A DNA stretch of 63,624 nucleotides, filler included, from Licmophora abbreviata (Eukaryota), in assembly GCA_900291995.1 (NCBI GenBank). It is 13 parts of 13 records of this genome, joined end to end, with 100 filler letters (N's around TTAATTAATTAA, not from the genome) between each part and the next. Parts side by side here need not be neighbours in the genome. Positions count along the whole stretch, not along the records: positions 55,219 to 57,430 come from OLMU01002512.1; 12 more parts are not named here. One strand, given 5' to 3'. The notes below the pieces were generated by a model that saw nothing but the letters and a program-made list of their open reading frames with translations, did not search any database and was not told where the DNA came from. Both the position numbers and the translations under genes were made by a program. Positions within the stretch are counted from its first letter, which is position 1. Every line of letters starts with the position of its first letter. Shown piece by piece: positions 1-63,624 of the stretch.

Positions 1-959
1 GAGTACACAACACGCCTGTCTACTACATGATTCCCAATGAGACCACCAGAGGTCTCTTAGTTTTCTTTCATGGTTGCACCCACTCCGGACAAGACATGTT
101 TCAGCTACCTGAAGATCGGATAATAGCATTGGCGGCGCTGAATCGGGGGCTGGCCGTCTTGAGTATCACATCCATGGATCGAACGTCCGGGTGCTGGTCA
201 TCGGCAGACGAACAAGAGCTGCGAGCAAGCAATGTGGTGGATGCCTGGATGCAGTCGGTGGGACTGCCATTGTCGCTTCCTCGTATGGGCATGGGCGTTT
301 CCTCGGGAGGATCCTTCTTATTTTCCATTTACGACGTACTGCATCTACAATCCATTGCAGCCTACGTTTCGCCGCGTTCCTTTCCCCAAGCCAGTCTTTC
401 CGAATCGGCCGACACTCTCCCAGCGACCCTGTATGTTCACATGCCCCGTGACGACCGGATAGGCCAACTTGTAGAGTCCAATGTGGAGAACCTACGATCC
501 GCGGGTGTGTCTACCAAAGCAATTCAAGTGCCTCCGCATCCCTTTACGCGGCAACTGTGCGAACGACGCCTTCCGGAATTAGGCGATCGACGATGCGACG
601 CACTCTTTACAGCTATTGAGCAGCAGACAGACCCTCAGCTGTTAGATTCAGAGGATTCTACTGTATTGATGAGCAATCGACGGGGCGATTGGGACAACGT
701 GCTGGCGCCGTTCGATAGGAAAGAAAATTTACTCCGTGCGCCGGGAATGACAGGCGATGATACTCTGTTGAGTGCTACCGACATTGGTGGCCACTCATGG
801 TTGTGGGCTGCAGTCAATGAAGAAGTGGCCGTGTCGTATGGAAAACATGAAACGACGGCGGAACAACGAAGCGAAGTGCTGGACTTCTTGATGGAAAATG
901 CTGGCCTTGAAATAGTGACCGGGGAAGAGAGTCGATCGGGGTCGAGCAAGAGACTATAA
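1..959 (+). CDS. Alpha/beta-hydrolase-like protein (algal conserved hypothetical), 5'-truncated by window edge
   Basis: Frame is open from position 3. Contains FFHGC oxyanion-like motif, GVSSGG (GxSxG) nucleophile elbow and a C-terminal GKHE His. Confidence 0.6.
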   Translation, partial: VHNTPVYYMIPNETTRGLLVFFHGCTHSGQDMFQLPEDRIIALAALNRGLAVLSITSMDRTSGCWSSADEQELRASNVVDAWMQSVGLPLSLPRMGMGVSSGGSFLFSIYDVLHLQSIAAYVSPRSFPQASLSESADTLPATLYVHMPRDDRIGQLVESNVENLRSAGVSTKAIQVPPHPFTRQLCERRLPELGDRRCDALFTAIEQQTDPQLLDSEDSTVLMSNRRGDWDNVLAPFDRKENLLRAPGMTGDDTLLSATDIGGHSWLWAAVNEEVAVSYGKHETTAEQRSEVLDFLMENAGLEIVTGEESRSGSSKRL

Positions 960-1362
960 TGAGATAGCAAGTGCAGGTTTTTGACTACACATGACACTAT
1001 GGAGAAGCGATCACTGGATGAGCAGGTAGTAAAGCAGGTTATGCTCAGATGAGACGTAAAGCTGAAAGAAGAGGCTACATTCAGATTGATGTTACCTACT
1101 CCGAGTAGTAGTTTTAGATCGTTGATGAGATATACCGGTACGTCGGTGATCGAACCGCGCACATCACTGACTCAAAACTGCGCAGCACAAAAGACGATGA
1201 GAAAAGCACGCGGTCACATCACAATGAGGCTGTATCTGTGACCGTCGTTTGCCGCATTATCAGTTCGCTACCGCTTATTTGTTTACTCGTAGAAGGGCTC
1301 ACACTCTTTCTTTGGTCGCTTGGTAAAAAGCAAAACCGATTTCCGAGAAAGGGCAAGAGAAA

Positions 1363-2644
1363 ATGGGATTCTATCAAGACCACTGCATATATCTGCCGTC
1401 CATGGCGGGATGGTTTCTGTTCTCGGCGTTGCTCAGTTCCTACAACAAGATGGTCTTTGGGAGAGGTCATCTCGCGTTTCCCTGCCCACTATTGCTGACA
1501 AGTATACACTTTTTGATTCAGTGGATCTTTAGCTGGACTCTCTGCGCTGTATTTCCCAAGTACTTTGGTGGCGACGATGTCCGCGACATGTCGTGGTCAA
1601 AGTTCCTCGGCGTTTCGGTCCCTTGCGGTCTCGTGACATCTGGCGACGTGGGATTGAGCAACCTCTCGCTGGTTCGGATATCTATTACCTTCTATACCAT
1701 GGTCAAGGCGTCCACACCGGTCTTTGTCTTGTCGTGGGCCTATCTCCTGGGCATTGAACGCATCACATGGTCTCTGATTGCCGTCGTGGCGGTCATTGCC
1801 GCAGGAGAGTTCCTCACAGTCGCCGGAGAAGTGCAATTTGACCTCTTGGGCTTCATCATGTGCTTGACGGCGAGTTGTCTCAGCGGAGCGCGATGGACAC
1901 TGGTACAACTCAAGTTGCACACGCTCGAGCCGCCCCTCAAGACGACCATTGCCACGATGCGAGTACTGAGCCCTTCCATGTTTCTCAGCATGCTCATCAT
2001 TTCGTTTCTTACAGAGCAGCCGTGGGTGAAACTCAGCTCTGGGTACTTTGAAACCTTTGACGAGGTAATACATACGTTGGGGCTCGGTGTTATTGGCGCC
2101 GTCTTTGCGATCGCCATGATTCTGTGCGAGTTCCATCTCATCATGAGGGCGAGTGCCATTATTCTCATGATAGGCGGAGTCATCAAGGAGATGATCACAA
2201 TCATTATTGGGTACGTCTTTGGTTGTGCTCTCTTTACATACACGTGGTCGTATACGAACTTTTTTTGTGGCTTACTGTCCGTCACTGCCTCCATGTCGCT
2301 CTGTCAGTGTGAAGTTCTTCGGGGACGACCTCAATCGCATCAACGAGGCAGGTTGCGCAGTTGTGTTCCTCGGTGTCGTCATGTATAAGGTTTCTTACCA
2401 TTTATCGCACTCTCAAGGAGAGGGTGGCGAGGACGACGACGAGTACGCCTCCTTGCCAACCGACCAAGTGAAATATCGACCTGTTGAGGGTGGTGACGAC
2501 GCAGACAAGGTTGTCGAACCGATGACGCCACGGCTGGAAGTCAAGTCGTCATCGCTCGAGCTCGGGGGAGTACCACCAAACGAGGACAACGATGATATGG
2601 TTGATCATGATGATGGGGAAAGTATGCGACATCGTATTGTGTGA
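1363..2644 (+). CDS. Nucleotide-sugar/triose-phosphate transporter family protein (SLC35C2-like); exons 1363-2210, 2308-2644
   Basis: About 10 hydrophobic segments with motifs FPCPLLLTSIHF, DVGLSNLSL..I.ITFYTMVKASTPVFVL and SGARWTLVQL. A GT-AG intron at 2211-2307 joins the two ORFs in frame (GG|T GTG AAG). Confidence 0.85.
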
Positions 2645-2953
2645 TGTTGACAAAATGGACATCAACCATCAGCATCATTGCTTGAAACTCGCTTCAATAT
2701 CTTTCTTTACCTACCGGACGAACAACCGTGGCATAGCTACCAACAGGATTGAATCTCATAAGCGTTCGTTTTTCTATCGGGCGACTGCTTAGAACAGATG
2801 TGAGAACTCTACCGGAGAAACGATCCTGTCACCCAACCATCTTTTTGCGGGGTTTTCCGCTGCAATGCGACAAAGGGTATGAAACCTTGATCGAATAAAG
2901 AACATTACAATTACCGCATAATATAGAGTTCAGTATTGTTAACCATACTAGCG

Positions 2954-4104
2954 CTAGTACGACGGCACAAACGTCATTTGCTCCACAATCTTGGTAGCAA
3001 GATCCGACGGTCGCATACTCTGAGTAAAAACATCGGAAATGTCGCCAGTGTCGTCGTGGAAGTAAACTACAATGGAATGATCCACCAAGTAGTCACCGTC
3101 CTCCGTCTCTTCGGCCTTGTTGACGTAAACACGATACCGCTTCGCCATCTCCTGCACCTGCTCGGGGCTTCCGGTTAGAAAGGTAAAGGACGGATGAAAG
3201 TCCTTGCCGTATTCGCGGAGCGCCTTGAGGGAGTCGCGCGCCGGGTCGACGCTGACAAAGACCGGCTGAATGCGCTTTGCGAGTTCCGGCCGCTCCTCCA
3301 TGAGAGTGTCCATGACCTTGCCGACCTTTACCATTTCAGACGGACAAATGTCCGGGCAGCGGGCGAAGCCAAAGTAAAGCAGAAGCCACTTGCCTTCAAA
3401 GCTCTTGTTCGTTACGAGGTTTCCATCAAGATCGACCAATGACCACGGGCCACCGATAGCGGGTTTTCCAGCTAGCGCGGAGAGGAAGGATGGAACAGGA
3501 TGTTAGTCATGGCCAAGCCAGATTTATAACCAGTAAGCAAGTGAATAGCAAAGCAATAAGCGACCTCAACCCCACACAGCTGACGAAAAGTAATGGCGAT
3601 CAGATTCCTCATGAGACAACGCCGTGTGGCCCCATTTAATTGTCTTTTCAGTGAAGCCCACTCACCACCGCCCCACACATCCTCCGCGGGGAACCATCCC
3701 CACTTGGTCAGCTTGAATTGCCGCTTTGCAAGAAACTCAGGATTCGGAGACCACCCATCGCCATCGCCTAACTCACTCGAAACGATCTGCCCCATAGCAC
3801 GCTCCAATCGTCGTTCTCGCTCAATACTGTAGTACCCTACGACCGTGGCAGCCGCCACTGCTACAATGCCAAGAGCCGTCCAGGTCACAGGACCTCGTAT
3901 GCGTGAATAATCTCCCTGCGGCGCACCCTCTTGGTGACCCGTCCCGACGCCTCGAGTCTTGGCAGCGGCCAGAGAGATAGGCGACGATGGCTTGACGTTT
4001 GATGAAAAATGTCTACACTGGATCAGGCATCGCCGGTAGTAGGAGCAGTGTACAGCCCGCGACATGGTCGTGGAAGCGATGCGGGTCCCCACAAATACGG
4101 CCAT
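2954..4104 (-). CDS. SCO1: Mitochondrial copper chaperone SCO1/SenC; exons 4104-3666, 3471-2954
   Basis: Arg/Ser-rich presequence, one TM helix, then GKPAIGGPWSLVD, YFGFARCPDICP (CxxxC) and YLVDHS. The intron 3665-3472 (gtgagt...ctag) is phase-consistent. Confidence 0.92.
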
Positions 4105-4403
4105 GGTGATGGAGAAGATGCGCCGGTCGAAATGAACACAGCAGCGCCACGCGGCGCCAAATGACATTCTGCCACATCAGAAATCGCGAAATCGCGCGAA
4201 TCCAAGGTGATGGCTGATGTGCTGGGAGAAAAGTTACTCTCACTTTTGAAGGCTGTGATGGATAGCTAGTAGAGAGACTACTTGGGGATGAGGCCATCCT
4301 ACAGTTGCACAAAGAAACTCAATAGATAGGGCGGTAAATATAGGCGAACGATGACGATTGAAGTGCATCGCCCACCTCCTTCCCTCTACATAGTACATTT
4401 CGT

Positions 4404-5450
4404 TCATGCCGACGGACGTTCCCAGCTTGTCTCGCCACTTGCAGTGTAGTAGTATATCTTGCCCGTACCCGCATCTTTGGCTTCGCTCCATCCAGTTGGA
4501 AGCGAACTGTCATCATCAGGCGTCGGCTGAGCTACAGCTGTTGCTCCAGAGGACGGAATTTCCCAAGATCGTTCTCCCGTTGTTCGATTGAAGTAGTACA
4601 CTTTTCCCGACGCCGGGTCTATGGCCTTGTCCCATCCTGCTGGCAATAAGCCACCCGTCAGTGCTTTTGGTGGGGCCATCATGACTTCATTTCGTCGTCG
4701 CATAGCGTTCAGCGCCATTTCAACTGGATTGGTGGGATCGTCCTTGATCAGCGGCACTTCTACGGAAGAATCCTTTTTCTGTTTTCTCTTTTTCTTTTTC
4801 GGCTTGTCGGACATGGCTAAGATAGATTCCTCCTCATCCTTTGTCTCTTCATCATCGGGTTCTGGGACTTTTAAGGTGCCGTTCATCTTCTTGACACTAT
4901 CCATCCCATCCCACCAGTATCCAGTCTTCCCGTCTCGAGTAGTAAACACATAGTCAAACCTCCAGCCGGTGAAAGAGGGAGAGTGACGGAAATAGTCTTT
5001 TTCATCGGGCCGTATACGATTTTCGATACGCTTTCGTTTCTTTCTTTCTGCGGCTGCTTCGGCTTCATTATTGCGATTGAAATGAGTGTAACCAGCACCG
5101 ACTAATGGATTGACAGGAGGAACAAGTAGGATCGGTGTAGTTTTAGCAAAGCCATCAATCTAAATCGGTAGATTACCTTCTCACCACATACCTTGTGCTT
5201 CCCCTGCCTCTTGTCGTACACGATTCTCATGATCTCGTTCTTCTTGAAGACTCTTCATACCCGTCCCCAGTCGATCGGCCTTCTTCATGGGTATCGCGGG
5301 CGCTACACTGGGTCGCGCAAGTTTTGACGACTCTTTGCGAAAGTCTTGCCATGATGCTGCCCCGTCACTCCCCACCACAGGCTTACTCACCAATTTGTCG
5401 ACCGACGAAAACGCGTCGTAGGAAGACCCTCTAGACGATGACGACGCCAT
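4404..5450 (-). CDS. Protein with two C-terminal WW domains; exons 5450-5192, 5101-4404
   Basis: WW repeats LPAGWDKAIDPASGKVYYFNRTTGERSWEIP and LPTGWSEAKDAGTGKIYYYTASGETSWERP, plus Lys-rich NLS-like tracts. Intron 5191-5102 (gtatgt...ttag). Confidence 0.82.
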
Positions 5451-5723
5451 GCTGCGGTGATGAATGCGATGTACATGTGTGGAACGGTGGCGCAGCATCA
5501 CAGTGTGCCTCTCGGTCACGCTCGAGCGCGTCTCTCATCTGTCAGTACGCCGTGCGAAAAAGGAATGACAATGACGAGACCCGCGAAGCCGTCACATTTT
5601 GCATTGCTGTGTTGTCTTGTGTGTGTGTGGTCCCCCTTCTGCCTTCCTGTGCTTTTGGTGTGGCTTGCAATCCCATCAACGCCTCTTTGATCAAATACGA
5701 AACACGGTTGCAAAACGTTGAAT

Positions 5724-6385
5724 ATGAATTGTCGACGGCGGCTCCGTTGTTGCTCGCGATACTCGTCGTCAGCCTCGCATGCTGGCCCACAGTGGTGGTA
5801 TCATGGAACCCCAGCAGCAGAAGCAGCAGATGTCGGTCTACAGTACTATCCACTAGCAAGCAGCCTGCGACTCGAATGGAATTTCTCCAAAAGACCGCCG
5901 CGCTGATGGTGATCGGGGCTTCCTCCGTGGCTAGTCCTGCCGTGGCCGCTACACCTAGTAGCATCACCGATGATACGAAGCAGACCAATCTGTCCAACGA
6001 AGACATTCAAAAGATCGTTCTAGCCGACCTGCAGGATCGACACTTTCTTGTGACGGGAGACTTGACGCGTTCCATTTACGACGAGTCAGCCACTTTTACT
6101 GATGAAATAGATACCTACGCAATGGATCAATGGATGCAAGGGACGCCGAAACTCTTTGTCGGTGAAGGTTCGAAATTAGACATTGTGGGCAAGGTCGAAG
6201 CCACTCCTTCGGCGGTAGAGTTTCGATTCGAAGAAGACTTGATGTTTCGGATTCCCCTGCGTCCCGTCGTTCACTTGACGGGGAAAGTTGTTCTTACGAG
6301 GAGTCCCGAAACTGGCTTGATCACGTCGTACAAAGAGTTCTGGGATCAGGACGTTCTTACTGTCCTGCGGTCTGCCAAGATTTAG
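5724..6385 (+). CDS. Plastid (probably thylakoid-lumen) NTF2/SnoaL-like protein, DUF2358-like; the start needs a 1-nt frameshift correction
   Basis: Hydrophobic signal ending VVVS-W, Ser/Arg transit, TRMEFL..AxA lumenal-like segment. Mature part has FLVTGDLTRSIYDESATFTDEID...GLITSYKEFWD. The only suitable ATG (5724) is one base out of frame. Confidence 0.65.
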
Positions 6386-6587
6386 ACTTTTGAAAACGTC
6401 ATTTTTCTAGCTAGAGCTCACTTCAATAGAACCATGCATGTTGAAGGAAATTACCTCATATCGTCTTGGCTGATGCGTCTCCAGGAATGGTCCCAATTTT
6501 CTTAGCAAACGGGAGATGCTGATGTGCTATTACATAAAACAACGTGAATGTTCTAAACGATATAAATGTTGAGTTTTCCCTCGACCC

Positions 6588-7733
6588 TTATATATCAAGA
6601 ACCCTCCGCTGTAACACGTACATTCGCTCGTATCCTTTTCCACCAGGGGACGGCTTGACTGGCAGCATGCATCGGAGGACCCATTCTCCGTTTTCCAGAT
6701 AGTCAAACAAGTCGTCGTTGCCATTGGCGCCACCTCTCCCCTCACCAACAAGCACTACCGTATCATTTTCTATGCCCATTTCCACGTAGGTTTTGATCGT
6801 CTCCAGTGCCATATGCCCCGGAGAGGGATACACCAACAGGAGAACGCGGCCACGGCATGCCCATTGCCGCAGCACCGTCTCGGCACTACTGCATTTTTGT
6901 ACCCGTGGGTAGAAATAGTCATGCGCCGCCTGAGTGTGAGAGTGATAGACCTTAGATGAAAGCGGTAGCTCTGTCATATCATCATAGGCGAGCACAAATT
7001 CAAACTCCTTGCTCCTGGGTAAGCCCGACTGACTTGCAATAGTGTCATCATAAAATTGAGACAAAGCTTTCGCCCATTGTCCATGACCGGCTCCCAGCTC
7101 GACAAACCCCCGAGTCTCAGCCAGCTCAACAAGAGTCTCCAGCACTTCTTGTGTCCATCCTGTACAACCAAATTGGACCAGAAAGTCCTCGCGTATCTGG
7201 GGAGTGACCCCCTTCCCGTAGGCGACCTCGCTTACTTTCGCAAAGACGTCTTGGATTCGCTGTGGGTCTCTGCTGTTTCGAGCCTCGAGCGCTTCTTTCT
7301 GCAGAGCCCGAAGCGCACGCTCATCACGTCGTCGCTTCCTTAGACCACTTCGAAGCAGTCTATCGTTAAACGCTGGATCTCCTCGCTCAAGCCGGCGCGG
7401 AAGAGGCATTGGCATTAGATGGATGGAGGCAAGAGTCTTTCGGATCCATGATGGTGTCGGTGGGTCTGATGGTGGATATTCCGCAGATGCGCCCCGCCGC
7501 TCCTCACATCGACATACCGAAGCGGATAAGCAGGAGTATCGCAAGTCAATCGAAGTCTGCGGATGCTTTAAACGCGACAATAACAAGAATCCAGGACTCT
7601 GCGTCGATATCTTAATGAAGCGCTCGGTGTCTGTCGCCTCTTCGCAATTTCGACGCGGTAGAGCCTGGGAAGCAAAAAATAAGCCCGTCGAGACAAAAGA
7701 AGCTAGTTCAGGGTAACGAAAAAGCCTGTTCAT
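6588..7733 (-). CDS. Hypothetical SAM-dependent methyltransferase-like protein, possibly mitochondrial
   Basis: Motif I-like FVELGAGHGQW, plus LLLVYP and VLVGEGRGGANG. Start chosen at MNRLFRY (7733); the ORF is open to 7931. Confidence 0.6.
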   Translation of the reverse strand: MNRLFRYPELASFVSTGLFFASQALPRRNCEEATDTERFIKISTQSPGFLLLSRLKHPQTSIDLRYSCLSASVCRCEERRGASAEYPPSDPPTPSWIRKTLASIHLMPMPLPRRLERGDPAFNDRLLRSGLRKRRRDERALRALQKEALEARNSRDPQRIQDVFAKVSEVAYGKGVTPQIREDFLVQFGCTGWTQEVLETLVELAETRGFVELGAGHGQWAKALSQFYDDTIASQSGLPRSKEFEFVLAYDDMTELPLSSKVYHSHTQAAHDYFYPRVQKCSSAETVLRQWACRGRVLLLVYPSPGHMALETIKTYVEMGIENDTVVLVGEGRGGANGNDDLFDYLENGEWVLRCMLPVKPSPGGKGYERMYVLQRRVLDI

Positions 7734-7982
7734 GGTTGAAAGTGACTTCACTGCTCTGTCAGTAGATATTCGCCGCCGAAGAATCCCATGGTGAGTTTGT
7801 GGTCGCGATGTTGCGATTTTGACGGCGTCGGATGTTTTGCGGGTGTCGCAGCGACTTTTTTTGACTTTGTCGTCGTCTGCTAGAGGAAAGCAAGATGAAG
7901 AGCCTACCGGTGTCGGATACAAGGGCCACACGATGCATATCTATGATAGCAGATCACCATGCATACCCATGCTGTAGCTAGA

Positions 7983-10399
7983 TTAGAGCCGCTTAGCACG
8001 CTGGTTCTGCTGCATTAAACGCTTTTGACGGGCAAAAAATGCCGTATCCTGCATCCGCTTCCGAAAGTTCATCAGTGGAATTAACCGACGGACCTTGGCC
8101 TGCGATACCTTCTTGGGTGTTCCATCTTTCGTGTAGGCTATTCTTCGATAACTCCGGAGAAGTGGCTTGGCGGCATCAAGAACATTGTAACTGGGACAGA
8201 CACGCCGACCTAGACTTTCGACACACAGGCAGTTCACAACAAGTGTTGCGTAGTTGGCGTCAACTCGTACACGATGATCGCGAATGCATCCCAGGATGCC
8301 GCGCAAGACGTTGCCGACATCCACGTTGGTGTGGTAGCCCTTGCAGCGCTCTTTGAAGACAGACACCACATCGTCTACGAACACCTCCGTCTCCTCGTCC
8401 GTCAACCTGTTTTCGTCAGAAAAGCGAAGAGCACACTGGGCAGCGAACCTGCCGTCTCCCTCTCCAATAGCGCAGAGCACACCGATAAAGTTGGCGCTCT
8501 CTTGTTCTGTAAGTTGTGCCACCATACCTGCGTCGACCAGCGTAATGCCCAGATTGTCATTGATTCGAAATTGCCCTTCCAATGGAACGACGGCTCTCGA
8601 GGTGGATACAGGTGAGCGCGTGGACTCATTCGTGCTGGTGTGAAGCTCCAGAAGAATATTTCCTGCAACGGCAAAACGAGAAGGATGATATGATAAGATC
8701 ATGCATTAAACGACAGAACAAGATCGTTTCTCAGACCTACCTGGGTGGAGATCAGCATGCTGCGAAATACAGAAGAAGCAACGGTCAGCGTGAAGCTTTA
8801 CTTGAACGCCTCAAAATTTCTCTTTAGTCCAGTTGTGAAACTTACCATTAAATTATCGACCAGTAGCATTTTCAAGTAGAGTGAAAGCCCTGTCGTGACG
8901 ATGAATTTCGCAAGCTCGATCGGGATAATCTGGTGTCCTATTGCTGCAGCTTCACCACCAGATTCGTCAAGCCCGCTGTCCCCGTCATCGTCGACTTCCT
9001 CTACCGTCATCCTTTCACTTGACATTTCACTCGCCACTCGGTCGTATATATCCAGAATGGTGCTCACGATTCGCCCAGGTTCAAATGTTTCAATGATGAC
9101 GGCCGAGCTCGCGTAGAAGGGTCGAGGAAATCGCACCGTATCCCACTTGCGAAAGTTGTGATTGAGAATTTCCAGGTGATGCGCTTCCACATTCAAGTGA
9201 GCTTGTGCTGCCAGCGTGTGACTAAACTGCTGCACCGACTCTTTGACACGCAGCCACGACAGGGATGGGATGGAATCAACAACACCGGCCAAGGCTGACA
9301 TGATGCGAAAGTCCATGTCGATCAAGCGCGAGACGTGCGGATGCCGCACCTTGACCGCAATGGCAGTTCCCTGACCCGTCTCGCCGTCCTGCAAGACTGC
9401 CTTGTGTACTTGTGCGATAGAACCTGACGCTAGTGGCGCCCGATCAAAGGACGAAAAGACGCTGAGTATGGAACCGCGCGACAAGCCCAAACTGGATTCG
9501 AGCATTTTCTGAGTGTACGACCACGAGTGTGAGGGGGCGTCGCTGTGCAAGTGCGCCAGCTCGTTACACAGAGCTTCTGGAAACATGTCCTCGCGCGTGG
9601 CGGCCCATTGTCCCCACTTGATGAACGCTGGTCCGCTGGATGCCAAACAAGAAGCAATCCAGCTATACCAGGTTTGTTCCCGAAACTTGGAAGATAAAAA
9701 TGCTAACCAGACTGTCATTGTAACGGGAGAAAAGTTGATACCGAGTTTCATGGCTCGAATTACCATCTTGAAAATAGATGGAGGTGTATCATCGATCAGA
9801 TGCTCCGGCTTGCCTGGATACTGACTCGGTAGATGAGAGACAGTTGTAAGTTCCATATCTCGCTTGTCAGTTGGAAAGAGTGTACTTTGTTTGGCTGACG
9901 AAACAGTCTCCACAGAATTACGCGTGTGTTCCAGCACACTAAGATCGATATCAGCACCATGCATCGATATAACGGTAGGGTCGCCAGTTTCCTTGATCCA
10001 TCGGGCAAACTCTCTAGACCGCTTTCCGCTCTGAACAGAAGCCACCCGCTCGTTCAAGACCTTCCGTACATGGGCATTGCGTTCACTCTGGAGTTGTTTG
10101 GCAGCCTGTTCCTTCCATCCACCTCCTCGCAATGAAAGCGAGCGTCTCACGGCATAGTCTATTCTGCTCGTAGCACCTGCTGAAGGTGTCCATAGAAACA
10201 TAGTTGCGACTGCTCCTGCGACAATGAGCAAGTGCCGACAACTCGCGAGATAGCATGTCCGATTGCGATACACAGAACCCGAGACTGGCCCCCCAATCAA
10301 GTTTCCAATGATCTTATTATCATTTCCGTCTATTTTGGTGATACTTTGGCTGATATTGTTGTCCCCAAAGGTGTTTGCTTTCGCCGTGGACGTCACCAT
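7983..10399 (-). CDS. ABC1/UbiB atypical kinase (ADCK2/Cqd1-like); exons 10399-8846, 8759-8741, 8662-7983
   Basis: Motifs GPAFIKWGQWAATREDMFP, PLASGSIAQVHKA, AVKVRHP, spliced NLM|HADLHP|GNIL and VDAGM. Both introns are GT-AG and phase-consistent. The true start is uncertain. Confidence 0.9.
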
Positions 10400-10624
10400 G
10401 GTGCAGGCGTAAAAGTGTGTGGTGCTTTTTCGCGCCGCAACTGCGCGTCTTTGGTATCATACCTTTTGTGCTCTGTCCTCCGGCCGACAACCCTAGTGTA
10501 AAGTCGTACTATAAAGTGTTTTACAATATATTAAGTTTTTATAAGAACGTTGAGGAGTACTAATACGTCAGTGATCTGACACATTCCAACAAGATTCAAA
10601 GCACAAAGATCCACTTTGCGAACC

Positions 10625-11275
10625 ATGACGATGATGAGGACGATGGGAATGCTCCGTACGACGCTCGCTCTGCTGCTCGCCACTACCACGTTCACACAGG
10701 CGTGGACGACTCCCTCTCGTCGGGATGTGCTGAATACTATGGCTACGGGCTTGGTGTTGGGACCTACGGCGGCCGCGCGGGCAATCGAAGCCTGTCCTTC
10801 CGGCTCCAACAATTGTGTACGCACCTCTTGGGCAGCTCCGTCAGGAACGTCCAAGAAAGATGCTGTATCGACATTTCGTGCCGTCCTAGACACGTACCCG
10901 CAAGAAGGACAAGAAGGAAACGTCGACGGAGGTGGATGGGCGATTGCGGAGGATGCCCTGGATTCAGCGGATGGCACGGCACGGGTGGAATTCAAGTCGA
11001 GCGGCAAGGGTAATTTCGCCAAGTTTTTCAACGGCGGCAAGCCCTTTACGGATGATCTCAGTGTCCAAGTGCAAGACAATGGAACGATCGAAATTCGATC
11101 GGCGTCGAGAGTCGGTGACTCGGACTTTGGAGTCAACCAAAAGGTATGCCTATCTAGTGTCAACGATGTGAACGAATTGATGGTGGACGCAAGATGGCTT
11201 ACGATCTCCTTTTCTTCTTTCCAGCGTGTCGATTTTCTTGCCAAGGCCATCAAAACCAAGGGATGGAGTGTCTAA
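10625..11275 (+). CDS. DUF1499 family protein, plastid/thylakoid-lumen targeted; intron 11144-11224
   Basis: Signal TQA-W, SRRDVL Tat motif, CPSGSNNCV, and DDL...IRSASRVGDSDFGVNQK|RV, which is typical of DUF1499. Confidence 0.8.
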   Translation: MTMMRTMGMLRTTLALLLATTTFTQAWTTPSRRDVLNTMATGLVLGPTAAARAIEACPSGSNNCVRTSWAAPSGTSKKDAVSTFRAVLDTYPQEGQEGNVDGGGWAIAEDALDSADGTARVEFKSSGKGNFAKFFNGGKPFTDDLSVQVQDNGTIEIRSASRVGDSDFGVNQKVCLSSVNDVNELMVDARWLTISFSSFQRVDFLAKAIKTKGWSV

Positions 11276-11385
11276 GGACAAGCAAGCGGACAGGAGCACC
11301 TACACTTTCCGAATAGAGACACAGACTATAGCTAACGACATCATGTAATACGATATTCTTCCGAGGCAGCTGATCTTCACATTCA

Positions 11386-12907
<1,522 letters not shown>

Positions 12908-13007
12908 NNNNNNNNNNNNNNNNNNNNNNNNNNNNNNNNNNNNNNNNNNNNTTAATTAATTAANNNNNNNNNNNNNNNNNNNNNNNNNNNNNNNNNNNNN
13001 NNNNNNN
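12908..13007. other. Artificial contig spacer N44-TTAATTAATTAA-N44. First of 12; the others are 23567-23666, 31512-31611, 36905-37004, 40637-40736, 43759-43858, 46764-46863, 55119-55218, 57431-57530, 58658-58757, 61100-61199 and 62363-62462
   Basis: Identical 100-bp block carrying stop codons in all six frames. Confidence 0.98.
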
Positions 13008-13317
13008 AATGCAATACACCACCAGTATTCTAAGCACGAAAGCGGGCTACAAGCACAGCAGCATAGCGTTTCAATAGATCGGCGGCTGCAAGTTCGGATT
13101 GTTGTAGTGTTCACAACAAGAGTTCAGAGGGCAGAAGAGGTGCCGTCCCAAAATATTTCACACACGCGAACCCCAACCTTGCGCCCGTCGCGCATTCTAC
13201 ATCGAAAAATGTCATGATATCCGTTGAGAATATATTTTACATTAATGGCTGAGGGTTCTATAGTTACCAAAGTTGGCGCCAAACGCGAGGTCCCACCTGT
13301 TTCGCGAGCTACTCAGA

Positions 13318-14972
13318 ATGACATCTTTCAAAATGACTCTGGCGTCCCGACATATTGAACATTATCATCAGTATAGCGTCGGCACCATGGCGGCCGCCGT
13401 CGCCCTGTCGCCCTGCTGCCATAGCTCTCCCTCATGGTGCCCCCATCTCACCATATCTGATTCGTCTGTAAGGAGTAAGAAGATTCTGTTCGCAACTCTG
13501 ATCGGAGTTGCTTTGCTACAGGCTCGTTTCTTGAAGCCGCTTGCAGTTCAATTTCTGTGGCCTGATGACAGATTGGGTATGACCCCTAGCGTGACAAGCA
13601 AGGGATCTGCTGAGGTCGTTAGCGATGCGGGGGCAGAAAAAAGTGGAATTGAGCTAATGTCGCTCCTTCAATACATCAACAATACCGCTAGTATGCTACT
13701 GGACCCGCCCTATCCCAACTGCCTGTATCTGATAGAGAACAAGCCAGCTTCAATGGAGCATAACGCAAGCACGTCGCGCCCTCAATGGCGACAATCTTTG
13801 AATGATTACTGGAAACATAAGATCAGCTTTCGAAGGGCTTCCCTCAAACCCAACTTGAAGTTGCTTCAAGATGCGATGGACGTACTGGAGCAGAATGAAT
13901 CTCAATGGCCACGAATACATCAAGCAATTCAGACGGGTGGCTTCCCCGTCTTGATCAATTGGGATCGAGTCGACAACCTAACACAGTCGTGTGAGAACGT
14001 AGCACATGCCCCTTCGGATCCACGAGTACCTGTCTTTCGTCGAATGGCGTCACATGAGCTTGTAGGTCGACAGTTGGTCTTTCTCGTTCCAAATGCATAT
14101 ACGATACGTCAAGTCAAGGATGCATCAAGTAATGGACGAGGAAACTGGAGTCTCGACGACATCCTTCTAGACAAGGTAGCTCTAATTAAGAGCACTGAGA
14201 CTTTTATGTCGAAGATCGCGGAGAAGAACGCCAGTCTCGTGCAGGGTAAGTCATGAAATGGAAATTTGATGGAATCGTTGATCTTCGCATCCGCTCAATG
14301 GGTCGTATCCTGACTTACCCTTTGGCTGTAGACATGGTAGACATCTCGGACAAAAAGGAAAATCTTAAAAAGTACAAATTCATCATCGATCTCAGCGAAT
14401 TGGGCTCGTCGGATAATCAATGCCATGGATCAGTATTGTTGAAGGTAGGCCATGCGAAACAAGTATGCGATGCCCACGTTGATTGAATTCTGACAACGGT
14501 TTCACTCCTCCTCTCGCATGCTGTTTTACAGCTGGATCCACCCAATTGCATCGATATATTTTCGTCTACACTGCGGCCATGGGAGCACTACATTCCAGTC
14601 CGTCGTGACCTATCCAACGTTGTGGATATGATACACTTCGTAAGGGCACCCGAGAACCAAGCGAATGTGGACAAGATCGTCAGGGCAGCAAACTTGTGGT
14701 GTGACAATCACATGACTTATGACTATCTTTTGGAGAGCATGCTTGGCTCGTGGACGGCGTACTTGGCATACCTAGATGAAGCGAATGCCAATTGGCCATT
14801 TGTATGGCGAGAACGCAAGAGTAATTTTCTATCGGGTCACTTTCTGTCCACCATGGCGAATGCCTATAACCTACCTCGGCAAGTTGTGCATGAGATTAAA
14901 CGAGGGATGCGAGCTGATGAAAACGTTACAGTGCATGCTAGGGAACCATTAGAGGGGCCAATTGCGAAATAG
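13318..14972 (+). CDS. Divergent glycosyltransferase family 90 (CAP10/KDELC-like) type II membrane protein; introns 14246-14331, 14445-14531
   Basis: N-terminal TM segment. C-terminal KKYKFIID...GSVLLK...LRPWEHYIPVRRDLSNV...IVRAANLW is typical of GT90. Two phase-consistent GT-AG introns join the three ORFs. Start codon uncertain (13318, 13333 or 13387). Confidence 0.62.
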
Positions 14973-15210
14973 CATGTCAAATGACGTTCTTAAACTATCG
15001 TGGAGAGTCAGTCAGTCGCTTGGACGTCGAGTCGAGCTGGTCGGCTAGTAGATCAATGCCATCGATCGCGTCATTCGGCGAACACCGATCCGAACTCATC
15101 ACGACATCAAAAAGTATACCAGGTCCATGAGACGAACGACAGCGGCCGAACGACCTTACAACACCATAGGTAGGCTTCCGCTGTATAATCTTGATTCCAG
15201 ACTGTCCACA

Positions 15211-16787
15211 ATGGCAGTGGTGACCCGCCGTGCTAAGGCGGCTAAGAATTCGAGCGCCCAGGCGTCTCCCAAGAAGGTACCAAATTCAACGTCGTATCCA
15301 AAGACTCGCATGTCAATTTCTCCAATACTCATCTTGTCTTTGGACCTCTGCAGAAGAAAGACGACGGCCCAGGGAAGAAGGACATCAAAACCATGAAGAG
15401 TAAGACAAACACCAATGTGTCGAAGGGGTACTTCACACAACTTGCGTGGAACTTTCTCTACGAGCCAGTGGATCCAGTCAATTTGGCCATGTTTCGAATC
15501 TTCTTCTTCTGGTCTCTCCGAAGTTTTCGCCCCTATGATGTTCTCTTGAAATCTGGTTATCCTGTCAGTTCGCGCGTCCCGCCACTGGGATACGAGTCAT
15601 TCTTTCACCTCATTCCTATTTCAGCATCCACTACTGAACTGCTCTTGCCTGTCTTTGACTGGGCCTGCAAGTTTGCCATGGTGGGATTCTGCTATCAGCC
15701 TGCAGCGTGGATCGCCGCCATTCTTGCGACGTACCTCTTCGGTATTTCACAGTGTTTTGGAAACATCGATCCAAATCATCACTTGATCTGGTTTGCACTG
15801 GTGCTTGCGGCGAGTCCTTGTGGACATGCGTTGTCTGTCGATCGACTCATTGCTCGGGCCCTGCAACGAGCACCGAAGCTTCGCGCATCCTGGATCTACG
15901 GTCTCCCTCTCAAGCTGGTCATGCTATTGATGTCCGTCATCTACTTCTTTCCTGGCTACTACAAGCTTACCAACTCAGGTTATGACTGGATCTTGGGTGA
16001 CGCCCTTCGGAACGCGCTGCACGCCGTATGGCTCGACAAAAACGACGGCTTCAAACCTTTCTTTGCTTTTGATCAGTACCCGCTCCTTTGCAGGATCGGC
16101 TCCGTGGCAACGATTGCATTTGAGCTCTTGAACCCTCTCTTGATTCTTCACCCCAAGCTGCGTATCGTCGTTGCCATATTTGGCGTCTCGTTTCACCTGG
16201 CCGTCGAACTTTTAATGGGGATTCACTTCCGTCATCTCTTGTGGATGTACGTGGTCTATATCGACTGGCATGCGATCGTGCATATCACATTCCCAATTAT
16301 CCAGTGGATTGTTGATCGCATGGCGATACCTCCGAAACAGTCTTCTCCAAAACAGTCTGCGCGCAAAGGCATTGTCGTCGGCGCAGGCTTGATTATTGTG
16401 AATGTGGTATGTGGGTTTTGCTACTTTGACTCCTGGCCGATCGGGACCTATCCAACGTTTTCCAACAAATGGCCCGACAGACTTTGGGGCGTTTCTGTCT
16501 ATACCAGCGACGGAGAGCATGAAATACGGATCCCAAGGAACACGCTTAATGCTGTATTCCATGGCGGTCACAAGTGGTCAGCTCTGCAGAGACAAATGAC
16601 ACCAAAAGCGGTGAGCGACAAGAAGCGGTCGGAGCTTTGCGTGTCGCTACGAGAGGTAATGGAACCTGCGATCCCTGCTCTCCACAAGGAGGGAGCAAAA
16701 ATGGTAGCATATAAGGATTTGCGGTATGTGGATCCACTCAAGCATGATGGCGAACCGATAGAACGGCGACCGCTGTGTACTGTATGA
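15211..16787 (+). CDS. HTTM-domain (vitamin K-dependent carboxylase-like) multi-pass membrane protein; exons 15211-15276, 15354-16787
   Basis: Motifs NLAMFRI, SPCGHALSVD, IYFFPGYYKL...W..G, FELL.P.L...LR...G..FH....MGIHF and SWPIGTYPTFS. The intron 15277-15353 is in frame. Confidence 0.7.
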
Positions 16788-16842
16788 GGCAATTGCGGAC
16801 ATCTTAGTGGAATGTCTAATCAGCTTATACTAGCGCGTCATC

Positions 16843-19100
16843 TTATCTTGCTGAATCAATCTCGGAATCCTCATACTTCCATTTCTGAGCAAGACGTCGA
16901 CTTAGCATGTGAGACATGGCCATGGTCGTACACATGGGATTCGCTCCTGACGCAGTTGGGAACGTGCTGGCATCCATTACAAACATGTTCTCGCACTCCC
17001 ACGTCTCGCCATTCTCGTCAATAGCACCGGAGCTCGGGGATGCACTCATTCGACACGATCCCATCTGGTGTGCACAAAAGACACCGGCCTCGTGTGTAGC
17101 CATACCACGGCGCTTGATTTCCGATAGATACTCCTGGACTTGAATGTTGTTCTCGACTTGCGATATCTCTGCTCGATCCGAGTCGTGCCTTTTAGGTCCT
17201 AGTTGAATGCCTACATCTCGTGAATGCGCGGAAAGGATCTCACTCGCTCCGCATGCCACCAGAGCTTTCACGATCCCACTCAAACCTTCCATCATGCTTT
17301 GTTTGTCCGCTTCATTTAAAATGTAATCGACGTGTGGGTGGAAGCCATCTCCTCTTCCACATCTCACTCGACCTTCCGAAGAATCTCGTTGGAGCACAAT
17401 GGCTGGTAGACAACTCCGTGTTCGCAGAATACGATCTTTTACTTCCGATGGGGTGGTATAGGTCAGAACAGCTGCCAATAGACCAGTATGTGCACTTGGA
17501 CATTCCAGTTTCGCACCATACCCATCGTCTTTGGGACCCATCTGGAACTCGTTGCAAACTGTCGTCATAGGCGGGCCGAGGAAACAATCGATAGGTTTGC
17601 ATGAGTCATCAAAGATCCCGACGGCGGCAGTCACCGGATGAAGATGCAGATGTCGCCCGATGTGCCAATTCCGAAAACCCGATCGCTCGAGAAGACACGG
17701 AGTGTGCAGAGACCCAGCGGCAGAAATAACTCCCCACCGAGCATGTACAAGAAGAGTACGCCCGTCCGTGTCTGCAACGACACCCACAGCACGTCTTCTT
17801 TCTTTTCCGTTGGATGATACAAAGGACTCCGTCAGAACCCGCTGGACTCGACAATTGTCGATCAATTTAGCCCCATTCGTCGCGGCGTCGCCGAGAAACG
17901 TGCCTAGTGCATCTTTCTTTATGCCATATCGATCTCCAAAGCAAACGTATCCAGCCTCATCTCTCGCCGAACTGCGAAGATTCTGTCCTGTTGCTTTCCA
18001 TTCGTATCCCATCCGATCAAAACCCAGCTGAAGTAGCTCGTTCATCGGGGTGTGTTCCACACGCGATGTGTCACGACAGTCCATCGTCTCATGACGAAAT
18101 CAAGAGAATCAACAAAGTCCTGCTCATCTCCAAATTGTTGCAGGTTGTGCTGCTCAACCCACTCACGTCGTACATGATCCGGAGGAGGCAGACAACAGCT
18201 CCAATTGATCGTTGGTCCACCACCCAGAGTCGAGGCCGCCAATATCATCAAGTTTCCCTCAGAAGATGTCAATAGACCATGAGTGTCGTACATTGTGTCA
18301 AATGCCTCTGCTTCCAGATTGGAAATATCAGTGCGCGGAACGTAAGGTCCCTTTTCCAATACAATCACTGAGTAGCCTGCTGCGGAAAGTACGGATGCGG
18401 CGACAGACCCGCCGGCTCCTGATCCCACGATAACAACGTCGCAATCAAGTTCCGAATCTTCTGAGATGGTCAAAAGCGCTGCTTCGATGGATGTGATGTT
18501 CGTGTTCTGCAATCCCCTACGAATCATCTCCTCATCTTTCTCCGCGGTGATTGACCATTGATAAGGTCCGGGATACCCCACAGCCTCCCAGAATGGATTT
18601 TTTGATCTACGGTCGCTCTCAGTTGTGTCCACGGGAACAAACGAAAATGCGATGCCAAACACAAGTCGTTTCAAGCTATTGAATATCCGTCTCTTGTCCT
18701 CAAAGCGACTCTCCTGAAGTCGCTTGAGCGCTACCGTCTGTTCTGAAATAGACCACCGAGAGAAAGGTCGGTACGCCAATGTACCAAAGAGAAGCATAGT
18801 CCCCAGTACCGTTGACAAAAGGGACAGCAGCAATCGCAGCTGAAAGCTTTCACTGCTCGGAATTCGGTGTAGAATAGCCTCCCGCAAGGTGGCGAGGAAA
18901 TCAGTATCTTGGGAAAGATGATACTCCCAAAACTGTCGAACAGCGGCTCGCCTGGTTTCGTCCATTGCTTCGTCGCTCCATTTTTTTGGAGTAGATTGAG
19001 GTGGAAGAAGCCCATCAACGACACCTTTCAATGATGCCTCTTGACGCTGCGACAGCGCCAGTGAACGTTCCGGATTGTTGCCAGATTTTTGCTCCATCAT
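16843..19100 (-). CDS. Long-chain fatty alcohol oxidase (GMC oxidoreductase); 1-nt frameshift near 18084
   Basis: FAD-binding DVVIVGSGAGGSVAA..LEKG, LGGGPTINWS, GRHLHLHP, AHQMGSCRM and DASTFPTASGANP. The two ORFs overlap at 18042-18084 with no intron. Confidence 0.88.
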
Positions 19101-19332
19101 GGTCGAAATGGACGAAAGATATGGTTTGTGATGTGTTTTGGCGGGAAAGATCTTAATTCGGTGTCATGCGTCACAAGAATGTCATTTGACCCGGATATGA
19201 CGCACCTGTTTATGTTGCGACTATTCCTTGGACGTTTAGGCATCCGTGACTGTCAATCCGAACCCGAACAGGTCCAAAAGACGAAAAAAGCGAAACAAGT
19301 CATCACAAATCGACACCAACACGAACACGACC

Positions 19333-21053
19333 ATGAAATCGGATTACTTTCTTGTTTTGCCGCTGGCGGCGACGATTTTCAATCTCATTCTGGCACTGGC
19401 CTTTATGAAGCATGTCAAGGTCGAGGCACATGAGATTCCTGCACTACAAGAGTCGGTCAAGGTCTACAACTTGTGTGCTGCCGATGCTGATGGCGATCAA
19501 CAGTGCGGTGCTCCGTACAATCTATTGGACCGAGAGCTGCACGAAACGGGAGAAACATCACAAGATAGTGAAGAAGATGAAGTGGATCCGAACTTGCAAA
19601 AGATGCCAGGATACGATTTCATGGCGTACGTGCCACCGGACATTGCCACGTTCTACCGCGCCGAGCCAGGATCTCTCACCGAGTTGACTCCGAAGTTCAC
19701 TGGACAGGCAGGAAAGTTTACCAACATGAGCCCTGACAAGCTTGGTTTGTACTGGCATTCGGGTGCTAGATCCAGTCCGGGTCGATTCATTGGCTACTGT
19801 GGTCCTTGGGAATCATGCGGCACTGCCACATTCCCTGGACACGTATTCTTCTTTGCAAATCCGAAGCAACCCGATGATGAGATTTGTCGATTCAAAGTTG
19901 TCAAGGGAACGTCGTCGTACTTTTATGATCCATTTTCAGTGGGTGACGAACCGGCGCGTTGCATGACAGCAGCAGAGCCTCGCTCCTTGGACGAACTGTC
20001 CGAGAAGGACCGCACCGTGCTCGAGGCTCATCAGTACAACTTGGAGTTTGCTCACGCATACCGTGAATTCACCGGCGAGGAATGGCTCACCATGTACCCT
20101 CGCAACCAGCCGCGTCACAAGATGTGGCGCTCCGACTATCTTGGGCAGGAGCACACTATCGAGTCCAAGGAAACGCACTTTGTCGAGTTTCCGCCCGAAG
20201 AAGACCTCCGTAAGATGTCCATGGAAGACATGCGACGCAACGACACAAGTGACATTCTTCTGAAGGAGTACCGCATGCCCGATACTTCCTTGAACTTCAC
20301 TCTCAAGGCAGTTTCGTGTTCCCCAAGGGCCTTTGAGATCAGCAACTTCTTAAGTGACGTAGAAGTAGATCATATTTTGGACTTGGCTGTCCACAAGCAG
20401 CTGCACCTGTCGACGACCGGCACGAATGGTATGGCCAAAGCGGACTCCGAAACAAGAACATCCAAGAACACGTGGGTGGGTCGATACTCATCTCCTATTA
20501 GCGATGCTATATACCGCCGAGTCGCTGATGTTCTAAGGATGGACGAGGCCCTTCTACGTCATCGCTTTCGAGATGAGTACCCTCAGCTTGGTACCACGCA
20601 GCCTATCTCGGAAGACATGCAGCTTGTTCATTACGACGTCGGTACGTAATTTTATCGAATGAAAGGACTCCGTGATTTACAGATCCGTTTGTCGCTCATG
20701 ACACTCATACAATTGTTCCCTCTTCTTTATAATAAAAAGGCGAACAGTATACAGCGCACCATGACTTTAGCTATCCAGACAACCAAACTCCGGACAGTCC
20801 TTCGAGGTCCATCAATGTTCTTATGTACCTCAACGACGGCATGGAGGGTGGCGAAACTTCGTTTCCCCGCCCACGAAGTGCCGAAAGTGCCGAGGCGTTC
20901 GACGTTGTCCCCGAGAAGGGAAAGGCCGTCATCTTTTACATGGTGAATCCGGACGGAAACCTCGACGATCACACTCAACACGCTGCACTTCCCATCAAGG
21001 AAGGAGAAAAGTGGCTTTCAAATCTCTGGATATGGGATCCCGTCAAGACATAA
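19333..21053 (+). CDS. Secretory prolyl 4-hydroxylase alpha-type 2OG-Fe(II) dioxygenase with an N-terminal VHL-beta-like domain; intron 20642-20739
   Basis: Signal/TM at the N-terminus. SCSPRAFEISNFLSD.E.DH, RTS.NTW, spliced QLVHYDV|GEQYTAHHD (HxD), YLND..GGETSFP and QHAALP..GEKW. Confidence 0.88.
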
Positions 21054-21159
21054 CTATCATAGCAGTCGGGCAAGCGCGATTGTACAATAAGAGAAATCTA
21101 ATAACGCGTCTATCTTAAGTCTTGTATTCTAATGTATCACTTCGTTCGTCATCTATAGT

Positions 21160-23260
21160 CTATCGATTCATGGCCACAAGTTGTTCAAGACACACCGACT
21201 GCTTCAAGCTTGGTCCCGATCGGCCGTGATGCTTCTTCGGTTGCGAATCCTTGCTGCGTTCGGGATCGCTACAAAATTCAATGTCGGAAAGACTCAGAGT
21301 CCGCCGACTGTTATTGTCTCCATCCATCATGTGCGCATCGTGGTGGTAGCGTGAACTCAGCGTCTCCAAGTTCTTGGCACCTGCCATGTCAAGCGGCTTC
21401 TGGTGATGCTCGCTTTGGCCGCTGGTTTCTTCCAGATTCCCGCTCTTCATGAGCATGGATCGAATCAAGAAATAGTACTTGGCGTACTCACTCGCTGGTA
21501 CCTTGACGTTGAAGTTGAGCGCCTTGAGCAGAGCCAGCTCTAATTGATTGATTCGTGCAAGAGTAAACGACGCCAGACCCTCTTGACGACCGCGGCCGCA
21601 AACGTTGGAAAAATCGACATTCCACATGGATAAATCATCCCAAACCTTGCTGGCCAGTACCATACATGAAAGGAGAATCGACTTCCAATTCTCCGCCACT
21701 GGCGCAATGGTACCTTCCTTGATGAGTCGCTCCACGTAGATGAGCGACATGATGATTGTATCATGCTCCATCTGGGAACGACGATAGAAGTCTGTATAAA
21801 AGGCAGTAATGTCTTCCAGCGTGGGGATGTTAGGATCCGTGGGAAAATCCCAACGTTTGTCCCGAAAGATGGCAGCTGTTTCCGTGCAAGTTCCCAAGGT
21901 CGATACGGACGAGCCGCTGCCGTTCTTGGTGGACGCCTGCAGAATGTGCGCTCTATACACACCGCAAACACACTAAGAAAGAGAGAGAGAGACAGAGACA
22001 GATGACGAGATTTGATGAGATGGAGTTCAACTTCGCCCCTAACCCCCAGCAAGTTGAGCCCAACTTACCTTGAGAATGCTCCCAACGTCCGGATTCGCCA
22101 TGGTCGTTTTCACAAAGATACTTCCTCCCGTGTTTCGGCGCAAATGACCCTTGGTCGCCAAGGTTGTGCCATTCTGTTGGGCAATAGCGCCCACGTCCTC
22201 GGTAATCGGAGCATCCAGCAATCGTTCTCCCGCGAGTTCCGAAGTATCTTCCCGCGATTCTCGACGAGACGTGTCTTCCGGAGACAAGTCGAGCGACGTT
22301 GAATGTTCCATTTGAACAGCTCGACGAGTAGAAGAAGAAGAAGTCGGAAGAGGCGGTCTTCCATGGGCATCCAGGGCTGCACGGACGGGAACGACCATTG
22401 TAGTTGTAGTAACAGTGGTGGTCGTTGTGGTCGTGTGATGAACCTTCTTTTGAGCTCCAGTTTTGGACAATTCTGCCACCATCATTTCATCCATTCCCGA
22501 TATAGTGCGTGCTCGCGGCGCAGCCTCATCTGGTCGATCGGCTACTACGCGAGTAGCCGTCCGGAGAAGAGCTGTCGTGTGCGCATCATCTACTACCGAC
22601 TGGACGGGCGGGCGCTGCATCATGTGCGGCGAAGTCGACGATACACCCGGAATGAATTCCTGTCGTCGCAAACTGCTGTAAATATTGTCCTCCATTTCTT
22701 TGAAAAAGATCCGATCCTCTCGTCGTTTCTCTGCTTTGATACGTCGCTCCAGCGCTTTTAATTCGGCCGGCTAGTAAGCAAGAGCAAATGACCGTAGGAG
22801 GATGGCGGCTTGATTTGGTAAGTTGACAAAATTGAGCAAAACATTCAAGAATTCATCATACAATGCTCTCACTGACCTTCTCCCATTGTGTCTGTCGAGT
22901 GACAACATGGTAGTAATAATCTCTCCCAGAAATCACGTCGGTTGTCCTTTTCCAGGAACAGTGCTCCATGGAAATAGTGGACACTGCGGGAGTGGACACT
23001 GCAGACTGCACTTTCGTGGAGCGCGACGACGATGGTCTTCTCTCGCTAATTTTCTGCGGAGAGTTGGCCTCTTGCTTCTTTTGTTCCACGCGCAAGGTGG
23101 AAGGCGATGCTTCCCAAAAGGTGAGTTCCTGCACCAGGCGCTCTGCAGCCTCTATGGCATGCGGAGTAGCATCGCTGCCGGAACAAGCGAAGTCCTCTAC
23201 AAGCAAATTCCTGCGGCTAGAAGATGTCTCGGAACTCTCATCCTCCAACGCACAGAACAT
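21160..23260 (-). CDS. Cyclin Y-like protein with N-terminal WW domain; exons 23260-22877, 22770-22069, 21972-21160
   Basis: Cyclin Y box: IIMSLIYVERL, LASKVWDDLSMWNVDF, INQLEL..L..L.FNV.VPASEYAKYYF. The WW domain WKRTTDVISGRDYYYHVVTRQTQWEK|P is completed by splicing. Both introns are phase 0 GT-AG. Confidence 0.87.
21979..22001. repeat. (GA)n/(GAGACA)n microsatellite forming the polypyrimidine tract of a cyclin intron
   Basis: aagagagagagagacagagacag seen directly. Confidence 0.8.
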
Positions 23261-23666
23261 GCTCCCTAGACTCTGCTATGTATGCTGCCACTGCTTGCAA
23301 GTTGCTTATACACAAGAAAGCGAACAGATTGAGTGAGTCTCGATCAAGGCACCAGATTGTGTCGCATCTGCTTGCACTTTATGTGGCAACCACGTGAGCG
23401 CTGTGTGTGTAGCGGCAATCTCCGTGCAGAGAGTTCTGTTCAAAGTCTTAGCGCCCGTTGAGTCCCACTTCACTTGTGAACCTCGTAGCTTGTCGTACAG
23501 CCATACGACAACTCATCTAACAATGTGTCGCCTCGAACGATGGACTTTGATATGATATGTGGCAAGNNNNNNNNNNNNNNNNNNNNNNNNNNNNNNNNNN
23601 NNNNNNNNNNTTAATTAATTAANNNNNNNNNNNNNNNNNNNNNNNNNNNNNNNNNNNNNNNNNNNN

Positions 23667-23957
23667 ATTCTTCTTGTTATGCCACTCCAAAAAGAGCAAC
23701 TCAATCTCGTTCTGTACCTGTTCAGTCGAGTATGCGATTCCGCATTCGTCAAGGAAGTCACAGTGTATCGAGAGACCGTCGTAGCACTCTTTTAAGATGC
23801 GCTGCGGAGCAGCCTTGTTTGAGAGCTTTTCCGCAAATGACAATTTCTGATGTCGATAGAAGTCAGCGTACTTTCGTTGCGCAATCTTGCTTTCGGCCAT
23901 CGCTCGACGCACGACCTCCGTCAAGTCGCTGTGATCGACAGCTTCCTTCTTTTTCAT
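23667..23957 (-). CDS. Hypothetical protein fragment, 3'-truncated by gap
   Basis: ATG-initiated ORF (MKKKEAVDHS...) runs into the spacer. No recognised motif. Confidence 0.35.
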
Positions 23958-24129
23958 CGTTCTTTTTGTGGGAAACAGACGGCAATACTAGTAATTCGGC
24001 AGATGCCATGGACAGGAGAGGTGCCGAAGAGGACGAGACTGAAAGTTGAGATTTTCTTGGATTGTTTTTGCCGCCCGTAGGAGTCAGTACACTTCCTACG
24101 TACAAAGGCAAAGATTGGCCGGGAACCAT

Positions 24130-24149
24130 TTTTTTGGCGCGCCAAAAAA
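24130..24149. promoter_or_regulatory. Perfect 20-bp palindrome TTTTTTGGCGCGCCAAAAAA, E2F-site-like
   Basis: Palindrome seen directly. It matches TTTSSCGC on both strands and lies about 170 bp upstream of the 23957 ORF. Confidence 0.45.
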
Positions 24150-24481
24150 CAAAAAGAGATCATAGGTTTGCGGAGCGCAGAGCTCGAACGGTCATTGGAC
24201 TTCTGTGAGTTGACAGTTGACACTCTCGCGGTCATTCTGAAAGACCCGAACCCCATCAAGGCAAAGACGGCGCCGACGACGATACCACTCGACTACAAGG
24301 CACAACGACTCTTCAGAAACTTCTTTTAGCACCCTAGCCATTGCATACTAAAGTAAGCAAACGCGTGAATTGCCACTAAGCTAAAACATGAAGATTGGAT
24401 TCTTTACTGTGTTTTCTCAAGCAAAAAGCGACATTACCCTCCATACTACTTTATCACTAGACACCCACCATATTCGAAGCT

Positions 24482-25679
24482 TTACTCGGCTTTTTCTTCC
24501 GTTGCTTCTGGTCCTTCGTTGGCGCCATCTGCTTCGGCTGCTTGATCGCTTGTCCACAAGGTCAAGTTGTCACGCAGCAATTGCATAATAAGTGTCGAGT
24601 CCTTGTAGGATTCCTCGTTCAGCGTGTCCAGCTCCGCAATGGCGTCGTCGAACGCCTGCTTGGCGATTTGACATGCCTGGTCGGGGCTGTTGAGGATTTC
24701 GTAGTAAAAGACGGAGAAGTTAAGAGCAAGACCGAGACGAATGGGGTGGGTCGGAGGAAGGTCGGTAGAGGCAATGCCGGAAGCGGCCTGATAGGCGTCG
24801 AGCGCGGAACTGGCGCTCGCCTTGCGGGCTTCGCCGACCTGGAACTCGGAGAGGTAGCGGTGGTAATCTCCCTTCATCTTTGATTTGACAAAAAAGAGAA
24901 ATGACAGGAAGAGTGAGTGTTTGTATTCATTCTTCCTGGCGAATCGAAATTGAAAGGAGCAGTCTGCCACAGATGCGTACCTTGTAGTAGAACACCTTCG
25001 CCTCCTCCGAGGTAGAGTTGGGGATCAAGGACTCCTCGATGATACCAAGGATATCATTACAGATGTCGACAAGTTCCGTCTCGATCCTGCAAGAGTGAAA
25101 AACGGAGAAGGAAAAAATCAGAAGCATGAGTCAAAGGTACTTGCAATGTGCCGTAACGAAGCCGACCTCGTTCGTTCTGGTGTGACTTCGTCCACTACAT
25201 GAAGTATTCGTCGATCCTTTCTCCCTCCATTCCTGTCAAAAGTACTTACTTGGCCTTGTAGTCCTTAATAATGGCCATCTTGTCGGCCTCTCCCTTTTGC
25301 TCAATGGAGGTGACAACACGCCAGGAGGCACGGCGGCTTCCAATCACATTCTTGTAGGCCACGCTGAGCAAGTTGCGCTCCTCGACCGTCAACTCCTGAG
25401 GCTGACGAGCAACGTCCTTCATGTCGGTCACCATCTCATCGAAGCGTTCCGCCTGTTCGGCGAGCTTGGCTGTGTTCACAGGAAGGCGAGAGAGCGGAGC
25501 AGAAGAAAGGGTGAGAAGCACGAACCAGATAGTCTCATCTCGCTGTAGGCCTCGTAGTATCTTGACGTAAGATCCCGGGATTTATCGAGGACGACTCTTT
25601 TTCTTCTATTTCGAGCCAATTCTTTTCTGATCACAGCTTCAATCATTGTACCTTTGTAAACAAGGGAATCACGATCCAT
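24482..25679 (-). CDS. 14-3-3 protein; exons 25679-25652, 25469-25250, 25086-24981, 24877-24482
   Basis: [66 protein letters not shown] and [20 protein letters not shown]. Three phase-consistent introns. Confidence 0.97.
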
Positions 25680-26098
25680 CTTGGTTCAGAACGAGCGGCA
25701 AAAGTGCAGGAAATAGACAAGGAGGGCTTGCTGTTGAGGGTGTAATGTTGTGGGCAGATTGTCTGGTCGTCGCTGTGACTTTTTTTGTTCCTGCCTGCTG
25801 GCGTTCTATCATATCGCAGAGGCGAGGCTGCCTTGCAAAACGTCGTGGCACGAGCCGTTGCGTAGAGTATCTACTGACTGATACGTTAGGTGAGTGTCTC
25901 CTCGAGGCATAGAAAGATCGACCTCTTAGATTCAATCGAGAACCCGGATTTTATCGAGTGATTCGATTCTTTTCGAACTGAAAATCCGACGACCGATCGA
26001 CGCTGTTGGACAATGGCGATTTCTGAGGTTGTGATTACATCACCGCGACTAGACTACAAGCCGTTCCGTGTCTATTTCATCTTTCGATCTTGATTGCG

Positions 26099-27654
26099 AT
26101 GGCGTATTTCGCCCGCTTCTACGCGCACTGTCTTCCGATATGGATATATTTTGCGTTTTTATTTCTCAGCTTGCCGACAAAATCGTACGCAAAGGTCATC
26201 TCGGGAGCTTTCGTCTCAGCGGTAAGGATACAGAGTACACTTTGACCAAGTTCGCTCTCTCTCCTTACGCTCAAGGCACATTGCAGGTTACGCTGACATC
26301 CCCGGACATGTATGAGAATGAGCAATCACTCAAACTTCACATTTACAGAGACACACAGTGGACGACGGCACAGCGCGCCATGACCTGTACCGATACGGTT
26401 CGATACGCTCAACGGACTCTGCCCGTCCGTTTCGACTATGACAATCAGGATCCAAAAACTGAGGTGTGGAGGGGAGTAATTGAATCGAAATTATACCAGG
26501 AGGAAGAATCGCGTGCGCATTATTATTACATTGTTGTCGACGACTGCTCGCTCGAATGGCAGAATCGTGACATGAAGGTTCCCACTCTGCACTACGAGAC
26601 GATCATTATGAATGATGTCGGGGGAAAGAATTATGTCACTAATCCAGATGACGGTGCTAACGCAGAAATGCAAGACCCTGAGAAGATCGTCAAGTTGACT
26701 CACCTCTCTGCTGACGAAGCGGGTCTGTCCACTATGCATTCCATCACCTTGGTCGTGTCCTCGTTGATTGCCGTTCTCATGGTTCTGGCCATTTTCAATC
26801 AAATTATCGAAACCCGAACTGTACATGCTGCTTTGTTTCTTGTCATGGCAGCGGCAGCATGTGATGCTAGCTCCTCGCTGTTTGAATTAGTCCATCTGAC
26901 ATGGTACGAGCGAAACGGACATGGATGGTATTTTTTCGACGCGCTCTCTAGTCATTTGGAAGCCATGTGCGATAGTTTAGTGGCCTTGGTGCTCTTGAGT
27001 ATTGCATCAGGGTGGACACTTCCTTCCGATGTTGTCGCGGTGCCCTCAAGTCACACAACCTTCCTACAATCGCTCATTCAAGGACTGCGGAATCCGGCGG
27101 GAGCTCTCGTCACGTTTGGACCCGCGGGCATACTGGCACTGGTCATTATCGCCTTACATGGAATCTTGGCACAATGGGGACGCATCTACGATGATGACTT
27201 TGATTCTTACCATGCACTGGAACACCTCCCTGGAAGGATATTAATGTTCTTTCGTATGTTTCTGGGGCTGCTCATGGTGGCGGCGACAGTTCAGACCAAG
27301 GCCAACTGTCCGGCTTCGTTGCAACAATTTTACGTTCGATTTGCCATTGTAGGGACACTGTGGTTTCAGAGCTTGCCATTCGTCACGTGGATCTGCAGTC
27401 GTGTCGTACCTTACTATTTACGACATCCCACCGTGGCAACATATGGAGCTTTGGTACAGTCGACCTCGTTGGTGCTGTTGGCATGGCTCGTCACGTCGCA
27501 TGCGAAGGATAGCTTTCACAAAATGAGTCGACTGCAGGGGAAAGACAATCTCACGGACGATTTGGCAACTGGGATAATAGGCAGTACCAGCGATGATGGT
27601 AGATCGGCGCCACGGTCGTGGAAGTTCGGCAAGGCCAAGATACGTTTAGACTAG
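26099..27654 (+). CDS. GPR180/TMEM145-type 7TM protein with luminal N-terminal domain; 1-nt frameshift near 26206
   Basis: LTKFA, RAHYYYIVVDDC, HLSADEAG, then 7 hydrophobic segments including LLSIASGWTL. The signal peptide MAYFARFYAHCLPIWIYFAFLFLSLPTKSYA-KVISG is encoded from ATG 26099 in the adjacent frame. Confidence 0.78.
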
Positions 27655-27710
27655 AATCTGTGCTACAATGGAATACTGATAAGAACACACGATATACCAG
27701 AGCTCTATAA

Positions 27711-28715
27711 CTACTCTGCATTCGCTGTTGCCGTGGACGGGTCGTTATCATTCAGAAACGAGGAAAGAACAGCACCGTACAACTGTTCATTTTCCAAGAG
27801 GCCATGATGAGAGCACCCCGCGAGTACCATGCTCTGCGACGTTTCAAAGACGTCGCTCCATCCCTCTATACATGGTTGCGTCACAAAATCGTCCTGTCCC
27901 CTCAGTACAAAGACTGGTTGTGCAAGCGGCTCCGTGGTGCCACCTTCCAACGATGCCACGTAGTCCGGAATAGCGTCAATGCCCCGCCAAACGGTTCCCG
28001 CCTGCGCATAGGCATCGACGAGGGACAGAGGTGTCGGCACAACACGACATTCGTGTCTTTGACGAAAGGTCTCCTTCACTTCGCGTTCGTCGTCAATTTC
28101 AATTCGGATGTTTTCCATCAATCGGTGTGATTCTTGGCTAAGCAAGGCTATGCTCGTAGGTACACTGGACATTGTCACGGAACGACACTTCTTGTCACCA
28201 TCTCTTGTTCTCTTCAAGTACTCGAAGGCCAGTATTCCACCGAACGAATGTCCATACAAATGAAACGACGAAAGATTCCAATGTTCCAAGAGCACCTCCA
28301 GATCATTCACGGCGAGTTGGATCCCGTATGCTTCTGGCTGAGCAGGTCGTGAGGAACGTCCACATCCCAATTGGTCGTAGAACACAACGCTTCGATCTAA
28401 CACGACATTGACGAGAGAAAACAGATAGTTGGACGGCACACTGGGACCCCCGTGCAAGACAATCAATGGAGGTGCGAAGGCTACCAATGGACTTTGCTTC
28501 ATCTGTCGGGGACGAAAGATGCGATAACGGATTGTGCCTTGGACAGTCGTTGCGTCATTCAAGGTGCGAGTGACATCCACCGTGCCATCGACGCTCATGA
28601 CGCCAGTGACGCAAATGGACGACGGTGGTGGTGGCGCCAGCTGAACGCGTTCCTGGTAGTCACGGTCGGCATCCGTAGGATCCTGTTGAGACAGATGGGA
28701 TGGAAGCAGATTCAT
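27711..28715 (-). CDS. Proline iminopeptidase / L-proline amide hydrolase (peptidase S33, alpha/beta hydrolase)
   Basis: LIVLHGGP, YDQLGCGRS, GHSFGG nucleophile, GQDD acid and SHH His. Confidence 0.85.
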   Translation of the reverse strand: MNLLPSHLSQQDPTDADRDYQERVQLAPPPPSSICVTGVMSVDGTVDVTRTLNDATTVQGTIRYRIFRPRQMKQSPLVAFAPPLIVLHGGPSVPSNYLFSLVNVVLDRSVVFYDQLGCGRSSRPAQPEAYGIQLAVNDLEVLLEHWNLSSFHLYGHSFGGILAFEYLKRTRDGDKKCRSVTMSSVPTSIALLSQESHRLMENIRIEIDDEREVKETFRQRHECRVVPTPLSLVDAYAQAGTVWRGIDAIPDYVASLEGGTTEPLAQPVFVLRGQDDFVTQPCIEGWSDVFETSQSMVLAGCSHHGLLENEQLYGAVLSSFLNDNDPSTATANAE

Positions 28716-29050
28716 GGTACTGAATAGTGACAGCGGACAAAAGACAATAAGATTCAAGATTCGACATCATCACCAGCGACGCCATTTTGTGAGCGTCCGT
28801 TTGTACGCGGCGAAGAGATGAGAGATGTAATTGCGTGACAACGAGCTCCGTCCATATATCATGCAGAAGGAGAGAGCACGTACTATCCTACAAAGGGTGT
28901 CGAAGCAATAGCTTTCGTTGTCGTTCTAAACAGCGTTCCAAACGATAGATCTTCCGAACTTCTTGAATCAACTGAGTATCAATATAAACTTAAAAGCTGC
29001 AAGCGGTGCTAACAGGTTCCAAATGTACGGTAGTAAATATTAACACCCGA

Positions 29051-30741
29051 CTAATCGTTGTGAGAGTGGGAGAATTCGTAGCGATAGAACATTCCAATAA
29101 GCTTGTTCACAAGAAGTCCAAATCCGGCAAGCGCGAGAGTGCTCGCAAGGCTACCCTTCACTCCCAGCTTGGCAGGTCGAATGACAGCCACGCACGCCGC
29201 GGCAAACATCGATGCGAATCGAACCTTCTTGAGTCGCCGCAATGCATCCTGACAGTAGCGGCAGTGCTTCGTATGTGCGTTCCACACATCAAACACGACC
29301 TCGTTGGACGGTGGTGGCATGGTAGGGCTATTCTTGTACGGAATCCCGCCTCCCGCAAGCTGTCTCATCCAGTTCCGAAAGTTAATCACTCCCTTATCGC
29401 TGTTCACGGGATAGACAGCCTTGGTGTAGTGGAAAGGCTTCTCTCCTTCCTCCAGGTACGCCTTGTATTGACCTGTGCTGGCCAAATGACGTTCTTGGTG
29501 ATGGAGAAAGAGGCCGTCCTGGTTTAGGAAGGCGGACGCCAGTACGTGATTCAACCATATCGGCATGGGTGCAGTGAATTGCTTCAGTAATTGCGGCATT
29601 TTACCGTTCTTGTCCTTTACTATCACCATTCGGCCCACGTGATTGCAGAAACCGGGTCGGGAGGGCGAACAGTACAACTCCAACGTTTGCTTGGCGCCAT
29701 CCTCACCGAATCCAGCATCAATTGCCACAAGTGCGGGAGCGATAAAGTTCGTGATGCCAGGGTTCGTAGCATTCGGGCTTTTGGAAGAAATAGAGAAGCC
29801 GTGCTTGGTTAACGGTGTCACAGTGTCGACTACCATTTCTTGATTCTGGTAGCGGCTTCCCACGACATTGTGGTGAGAGACCGACACATGAGCTGTTTGT
29901 TGAAGGTTCGACATGTACGCGGTGTGAGCAAAACACAAAGTTGTATGGCGACTCTCTTCTGCACTGATTGGTACTCACCTGGATCCACGACATTTTCGAG
30001 AAAGTAGTCAGCTCCGTACGGCAATTCGCGGAAGTTCCATGGTCCCTCCCAGAGCCTGTCGGATGAGACCTCCGCCGGACGGCACCCGACTGGGGTCAGC
30101 TCGGCTTCCAGGACGGCATTCTCATCCGAACTAGGCCACACAAAGAGCACACCATTCACATTTTTCGTAGGGAAGGCGTTGCAGCTCGTTTTTGGATTGG
30201 ACGTCACGCGTTCGAGCTCGCTCTCAGACCCAATCTGTGGCACAGAGACACATGAACCGTCGCCATCGAATCTCCACGCATGATAGGAACAGAGCAGTGT
30301 TCCATCGTCTTCGACTCGACCTTCGCTAAGCGGCACCTTTCGATGCGGACACTCGTCGACAAAGGCGCGCCAGATTCCTTCGGTGCGTTTTGCACCCTTT
30401 GGGCGCTTGGATTTTGGGCCGAACAGTCCGCCCTCGACAGGTCCGTCATTCCAAACTACCACATCCATTCCAAGCAACTGGAAACGATGAGGCTTTTCCG
30501 GATCCAAAATTTCCACAGGAACCAGAGGATACCATGCTTTATTCCAGTCAAACTGTTCCGACTTATCCTGGGGTTCCTCCTCGGTAAAGGCTGGTACATC
30601 GACTGCGGTGCTGACGCGTAGAGGGTACGTCGTCGCTTTCCGCTGGATCCTTGCCGTCAGCCTTGCGGGAGCAGGAGAGAACGACTGCACCCTTACGGTG
30701 ACACACGCCACTGCCACAAGCAGCATCAACGCTAGTTTCAT
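29051..30741 (-). CDS. Plastid Rieske [2Fe-2S] oxygenase of the PAO/TIC55/PTC52 family; exons 30741-29979, 29892-29051
   Basis: Signal VQS-FSP, WNKAWYP, CPHR...CSYHAW Rieske ligands, spliced ENVVDP|AHVSVSHH mononuclear Fe site, HTKHCRYC and two C-terminal TM segments. Confidence 0.92.
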
Positions 30742-31113
30742 GGTGATTAGAGTCTGTCCAGAGGGGTTGCAAGATGGCGATAGACGACGAGAACGACGCA
30801 ATAGTTGCCGTATCACATTATGTACGACCGCATCACATGCATCATCGTGTGCCGGTGAGAATGAGAAGCGTGTCCGATGAGTCAGACACGCGCGGCGACA
30901 GCGTGCAAGACACACATCCCGCCGGTCATCGAACGCGCGCTCCATCGCTCTGTGATGCATGACCACAACATCATCAGCCATGAGTCACATAACTCGCGTC
31001 GATACCTCAAAAGTGCGATGCTAGTCATAATTATAACGCAGTCGAAGACTCACGGTGGGATCACCTCATAGTATTTTTCTGCATTAGCTATGATCGTACC
31101 TGCACTCTTAGCT

Positions 31114-32027
31114 TTACTGGTCTTCTCTGTACTGCGCTCCCTCGGATCCAAGTTGCAAAGCAGCGAAAATTCCAAGACTAACGGAGAATCCCAATAGAAC
31201 AAGAAGACCTGGTGTAAAGTTCGGTTCCACGACGTTGACGATAAACTGATCCACATCCTCCGGGAGCGGGTTGCCCGACGCAGCAGACCAAGCCTCGGCT
31301 GTTATGCCAAAACCGGCCGCGACAAACACTACCGTACTCACGGTGACTCCTAACTTGAGAAAACGATCAATGCCAATGAGAAGAGGCGCAGGAATCATTT
31401 GCATAAGATCTAGGTCCTCCTTCTCAGCCATCTTTTTCCACTCTTCGCGCTTTCGTCGATCTTCTGCCATCTTTTCTCGTTTCTTCGTGTCCGTCTGCTG
31501 TTCTTCTAACGNNNNNNNNNNNNNNNNNNNNNNNNNNNNNNNNNNNNNNNNNNNNTTAATTAATTAANNNNNNNNNNNNNNNNNNNNNNNNNNNNNNNNN
31601 NNNNNNNNNNNCGTTTCTTCGTGTCCGTCTGCTGTTCTTCTAACGACTTAAGGCCATACTGTTCCCGGAGAATCTGCTTCGTCCGCTCTTCCGGGGTGAT
31701 AGTGGGATCTGTCTTAGATTCTGATTTGGGTGCCTCCATCATGGTGGGAATCACCTCAGAACCTCCACGTTCGACGCTCTGTAGAATAGGCGCCGAGGAC
31801 TCGGTCGCAGCAGTAGCAGTCGACTTAGCCGGTTTTGCTTCTGCTGCAACAGCCTCTTTACCAAAACCCCTTCCTGTAGGAGATCCTCGCTTTCCCTTCT
31901 TCTTGGCCATCTGGAGCGTCGAAACGGTGTGCTGGCTGCTCACCCGCGGTGTCACTACGAACGCGGTCGCAGTCAGCGGCAGCATCATGAACACGGCCAC
32001 CAGTAACCCTGTCTTTTTTCCAGTCAT
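31114..32027 (-). CDS. LPA2: Plastid two-TM protein resembling LPA2 (low PSII accumulation 2); continuous across the false gap 31512-31611
   Basis: Signal TA-FVV. The C-terminal ASGNPLPEDVDQFIVNVVEPNFTP resembles the plant LPA2 inter-TM segment as I recall it (ASG.LPE..D.F....L.P.FTP). Gap flanks share a 34-bp overlap. Confidence 0.62.
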
Positions 32028-32407
32028 CCTGTTTATCTCCTTTGAAATAGCTACACCAACCAGTCCACCTTTTGGGGGGCCAGCACAATGTCAAAAGTCG
32101 CAACGGGGTGCCTTATCCCAACCACCTCATGGCTGTGTGTGTGATGCTGATGATGCAATAAGACAGCTTTTCTCGCGCCAAAGATTGTACTCAACTTCCG
32201 GGTCTCTCAAATAACAACCGTCAAAAGAGTACGTCACACCACGAGCGAGGCGAGCCACCAAAGTCAATGCGATGCGCGTGTGACGGCGGATCGTGTCAAT
32301 TTTCCCACCTACCGGCTTCTAGCGATACGTTGCATCATACTGGCTGTGAATGGTTCAACGCACCGAAAGCACGAAGAAATTTCTTGTATTTCATTGATGT
32401 ATGTGAG

Positions 32408-33202
32408 ATGATGATTGTTCCTGTGTCTCCTGAGAGGACATGGTCCCATTGCGCACCTGGTTTTGAAGCTGACAAAGGACCGCTTGTTGTTGTGTTTCGC
32501 ATGGAAGCGACAACGTCCGTCGATTGTGACGACGATTCCCTTGATGAATTCTTCAAGATCGACGTTGATCATCCATCCATTCAGGAAGAAGATGTAGGTG
32601 ACATGGACGTGGACGAGAAACGTGTCAGATTTCAAGATGACGATACCCTCAAGGAAGTCTTCGAGTTCGACATTGGGCCACCATTGAGCGAAGAAGAAAA
32701 AATGACACTGTGGTGGACCCCCCTTGAGCTAGGAGAAATGAAATACCAGGCCAGAAAACTATCGAGAGCAATCAGGCATCGCCATGAGCACGTCAATACA
32801 ACGCTATCCTACATTGAGGTCCTCCAGAGCATCTATGCTGGTTGTGTTTTGACCGACGAAAAGGTGTCATTGGAAAACCGCCTGAATCTATGGCTATGGA
32901 TCACCTACGGTCACTCTCGACGTGGACTAGAACGTTGGATTGTACCAACGATTGGGCGACACCGTCGGTTTCGCCGACAGTCTGCGGTTCGAAACGTGCT
33001 CTGTGCACAGGATTTGCTGTCGTATGACGATATCAACGTGGAACGAAAGGCGGAAGTACTTCGAGAAACCTACGAGCGCTACTCTCAACAAGCCCGTTCT
33101 TTCGCAACTGCGCTCGGGGAAGCAGACGCTGTTGCAGCTCTAGAGCAAAGCGGCACTCCCATCACTACCATCGCCAGGTCAATTGACCCCACCTTGCTGT
33201 AA
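32408..33202 (+). CDS. Diatom-type hypothetical protein (KRVRF...LWW...RGLE family)
   Basis: Pattern KRVRF, LWWT..E, RRGLER, VL.AQ and A.ALG.ADA, which I recognise from an expanded diatom hypothetical family. Start uncertain. Confidence 0.6.
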   Translation: MMIVPVSPERTWSHCAPGFEADKGPLVVVFRMEATTSVDCDDDSLDEFFKIDVDHPSIQEEDVGDMDVDEKRVRFQDDDTLKEVFEFDIGPPLSEEEKMTLWWTPLELGEMKYQARKLSRAIRHRHEHVNTTLSYIEVLQSIYAGCVLTDEKVSLENRLNLWLWITYGHSRRGLERWIVPTIGRHRRFRRQSAVRNVLCAQDLLSYDDINVERKAEVLRETYERYSQQARSFATALGEADAVAALEQSGTPITTIARSIDPTLL

Positions 33203-33221
33203 TCATTGTAATAGAGATAGA

Positions 33222-34060
33222 TTACTTAGAGAGAGTAGCTTTGCTGATGTACGATAGCTTGGGGAAGGCCTCCAGATAGGCGTTTCCTTTCGCCTGAATG
33301 GCAGCCTGGCTCGGTCCTTTCCCAGCAGGCGCACCCTCGCCATAACCAGAGTAGAACCTATCCGCGACTTCCATTCCTTCAATCACTTCTCCAATAGGCG
33401 AGAATCCTTGCTTGTCAAGAAAAGCATTACCCTCCTTCCGGGTATTGATGAAAATCTGGGACGTGCGCGTACCAGGACCTGCTGTTGCAAACACGACCGT
33501 ACCTCGGGTATTGCTGACTTTCACAGGATCATCCGCGATGCTCGCCGAGCGCCACTTGGACTGCACTGCAGGATCTCCATTGATTCCAAACTGGGAAACA
33601 AACCCGGGCAATACGCGAAAGACACGGCAATCATCCCAGAATGCCTCCTTCGTCAGGTCTGTCGATAAAGTCAAGTCGTCGATTAGAATCGAGAAACAAC
33701 GATTCGATTGCGTTAGAATCTACTCTGTTTCTTACCTTCAAAGCGCTGCACACCTCGTGGTGCCCAATCTGGACGTAGCTGGATCTTGATCGTGCCAGTC
33801 TTTCCTTCTTCACCGTCCAAATTGGCAATTTTGAGCTCGACAATACTTCCCACTACATCTTCTGCAGAAGCGGGCTCTGCTTGCCATGTATTTTCTAGAA
33901 GCAAGCCCGACAAGGCGAGACCCACGACATCGCGACGAGATGCCTGCAGAGCTGTCGACGATGTCGTGGCACGCGAGCTCAGGACAAACGAGTCCGCCTC
34001 TCTACTAGCCAAAAGCAAAGCAGCCACGGCAAAAATGCTAGTTGTATGGGAAATCTTCAT
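33222..34060 (-). CDS. Cyclophilin-type PPIase, plastid/thylakoid lumen; exons 34060-33736, 33658-33222
   Basis: Signal ADS-F, SRRDVV Tat motif, [42 protein letters not shown] and [12 protein letters not shown]. Confidence 0.9.
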
Positions 34061-34511
34061 GGTATCTCGATAGTTGAGAGGCAAAGACAACTAAACCTGG
34101 GAAAAAGGTGATGTGTTGGAGGGGCTGATGAAGGATGAAGATGATACGACTGTGTTGACACGCCGCGGTAGGGCAACATGCGATGTGATGACGCGACGTG
34201 ACGAGAGAGGAGCGACGACCGCGCGTGCGTACGCGGCGGCGGCCGTCGGGTATCATCGTGAAACGTATCGGTCCGCAACTTCCTAATGACGGGGAATGAC
34301 AATGCCGTCACGAAACACCATCGTCCAGATCTACAAGGGGCATTCATAAGCTCAAGGTTACCTGGGAAACGATCATCTCATACCAAGCTGTACAATAATA
34401 GTGTCGACGGTTGTCCAGCTTTTCCATTTTCTACCTAACCTCATCGATTGCAAAGTTACGTAACTTCTTCCTGCAGTAGTTCCTGACTCTAGGCTCAGCA
34501 TCTGCTTCCTT

Positions 34512-35129
34512 CTACTTCATGGCTTTGACGTCACCCAGCAAGACTTCGGCATCAAGTTCGGCCTCCTCTTCAGCGACGATACGGAAGCTATGAACAATTC
34601 CATCTTTCACAACCATACTGAACCTCGCAGCTCGTGTTCCTAGGGAAGCTACCGCAAAATCACGCTCAATGCTGTTTTCAATAGCCCAGGCTGCTTCAGG
34701 ATCCGACAGGAGCTGGATCTCGTCCGAGTTATTGCCGAGCACCTTGCCCCAGTTGTAGTGAGCGTACGGATCCGAAACGGAATAACAAATCAGGGCATCG
34801 GCACCCTCCTTGGCAAATTCCGCAGCAAGCTTCTTGTACGGTGGAAAGTGAGCGTTTGTACACGTGCCAGTAAAAGGAGCGGGAACGCCAAACACGGCAA
34901 CATTCTTGCCCGCGAAAAGAGTCTTCATGTCCATCGCATTGTCTTTGGCAAGGTTGGAGCCCTCCGAAGCACTCATATACCATGGGCGTGCCTTCTGCCA
35001 ACTTAATGCTGACTGCTTTAGATCGCTCCCTACAGCGATTGTGCGAGTGGCTGTGACAGCATAGGGGCGATTGGCAGTGGCAAGCGCCCTGGGCAGCGTC
35101 TTGGAGGCAAGAGCAAGCGTTCTAGTCAT
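34512..35129 (-). CDS. Type II peroxiredoxin (Prx5-like), probably mitochondrial
   Basis: Presequence, FGVPAPFTGTCTNAHFP (peroxidatic Cys), SVSDPY and RFSMVVKDG. Confidence 0.88.
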   Translation of the reverse strand: MTRTLALASKTLPRALATANRPYAVTATRTIAVGSDLKQSALSWQKARPWYMSASEGSNLAKDNAMDMKTLFAGKNVAVFGVPAPFTGTCTNAHFPPYKKLAAEFAKEGADALICYSVSDPYAHYNWGKVLGNNSDEIQLLSDPEAAWAIENSIERDFAVASLGTRAARFSMVVKDGIVHSFRIVAEEEAELDAEVLLGDVKAMK

Positions 35130-35620
35130 TATCGGGGTGCACGGGGATCTTCTAATTTTTAGACCAATTCGCGTACTCGATGAAACGCGATATGCAGGCT
35201 ACCGATGAAAGGGTGCCTTATCTCGGTGACGTCCAGATGGACGGGAACTATCTCAGGACGAGCCTATGATCTCGGAAATGAACATGGCGGCGCGTTGAAG
35301 TTTGGAACGAGAAAAAATTAATTGTGAGAACATGACGTGTTTGTGAACTCCGTCACGTTGACGTCATGCTACATCGAAGCCATCGCCACCGTCTACTACA
35401 TGTATCGAAGGGATGGTCTAGCTACAAGCCATGAAACAACACACAGAGTAACAGAGCTTTCACTCTTTAATAAAGCAACTGTCATATCAAAACAAATAAA
35501 ACTGACAACACGAACTCCGCTGACACACGAGCGAGGCGCTACGATTGTATTCTACTCGAAGGTGAGTACTCTACGAAAGCCATATAGAGTTGAGCCACGC
35601 GAGCTCGATTCGCACACCCC

Positions 35621-36904
35621 TTAGAAAGTCTTGAAAAGAGCTTGATCTCTCGGTGACAGCTTGGGAGGTTTCGCCTTGTCCTTGTCCTTCAAGTGGCTCC
35701 AGTCTGAAAAGTTTGAGTTGTCCAGAGGATCCTTGACCTGCGGCACCCACGGCGCCGTAGTCTGCTGACGGCGCAACGCTACCCAGTCGATATCGCTGAA
35801 CCACGGGTGGCTGTAGATATCTTTCAAACCACCGGCTAGAGAGCCAAGTCGATACGAAGGATCAACCTCGAGGAAATCCAGGATAATGGTCTTTGCCTCG
35901 TTCGACATGGGCTTGCGGGGGAAGTCAAAGTCTCCAGCTACGATGGCCTTGAACAGACTAAGCTGGTCCATCCCATCCACATAGAAAGGCGATTCGCCCG
36001 TCATGGACTCGTAGATCATACACCCTACGCTCCAATCTGTGAAACGTGAGAAAGAAACGAAGGTAAGAGGAGAGGATCGCGACCGAAACGAAAGGTGAGT
36101 AACAGCATACTTACGATCAGCGCCACGATCGTGACCCCTGTTGAGAAGTATTTCAGGGGCAATGTAGAGGGGTGTACCGCAGAATGTGTACGTCTTATCA
36201 GTCACATGCTTAGCTGTAATACGAAGCGACGAAAGGTGAGTTGATGCGCCGGAGCAAGTCTCCCTTACACAATTTTGCGGCACATACCGAAACCAAAGTC
36301 GATGATCACCGGGAAGCCCTTCGAGTTGATCATGACGTTCTCCGGCTTGAGGTCACGATGTATTGTGTGTCGACTGTGTAAGTAGGAAAGCCCCTCGAGG
36401 AGGCCAGCCATGTAGAACTTGGCTTTCTGCTCAGAAAGACCGTCGACCGTGCCTTGCTCGTAAAATACACCCTGCAATTCCCCTCCTTGGAGCAAACCGA
36501 AAAGCATATAGATACGATCGGGATCCTGGTAAGTCTTGACGAGCTTCATGATGAACGGGTGTCGAAGTTTCGCCATAACATTCTTCTCCCGAATGACCCC
36601 TTGTGCTTGACCGTTCTCGATGAGCTCATGCTTGATTTGAATCTTGAGCGCATATGGGTGCTTCTTGCCTTCGCTGTCCGTCGAGGAGACCAGCCAAACC
36701 TGCCCGAACGTCCCCGCACCCAGAATCTTGTGCTTCTTGAGATCCTTCATCTGAATCTTTGCTTCAAAGGCAGCCTCTCCGGATGAACCCTTGCCAATGT
36801 AAGCTGTATCGAATACCGTCCGACATTCCGCAAGTGTCAACACGCCAAGCTTACAATGGCCTTGTGCCGTGACGGAGTACGTTGGATGAAAGATGGGATC
36901 ACTC
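35621..36904 (-). CDS. Cyclic-nucleotide-dependent (PKG/PKA-like) AGC kinase, 5'-truncated; introns 36287-36214, 36114-36037
   Basis: LGAGTFGQV, YALK, HRDLKPEN, DFGF|AK, TFCGTPLYIAPE and an AGC tail. The end of a cNMP-binding domain (YSVTAQGHCKLGVLT) lies just before the gap. Confidence 0.9.
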
Positions 36905-37115
36905 NNNNNNNNNNNNNNNNNNNNNNNNNNNNNNNNNNNNNNNNNNNNTTAATTAATTAANNNNNNNNNNNNNNNNNNNNNNNNNNNNNNNNNNNNNNNN
37001 NNNNCAAGTCGAGACGTCGTACACGACTTTCCAGGTGTGGCGCTACCAGTAAGCCCTCGGTTATCAAGACCCTGCAACACCGCATGGTGCGCTGCAAAGT
37101 CACGACAAGGAGTCC

Positions 37116-37832
37116 ATGCGCAGCAAAAAGAAGGATCGCTCCCCTCACCCTTCCAAGCATGCATCGCCAGCTCTGGCATTGTCAAGCGCAGCGACGCCTC
37201 TTCGAGCCAAGGTGAAGGAGTCGCCCAACATCCGACCTCCATCTACAATGCGCTCGGTGAAGGAAGATTCCAAATCCCCGAACCGAAGCTTGATGGCAAA
37301 TAGCCCTCTGAAGAGTATCTCACGAGCCATTCATGCGTCGAAGAAGACTGGAAAACGGGCGTCGGAGCAGACGGTAGACGGTTCCTTGCACGATCGATTT
37401 TCCTGTGAAGCGGACGAAAACACGAACGCATCGAAAGAGAATCTGCTCCGACGTATCAAGGGGCTAGAGGCGCAGAACGAAAGACTGCTCGCTCGAAGTG
37501 AAACCCTGGAGGACAAGTGCGAACAGCTGAAACGAGAAAAGGATAAGCTAAAACGTTCTCTTCGTGAGGCGACGCAACGTCTGAGACAGTCTTGGACCGA
37601 AAACGATGAACACGAATGGCAGAGATCGAAGAGACTGAGAGTTGAAGAGCAACGATTGATTGAAAGTCCGCTGGAGCATCATATTGCCCACGTCCAGGCG
37701 ACGCACGAAATCAGTTCAGATTGGGTTCACGGAGGCAAGCCACCGTTTGCGCTACAGTTCCCGCGAAGTTGGACGCCTGCACAAGTCTTGAACGATCGCG
37801 ATCACGAAGAGGATCCAGTCACCGATAACTAA
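37116..37832 (+). CDS. Hypothetical coiled-coil protein (5' end uncertain, near gap)
   Basis: 238-aa ORF with heptad-rich LLRRIKGLEAQNERLLARSETLEDKCEQLKREKDKLKR. Confidence 0.5.
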   Translation: MRSKKKDRSPHPSKHASPALALSSAATPLRAKVKESPNIRPPSTMRSVKEDSKSPNRSLMANSPLKSISRAIHASKKTGKRASEQTVDGSLHDRFSCEADENTNASKENLLRRIKGLEAQNERLLARSETLEDKCEQLKREKDKLKRSLREATQRLRQSWTENDEHEWQRSKRLRVEEQRLIESPLEHHIAHVQATHEISSDWVHGGKPPFALQFPRSWTPAQVLNDRDHEEDPVTDN

Positions 37833-37978
37833 AATAAGCTGTCCTAGATCTTTAATGATACTAGAATAAAGATTTCGATGCCCGCTTTCTCTCGCCCCAT
37901 GAAGATTTCGAAACCACGCTTTTCTCTTTACCCATTTTGCCTGATACAATTAACAATGATATATACAACGTGTCGGCA

Positions 37979-40303
37979 TTAGGGTTTCGCATTCTTCTCC
38001 AACCGGTCACACCGGAAGCATTGAAACGCCCCGTAGGGAACCTCTCGAAGAGGAGGATCAAGGCATGAGAGATGGTACCATCGTTTGCATCCTTCGCAAA
38101 GGATGAGATCACCACCATCGTTGCATGCACAACAAAAATCTGAGGGCTCCTGTCGCTCCCTCTTCAGAAGACCGTATTTGGGATCACTCTTGAACGAAGC
38201 GTAATAATGGGCCAGGAGCGATGGTACATTGACCCCTTCCATGTCCACCGCCATACGGTAGAAGTCCTTCTTATAGCCGATAATCAACTCGCTAAAGCGA
38301 GCGGCCTCTTCACGCGAGAGTTTCATAACTGCAAACTCAGAGACCACCGATGGATCGCCCGACGCGAGAAAAGATTCCGCTTCGCGGACGGAATAGTTAC
38401 ACCTGTGAAGAAGCTGGAAACATTCTTCTGCTTGCAAACCAATTTTCCCAGCTCTATCAATAAAACCCTCGTGGTCCTCCCCGTTTTGAACAGCTTGCTG
38501 CGCGCGGATAGGGTCCCAGAGCACTCCGTACCTGAGAATTCGACGACAATGAGAAATGAAGGTTAGTGTACCGATAAGAGCTCGTCTACGCTCTCATACT
38601 GCTTCACGCCAGTACGATACTTACGAGTTGTCGCCCTCATCCAATTCCTCCAATTCGGCTGCCTCAGATCCAACACATGGAAGCTTCGAAACACAATGTT
38701 GTTCACCGTCACGTGCTCGCTTGAGCTTTTGCCCTTTCCAATTCTTCCTCGGACTCATCAAGCGAGGCGATTTCTCGGACAATTGTTGTTCCGCAGGCGA
38801 TGCACCACTGGCCTCGACGCCAAAATATTGAGGCGGGAGCGGCGGTGGACTATCTTGCGCGTGCGGAGCGACAACCGCGACACGCTTCATTCCTTCAGTA
38901 GCGTTGGACTCGTCCCCTGCGAACGACTCGGGGCACTGCACGGTGTACACTGGGAACTTCCCATTCACCTCTTCTGGCCAAGTTATTTGAAACCATGTTC
39001 CTTTCTGAATCGACTTTGGAATCTCAACGACGCAGAATGAATGAAATGGGCCCTGTACAACGTTTTTGGCCTTTGTATCCATAGATGTCTCAGACTTGCT
39101 AGTTCCCTGCGCGTGCGCGTCAATCGCATCCTTCGAGTCGGAGCTGTCTCCCGTCGATTCCTGGTGAGTTCCCGACCGATCTGCGGCTTCGGAATCCACA
39201 GTGTTAGTAGCGACCGGCGTTGGATCGTCAGTGCGTGTTCGCTTCTGGTCTCCACTCGCCCGCGACACACTTTCTTCAAAGAGACGTTTCTTTCCGTCTT
39301 TTCCGTCGGCAAAAGAAGAGGATGAAGTCACACGTGATACGGCAGGTGCCATACGCAGCGCTAGTTTCGCTGGCTTGGGATGCCCGCAATCCTCGTCTCT
39401 TTCGGTTGAAGCTGGCTCCAACTGTTGCTCGAGTACCAAGTCGTCACTCGCCTCGGAAGAGTCTTCCCTGTCGGTTCGAGGAGACTTGCCGCCGAAGGAC
39501 GTCAAGGCCTGTATCCTGTTTTGACTAGATGCTCCAGTATCAGCCGTTCTGTCGTGGACGAGGGAAGAATCCGATATCTGTGTAGTACGCGTCTCGTCGT
39601 GGCTTATCGCCGACAGCGGCGCAACGCTAGTTTCGCATGCCGGTGGCTTCTTGTCGCCGTCCGGTGTGCCTCCTGGCTTGAGAAGAGGATGAGGGACGTG
39701 ACTTGAAACATGCAACAGTCGATCTCCATGGTCGATCTCCATTTCCATGAGGGAGGCCCTCTGAAGATCCGTGTCAACAAAGTGATCGTCGTCCCTCATG
39801 AATTCAGCCGTGACAGGGTCCGTCTGTGACACCTTCTCGATCACTGTTGCACTCAAGGGGTTACATTTGCCTTGAGAAGAAGGAAAAGGAGAAAGAGACG
39901 GCATATGAAGACCCGAAAGGGAGAAATCGTCTAAAGCCTTGTCTCCAGCTCTAGTAATTTCGTTGGCTACCGGGAAGAATGAGGCCGCAGCAATGTCAAA
40001 GAGTTGCTCATTCGTATAGGAGAATGTCACGTCATCCTGGAGTTCTTCAGTCATGAAGGGTGACAAAAGGAACGATCCACGAGGTGTCGCAGGCTGTACT
40101 GGTAAGAAGCTGCGGGAGGGGCTGCAGGATCCGTCCGTTTCAAAGGTCGCGACTGCCTCGTGCACGTGAGTTGATTTTGTTGATTTTGGAATTGCCGATG
40201 TCCACGGTTTTGAGGTTTTGAGGGTCGCCGTCATTTCCCTCTCCAATTCCTCCTCTGTGACGGGCGGGGGCGACAGCGGAGTTCGAATTTGGAAGATTGG
40301 CAT
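37979..40303 (-). CDS. Chromatin protein with ELM2-like, SANT-like and C-terminal PHD finger domains; intron 38624-38532
   Basis: PHD FCCACNDGGDLILCEGCKRWYHLSCLDPPLREVPYGAFQCFRC. ELM2/SANT-like VLWDP...LHRCNYSV.EA...EEAARFSELI..YKKDF...HYY. Long disordered N-terminus. Confidence 0.78.
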
Positions 40304-41064
40304 GGTGGCGGGACGAAAACACGCGACTCTTGTCTAGAAAGAAGTGGCTCATGAGGTGACGAATGTGACGAAACTTCACCTTCTCCTCTTCTCGTCGTCG
40401 CATTTTTGGCGCTGCGTTGAATTAATACGGAAGGCTACTGAACGGACAACGGAGTAGTGAGCGGATTCATGAGCGAAAGCTGCTTACAGAGCATTGTCTA
40501 TAGTATCAACTCACGTAGAGTCTACGATGAAGTATCTCCAAATCAGTACTGGTCACGGATTTCGAGACGGTACACACGGTTTATACTAATTCCTCCGTAG
40601 GAACATCACGCAAAACATTTAATGCATTGGTCGACGNNNNNNNNNNNNNNNNNNNNNNNNNNNNNNNNNNNNNNNNNNNNTTAATTAATTAANNNNNNNN
40701 NNNNNNNNNNNNNNNNNNNNNNNNNNNNNNNNNNNNTATCTTTCAAGTGTACTTCTATATATCCACTCTTATACAGTCGAATGTTGAGTGTCTGGCTCTC
40801 TATGGATGGCGTCTCGCGAATTCAGAGGCTACGGTCTCGGCAGGTTATCGAAGGTCATGCGCAAGCCGAGCTGTCATTTCCCGAGCGCTCGAATATTTCA
40901 GAATATTATTGAAAGTAGCGCTTAGAGATGCATCACGAGCGCTCGAAAGTACCCAAAGGAGTCTGTGACCCTTCCAACTAGAACCACCTCTCAATGCGAA
41001 CGCTTGTGTCGATGTGTTCGTTGGGATCACCACAATACTACTAAAAGCCCCGAGGAGTTTCGAA

Positions 41065-43134
41065 ATGAGGTCATCTACCACTATTGCATTCGTAGTGCTG
41101 CTGACGAGCGTTCTGATTTGTTCGAACGCCGAGCGCATCTACGAAGAAATTGAATGGTCATCCGAACTATGTGCCCAAATGGGACATGCGTCGGACTTTG
41201 AGGTCTGTGCTCTGCTTGAATTTTGCGAGGGACACGAGGAAGACTATGGCTATCGACATACTCGTCGGTATCTCCGAGATCGACACCACAAGATTGCTAC
41301 TGATAGTGGCGGCGACGGACATCCCCACACATCGGTCATGTTTCAACACAACAAACAGGGTGCACAGGGGAAGGAGGGAGAACAATGGGGCACAGCCCAG
41401 ACTTTTGCGGACCAAGTGCCCGAAGCGGAAGAGGAAGAAGAGGAACTGAAAGAACAAGATGAAGATGGGAAAGTGCTAGACGATTCTCCTGAAACTTCAG
41501 ACGAGAGTCAGTCAGTTCTTGCTAGTCAATCGGATGAGAGTGAATCAGATTCGAGTGAGTCTGATGCGAGTTCGTCCGACGAGACGCAATCAAAGGAGAG
41601 TGAGTCAGATACGAGTCAATCAGAAGAAACCGACTCAGTAACAACTTCCGATGTGAGTCAATCAGATACTATTAGCCAGTCCAATGAGAGTTCGCTGTCC
41701 GATGAGACGCAGTCAGACGAAAGTCCCTCGGATGACCCGGCTGATCCGATTGAACCTATGCTCGACGGCGACGAAGAAGAAAGCCATGGATACATTGACG
41801 AGTACCCCCAGTCTTCAGTTGACAAGCCAGGACCGAACAACGCCAGGTACGGCTGGAGAATTCCTGGGTCGAGCCATTGCTCGTGGCCAGGTCCGTTGAT
41901 TCGATTGAAGCGAGGGCAGAAGCACGGGCTTTTTGTCAAAGGCTCCGGCAAAGATACTCCCACCAACCTTCACTTGCACGGTTTGCATATACCGGGATCT
42001 GGTAATAGTGATGATCCTTCTCGTACAATCAAGGGTGACGACATGATTATCTACAACATTGATGTCCCGGAAGATACACACATGGGTGGCACCCACTGGT
42101 ACCACACACACTACCATGGGATGTCGTTCGAACAGATCGGGGGAGGCGCGTTCGGACTGTTGATTGTCGACGACAATGGACACGACGTCGGTACTAGCGA
42201 CGGGAACGTGCTGAGCTTTCTTGAAAAGGATCGCTTGCTCGTGCTTGATGACAGAATCGGAAAGTGGGTTGCAAATGGTCTCGAGCACGGCGATACATAC
42301 TCGTTTAACAAAGACGAATGGTATCGCCTTCGAATCCTGGCAGTAAGCTTGGACGCTCATCATTCAACAGAAGTAATAGAGTTCGGAAAGCAATGTGGAG
42401 TACGGGCAATCGCACACGACGGTATTTTCCGATTTCAAGTACCTGCCGAAGCAAAATTATTCCACAGGCTAACAGTCGCCTCTCGGCTCGACCTAGCGAT
42501 TCGCTGCTCGTCCTCATCTTCCATAAAGTTGAACGGGAATCAGGTGGCATCTATATCAGTGGCTGAGAGCCCCGATGCTGACTTAGAATCGACTCCTTTT
42601 GAGTCTGGCGATCAGACCTGGTTGTCGAAGCGGCCGCCCTACTTGGAAGACTTAAGAATGAGCAACGTCGACAACCACTGGACTGTCAAGATCGACACAA
42701 CAAATATTAACAGCATCAGTTGTATGGATCATCGCCCCCTCTGTTCCGATCAAGGGACTGATTTTCAGTATGGGAGTGTTCAGGAATGGACCCTGAGAAG
42801 CGTTAACTCCCATTCTTTTCACGCCCATATGTATCCCATGCAGATTGTCTCAGATAGTGGCTGCGGGTCAGGCCACGATGTTGGCGAGTTCTATGATACC
42901 GTGTTCGCGGTGAAGACGAGTACAAGTGATCAGTGCAAGGTCCGGTTGAACTTTGTTGATGTCGCGGGCCCAGTAATGATGCACTGTCACAATCTGATGC
43001 ACAGTGACCACGGCAGTATGGGATACATCATGGTACAAGGAGGACCAATACAATCGAACGAGCCGCGTGTGCAAGAATGCACAAGCGGGCCCGTTTGTGA
43101 CGAGCCACACATACGGAACGTGTGCGGCATGTGA
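41065..43134 (+). CDS. Secreted multicopper oxidase (three cupredoxin domains) with an acidic Ser/Asp/Glu-rich N-terminal region
   Basis: Signal peptide and all four Cu motifs: TNLHLHG, HWYHTHYHG, HSFHAH and MHCHNLMHSDHGSM. No intron. Confidence 0.88.
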   Translation: MRSSTTIAFVVLLTSVLICSNAERIYEEIEWSSELCAQMGHASDFEVCALLEFCEGHEEDYGYRHTRRYLRDRHHKIATDSGGDGHPHTSVMFQHNKQGAQGKEGEQWGTAQTFADQVPEAEEEEEELKEQDEDGKVLDDSPETSDESQSVLASQSDESESDSSESDASSSDETQSKESESDTSQSEETDSVTTSDVSQSDTISQSNESSLSDETQSDESPSDDPADPIEPMLDGDEEESHGYIDEYPQSSVDKPGPNNARYGWRIPGSSHCSWPGPLIRLKRGQKHGLFVKGSGKDTPTNLHLHGLHIPGSGNSDDPSRTIKGDDMIIYNIDVPEDTHMGGTHWYHTHYHGMSFEQIGGGAFGLLIVDDNGHDVGTSDGNVLSFLEKDRLLVLDDRIGKWVANGLEHGDTYSFNKDEWYRLRILAVSLDAHHSTEVIEFGKQCGVRAIAHDGIFRFQVPAEAKLFHRLTVASRLDLAIRCSSSSSIKLNGNQVASISVAESPDADLESTPFESGDQTWLSKRPPYLEDLRMSNVDNHWTVKIDTTNINSISCMDHRPLCSDQGTDFQYGSVQEWTLRSVNSHSFHAHMYPMQIVSDSGCGSGHDVGEFYDTVFAVKTSTSDQCKVRLNFVDVAGPVMMHCHNLMHSDHGSMGYIMVQGGPIQSNEPRVQECTSGPVCDEPHIRNVCGM
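41425..41781 (+). repeat. Degenerate coding repeats (SQSDE / ESESD.S / SSSDETQS) within the MCO acidic tract
   Basis: For example gagagtgaatcagattcgagt (41536) vs gagagtgagtcagatacgagt (41596), and tccgacgagacgcaatca vs tccgatgagacgcagtca. Confidence 0.7.
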
Positions 43135-43209
43135 TACAGAGCGTTATACAACAAACACTAAACTAAGAAAATATGGTATGACAACGGCTTTTTATCGCGG
43201 ACACGAAAC

Positions 43210-46200
43210 TCAGGTTAGTTCGAAGCCCGATCCAGACTCGATCGCATCGATCAACTTCTTTCGAAGCAATTCTTTACTTCGGTAGTTCGGTAGTTTTAGC
43301 AGATTCATGCAGGTCGCGCTTGTAGGTAAAGGGGCGTTCTTCGCTGCGTTCTCTCCTTGAAGCATGACATCCGGAAGACGAATCTGCTGCACACAAGGCG
43401 CCGGTTCGAGAGCCTGGAACCCCAAAAGAGGTTGCCGAGAACACGAAGTCGTGTACCTAAGAAATTGCCTTTGCTGTTCCCCAGTGAACGCTTCCAACAC
43501 CTCCCAGAACCACTGCATGATCTTCTGTGACGGATGATAGCCGCCGGCGTACTGCATTGCTGCTTTTAGTCCTTGAACGTCGATTCCTTTTACGGTATCA
43601 TCGCCGCTGATGAGTTTCTGTAACTCATGGGCGCTGAAGAGGCGAACCCATGAAGCGGGAATAAGATCGCGAAAGCCTCGAAGGAACGCTCGAGTAGGAA
43701 GGGCCGTCTGCACATTCAGTCGATGGTGTGCCACTTGGTGTATGTAAAGGATCAAATTNNNNNNNNNNNNNNNNNNNNNNNNNNNNNNNNNNNNNNNNNN
43801 NNTTAATTAATTAANNNNNNNNNNNNNNNNNNNNNNNNNNNNNNNNNNNNNNNNNNNNCACTTGGTGTATGTAAAGGATCAAATTCTCTTTTGTCACAGG
43901 AATTGCACTGCCGCCGGGCAGTAGCTCGACTGTGCGTGTTCTCGATCCGCTGCCGAATGTCGATTCGAATGTGAGTTGAAGATCGCTAATTTCACGCTCA
44001 GAGAACTTGCGCAGGTTCGTGAGGTTCTCGTAGTACTCTGCGTCGAGGTTCTTCAAGTCTTCGAGAGAGTTCTGCTTGCCTAGCAGCTGGTTCAGAAACG
44101 GCAGACAGAATTGCGGTTCCACCAGAATGGACTCGTAGACTGCTTTGCCCAAGACACGGCCAAGAAATTCGTAGTGAGCGAGAGTCTCGGGGGACTGCGA
44201 TGTCGCCATATCAATCGTTAACATCTGGGACGGTGTTATCGAGAACAGCGCAGGTGACCCTTCCTTGTGCTTAGACGGGTCGAACGCCTCCTTGATTAAA
44301 TCGTCCAAGAACTCTTTGAAGACCCCACCTCCGTCGATCCCAGCTTCTTCGGCGCCATGCTGGTTGATAAAGGAAACTTGAACTTTCTTTTTCAGACGAG
44401 GCCCTAGACCATTCAGGCGAGTCATCGAATCATCGTACAACGCATCCCGTCGTATCTGGACCTGCTCTCTACCTGATAGATTGACGTCGCCTTCGAGTTG
44501 CCGACCTTGCTCTGCCATTCGCATCATTGCTTGTCGAAACTCATGGGTTTCATCTTGCGTTTTGAGCTTGTCGGCATGCAAAAGAGAGTCAAATAGTTTT
44601 ACTCGACGATCAAACGGTAGTACCTGCGGTATGACGGTCAAAATACGAGCCATCTTCGGATCTCGAAACGATTCCGCGAGCGCATCGCTCTCCTGGTCTG
44701 CGGGAGGCATGGGCACATCGCCATCGTCCTCGCTTGTGTCCATGGAAGCCACACTCTCGTTCTCGTCAGGTATTGCTCTGTCACGAACCGTCACAACCGG
44801 AACGTGCTCCGCGCGACTGACAAGTCGCGGGAACCACCAACTAGCCTCAGGACAAAAGGGAGAGTGTCGCACCAGTCTGCACCACCTTTCATACAAGGAG
44901 TTCCAGAGTTTGGTGCCAGACAACATGAGACGAGCTCGCAATGCTCGAGACTGAACTTCCTCATTCAATCCACCCAAGCTCACGAGAACATCCGACGCCA
45001 CTACTGGTTTCGTCCAGTAAACCTCGTACAGGAGCGAGCGCAACTCTAGAATGACGCTTTCTGCAAAAATCAACGGAAGTCCACCCCGTGCTGTCGTGTA
45101 CTGCTCTAAGAACTCGTCATCACTCTGAGCCATCAAGTGATGCGAGAATAAGTCACAAAAGACTGTCATTCCAATCAGCAATTCTTTTCTGTCTTCCACG
45201 TGTTGTCCATTCTCTTCCATCTGCTCGCCATCCCGTATCCATAAACGAACGCTTCTCCACAACGCCTCCAGAAACGATTTGGAAAAGGCCAACTGCGACA
45301 CAAACGGTGACGCTGTAGTGCTCTGCCCAATACGAAGCCCACTCGCCGTCTGCAATAGCATACCCAGTACAGTCCAATACGCTGCAACAACTTCCGGATC
45401 CGCTTGCTGCTCCGCCAGCGCCAGCCCCCATCCCTTCCAAAGGCTAGGATCGCCAATCTGCTTGGCCAACGCCACGAGCGACGCCTTGTCGCTATTACTG
45501 TTGCGTGGTGACACTACAGCCATCAATCCATCCTTGCGCCAGCGCCCAAGCTGCTCTCGAAAGAGACGATCCAGTTTCGGTGCCGTCTGTATATCTTGCC
45601 TCGAATGCTGAGAGGAAGACGCTTGTCGCTTTGTGGGACGAGGCATGCGAATTGATGAGTGGTATGGAGCGTCGTCTTCTCCATCAGAATCACTTTCGTC
45701 CTCCTCCGCCCCATTCTGTAGGATGACGCGTGACGACGACGTTCCATAGACGAGTTCCTGAATATCTTCTCCTTGCACCACCAACATTGTCAAGAACGCG
45801 ACATCCTGACGTTGCTGCAACATATAACGCAAGAGATTCAATAGAGACAGGGGCGGTACTATCAAGGATGATTTCGGATGCTGACATGACTGGAGGGCGT
45901 TGGAAATCAAGATTCCCTCTCGACCCGCCACACGAGTCTTCAGCACTGCTTGCATCGTATGAGTAAGGTCACCATTATCCAAGGATGGAAGCAGCATGTC
46001 CACTAAGGATGTAAGCAAGACGTCATGTGTCCATTTCTCCTTTGCATCGTCCTCGTTGACTCCAAAATAGACATGAGGACCGTATTGAAACAAGAAGAGA
46101 GCTTTCTTCTTTGGTGTGCAAAAGACGGTAGAGCCAAGCAATGCCACGGCCTCCTTGGAAGCGAGTGTCGCTGCAGCACGACAGGATTGCTGCCACATAT

Positions 46201-47018
46201 ATACAATCAATGCGTTGGTGCTGCTCACGGACGATTGCAACGACGACTCGACAGGATCATCCTCCCACCACAACCAATCCTGGGTACACGTGATGAGTGC
46301 CATGTAGATCTCGTCGTTCCATGCAAAGACATTGGACTGACCCGGCGACGACAATACTGCTTTGAGTAAGCGAGAGAGTGAGAGTGTGGTGCTGGACAAG
46401 GACGTCGTCATGTCGGACGATCGAGGCACATGGGCGATGAGTGAGTCCAAGACTGCGAGTGCGATACGGCGGGAGGAAATCAGGGACATTTGTTGTTGTT
46501 GTTGTTGTTGTTGAACAACTCGTTCATAGTAGTCGACCAAGAGAGATGGAATCATTTGCTTGCCCAAAAAGGGCATTAGGGGAGATGACAGTCGCAGAGA
46601 CAGTACGTGCGTCGGATGCAAGGCCGTCGTCGTCTCCGACACCAGCAGGACCGTCGCCACATACTTTCGTAGACTCCATCCTCGATACAAGGTTTGCAGT
46701 GCCGTCGCTGCCTTTTGTTGACGCTGTACAAGTCGTCGCTCTTCTCGTAAGACACGTGAGGATNNNNNNNNNNNNNNNNNNNNNNNNNNNNNNNNNNNNN
46801 NNNNNNNTTAATTAATTAANNNNNNNNNNNNNNNNNNNNNNNNNNNNNNNNNNNNNNNNNNNNCTCTTGCGATCTTGAACACCCGTGACGAGCGAAGTTC
46901 GTTGCAATGAAGAGGACGTACTAGTAGTAGTGCTGGTGGAGATTCGTTGTCGACGACGACTGGAAGACGCTCCGCCTAGATCGATCGTTCGACGGGAACG
47001 ATGGCTTCCGTCAAACAT
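43210..47018 (-). CDS. HECT E3 ubiquitin ligase of the UBE3B/UBE3C/UPL6-7 type with an IQ motif; spans two spacers
   Basis: N-terminus MFDGSHRSRRTIDLGG, IQ-like AATALQTLYRGWSLRK at about 46670-46715, EAGIDGGGVFKEFL, and catalytic LPTSATCMNLLKLPNY...SGFELT. Flanks of gap 43759-43858 overlap by 27 bp. Confidence 0.92.
46490..46513 (-). repeat. (CAA)n microsatellite encoding poly-Gln in the HECT ligase
   Basis: ttgttgttgttgttgttgttgttg seen directly. Confidence 0.85.
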
Positions 47019-47326
47019 ATCGGCGAATGTGTACCTTAAATTCGACTTGGATAAGTCAGAGTGGAAGAATAGGGGAGCATGGACGCCGGGGAGGGGTAGG
47101 TGAAGTGAGACGATGGAGGGATGCGTCGCCATTTTGTCGCGGGAAAGAACATCTCCGAAGATGCAAATCGAGCTGCGAGATTTTATGTCTTGAAGGGGAG
47201 CTCGTACTATGTAAAATCAGTACTATGGATTGTGTATGTAGAAAATGAGTATATATTCTACTGCGTGATGAGCATAATGTCTTCCTGCGAAATTCTCACT
47301 TCTCACGAAATACTACGAATTTGACC

Positions 47327-48745
47327 ATGACGACGACGACAGAGGAGGATCGCAAAGGAAACCATGCCGCAGAAACCCATCCGCACGACCATCACCTTCC
47401 TCCTCCTTCACAAAATTTGCCTCACAATCTGAACCATGACTTTCCTCACGACGCCTATCCGAAGACTACCGAGCTATTGAGTGCCATAGTGGCAGGAAGG
47501 TGGGACGATGTGAGAGCGCGACTTGAGACAAATAACGTCTCGGCGACGACGACGACGACGACGACTCCAGAACACTGCTACGACCCGTATGTCAAGCCGT
47601 TGTACAACAATCATGATCCCCCTCTCCCACAAATTGCACAATTCGGATTCGCGGATGCTGACCTAGGAATGCCTCCCCTCCACCGCGCACTCATGACACT
47701 GAAAACTCCGCACGATGTTCTCTTGAAGCTCATATCCCACACTCCTCCGGACGTCTTTCAAATGAGAGACAAGTTTGGAATTTATGGCTTTCTTCCATTG
47801 CATTGGGCGTGTCAGCGTGAGGAGGACCATGATGGTGATGGAACGAGAGACGAAATTGTACGTAGTGTCATGGATCGCTTCCCCGAGGCCGTTTGGGAAC
47901 GATCGGTGGAACGACAGACTTATCCGCTCCATTTGCTCTTGGAGAAGCGACCGACCTTGAAACTTGTCCAACGCATCTGCGGCGTCCCTCCACCCTGTGA
48001 GCCTCCACCCTGTGAGGGCCTGCGCGACATGGTTGCTCTTCCCGACGAACAAGGACAGTATGCAGCCATGGTAGCCATAGACTACCGGGCCTCGGACGAC
48101 GTGGTGGAATATTTGATGGACCGTTCTCGTAAAGCACAACTTACGGAACGAAACGCTGGGTTCATTCCTCTTCAGTGTGCTGCGCTGCACGGATGCTCCA
48201 TCAGGGTGCTGCAGACATTACTTGCTGAGCCTGGTTGCATCAAAACACAATCAAAAGAAGAAGTCACACCTCTTCATTACCTCTTCTTCTCGGAACTGGA
48301 CGAACCTGCCTTTGACCGATGGTTCTACGCCACCGTGGACGATTACAACCAACCTTCGACCGACCTTGTTGCGGCTCATGATATGGCCCGCATCATGATT
48401 CAGGCCTATTGTCTCCACGCGGAGACGCTCATGGAACCAGACCACGAAAAACGGGACCGCAAAAAGGCGAGACGCAACAACAACAATGCTTTGTGGCTTG
48501 CGCGTGCGCAGAAAGTGATTGGGGAACGCAACATGACGAGACGATGGACGGTACTGCAAGCGGCAAAGGGTCTTCGAGAAGATCTCTGGAATAGAAAGGG
48601 TGCTTCGAGTGTTTCTCTTTCCAACTTGATTACCGACTTGGAGGGCATCATGGATGGAACGTTCAAAAAGGAGGACTTCCAGGACGGCACAAAGGGTTGG
48701 AAGAACGCTTGGATCAGGTTTCAGGGAGACGGCGAGAAGGGGTGA
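47327..48745 (+). CDS. Ankyrin-repeat-like protein (diatom type)
   Basis: Repeated G.(L/P)PLH.A motifs (GMPPLHRAL, GFLPLHWAC, TYPLHLLL, GFIPLQCAA, VTPLHYL) and FPEAV. Also (ACG)n poly-Thr tracts and a 15-bp tandem duplication (PPPCE x2, 47987-48016). Confidence 0.72.
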   Translation: MTTTTEEDRKGNHAAETHPHDHHLPPPSQNLPHNLNHDFPHDAYPKTTELLSAIVAGRWDDVRARLETNNVSATTTTTTTPEHCYDPYVKPLYNNHDPPLPQIAQFGFADADLGMPPLHRALMTLKTPHDVLLKLISHTPPDVFQMRDKFGIYGFLPLHWACQREEDHDGDGTRDEIVRSVMDRFPEAVWERSVERQTYPLHLLLEKRPTLKLVQRICGVPPPCEPPPCEGLRDMVALPDEQGQYAAMVAIDYRASDDVVEYLMDRSRKAQLTERNAGFIPLQCAALHGCSIRVLQTLLAEPGCIKTQSKEEVTPLHYLFFSELDEPAFDRWFYATVDDYNQPSTDLVAAHDMARIMIQAYCLHAETLMEPDHEKRDRKKARRNNNNALWLARAQKVIGERNMTRRWTVLQAAKGLREDLWNRKGASSVSLSNLITDLEGIMDGTFKKEDFQDGTKGWKNAWIRFQGDGEKG

Positions 48746-48899
48746 GGATCTTAGTGCCCATGTCATAAGTTTGCGAATGACGACCTCATCATCCAGTATC
48801 TAGTTTTGTAGCTAGCTACCGTGAGTTTTCCAATAGTATAGCTATATTAGCAGCAAGAGTTCGTCACATCTCTATGTACCGGAGCATCCAGTGCCACTA

Positions 48900-50627
48900 T
48901 TACCAGACACAGCACAGCTCGTACAGTGAGAATTCTGCTGATGACCCTTCCGGTTTCTCCAACGCTGCAGCCTTGGTCGAGTGTCTGCCCATGGACCCCA
49001 CAAACGGCCCACTGTTCCATGGAAATCCGCTCAACGACGACCTTTCGTCTTCTCGCTTCCGTGCCTCGGCTTCCTTTTGTAGCCAGTGCGCATAGTCCGA
49101 GTGGAAAGCCACAAGCATCACAAGTTTGGCTCCTTGGTCATTCAGTGGCAGTACTAGCTTTCGGGGCCGGGCAGGGGTCGGCTGCGGCGTCAAAGAAGAA
49201 ACGGGGACGGGGATTCTCCTTACAAGACGTTTGCGCCTGTGTCGTGGTCGTCTGTGTTCATACAGCAGTATATCCATCTGCCCCTCCAGTCGTACTTCCC
49301 ACTCCATCGTGCCAGGCATCGCCGGTACATATATGTTTCGTTTGTTGTGATAAGTCAATCGAGACTTCTCGACAATGCCATCGACGTGAAACTGGAGAGA
49401 TAAGGACGACTTGTCGTGATCTTTCCACCCTTCGATACACAAGACTGATAGTTTCAAAAGCGACGGCTGGAATTCATCTGGACGAGACACTCGATACGGA
49501 GGCTCCAACAAGGACACTTCCATTCCGTCGTTTCGTTCTTCCACGATTGCATGGTTGTTCCCTGACAGGTTCAAAGCGGATTCGAAAACCCCACACACGG
49601 GCACGGTCACGGTCGTATGCGACTGCTGGCCACGATGCACTTTGAGGGTTTTGTAAAACGAGTCGCTGCACATTTTTCGCAATACAATGAGCTGAACCTT
49701 TCCATTGGACCACCGGAAAAGCATGCCGTACTGCATGGAAAGAAATCCCATGCGCAACTCAATCACGGACCGAGTCTCAGTGTACATGGCGTTTTCCTCC
49801 GCAACTAGGGCCTTTCGTCGTTTCATGTGAGCACTGCCAGGACGACCTTGTACGGCTTGCGGACCCTCAAATGCTACTTGCGTTAACAATTCCATCTTTT
49901 GTCGCAGCTTGGTCAGACACTTGTCCGGGCCGCGCGCACAGATATCCGCACCAGGTTGTTCTCCCTTCCCCTTGTCTTTCTGCATGCGAACGTGCGGACT
50001 GAGAAAGGATTCAGCGGGAGGCAGAGTACGGCCCGAGCTGCGGAGAAGAGAGAAGTTCAAACACGCGGAGGACTCATCATCGCCGCTATATTTTGGCTTT
50101 CGAGGACTCGGTGCGATCTGCTGTTGTCTCTGTCGATTGGGACTGCCTTTCGGGATCACGTGTGGACGATGTCGATGTAGCTTCAGTTGGCGCCGTTTTC
50201 CTCCCTCGCCTGCAGGGTTCTGTGATAGCGTTGACGATCCTCTGAGATCCGCATCCGTGGACGACGAGCGCCTCAGATGGTGAGGGCGCAACTGAAAAGT
50301 GGACGCAGAGCTGGCACTCTTCTCGTCAGACGCCGAGTCTCCGCAGGGTGAGCCGCGGAGGGCTTGTTCCGCCTGCTCACGCAACAATGACTCCAACAAA
50401 TCGTCGTGCAACTGGGCATAGTCTCTTCTAGACGCCTTGGACTGTCTGGCCGCCTCCAACAGGCTAGGATCGCGCAGATTGTGGTTATCATCGCACGTGA
50501 GCATCTCCAGACCCTGCTCGATCCACTCAAATACGAAGTTCCGCTTGTCTCGTCCGGAAATGCGTTTCAGCTGCTCCGGGAGGACCATCCAGCCGTCCAC
50601 CCACGTCTGAGAGGCCGAAGGAGCCAT
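48900..50627 (-). CDS. Hypothetical protein, possible C-terminal C2-like beta domain, ending in CCVW
   Basis: Uninterrupted ~575-codon ORF. Core YTETRSVIELRMGFLSMQYG.L.RW...IVLRKM looks conserved. Beta-rich C-terminal part. Confidence 0.55.
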   Translation of the reverse strand: MAPSASQTWVDGWMVLPEQLKRISGRDKRNFVFEWIEQGLEMLTCDDNHNLRDPSLLEAARQSKASRRDYAQLHDDLLESLLREQAEQALRGSPCGDSASDEKSASSASTFQLRPHHLRRSSSTDADLRGSSTLSQNPAGEGGKRRQLKLHRHRPHVIPKGSPNRQRQQQIAPSPRKPKYSGDDESSACLNFSLLRSSGRTLPPAESFLSPHVRMQKDKGKGEQPGADICARGPDKCLTKLRQKMELLTQVAFEGPQAVQGRPGSAHMKRRKALVAEENAMYTETRSVIELRMGFLSMQYGMLFRWSNGKVQLIVLRKMCSDSFYKTLKVHRGQQSHTTVTVPVCGVFESALNLSGNNHAIVEERNDGMEVSLLEPPYRVSRPDEFQPSLLKLSVLCIEGWKDHDKSSLSLQFHVDGIVEKSRLTYHNKRNIYVPAMPGTMEWEVRLEGQMDILLYEHRRPRHRRKRLVRRIPVPVSSLTPQPTPARPRKLVLPLNDQGAKLVMLVAFHSDYAHWLQKEAEARKREDERSSLSGFPWNSGPFVGSMGRHSTKAAALEKPEGSSAEFSLYELCCVW

Positions 50628-51545
50628 CGCTATATTGTTTGAAGCACAGAAAGTGCCGCTCAACCGCAAAAGTGTTGTCCCGTTTCCTCTTTCTTTGGTC
50701 TTGTTGAGACTTCCGGCAACATGAAGCGCCAACGGAAGTGCGGGCGTGTATGGTCGTAGAAATGAGTACAAAAGCTACGACATACTCGGCAATAAGTGGC
50801 ATGAATTCCCCGAAAAATCACATCCAACGCCGACGCGCGCCGGCACGTTATTTGAGATATATACTTAAAAAATATTTTTAAAATACTTGTTAACCGGAAG
50901 ACGAATCACTTCAGATGCTTTGTTTCTCCGAATAGAAATAGAATACCTCAGCATTGAGGATTTACATTGATTTGAACGGAGAATCTGTTGAGGTACCGCG
51001 CTAAACGGGACCTGACTACCGGTACTCGACTGATTCACTCGACTCCAACGTGGTACACTGACTCGCTCGACTCACTCAACTTATTATCACTCTACTCGTG
51101 TTGTGTTCCGGTCAAGCGGGATCAGGGCAATCCTCTTGCACGGACGATGCATTGAGCTTGACAGGGCAATGGAACTGTATTATATGAAACTCTAGTATTC
51201 TTGTATGAAAGGTATGATAGCTGAAGCGAAGTAAGTTATTTATAGCGGTAAAGCGTGAACCGAGCCCACATCCGGGTTCAAACATTTTTTGTATGTACTC
51301 ATACGCGCGGAATACTACATTGCTTGCTCGCCACGCGTGCCCGTCTCATCGCTCACATGAGACGACAACGACCTTCATTGGATGTCGCTTTTTTTCGTTT
51401 TTTGTTTTTCTTCTTTCGCCACAATCAAGGGATGGACACCAGCATCGCGATGAATCTTGCCCTCGCTTCGTATTAAAAGCTGACCTATGGGTATAGCCTC
51501 ACCATTTGTTACCAAACAGAGCTATCTAACGAGTCAGATTCTATC

Positions 51546-52658
51546 ATGTTTTCATTTTGGGGACTGGGCGGGAATGACGGTGAACAGAAGCAAGAAGTAG
51601 TGGCGGCTCATGATGCCGCCAACGACATGAGTCCTCCCCTTACTGCGGTGGAAGAAGCATCCATGACAGCGGAAGCGGGTTCAGAGGGGCCTTCTTTGCC
51701 CCTAAAGTCAAGCAGTGAAAGTACTGTGCTAGTGCAAATGGATGATGCTCTTCCTTGTTCGTTGGAGGAAGAAGGTGTCATTGTCAAGGCTCCAGCGACG
51801 CCACCGGAGGAGGCAGAAACGACGGTGCGTACGGACATGATCAGTCCAACGGAGGCTTCTCAACTATCACCATCTCTTAGAACCTATGGAGAGGAGGGTG
51901 AGGAGGTGGACGACGAACTGGACTTGCGCTTGGTTGAGGCCTTCGACAAGACATTCAACGAATTCTGCGCCGAACACTCCAAGTTTCTCTTGATGAACCC
52001 TGATCTGGTCCACAGCATGCGTGTGGCGAAGCTTCAAAAAATCTTGTCGGATGCAGCTCACATGGAGAATGAACTTTTTCAGCAGCTCCAAACGCTCGAA
52101 CAAGAAAAGCGTGGGAAGGAGGCGGACATTCATCGTCGATTGATGAACGCCTCGCGCAAGAAGGCGGCCCGTGAAATTCACCTGCAAAGCATGTTGGCGG
52201 AACTTCAAGTCAGCTCTAAGGAAACGCAAGAAAACCTGAAATGGAAAACTCTCTTGAAATCGGAAGCTAGAGCAAAGAAGCAGTACAAGCAGCGTAAGAA
52301 CCTGCAAAGAGAGGTGGTTGGCGGGGACCGCATCGATTTGCTGGCCGAGTTACCAGACAATGCGGAATTCGAAGATCTGCGCTACGCGATTCTGGACTCG
52401 GGTACGTCGTCGCAGGATCGCTATTTGCGTGAGCACGGAGACACGTTGACGCCTGAACAGGAACAAGAGCTCCGTCAGCTCCAAGTCGACAATGCCATTT
52501 TGAACTCCGAGGTGAATGTGCTGAAGAAACGGACCGACTACCAGAAGCAGGCGGCCAAGAAGAACGCATGGGTCGAGTCGGTGCTAGTTCGCATGGATCC
52601 AAAGACGCTGAAGAGGCTTAAGTCGAAGCATGAGATGAAAGCGGGGACTTCGCTGTAG
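51546..52658 (+). CDS. Hypothetical coiled-coil protein
   Basis: 370-aa ATG ORF with an acidic N-terminus and long heptad regions. Confidence 0.65.
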   Translation: MFSFWGLGGNDGEQKQEVVAAHDAANDMSPPLTAVEEASMTAEAGSEGPSLPLKSSSESTVLVQMDDALPCSLEEEGVIVKAPATPPEEAETTVRTDMISPTEASQLSPSLRTYGEEGEEVDDELDLRLVEAFDKTFNEFCAEHSKFLLMNPDLVHSMRVAKLQKILSDAAHMENELFQQLQTLEQEKRGKEADIHRRLMNASRKKAAREIHLQSMLAELQVSSKETQENLKWKTLLKSEARAKKQYKQRKNLQREVVGGDRIDLLAELPDNAEFEDLRYAILDSGTSSQDRYLREHGDTLTPEQEQELRQLQVDNAILNSEVNVLKKRTDYQKQAAKKNAWVESVLVRMDPKTLKRLKSKHEMKAGTSL

Positions 52659-52853
52659 CATTTTGGAGTGAATGTTGGTCGATCGCGTGGAATACTTCTC
52701 AATCAGTTTCACAGTTTCAAGCATACACCTTATATGTGAGTAGCACGTTCTGCCTGTACGATATCGAATCGTCCTACTTGTTTGGCCCGTAGATTGCCGT
52801 CATAAACTCTTAGACAGTTACACTACACTCAATAGATCATTCGAACGAACGGC

Positions 52854-53660
52854 TCACGTCGACAAGTCAGTCACGATATTTCGAATGCTGCTCGACAGAT
52901 CAGACAACGACTTAGCCAGCCTGGGGGAGGTGTCGCTAATCGCACGCTGCTGCATAGCTCGTGTCCTCATTTCGAAGCGCGACAACGGCGGCTTGTCCTT
53001 GCGAAAGCTGCCCTGTTTTGTGGGGAGCTCCGTAGGGTCATTCAATTTTCCGTTTTTCTGGTCTTGAAGCTTGGTGTTGAGTTCCGAAATGCGATCCAAG
53101 ATTCCGTCTAATGCACATTCTTGTCCATTATCAGTCGCAACGGAACGATCGCTCAGCTCTTTGTGGAGGGTTGCGATCTCGAAGCTCTGAGTGCGGATTC
53201 GCTGCTGGCAGCTGTCTTGGAAATCCTTCTCTTCGTGCTGGAGCTTTGCCATCTGGTTGAGCAGTTCCATTTCGACAAGATTCCTGTCTTGAATAACCTT
53301 GGCGACTTGTTTCTGTCCATGACTACTGAGTTCCTTGGTGATGCTGGTGGTGAGCTTGAGTTGCGCCCTTTCAACACAAACGATATGAATCTGTCGGCAG
53401 AGCTTGGCTTGAAGGATCAGAATGGCGTTGGGAGTCTTGTCATCTCTCAATACTTTAGCATACTTGTGTACTGTAAGGTTTCCATGGATTTCTTCGCGTG
53501 TCTTCTTGAGTTTGGATGTCAGTCTGGCAATCTCGCTGGTCATGTCTCGTTCCATGCGTGCTTGCGCCTGACGCTCCTCCTTTCGCTCCGCTTGAATGTG
53601 CTGGATTTCCGCCTTGACACGGGCAATCCTCTCACTTGTATCGTTCTCACTTTTCATCAT
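52854..53660 (-). CDS. Hypothetical coiled-coil protein
   Basis: ~268-aa ORF rich in E/K/Q/L heptads. Confidence 0.6.
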   Translation of the reverse strand: MMKSENDTSERIARVKAEIQHIQAERKEERQAQARMERDMTSEIARLTSKLKKTREEIHGNLTVHKYAKVLRDDKTPNAILILQAKLCRQIHIVCVERAQLKLTTSITKELSSHGQKQVAKVIQDRNLVEMELLNQMAKLQHEEKDFQDSCQQRIRTQSFEIATLHKELSDRSVATDNGQECALDGILDRISELNTKLQDQKNGKLNDPTELPTKQGSFRKDKPPLSRFEMRTRAMQQRAISDTSPRLAKSLSDLSSSIRNIVTDLST

Positions 53661-54209
53661 AATTGGCAAACTGTGGTGGTCAGATGTTGTCGCGTGAGTT
53701 CGTGTGGAGAGTGACAATCATGCCAGCATCATGCAAGGAAAATTGTGGCGACATGGAAAAGGAAGGTGATGTTTCGGTATTGATTAGGCCCAACGCGATA
53801 ATTTCAAATGATGAACAATGACTCATGATACTTTTGTATGACTTTCTCGTCGTGATGACCAACGACCTTTCGATGCTCAAAGCTGTATACATAGATATGT
53901 AGACTGGGCCCGCGCCGCGCTTTCCCGCCACTTTTGTGTGAAGTCAAGACCGACAAGAGATATTGGCGAGCGACATCCAGAACATAATCTGTTCCATTCA
54001 ACATCATCATCTTCGTCTGCGACGACCAGAGGCAGTCGCCCTTACGGCTCCTTTGTCTCTATCTGCTTGTCAAATCAAAACTATCACGATGGTATACCAA
54101 ACTTTCTTCTTTTATTGCTACTGAAAGACACCATGATAAAGAGTCTCAACAACAGCAGATGATTCCTCTTTTGGCCGTCGTGTCATCGCCAAGCGAGCTA
54201 GACTACCCA

Positions 54210-54856
54210 ATGACAGAAGAAGACGTCGTCATGGCGCAGGAGTTCGAAGCCGCTGGGCGGACTTTCTCGAAGTCAAGGATGGAAAGCCTGCAGTGACGTT
54301 GCCCATGGGAAAGCGTGGGGAGCGAGTGGCCGGTCTCATGGGTCGGCTGAATGAAACCTTGCAGTCCAAGGCGGCCGTCGAGTCAGAACTCACGACGCAG
54401 CTAGACTTACTGCAGGTGTCACGGAATATTCTGGAAGACGCCTATCAAACGGCATTGAAGGAGGAGCGGCGTCGTCGGAAGGTTGGAGAGGAACGACTGC
54501 AGAGACAGCTGGATAATGTGGCCATTGCGGAACATACTGGGTCGACGATCATTGCGTGGGACCATTTTCTGGAGTCGGTAGATCAAGCCATTGTTCCCGA
54601 GGAACGAAAGGGTGTGCAGAAGTCTGATACTGGCGTCAAACCGTCCGCACGTGCCATGGCTCTTGTAGATCCCATCGGCGATGCTAGGGATATCGAAACT
54701 AGGGCTTTTCGCATCGACAACGCCCTGTTGCAGACTCAGGTCAGCATGCTGGAGACGGAAGTGCAATATTACGAGTCCGCGACGGAAAGTCTGGAGGATG
54801 TCGGTAAGCTCTTGACAGAAAACAACATCTGGAGTATCCTTACTCAGACAAGTTAG
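54210..54856 (+). CDS. Hypothetical coiled-coil protein, probable paralogue of 51546-52658; 1-nt frameshift near 54254
   Basis: ATG 54210 frame gives MTEEDVVMAQEFEAA, then the -1 frame gives WADFLEVK... Shares an F...(F/W).(E/D)F motif and (Q/R)(V/I)DNA.L...V..L with the upstream paralogue. Confidence 0.58.
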
Positions 54857-55272
54857 TTTCGTAATGTAGACTTATTTTGTAAGACGATGATGGTGACGAG
54901 AGGCAAGGATCAGCTTTCCTGGAGAGGTTCGGGCTTTGTCAATTCTAACGCATTGCGCTTTGATTGTACGTTGTGGTTCAACATGGTTATATAAGCTGGC
55001 TTGCCAGTTGCTGTCCAGTATGATGCTGCTGCCATTGTTGCTTTGTATTGAGCAAAAGAGCCGCTCCCTATGACTCTCTTGTGAGTATCATATAGTTCGC
55101 GGACGACGACACAACGACNNNNNNNNNNNNNNNNNNNNNNNNNNNNNNNNNNNNNNNNNNNNTTAATTAATTAANNNNNNNNNNNNNNNNNNNNNNNNNN
55201 NNNNNNNNNNNNNNNNNNTCTGCCATCACGCCGGCGCCGACTGCAGACCACCATCACATTGTCCTCCCATCC

Positions 55273-56876
55273 ATGATGGTGGCGATGACTCTAGCAGTGG
55301 CTGGTGTAGCCCTACTTCCTTTGTGTAGCACTCACTGGATAGGACTGCTTTTGTTGTCAATTGATAGTAGTGCAGATGGGATTTCGTTGAAAAGAACATC
55401 ACGATACCATCATCATCCATGCGACGACATCACGAGTCGCCTGCGACGCGGTCAAGAAGGAAGAATTTCCTGGGAAACGACGGTGCACATGATGGCTTCC
55501 TCACCGGAAATTGATGTCACCAGCAATGAGAGCCATCGCAGGATTCCCAAGGACAGCAGGGCATCGCAGAATAGAAGTAGCAGCAGAGTTCATCTGTTGT
55601 CGCTCCAGTGGCCATCCGAGGATGACGACAACTCCAACATGGATGGATACGACTACTACTCTAGATCTGCCGTGCGTGCACTGTGGCTTTGGAAAGATGC
55701 ATGCCTTGGGGATGGACGCGATTTCTTTGTTCCAAAGCCCAGGACGCTCTCCGCTCTCAATCGGTACTTGATGGATCGTATCCCACAAGACGTGACGGAA
55801 TGTTCCGTGATTTCCAACTGTGCTCGCTTCGAGATTGTCTTGACACAACAAACACTGACAAACGGTATTGATGAGGACGATAACGATGCAGCACTGAAGA
55901 GCGCAGTCTCGGGCGCGTTGGCGGCGCAAGTTCACTCGAACAGTCGATCCTCGCCTCACGGACCGGCCGCGTATGGGATGTGGAAGGAACAGCTCCGTCG
56001 TGGTTTTGATCGACCAGAGGTGATTGATTGGAATGCGAATGACGATGACGATTCTGCACCAGCGTCGTATTGTTGGAATCATTTGCAAGGTGTCGAATGC
56101 GTGAGTCGGCATCTGAATACCATTGCGTCCGGCATGGCAGAACGACCGAGTCGCCCAGGACGACCCGTACCATTCCGACCCTTCTCCTCCCGTGATGCGC
56201 ATGTTTTGTTGCAGTTGAAGCGTATAGCAGAAGTAAGTCGAATGTAACACGCGACGCTCGTCTCTTCTTGCTTGGGTCATGCTTGTTGTTGACAAAGTCA
56301 CCTGCTACACCATACCTCAATTATGTATTCTGCAGATTGCAGAGGGACCGAGAATACGAGCTTTGCTGAATACGGCGCTCCAAGCCGGCAAGTTGGCACG
56401 AAATCCGCATCGCATCCCCGAGTTGGAACCACTGCGTCGTTTTGGATCCGGTGGCGGTCGCTATTCGCAGGAGCCACCGCGGGCTCTGTCGGAAGCAGCA
56501 GCGTCGGTAGGTGATGGCTCGTATGTAGTTTGCAATGATGATCCGTGCTCTAGCCCCGCATGAGAATATTCGTGGTCTAATCCTTCTTGTTTGGCGCTTG
56601 GTTGGGACGCACGGTATTTTGTAGGCGGTAGAGGAGCTTGCCATTGAAACGAATGTTCGTCGGTGTATTGACAAGTTTCAAGCGATGGACCATGCCGAAA
56701 CGATTGCTTGTTTGCGACGCGACATACAGCGGCTCGCAAAGACGGACGAGGAGCGCAAGGTCGTGCAGAAGTTGCTTCATCAGCCGACACTGGAGGTTCG
56801 AGCGGGAGAACTAGTAGATATGGACAAAGTGCGGCAAAGAATTGATATTCATCTTCAGAAAATGAGAGCAGGATGA
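55273..56876 (+). CDS. Glutamyl-tRNA reductase (HemA)-like protein lacking the NADPH-binding domain; exons 55273-56232, 56336-56506, 56625-56876
   Basis: ECSVISNCARFEI (cf. E..ILSTCNRxE), G...V.RHL..IASG, AHVLLQLK (cf. GExQILGQVK), LLNTALQAGKLAR, and C-terminal TIACLR...VVQKLLHQPT dimerisation motif. Two phase-0 GT-AG introns. Confidence 0.7.
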
Positions 56877-56923
56877 AAGCTATACTGTATGATTTTTTGA
56901 CACACACAATGAATGCGCATGAA

Positions 56924-58657
56924 TCAACCAACATTGAAGGTTCTCTTCAAAGTTAACCGATGAGGTACGAGCTTGTCGAGAAGCCATTCGGAACTAAAAT
57001 GCTCGGGCATTGCAGAAGAGCCGTAAAGCTGGCCTCCGTATTTCATGCACTTGTAGTAGAGGGCGAAACAGCTTTGCAAGTCTTTCTTGTCCTTCCATGG
57101 CGACTCAGTTTGGAGATACTTGGATAACTCAATGTGACTCTTGAACTCAGTCGGTAGTTTGTTATCAGCACTGCCCGCCATCGAGATACGAGAAACGATA
57201 TCAAGCTCATCTTGCACGAAAGCTCTGGTCTGTGAATCGGGAGGTAACAGAAGGATGTCGGACGACTCAATATTTGCATTGGCCGAGAACAAACGATTCC
57301 ATAAACGTTTGAAATACTCTGCTTGAGCTCCAAACCTAATCTTCTTCAGATCACTCGAGTGCTTCTTTTTCAGTGCTTCAATTGTAGTCTTTAGTGAAGC
57401 GCTCACATGGTTGCATCGCATCAAGTGATCNNNNNNNNNNNNNNNNNNNNNNNNNNNNNNNNNNNNNNNNNNNNTTAATTAATTAANNNNNNNNNNNNNN
57501 NNNNNNNNNNNNNNNNNNNNNNNNNNNNNNATGGTTGCATCGCATCAAGTGATCAAAGAGTACCCCCGAAGCCGTCCCAAGGCTTCCAGCGTTTGCAAAG
57601 AAATATCGTCCCTCTTGGCCATGGCGGGCGCAGTGGCGACACATGATTCCTGGATATCCCACAGTTACATGCTTCCTCTCCTTCCTCAGGATATCGTCCA
57701 TTGTCGCTCGACACGCTGCGCTCTGACGCAAGACAGTTGAGGCAAATTCAGTCAAGTCTGGGAGGTCTTGAGGGAGAACGAGCTCACGGACGTTGTCTGA
57801 AGGTACAGCGTCAGTGACTTCCGCTCCTTGACCAACAGAAGTATCGAGACTTTCTGAAGCGAAGGCAATGCTTTGCAGGCGACAGGCAATAAACGGCGGC
57901 TGTTTGGGCTGCGGTTTGTATACCTCCCGGCACATATGATCATTTTGGTCAAAGAAGTCTTCGTAGTTGTCTGCAAGATAACGCGACAACTCGTTCAGAA
58001 CTCCTACCGTTTCATCTACATGTGACATGGGCAAACCCGCTTGTCGCAAAACGCTTGGTACGACCATGAGCATTCGCATGAGATAGGCTGGGCCGTCGCT
58101 TTCTACATCCCCTGGAACCTGGGTTTGTGAAACGGAGTCGTCGTGCACGTACGAAAGTGTGCCCTTCAGTTCTTCGAAGCATGTCTGGAGCGCCCTTGCG
58201 ATACTGTCCAGTCTCTCCTGTGATGACGCGATGTCCCCTGTCGATTTGCTTGCCAGAATCTGAACAGTGAACTGTTTGATCGCGTCTGCCACTGACCCTT
58301 GCATTTTCGAAGGAGTCACAGAATCTTTCGCTGACACGACGAACAATCTCTTTTCTAGTTTCGTGACATTTCCCAATCCGACGTCCATCACTCGCCTCTC
58401 GATTTTCGCCCTCTTGCGTGATTCTTCACGCCTAGCCTGTCTACCCCGTTGCCGTTTGTGCTGAGGAGGGAGAAAACTGACGTCGTCGGGGTCACCTCCC
58501 GACTTGATTCTCCATCCGTAGGTGGAGCGAAGACGAGGCCAAACTAACGCCAGGAAAAGTGGAAGCGAGCTCGGGTGCCCTCGAACTGCTGCCGAGGTCG
58601 CGTGCATGAAAACGCCAGGATAGTTTGGGCTGCGGTGCTCCGAGCGCTCTGTGTCGT
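56924..58657 (-). CDS. Hypothetical protein with a stramenopile-type Cys/His motif (GYPGIMCRHC...GRYFF...HLMRC); continuous across the false gap 57431-57530; 5' end lost
   Basis: Gap flanks share 24 bp (atggttgcatcgcatcaagtgatc), which joins the two ORFs in frame. The frame is open to the spacer at 58658. Confidence 0.65.
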
Positions 58658-58794
58658 NNNNNNNNNNNNNNNNNNNNNNNNNNNNNNNNNNNNNNNNNNN
58701 NTTAATTAATTAANNNNNNNNNNNNNNNNNNNNNNNNNNNNNNNNNNNNNNNNNNNNAATCCTATGTATAAAGTCGGCCACAACATTCCCACCT

Positions 58795-61099
58795 ACCACT
58801 ATGCTTTCGAACGCCAAATTGGCGCTGCGATAATCCATAAAGGACACCAGGGTGCGAGACTGTCTCTTCGACAATCCTGGGGAAAACTGTGGAGCTTGGA
58901 GGCTGCGCAGGCTCTCTCGCGACTCGCGGAGGGCGAGTCATGGCAGGTTGGTCCGATGGGAGTATAGCTGCGACACTTTCCTGTCCAACTTGGCTTGCCC
59001 TCTTCCTTACAGAGGCCTTCCAGCCGCTAATGGTGGCACTTTCGCCTCCACCCTTCAATTCAGGCATATTCATGTTAGATCTCCAAACGATAAGATCCCT
59101 TGCCAAATCGGTAGTTCTTGTGGATAGGAAAGCCTCTGCCGTATTGATACCCTGTGCTCCAAGAAACTGTCTCGCAATGACACTCAAAGCGAAAACAGGA
59201 TCTTGGTCAAAAATAGACGAGTCAATTCTCTTCTTCCTCGGAATAGTCGGCTTTCTGTTCATTCTAGTACTTGTCGAAGCTGCGTCAATCTTTTCGTTTA
59301 CCGGTATACTTTCCTCCGCTTTCTTCCTCAGCTTTCCAATCCACTCGTATGCCAGCCGTGAGCATGACTGTGCCGGGGCGGGCTCATTTCTCTGCTCGCT
59401 CCTAAATTTGACAAGTGCCTGCATAAAGGGTGACGTGTGTGACTTGCCGCAGTCAATCAGTTGCTTCGCATTGTGTATCCCGACAGATGCCAGAAATGCC
59501 ACGTTTTCCGGTTTCAGCGTTTGAGCGAGAAATTCCTGTGACACGAGGCGTGCGTCGGTTTCTACCGACGGTACGCTCCGGGATGCGGAAGGAGGGAGAG
59601 CTTCGGGGGTTTCTTCAGCGTCAACGCCATACATGTCAGAATCCTCTCGTGCCGCATTCATCAATTCTGACTCGACTACCACCTTGCCCTTTTCTTTTTC
59701 GAGTTCCAGGGATTCGCGAACAGCGGTCTTCCATCCCGAGATCATTGCAACCTTTCCAGAACCCTTCAATTCCGACATGCCTTTTCTCTTGCGCCATGCA
59801 ACCAGTCGGGGTGACCAGCTCGTCGTCTGGCTGTCGACAAAGGCCTTTGGGTCAGTACACCCACATTCGTCAATCAAGAAATCTTTTGACGCTCCCGAGA
59901 GAACAGCGAACGCTCCTCCCATCCAATTTCTCGTGTCGTTGCTGGCCGGTGGTACTGAACATAGCCCAGTTTCGAGTCGGGCAGATAGACCGGCGATGTA
60001 ACGAGTTAGACTGAAAAGTTTCAGGTCAGACAAGCCACAATGTCGGCGCCAAATGTAAAACGCTGCAATGAACGGCGATGACTCGGTTTTTCGAACCGCA
60101 TAGAACTCAAACAACGTGTTAATCGACACGGACTTGAGAAAGTGTCTGATATGCTCAGGCAACAACACCCCGATCGGCCCCCCGAAAGAAAAGCGATTTA
60201 AGTTGCCATCTGCAAGATTGATTGTTGGCTGCGAGGATTTCAACCAATCCGTCAGCTGTGACCGCCACTTGTCAACAAGAATCCCCGCTCTTGACAGCTG
60301 ATTGTCCGAGGGGGTCGCCTCTTTCGTCACGAGAGTTTCGCCCCGATCTACATCGCCGACGTGTTGCTCGCCTGGGTCCGTTGTGGCGATCTGTGGTTTC
60401 CGAGCGGACAATGGTTGAGATATGTCATTGTCGACAAGGGGTTCTTCGGGGAGAGCGCCAGCCACGATAGCGGGTGTCGTATTGGTCGTATCAGTATCGT
60501 CGACACGCCGAGGAAATGAGAAGGACGCAACGCTCGCGGGGTGCTCGCCTGTGATCGTGTTGACAGGATTGGTCGCACTGAACTGAGAGCTCGTACCAGC
60601 GCCGTTGCTTACTTCATCGGCGGATCGGGTTGCATGGGTCTCAACGCCATATACCTCGCTTACAGGAACAGATGTTGGGGCTTTGATCGACGCCGTAGAT
60701 TTTAAAGAGGTCATTCCCGTGTTTTCCGCTTGAAGAGATGGCTCAGATACAGAAGTGTCCTTAGAGTTGAGAGCCAGAGAGCTCATCGCTAGATCAACTC
60801 GAAACTTGTCCGCGTCGAGCCGTTTCTGGGGGTTCCATCTCTTCGCCATTTTCGACGTTCGATCCCGGTAGAACATATTCAAGCTGATTGACCGTGAAAA
60901 TCCAGAATCTTTCGCCAAGCACTCGGCACTCCTCCTCCGCGAGAACTTCTGTCAGCTCTGCTTTTCCCTTCAACAATCGATTGGCGAAATCAATTTCCTT
61001 GGGGGAAGTGATCTCACTTACAGGCCGAGACGGAATCTTCGGGCGACCTGATTTCTTAGAAGATTTCTTCCCTCGAAGAGGCTCGCCATTTCTGTCTTT
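58795..61099 (-). CDS. Large hypothetical protein fragment with 4-5 copies of a ~65-aa helical repeat; probable +1 frameshift near 60830; may be the upstream part of the 56924-58657 gene
   Basis: One frame is open 61099-60794 and the next is open 60918-58762. Ends at a likely donor (AGT G|gtaggt, about 58794). Repeats follow L...FL...GI.....F......L..WR....M.ELKG.G..A.ISGWK..VR. Confidence 0.6.
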
Positions 61100-61200
61100 N
61101 NNNNNNNNNNNNNNNNNNNNNNNNNNNNNNNNNNNNNNNNNNNTTAATTAATTAANNNNNNNNNNNNNNNNNNNNNNNNNNNNNNNNNNNNNNNNNNNNT

Positions 61201-62362
61201 TCGTTCAAGAATACCGTCGATGCCGGTAGCGGTCGTCTCCGACGTGGCGAAGTGAGACTTCAGATTCGCAAGAAAGACAAACATGACCGAATCAAGAGCA
61301 AGCGCTCCTCCCGCCCCACCATTTGCTACAATGTCAACGACGTTTCGACGATGGTGAAAGAAGTGATGGCAAAGGAAAGTTGCAAAGAAGCGTTGAGTCT
61401 GGACGAAGTCAAGGTCGCAGCCCTGGGAGTCCGCCATGTTTTGAATTACACGCTCGACAATATGCCGGATCAGATGCCCAAGGTCCTCCAAGTCCTCGAC
61501 ACGCGCCTTCTCTTCGACTTTATTCTTACATGTCTTAAGTCTTCTCCTTGCGCTGGAGGGAGCTATGAGATGGCTGTAGCTTTGTCGACAATTCAAAGAG
61601 ATATGGCATGTGCGGCGTCCACCATCGCTTGCTCGCCGGGTATCGCTGGACTCGAAGAGAATCTCGAGCTTCTTCATCCCTTGCTCGACGTCACGACGCA
61701 GGACATTTTCGACCTCGAAACCTGTATGCACTCCTTCTACGCCATGGGTAACTTCGCCCAGGAAGGTCCCGCGTTTTGTGACCACCTTCTACAGCGCGGT
61801 CGTCAGCTGGCAGCTTCCTTGTAAGTTTTCGATCAGTGCGGTTGAACTATAGACACGCAGGGAAGAAGTTGCTCACTATCTTTCTATTGTTGTCTTGTTG
61901 TGACAGCGGAAACAGTGCTGCGATTGTACTCGAGAAGCAGTCGTGGCCTGTAGGTGCTGAAGAGATGACGGAGTACCTACAATCTGTTCTGCATTGTATG
62001 ACAAGCACGATCCATCACGAGGTGATCAAGAGAGAGTTCTTGAAAGGCTTCTTCATCCTGAGCAACGCGGTGTGGAAAGCGCATAAACAAAACACGCTTC
62101 ATCTTGCAGTGACGGACTTGACCTTCAAGTACATGCTAGCGATTGACCTTGCGGTCCTCGGTGCTTGTGAAGATTATGAGAGAGATAGTGTCGACGTGAC
62201 TCGTATTTTCCAGAGATCGCTGTCGTTTATTAACGACCGAGGTTTTTCCACAGATCTCCGTACGGAAGCAATGCGAGTTCTTGCGGAGCTGGCGAAGCGT
62301 GGAGGTCCATTGTGGATTGACAGAATCCTTGCGGCTGATTTCTTGACTATTGCGGCTATCCA
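61201..62362 (+). CDS. Divergent importin-alpha-like protein (IBB domain + ARM repeats), truncated at both ends; intron 61821-61906
   Basis: IBB-like SFKNTVDAGSGRLRRGEVRLQIRKKDKHDRIKSKR. ARM-like YAMGNFAQEGPAFCDHLL, FILSNAV and AMRVLAELA. Confidence 0.65.
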
Positions 62363-62498
62363 NNNNNNNNNNNNNNNNNNNNNNNNNNNNNNNNNNNNNN
62401 NNNNNNTTAATTAATTAANNNNNNNNNNNNNNNNNNNNNNNNNNNNNNNNNNNNNNNNNNNNACTAGTGCACAGCGTCAACTCGCAACAGCGCACTTA

Positions 62499-63316
62499 CG
62501 GAAAAATGGAACGCCGTCTGGGATTGGTTTGTTGGAAAAGTGACAGTGCTTCGAAATACGCCTCCACCCCGACGACAACAGAAGTTCGTCGGGAAGTCGA
62601 GAGAATTGGTTTGGGTACGTCTGTTCGACACGCCGCAAGTCCTCGTCGCAAATCGTTGGACATCCCTTGAGATTCATAGCGCTCGACAGCATGAGAACGA
62701 CATTCCCCATCAGAGTTAGTCCCTCGTAATGTTGCGTCGTCTTTCCGATTCCGGCCTTGGTAAAGTAGCATCGCTTGGCAAACGAGCTCGCGAGAGGCTT
62801 GCTCAGACCAGGGGTCGGTGGCGCAACGTCCCCGATCGGCGTCGAATCTTTCTTCTTCTTTGAATCCTTCTTTTTCTTGCGTCCGTCCTGATAGATCTCA
62901 TCTTCAGACAAAAACGACTCGCTGTCTTCACTAAACGCCTCGCGACCACGACGACTCGGCTTCTTCTTGGCATCCATTGCTTGCTCCGAATCGCTCTGCG
63001 AAAGGAAGGAATCACTTTCACTCGCCTGCATTTGCACCCGACTGCTCTTCCGGTGTCGACGACGACGATCCTCATCCTCCGTTGTCTCGTCTTCGGACGC
63101 AAGTCGTGACTCTTCTTCCGAAAAGTCGTCGCTGTACCCGTACGACGCGTCTCCATGTCTTCTAGTATTCTTGTCGTCTTCAAAGATGGGACCACAGACA
63201 GAGTCGATAATCTTGGCCGACAATTCATTCTCCTCGAGGCTTTGCAGGCTGTTACGCAGCTGGGAGCTAAGAGTTTTATCCCGCCTCCTCCGGGAGGAGC
63301 TGTGTTGATTGCCCAT
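62499..63316 (-). CDS. Hypothetical protein with N-myristoylation-type start (MGNQHS) and a conserved-looking C-terminal domain; continues after an intron into the gap
   Basis: Charged low-complexity N-half, then SSFAKRCYFTKAGIG...HYEGLTL...GCPTICDEDLRRVE...GWRRISK.CHFS.KPIPDG.PFF. Donor gtaagt at about 62498. Confidence 0.6.
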
Positions 63317-63624
63317 GGTCGAGGCTTGCTGAATTAATAGAAATAGCGACTGCCAAGACAATAACCTAGCCGGGCCCTTTCAGTCTGACTTCCTGCTTCG
63401 ACCCTTCGCTCCTGCACTCTTCTAGACTTCTTGCCAGCGCCTTTTGGATGATCCTAGAGCACGCTCACGACGGCAGGGTAAATCAATATGAGTACAACGC
63501 TTCTTTGTGGGAAGCCGTACAATACAGCGGCGGACGATGTCCACGCTCCCGTCCTGTCGTCATTGTGTGTGTTGGTCACACAGGGGATTCAGAGCCAGCT
63601 GGGATTCGCCTTCAATCAATTTAG

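Follow-up and report, generated by a model that had tools for sequence, protein, structure and literature searches.

On the evidence of sequence comparison and of structural models, the gene at 55273..56876 (+) of Licmophora abbreviata is a member of a conserved family that derives from glutamyl-tRNA reductase (GluTR, HemA) and is without its NADPH-binding domain. In the models and alignments, the catalytic domain is followed immediately by the spinal helix and the dimerisation helices, and the NADPH-binding domain of about 150 aa is gone. Of several possible explanations for this architecture, we favour, with a probability of roughly 55%, a plastid-directed, non-reducing derivative of GluTR whose thioester site would still act on Glu-tRNA or a comparable acyl donor, making the protein an esterase, a transferase or a sequestering regulator. 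The first-pass annotation had read the gene as a non-reducing GluTR paralogue with catalytic and dimerisation domains only, and Pfam, the fold comparison and a large family with the same layout are in line with this. No description of a GluTR-like protein lacking the NADPH domain was found in the literature, orthologue locus tags included.

The window, i.e. the whole stretch of 63,624 nt that was analysed, consists of contigs joined by 44N+TTAATTAATTAA+44N linkers. The contig that carries the gene is short (55219..57430, 2.2 kb), with just 54 nt upstream of the ATG, and as no stop interrupts the frame between the linker and the ATG, the true start could be located further upstream. Three exons encode a product of 460 aa (Table 1). 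The two introns, annotated as clean in the first pass, are both GT..AG and in phase 0, and the features quoted there were all found in place within the coordinates given for the gene. Each exon has a length divisible by three, and retention of intron 1 would lead to a stop at 56245..56247. When compared with the transcript-derived orthologue P0018 (labelled ‘type:complete’), the spliced product gives a single HSP over aa 95-458 (43.5% identity, E 1e-91), in which both exon junctions are collinear with zero length difference at each. In one run of public reads, 0.15 of the sampled words were present, and the run yielded 4 short contigs (8/30 bins) with no splice joints. One of these contigs, spanning 56201 to 56311, runs unspliced over the 5' junction of intron 1 and looks like DNA, so that the run carries no information on expression.

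Table 1. Features of the gene and of its predicted product (nucleotide positions refer to the window)
Feature	Positions	Strand	Residues	Description
Exon 1	55273..56232	+	aa 1-320	320 aa, ATG at 55273, from translation; hydrophobic N-terminus, disordered S/R/H-rich stretch, GluTR-type catalytic-domain core from ~aa 103
Signal-peptide-like hydrophobic segment	55273..55359	+	aa 1-29	Sequence reading and predicted helix 2-29
W-x-W-K-D-x-x-L-G-D-G-R-D-F-F-V-P-K-P	55684..55740	+	aa 138-156	Family-specific insertion
SNCARFE	55813..55833	+	aa 181-187	Cys183 codon at 55819..55821
Substrate loop G-M-A-E-RPSRPGRPVPFRPF-SSRDAH	56131..56202	+	aa 287-310	Replaces canonical G-L-D-S-x-V-x-G-E-x-Q
Intron 1	56233..56335	+		103 nt, gtaagt...ctgcag, GT..AG, phase 0
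Exon 2	56336..56506	+	aa 321-377	57 aa; ALQAGKLAR helix (E. coli counterpart ..AKRVR..), then a short G-rich loop that connects directly to the long helix
Intron 2	56507..56624	+		118 nt, gtaggt...ttgtag, GT..AG, phase 0
Exon 3	56625..56876	+	aa 378-460	83 aa plus TGA; end of the spinal helix and GluTR-type dimerisation helices, LLHQPT at ~56772..56789

The closest known system is GluTR/HemA/GtrR (EC 1.2.1.70), represented by the enzymes of M. kandleri (1GPJ), Arabidopsis (4N7R/5CHE/5YJL) and E. coli (HemA). Shared with GluTR, and arranged in the same sequential order, are the catalytic-domain fold, the signature S-x-C-x-R-x-E, a helix with ..GK/AK-x-x-R, the long spinal helix and C-terminal helices with L/I-H-x-P-T. 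The catalytic signature with its nucleophile Cys, as proposed in the first pass, is present as SNCARFE, the counterpart of E. coli S48-T-C50-N-R52-T-E54, with C183 and R185 aligned to C50 and R52; it is aligned with E. coli VLSTCNRTELYL, and the same alignment is obtained for one dinoflagellate member. Both the Cys and the Arg are invariant in the aligned family members (55/55), and S[NT]C[AN]R occurs in 120/120 of the matches listed. The residues flanking the Cys differ from canonical GluTR (T to N, N to A). Further motifs in the product are RHL..IASG, AHVLLQLK, ALQAGKLAR (G, K and R of AGKxxR being invariant in the family alignment), TIACLR, VVQKLLHQPT, and an RP-rich loop that ends in FSSRD.

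An AF2 model of exon 1 (pLDDT 73.4) supports the assignment of the catalytic domain, as residues 103-320 superpose on residues 94-223 of Arabidopsis GluTR (5yjl_A) with VIA Z 8.5, an rmsd of 2.8 and 128 aligned residues; the top 3 rows of this fold search are all GluTR, and the next row has a Z of 5.5. By Pfam, exon 1 stays below the cut-off for GlutR_N (E 0.11, 12.7 bits vs a cut-off of 27). For the full-length protein, a model of the orthologue P0007 (pLDDT 82.7, pTM 0.81) gave Z values of 16.3, 16.2 and 15.9 to Arabidopsis GluTR and 13.8 to M. kandleri GluTR, the next, unrelated row being at 6.2. Residues 68-423 of P0007 correspond to residues 94-524 of the Arabidopsis chain, with 233-247 residues aligned that cover both retained parts, and the top 6 rows in Foldseek are all GluTR. 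A search of PDB sequences with the family profile retrieved 4n7r with E 0.31, behind chance matches, and a search of PDB sequences with P0257 found nothing. In the ESM Atlas, the best scores (0.76-0.77) are to GlutR_N clusters; these lie under the meaningful level and represent a lead alone.

Unlike GluTR, the protein has no NADPH-binding domain (Pfam Shikimate_DH), which in M. kandleri GluTR occupies positions 156-292 (PMC4521371). Neither Shikimate_DH (PF01488) nor any other NAD domain was detected in the exons of the gene or in 62 family members (42 + 20). A scan for G.G..[GAM] in the three + frames of 55219..56900 gave one match, which lies outside the coding frame, while E. coli HemA has its GAGE glycine motif at residue 189. 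At 103 and 118 nt, neither intron comes close to having room for a domain of about 150 aa. From AGKxxR to LHxPT there are 92 aa in our protein (family median 94, range 80-129, n=73) vs 241 aa in E. coli HemA, and in the orthologue model there are zero strands past residue 266. The absence of the Rossmann domain claimed in the first pass is found at the level of domains, motifs and length. It is also seen in a direct comparison of the Effrenium member with E. coli HemA, where two collinear HSPs (115-161/46-103 and 260-366/288-408) skip E. coli residues ~104-287.

The possibility, raised in the first-pass annotation, that transcripts contain an additional exon encoding the Rossmann domain is contradicted by two lines of evidence. 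Two transcript-derived orthologues marked complete (P0018 and P0187) have the same architecture, and in 8/11 same-frame metagenome loci a single uninterrupted ORF covers the whole interval between the Cys motif and LHxPT. In 20 loci, SSRDAH and LHxPT lie 375-857 nt apart in genomic DNA (median 517.5), compared to 828 nt of purely coding sequence needed for this interval in E. coli.

Retention of the dimerisation domain, also part of the original reading, is indicated by a match of exon 3 to Pfam GlutR_dimer (E 7.5e-4, 20.2 bits, just below the cut-off of 22.9) and by the structural alignment, which extends to Arabidopsis residue 524. Exon 2 has zero Pfam family matches. In an hhalign comparison of the family with E. 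coli HemA, the C-terminal 53 columns alone were aligned (E 0.013, probability 3%). A two-copy prediction with orthologue residues 60-445, for which no alignment was used, had a score of 0.00, which speaks neither for nor against dimer formation.

Two regions of the catalytic domain distinguish the family from GluTR, and the domain as a whole has about 90 extra residues (103-320 vs 94-223 in Arabidopsis). The first is W-x-W-K-D-x-x-L-G-D-G-R-D-F-F-V-P-K-P, an insertion near the N-terminal end of the domain, after beta-1 and ahead of the helix that leads into the Cys strand. Columns W138, W140, K141, L145, D147, G148, D150, F152, P154 and P156 are nearly invariant and G146 is invariant (55/55). 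E. coli HemA has a gap opposite this motif in the alignment; conversely, its N-terminal G-x-N-H-K-T-A-P..RE is without a counterpart in the family, which has this motif instead. The second is the loop for glutamate recognition. The first pass had noted that GLDS..GE.Q is replaced, and the canonical loop is in fact absent, but this is not a simple loss: G-M-A is followed by a 13-residue RP-rich insertion and then by the nearly invariant SSRDAH. Within the loop, F301 and P303 are invariant, G287, R291, P292, R294 and S305-H310 are nearly invariant, and a helix begins at aa 307 in the exon-1 model. In register with E. coli GEPQILGQVK, an Asp is at the Glu position and a His at the Gln position, by which only the acidic and polar positions may be mimicked. 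With GLDS..GE.Q replaced and the neighbours of the Cys altered, the protein may have a substrate other than Glu-tRNA.

The family is large. Exon 1 matches 281 database proteins at E<=1e-3 (best 9e-49), and clustering at 50% identity gives 421, 326 and 222 family clusters at E<=1e-3, 1e-10 and 1e-30, respectively. Pennate and centric diatoms as well as dinoflagellates are represented, the best 150 of the 421 clusters having been covered. The first-pass annotation had proposed to look for orthologues in diatoms and ochrophytes; they do occur in diatoms, but the family extends beyond diatoms and ochrophytes, since dinoflagellates have it too. A profile search with the dinoflagellate clade gave at least 8 matches from a capped set of candidates, with no new named lineage among them. 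Entries with the same layout are annotated as ‘hypothetical protein’ in Fragilariopsis cylindrus, Nitzschia inconspicua, Seminavis robusta and Fistulifera solaris, as ‘Glutamyl-tRNA reductase N-terminal domain-containing protein’ (an automatic name) in Effrenium voratum, and as ‘uidB’ in Symbiodinium spp., a label that looks like a mis-transfer. Named orthologues or close paralogues are 26-52% identical to exon 1; the names are automatic throughout and none is characterised. The HMMER and structure comparisons suggested in the first pass give GlutR_N and GluTR-fold matches within the family: at E<=0.01, GlutR_N is found in 27/42 members and GlutR_dimer in 4/42, and among 20 further members the curated cut-off is passed by 1 for GlutR_N (P0257) and by 3 for GlutR_dimer. 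A dN/dS ratio of 0.59 was obtained for one pair (L013/L016; 96% aa identity, dS 0.027), which has too few changes for the ratio to be informative; three other pairs were left out due to in-frame stops.

The signal-like N-terminus proposed earlier is seen as a hydrophobic segment, and it is helical in the model. Together with the disordered S/R-rich stretch that follows, it suggests that the protein is imported into the complex plastid. A clear Phe-type cleavage motif is not evident in the Licmophora abbreviata protein, which counts against the plastid-directed reading. In several orthologues, the signal-like segment is followed by a Phe, which fits plastid import.

As to function, there is no nicotinamide site, so the protein alone should be unable to carry out the hydride step to glutamate-1-semialdehyde; to judge from the sequence, NADPH-dependent reduction of Glu-tRNA by the protein alone is implausible with the cofactor domain missing. 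Because constraint is strongest on the Cys/Arg pair, an acyl donor is most likely still bound, and Glu-tRNA(Glu) is the default candidate since the Arg of the C-x-R signature, which presumably binds the glutamate carboxylate, has been kept. For GluTR itself, published accounts describe attack of the catalytic Cys on the aminoacyl bond to give a thioester, which is then reduced by NADPH (PMC7242693, PMC3778395), and esterase activity when NADPH is not accommodated (PMC4726326). In the family, a Cys-thioester would form from the acyl donor, by default Glu-tRNA(Glu), and would be resolved without reduction, either by transfer or, in a deacylase comparable to NADPH-free GluTR with its esterase activity, by hydrolysis. 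Alternatively, the substrate may be held rather than turned over. Either way, Glu-tRNA would be diverted or gated at the entry to 5-aminolevulinate (ALA) synthesis. Against this reading, a conserved Cys can also be redox or structural.

One rival explanation, to which we give a rather low probability, is that of a pure pseudoenzyme or scaffold, with no chemistry of its own, whose GluTR-like surfaces would tune algal ALA synthesis. This could happen by heterodimerisation with canonical GluTR via the C-terminal helices, resulting in half-active dimers, or by occupation of GluTR partners, for instance glutamate-1-semialdehyde aminomutase. Pseudoenzymes usually lose catalytic residues, while in this family the strongest constraint is on the nucleophile Cys and its Arg. 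The dimerisation-type C-terminus is kept and the substrate loop is remodelled, both of which would suit a scaffold; the C-terminal domain, however, is only weakly similar to the canonical one in the hhalign comparison, and as it has a conserved pattern of its own, self-association fits better than pairing with GluTR. The surfaces in question are those used by plant regulators, as FLU binds the dimerisation domain of GluTR and GSAT has been modelled into its V-shaped notch (PMC4726326, PMC3778395).

An equally unlikely explanation is a neofunctionalised enzyme, which would use another acyl donor or acceptor, or would leave reduction or processing of the thioester to another protein with the missing cofactor site (a split system); its role need not lie in tetrapyrrole synthesis. 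The new, nearly invariant motifs (the Trp-rich insertion, the RP-rich insertion and SSRDAH) and the extra residues within the catalytic domain are what such a process might leave behind, and the family stands well apart from canonical GluTR, as its profile finds only the 421 clusters at E<=1e-3. On the other hand, the glutamyl-specific signature still contains the Arg paired with the Cys, and no candidate for a partner or a substrate was found. Gene neighbourhoods in these eukaryotic contigs are uninformative.

A decaying duplicate, which the first pass had considered, or an artefact of assembly or gene modelling (a pseudogene or a missed exon) is extremely unlikely: the contig is short and part of a linker-joined draft, but the frame of 460 codons is intact with canonical phase-0 introns, orthologues with the same deletion are strongly conserved across hundreds of family clusters, and the transcript-derived orthologues marked complete, the 8 uninterrupted metagenome ORFs, the short genomic distances and the invariant Cys/Arg pair come close to refuting it.

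Returning to the non-reducing GluTR derivative that we favour, its nearest functional parallels may be plant proteins. GBP, the GluTR-binding protein, is unrelated, and FLU is a membrane protein of the TPR type; neither shows a sequence or fold relation to the diatom protein, which derives from the enzyme itself. There is a possible functional analogy, in that FLU and GBP modulate the entry into ALA synthesis via GluTR or its substrate (PMC4726326); any regulatory role of the diatom protein would be conjecture. The available portion of a review on GluTR, FLU, GBP and diatoms has nothing on a protein lacking the NADPH domain. Similarly, pathway inventories for Phaeodactylum (PMC11914136, PMC3592843) list a single GluTR and no paralogue in the sections available, and the accessible part of a dinoflagellate GTR phylogeny (PMC6078071) discusses full GTR versions alone. 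Among the matches listed for PF05201/GlutR_N literature, there is no alga-related title, and we found no report of a diatom or dinoflagellate regulator of Glu-tRNA entry into chlorophyll and heme synthesis.

What has been conserved across diatoms and dinoflagellates would be a natural ‘half-reaction’ GluTR, with the acyl-enzyme site kept and the cofactor domain lost. The GluTR step, with which chlorophyll and heme synthesis begins, is rate-limiting and under heavy regulation. It is conceivable, though we propose this quite tentatively and from sequence features, that algae with complex plastids of the red lineage possess a previously unrecognised tRNA-dependent enzyme or regulator, in which GluTR minus its reductase half deacylates, transfers or sequesters the Glu of Glu-tRNA(Glu). 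If true, it would set the share of charged tRNA-Glu that is available for chlorophyll and heme synthesis versus translation, and so represent a control point. The family could thus reveal how tetrapyrrole flux or Glu-tRNA is controlled in major marine primary producers, or could uncover a new tRNA-dependent reaction.

The product of the GluTR-like gene lacks the middle domain of glutamyl-tRNA reductase (GluTR, HemA), whereas the canonical layout is GlutR_N, then Shikimate_DH (the NADPH-binding Rossmann domain, PF01488), then GlutR_dimer, reported at residues 7-142, 156-292 and 305-403 of the M. kandleri enzyme (PMC4521371). The first-pass annotation had proposed a paralogue with catalytic and dimerisation domains but without the NADPH domain, and on the last point Pfam, a glycine-motif scan, motif spacing, a fold model and metagenome reading frames all agree. 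Neither Shikimate_DH nor any other NAD domain was matched in the exons or in the 62 family members scanned, and when 55219..56900 is read in all three forward frames, the pattern G.G..[GAM] occurs once, out of frame. Landmarks lie at C183, SSRDAH 305, AGKLAR 337 and HQPT 429 in the Licmophora protein, and at C50, GEPQI 113, AKRVR 149, GAGE 189 and HAPT 390 in E. coli HemA (from NC_000913), so that the stretch which would hold the Rossmann domain is 92 aa long as against 241 aa; across the family its median is 94 aa (range 80-129, n=73). The alignment of a dinoflagellate member with E. coli HemA consists of two collinear HSPs, between which E. coli residues ~104-287 are passed over. In the predicted model of an orthologue, P0007, no β-strand occurs beyond residue 266, and the helices there lead directly into a long helix of 44 residues and a final pair of helices; its structural alignments cover 233-247 of ~400-430 GluTR residues, both chain ends included.

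The domain-less layout is independent of any splicing assumption. Among 61 related metagenome loci, 11 carry all four motifs in one frame, and eight of these have one ORF that stays open all the way from the Cys motif to LHxPT. The genomic distance between SSRDAH and LHxPT, taken in the 20 loci that yielded the two motifs, is 375-857 nt (median 517.5); the equivalent span in E. coli is 828 nt of coding sequence. The loci L032, L038 and L039 have the four motifs in one frame, but the stretch from the Cys motif to LHxPT contains two in-frame stops, for which short introns that keep the frame, pseudogenes or a different genetic code could account.

By sequence, the kinship to GluTR is visible only in sub-threshold Pfam matches, which are nevertheless to both families that a GluTR should match and follow the right order: GlutR_N in exon 1 (E 0.11) and GlutR_dimer in exon 3 (E 7.5e-4, 20.2 bits, cut-off 22.9), with no Pfam match in exon 2. 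With exon 1 as query, 281 proteins were retrieved at E<=1e-3, the best match having E 9e-49 and 52% identity, and all 120 of the matches listed contain S[NT]C[AN]R. At E<=0.01, GlutR_N was matched in 27 of 42 full-length members and GlutR_dimer in 4; in another 20, which are the longest and the most divergent, the curated cut-offs were passed by one and three, respectively. The one above the GlutR_N cut-off is from Effrenium, with 36.6 bits over profile positions 20-151. Comparison of predicted structures settles the question in favour of a GluTR-derived protein. With the P0007 AlphaFold model (pLDDT 82.7, pTM 0.81), the top six Foldseek rows are six Arabidopsis GluTR chains (E 1.2e-3 to 4.1e-3, probability 1.00), and in VIA-align the Z scores are 16.3, 16.2 and 15.9 for Arabidopsis GluTR and 13.8 for that of M. 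kandleri, the next, unrelated row having Z 6.2. Residues 103-320 of the exon 1 model (pLDDT 73.4) match Arabidopsis 94-223 with Z 8.5 and rmsd 2.8 Å over 128 residues (next non-GluTR row, Z 5.5). The proposed descent from GluTR is thereby upheld by both the family-wide Pfam matches and the fold.

The family is conserved and is no decaying copy. Orthologues with the same layout are plentiful: a profile of 42 members retrieved 421, 326 and 222 clusters at 50% identity (E<=1e-3, <=1e-10 and <=1e-30), and as canonical GluTRs, which must be far commoner, were evidently not reached, the family is well separated. Members occur in pennate diatoms (Nitzschia, Fistulifera, Seminavis, Fragilariopsis, Amphora, Cylindrotheca, Pseudo-nitzschia, Astrosyne), centric diatoms (Corethron, Chaetoceros, Detonula) and dinoflagellates (three Symbiodinium species, Durusdinium, Effrenium, 'Dinoflagellata sp. 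MGD'). In a midpoint-rooted FastTree of 88 members the dinoflagellates are placed in one clade with the unnamed metagenome sequences P0198, P0204, P0189 and P0227, adjoining P0162/P0147; these unnamed sequences may belong to further algal lineages. In a 55-sequence alignment, dinoflagellates included, invariance is confined to G146, C183, R185, F301 and P303 (numbered as in the Licmophora protein), of which C183 and R185 correspond to Cys and Arg in the catalytic signature. Two motifs peculiar to the family emerge from columns that are almost invariant: WxWKDxxLGDGRDFFVPKP, without counterpart in E. coli HemA, and an RP-rich insertion followed by SSRDAH. To judge from alignments, motif positions and a helix starting at aa 307 in the exon 1 model, SSRDAH would be in register with E. 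coli ...GEPQILGQVK..., with Asp where E. coli has Glu and His where it has Gln.

In databases the family goes under the names 'hypothetical protein', the automatic 'GlutR N-terminal domain-containing protein' and 'uidB', the last used by NCBI for P0207 (Symbiodinium natans), P0253 (S. sp. CCMP2456) and P0254 (S. microadriaticum). In bacteria, uidB denotes a glucuronide transporter; this label fits nothing seen in the dinoflagellate members and is probably an annotation transfer error. Table 1 of a 2025 survey of Phaeodactylum heme biosynthesis has one GluTR, Phatr3_J54134, without a paralogue (PMC11914136), and a single HEMA is also named in a figure legend of a 2013 transcriptome paper (PMC3592843). 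Literature searches, which covered the main texts of papers outside subscription journals, turned up none on a GluTR without the NADPH domain.

Features of the GluTR-like gene and its surroundings in the window
Feature	Position	Strand	Details
Exon 1	55273..56232	+	320 aa
Intron 1	56233..56335	+	103 nt, gtaagt...ctgcag
Exon 2	56336..56506	+	57 aa
Intron 2	56507..56624	+	118 nt, gtaggt...ttgtag
Exon 3	56625..56876	+	83 aa + TGA
Convergent gene	56924..57430 + 57531..58709	-	MRG match
Spacers 1-4	12908..13007, 23567..23666, 31512..31611, 36905..37004
Spacers 5-8	40637..40736, 43759..43858, 46764..46863, 55119..55218
Spacers 9-12	57431..57530, 58658..58757, 61100..61199, 62363..62462

The gene encodes 460 aa, and the motifs quoted in the first-pass annotation are all present in its translation. 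Both introns are in phase 0, and reading through intron 1 meets a stop after four codons. The spliced protein aligns with P0018, a transcript-derived orthologue marked complete, in a single HSP (aa 95-458, 43.5% identity, E 1e-91) with equal length across both junctions, a comparison that supports the predicted splicing. The gene sits on a 2.2-kb contig (55219..57430) in a chain of small contigs with 12 spacers of 100 nt, each 44 N + TTAATTAATTAA + 44 N; this linker has a stop in all six frames. The window is thus not one natural stretch, and neighbourhood across a spacer is to be read with caution. The 24 nt at 57407..57430 and 57531..57554 are identical, so that the gene's contig and the next one overlap and are true neighbours; the overlap resembles the k-1 overlap of assembly-graph nodes, and the spacer on the gene's upstream side shows nothing comparable. 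At 48 nt past the stop codon lies the end of a convergent gene, which extends into the next contig; its upstream part matches the chromatin-binding Pfam family MRG (E 5e-6, 26.4 bits, cut-off 22.8), and it appears unrelated to the GluTR-like gene.

The N-terminus is hydrophobic, with a helix predicted at residues 2-29 of the exon 1 model, and is followed by a disordered S/R/H-rich stretch; several orthologues have a signal-like segment and then Phe. From these features we infer targeting to the plastid, a reading of N-termini that draws on the diatom presequence rule, by which the cleavage region of the Licmophora protein is atypical.

In GluTR, the Cys attacks the aminoacyl bond of Glu-tRNA, so freeing the tRNA and forming a thioester, which NADPH reduces to glutamate-1-semialdehyde (PMC7242693, PMC3778395); esterase activity is discussed for the state in which NADPH is not accommodated (PMC4726326). 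With an acyl-enzyme site and no cofactor domain, the Licmophora protein would be unable to complete the reduction. As constraint across the family is strongest at the Cys/Arg pair, we favour, with a probability of about 0.55, a site that is still in use: Glu-tRNA or a related acyl donor would be bound there, and the thioester would be resolved by hydrolysis or transfer, or the substrate held. GluTR dimerises through its C-terminal domain, to which FLU also attaches, and GSA aminotransferase is proposed to sit in the V-shaped notch (PMC4726326, PMC3778395). These surfaces are relevant to a protein that does no chemistry and serves as a scaffold or as a partner of GluTR in a heterodimer, a reading which the constraint on the catalytic pair makes unlikely. 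Equally doubtful is a neofunctionalised enzyme that has kept this pair and acts on another substrate or obtains its cofactor from a partner in trans. Decay or artefact is very improbable for a family so widely conserved. The observation of a GluTR without an NADPH domain is confirmed, and the core interpretation, a GluTR paralogue that keeps the catalytic and dimerisation domains and would not reduce, is supported.
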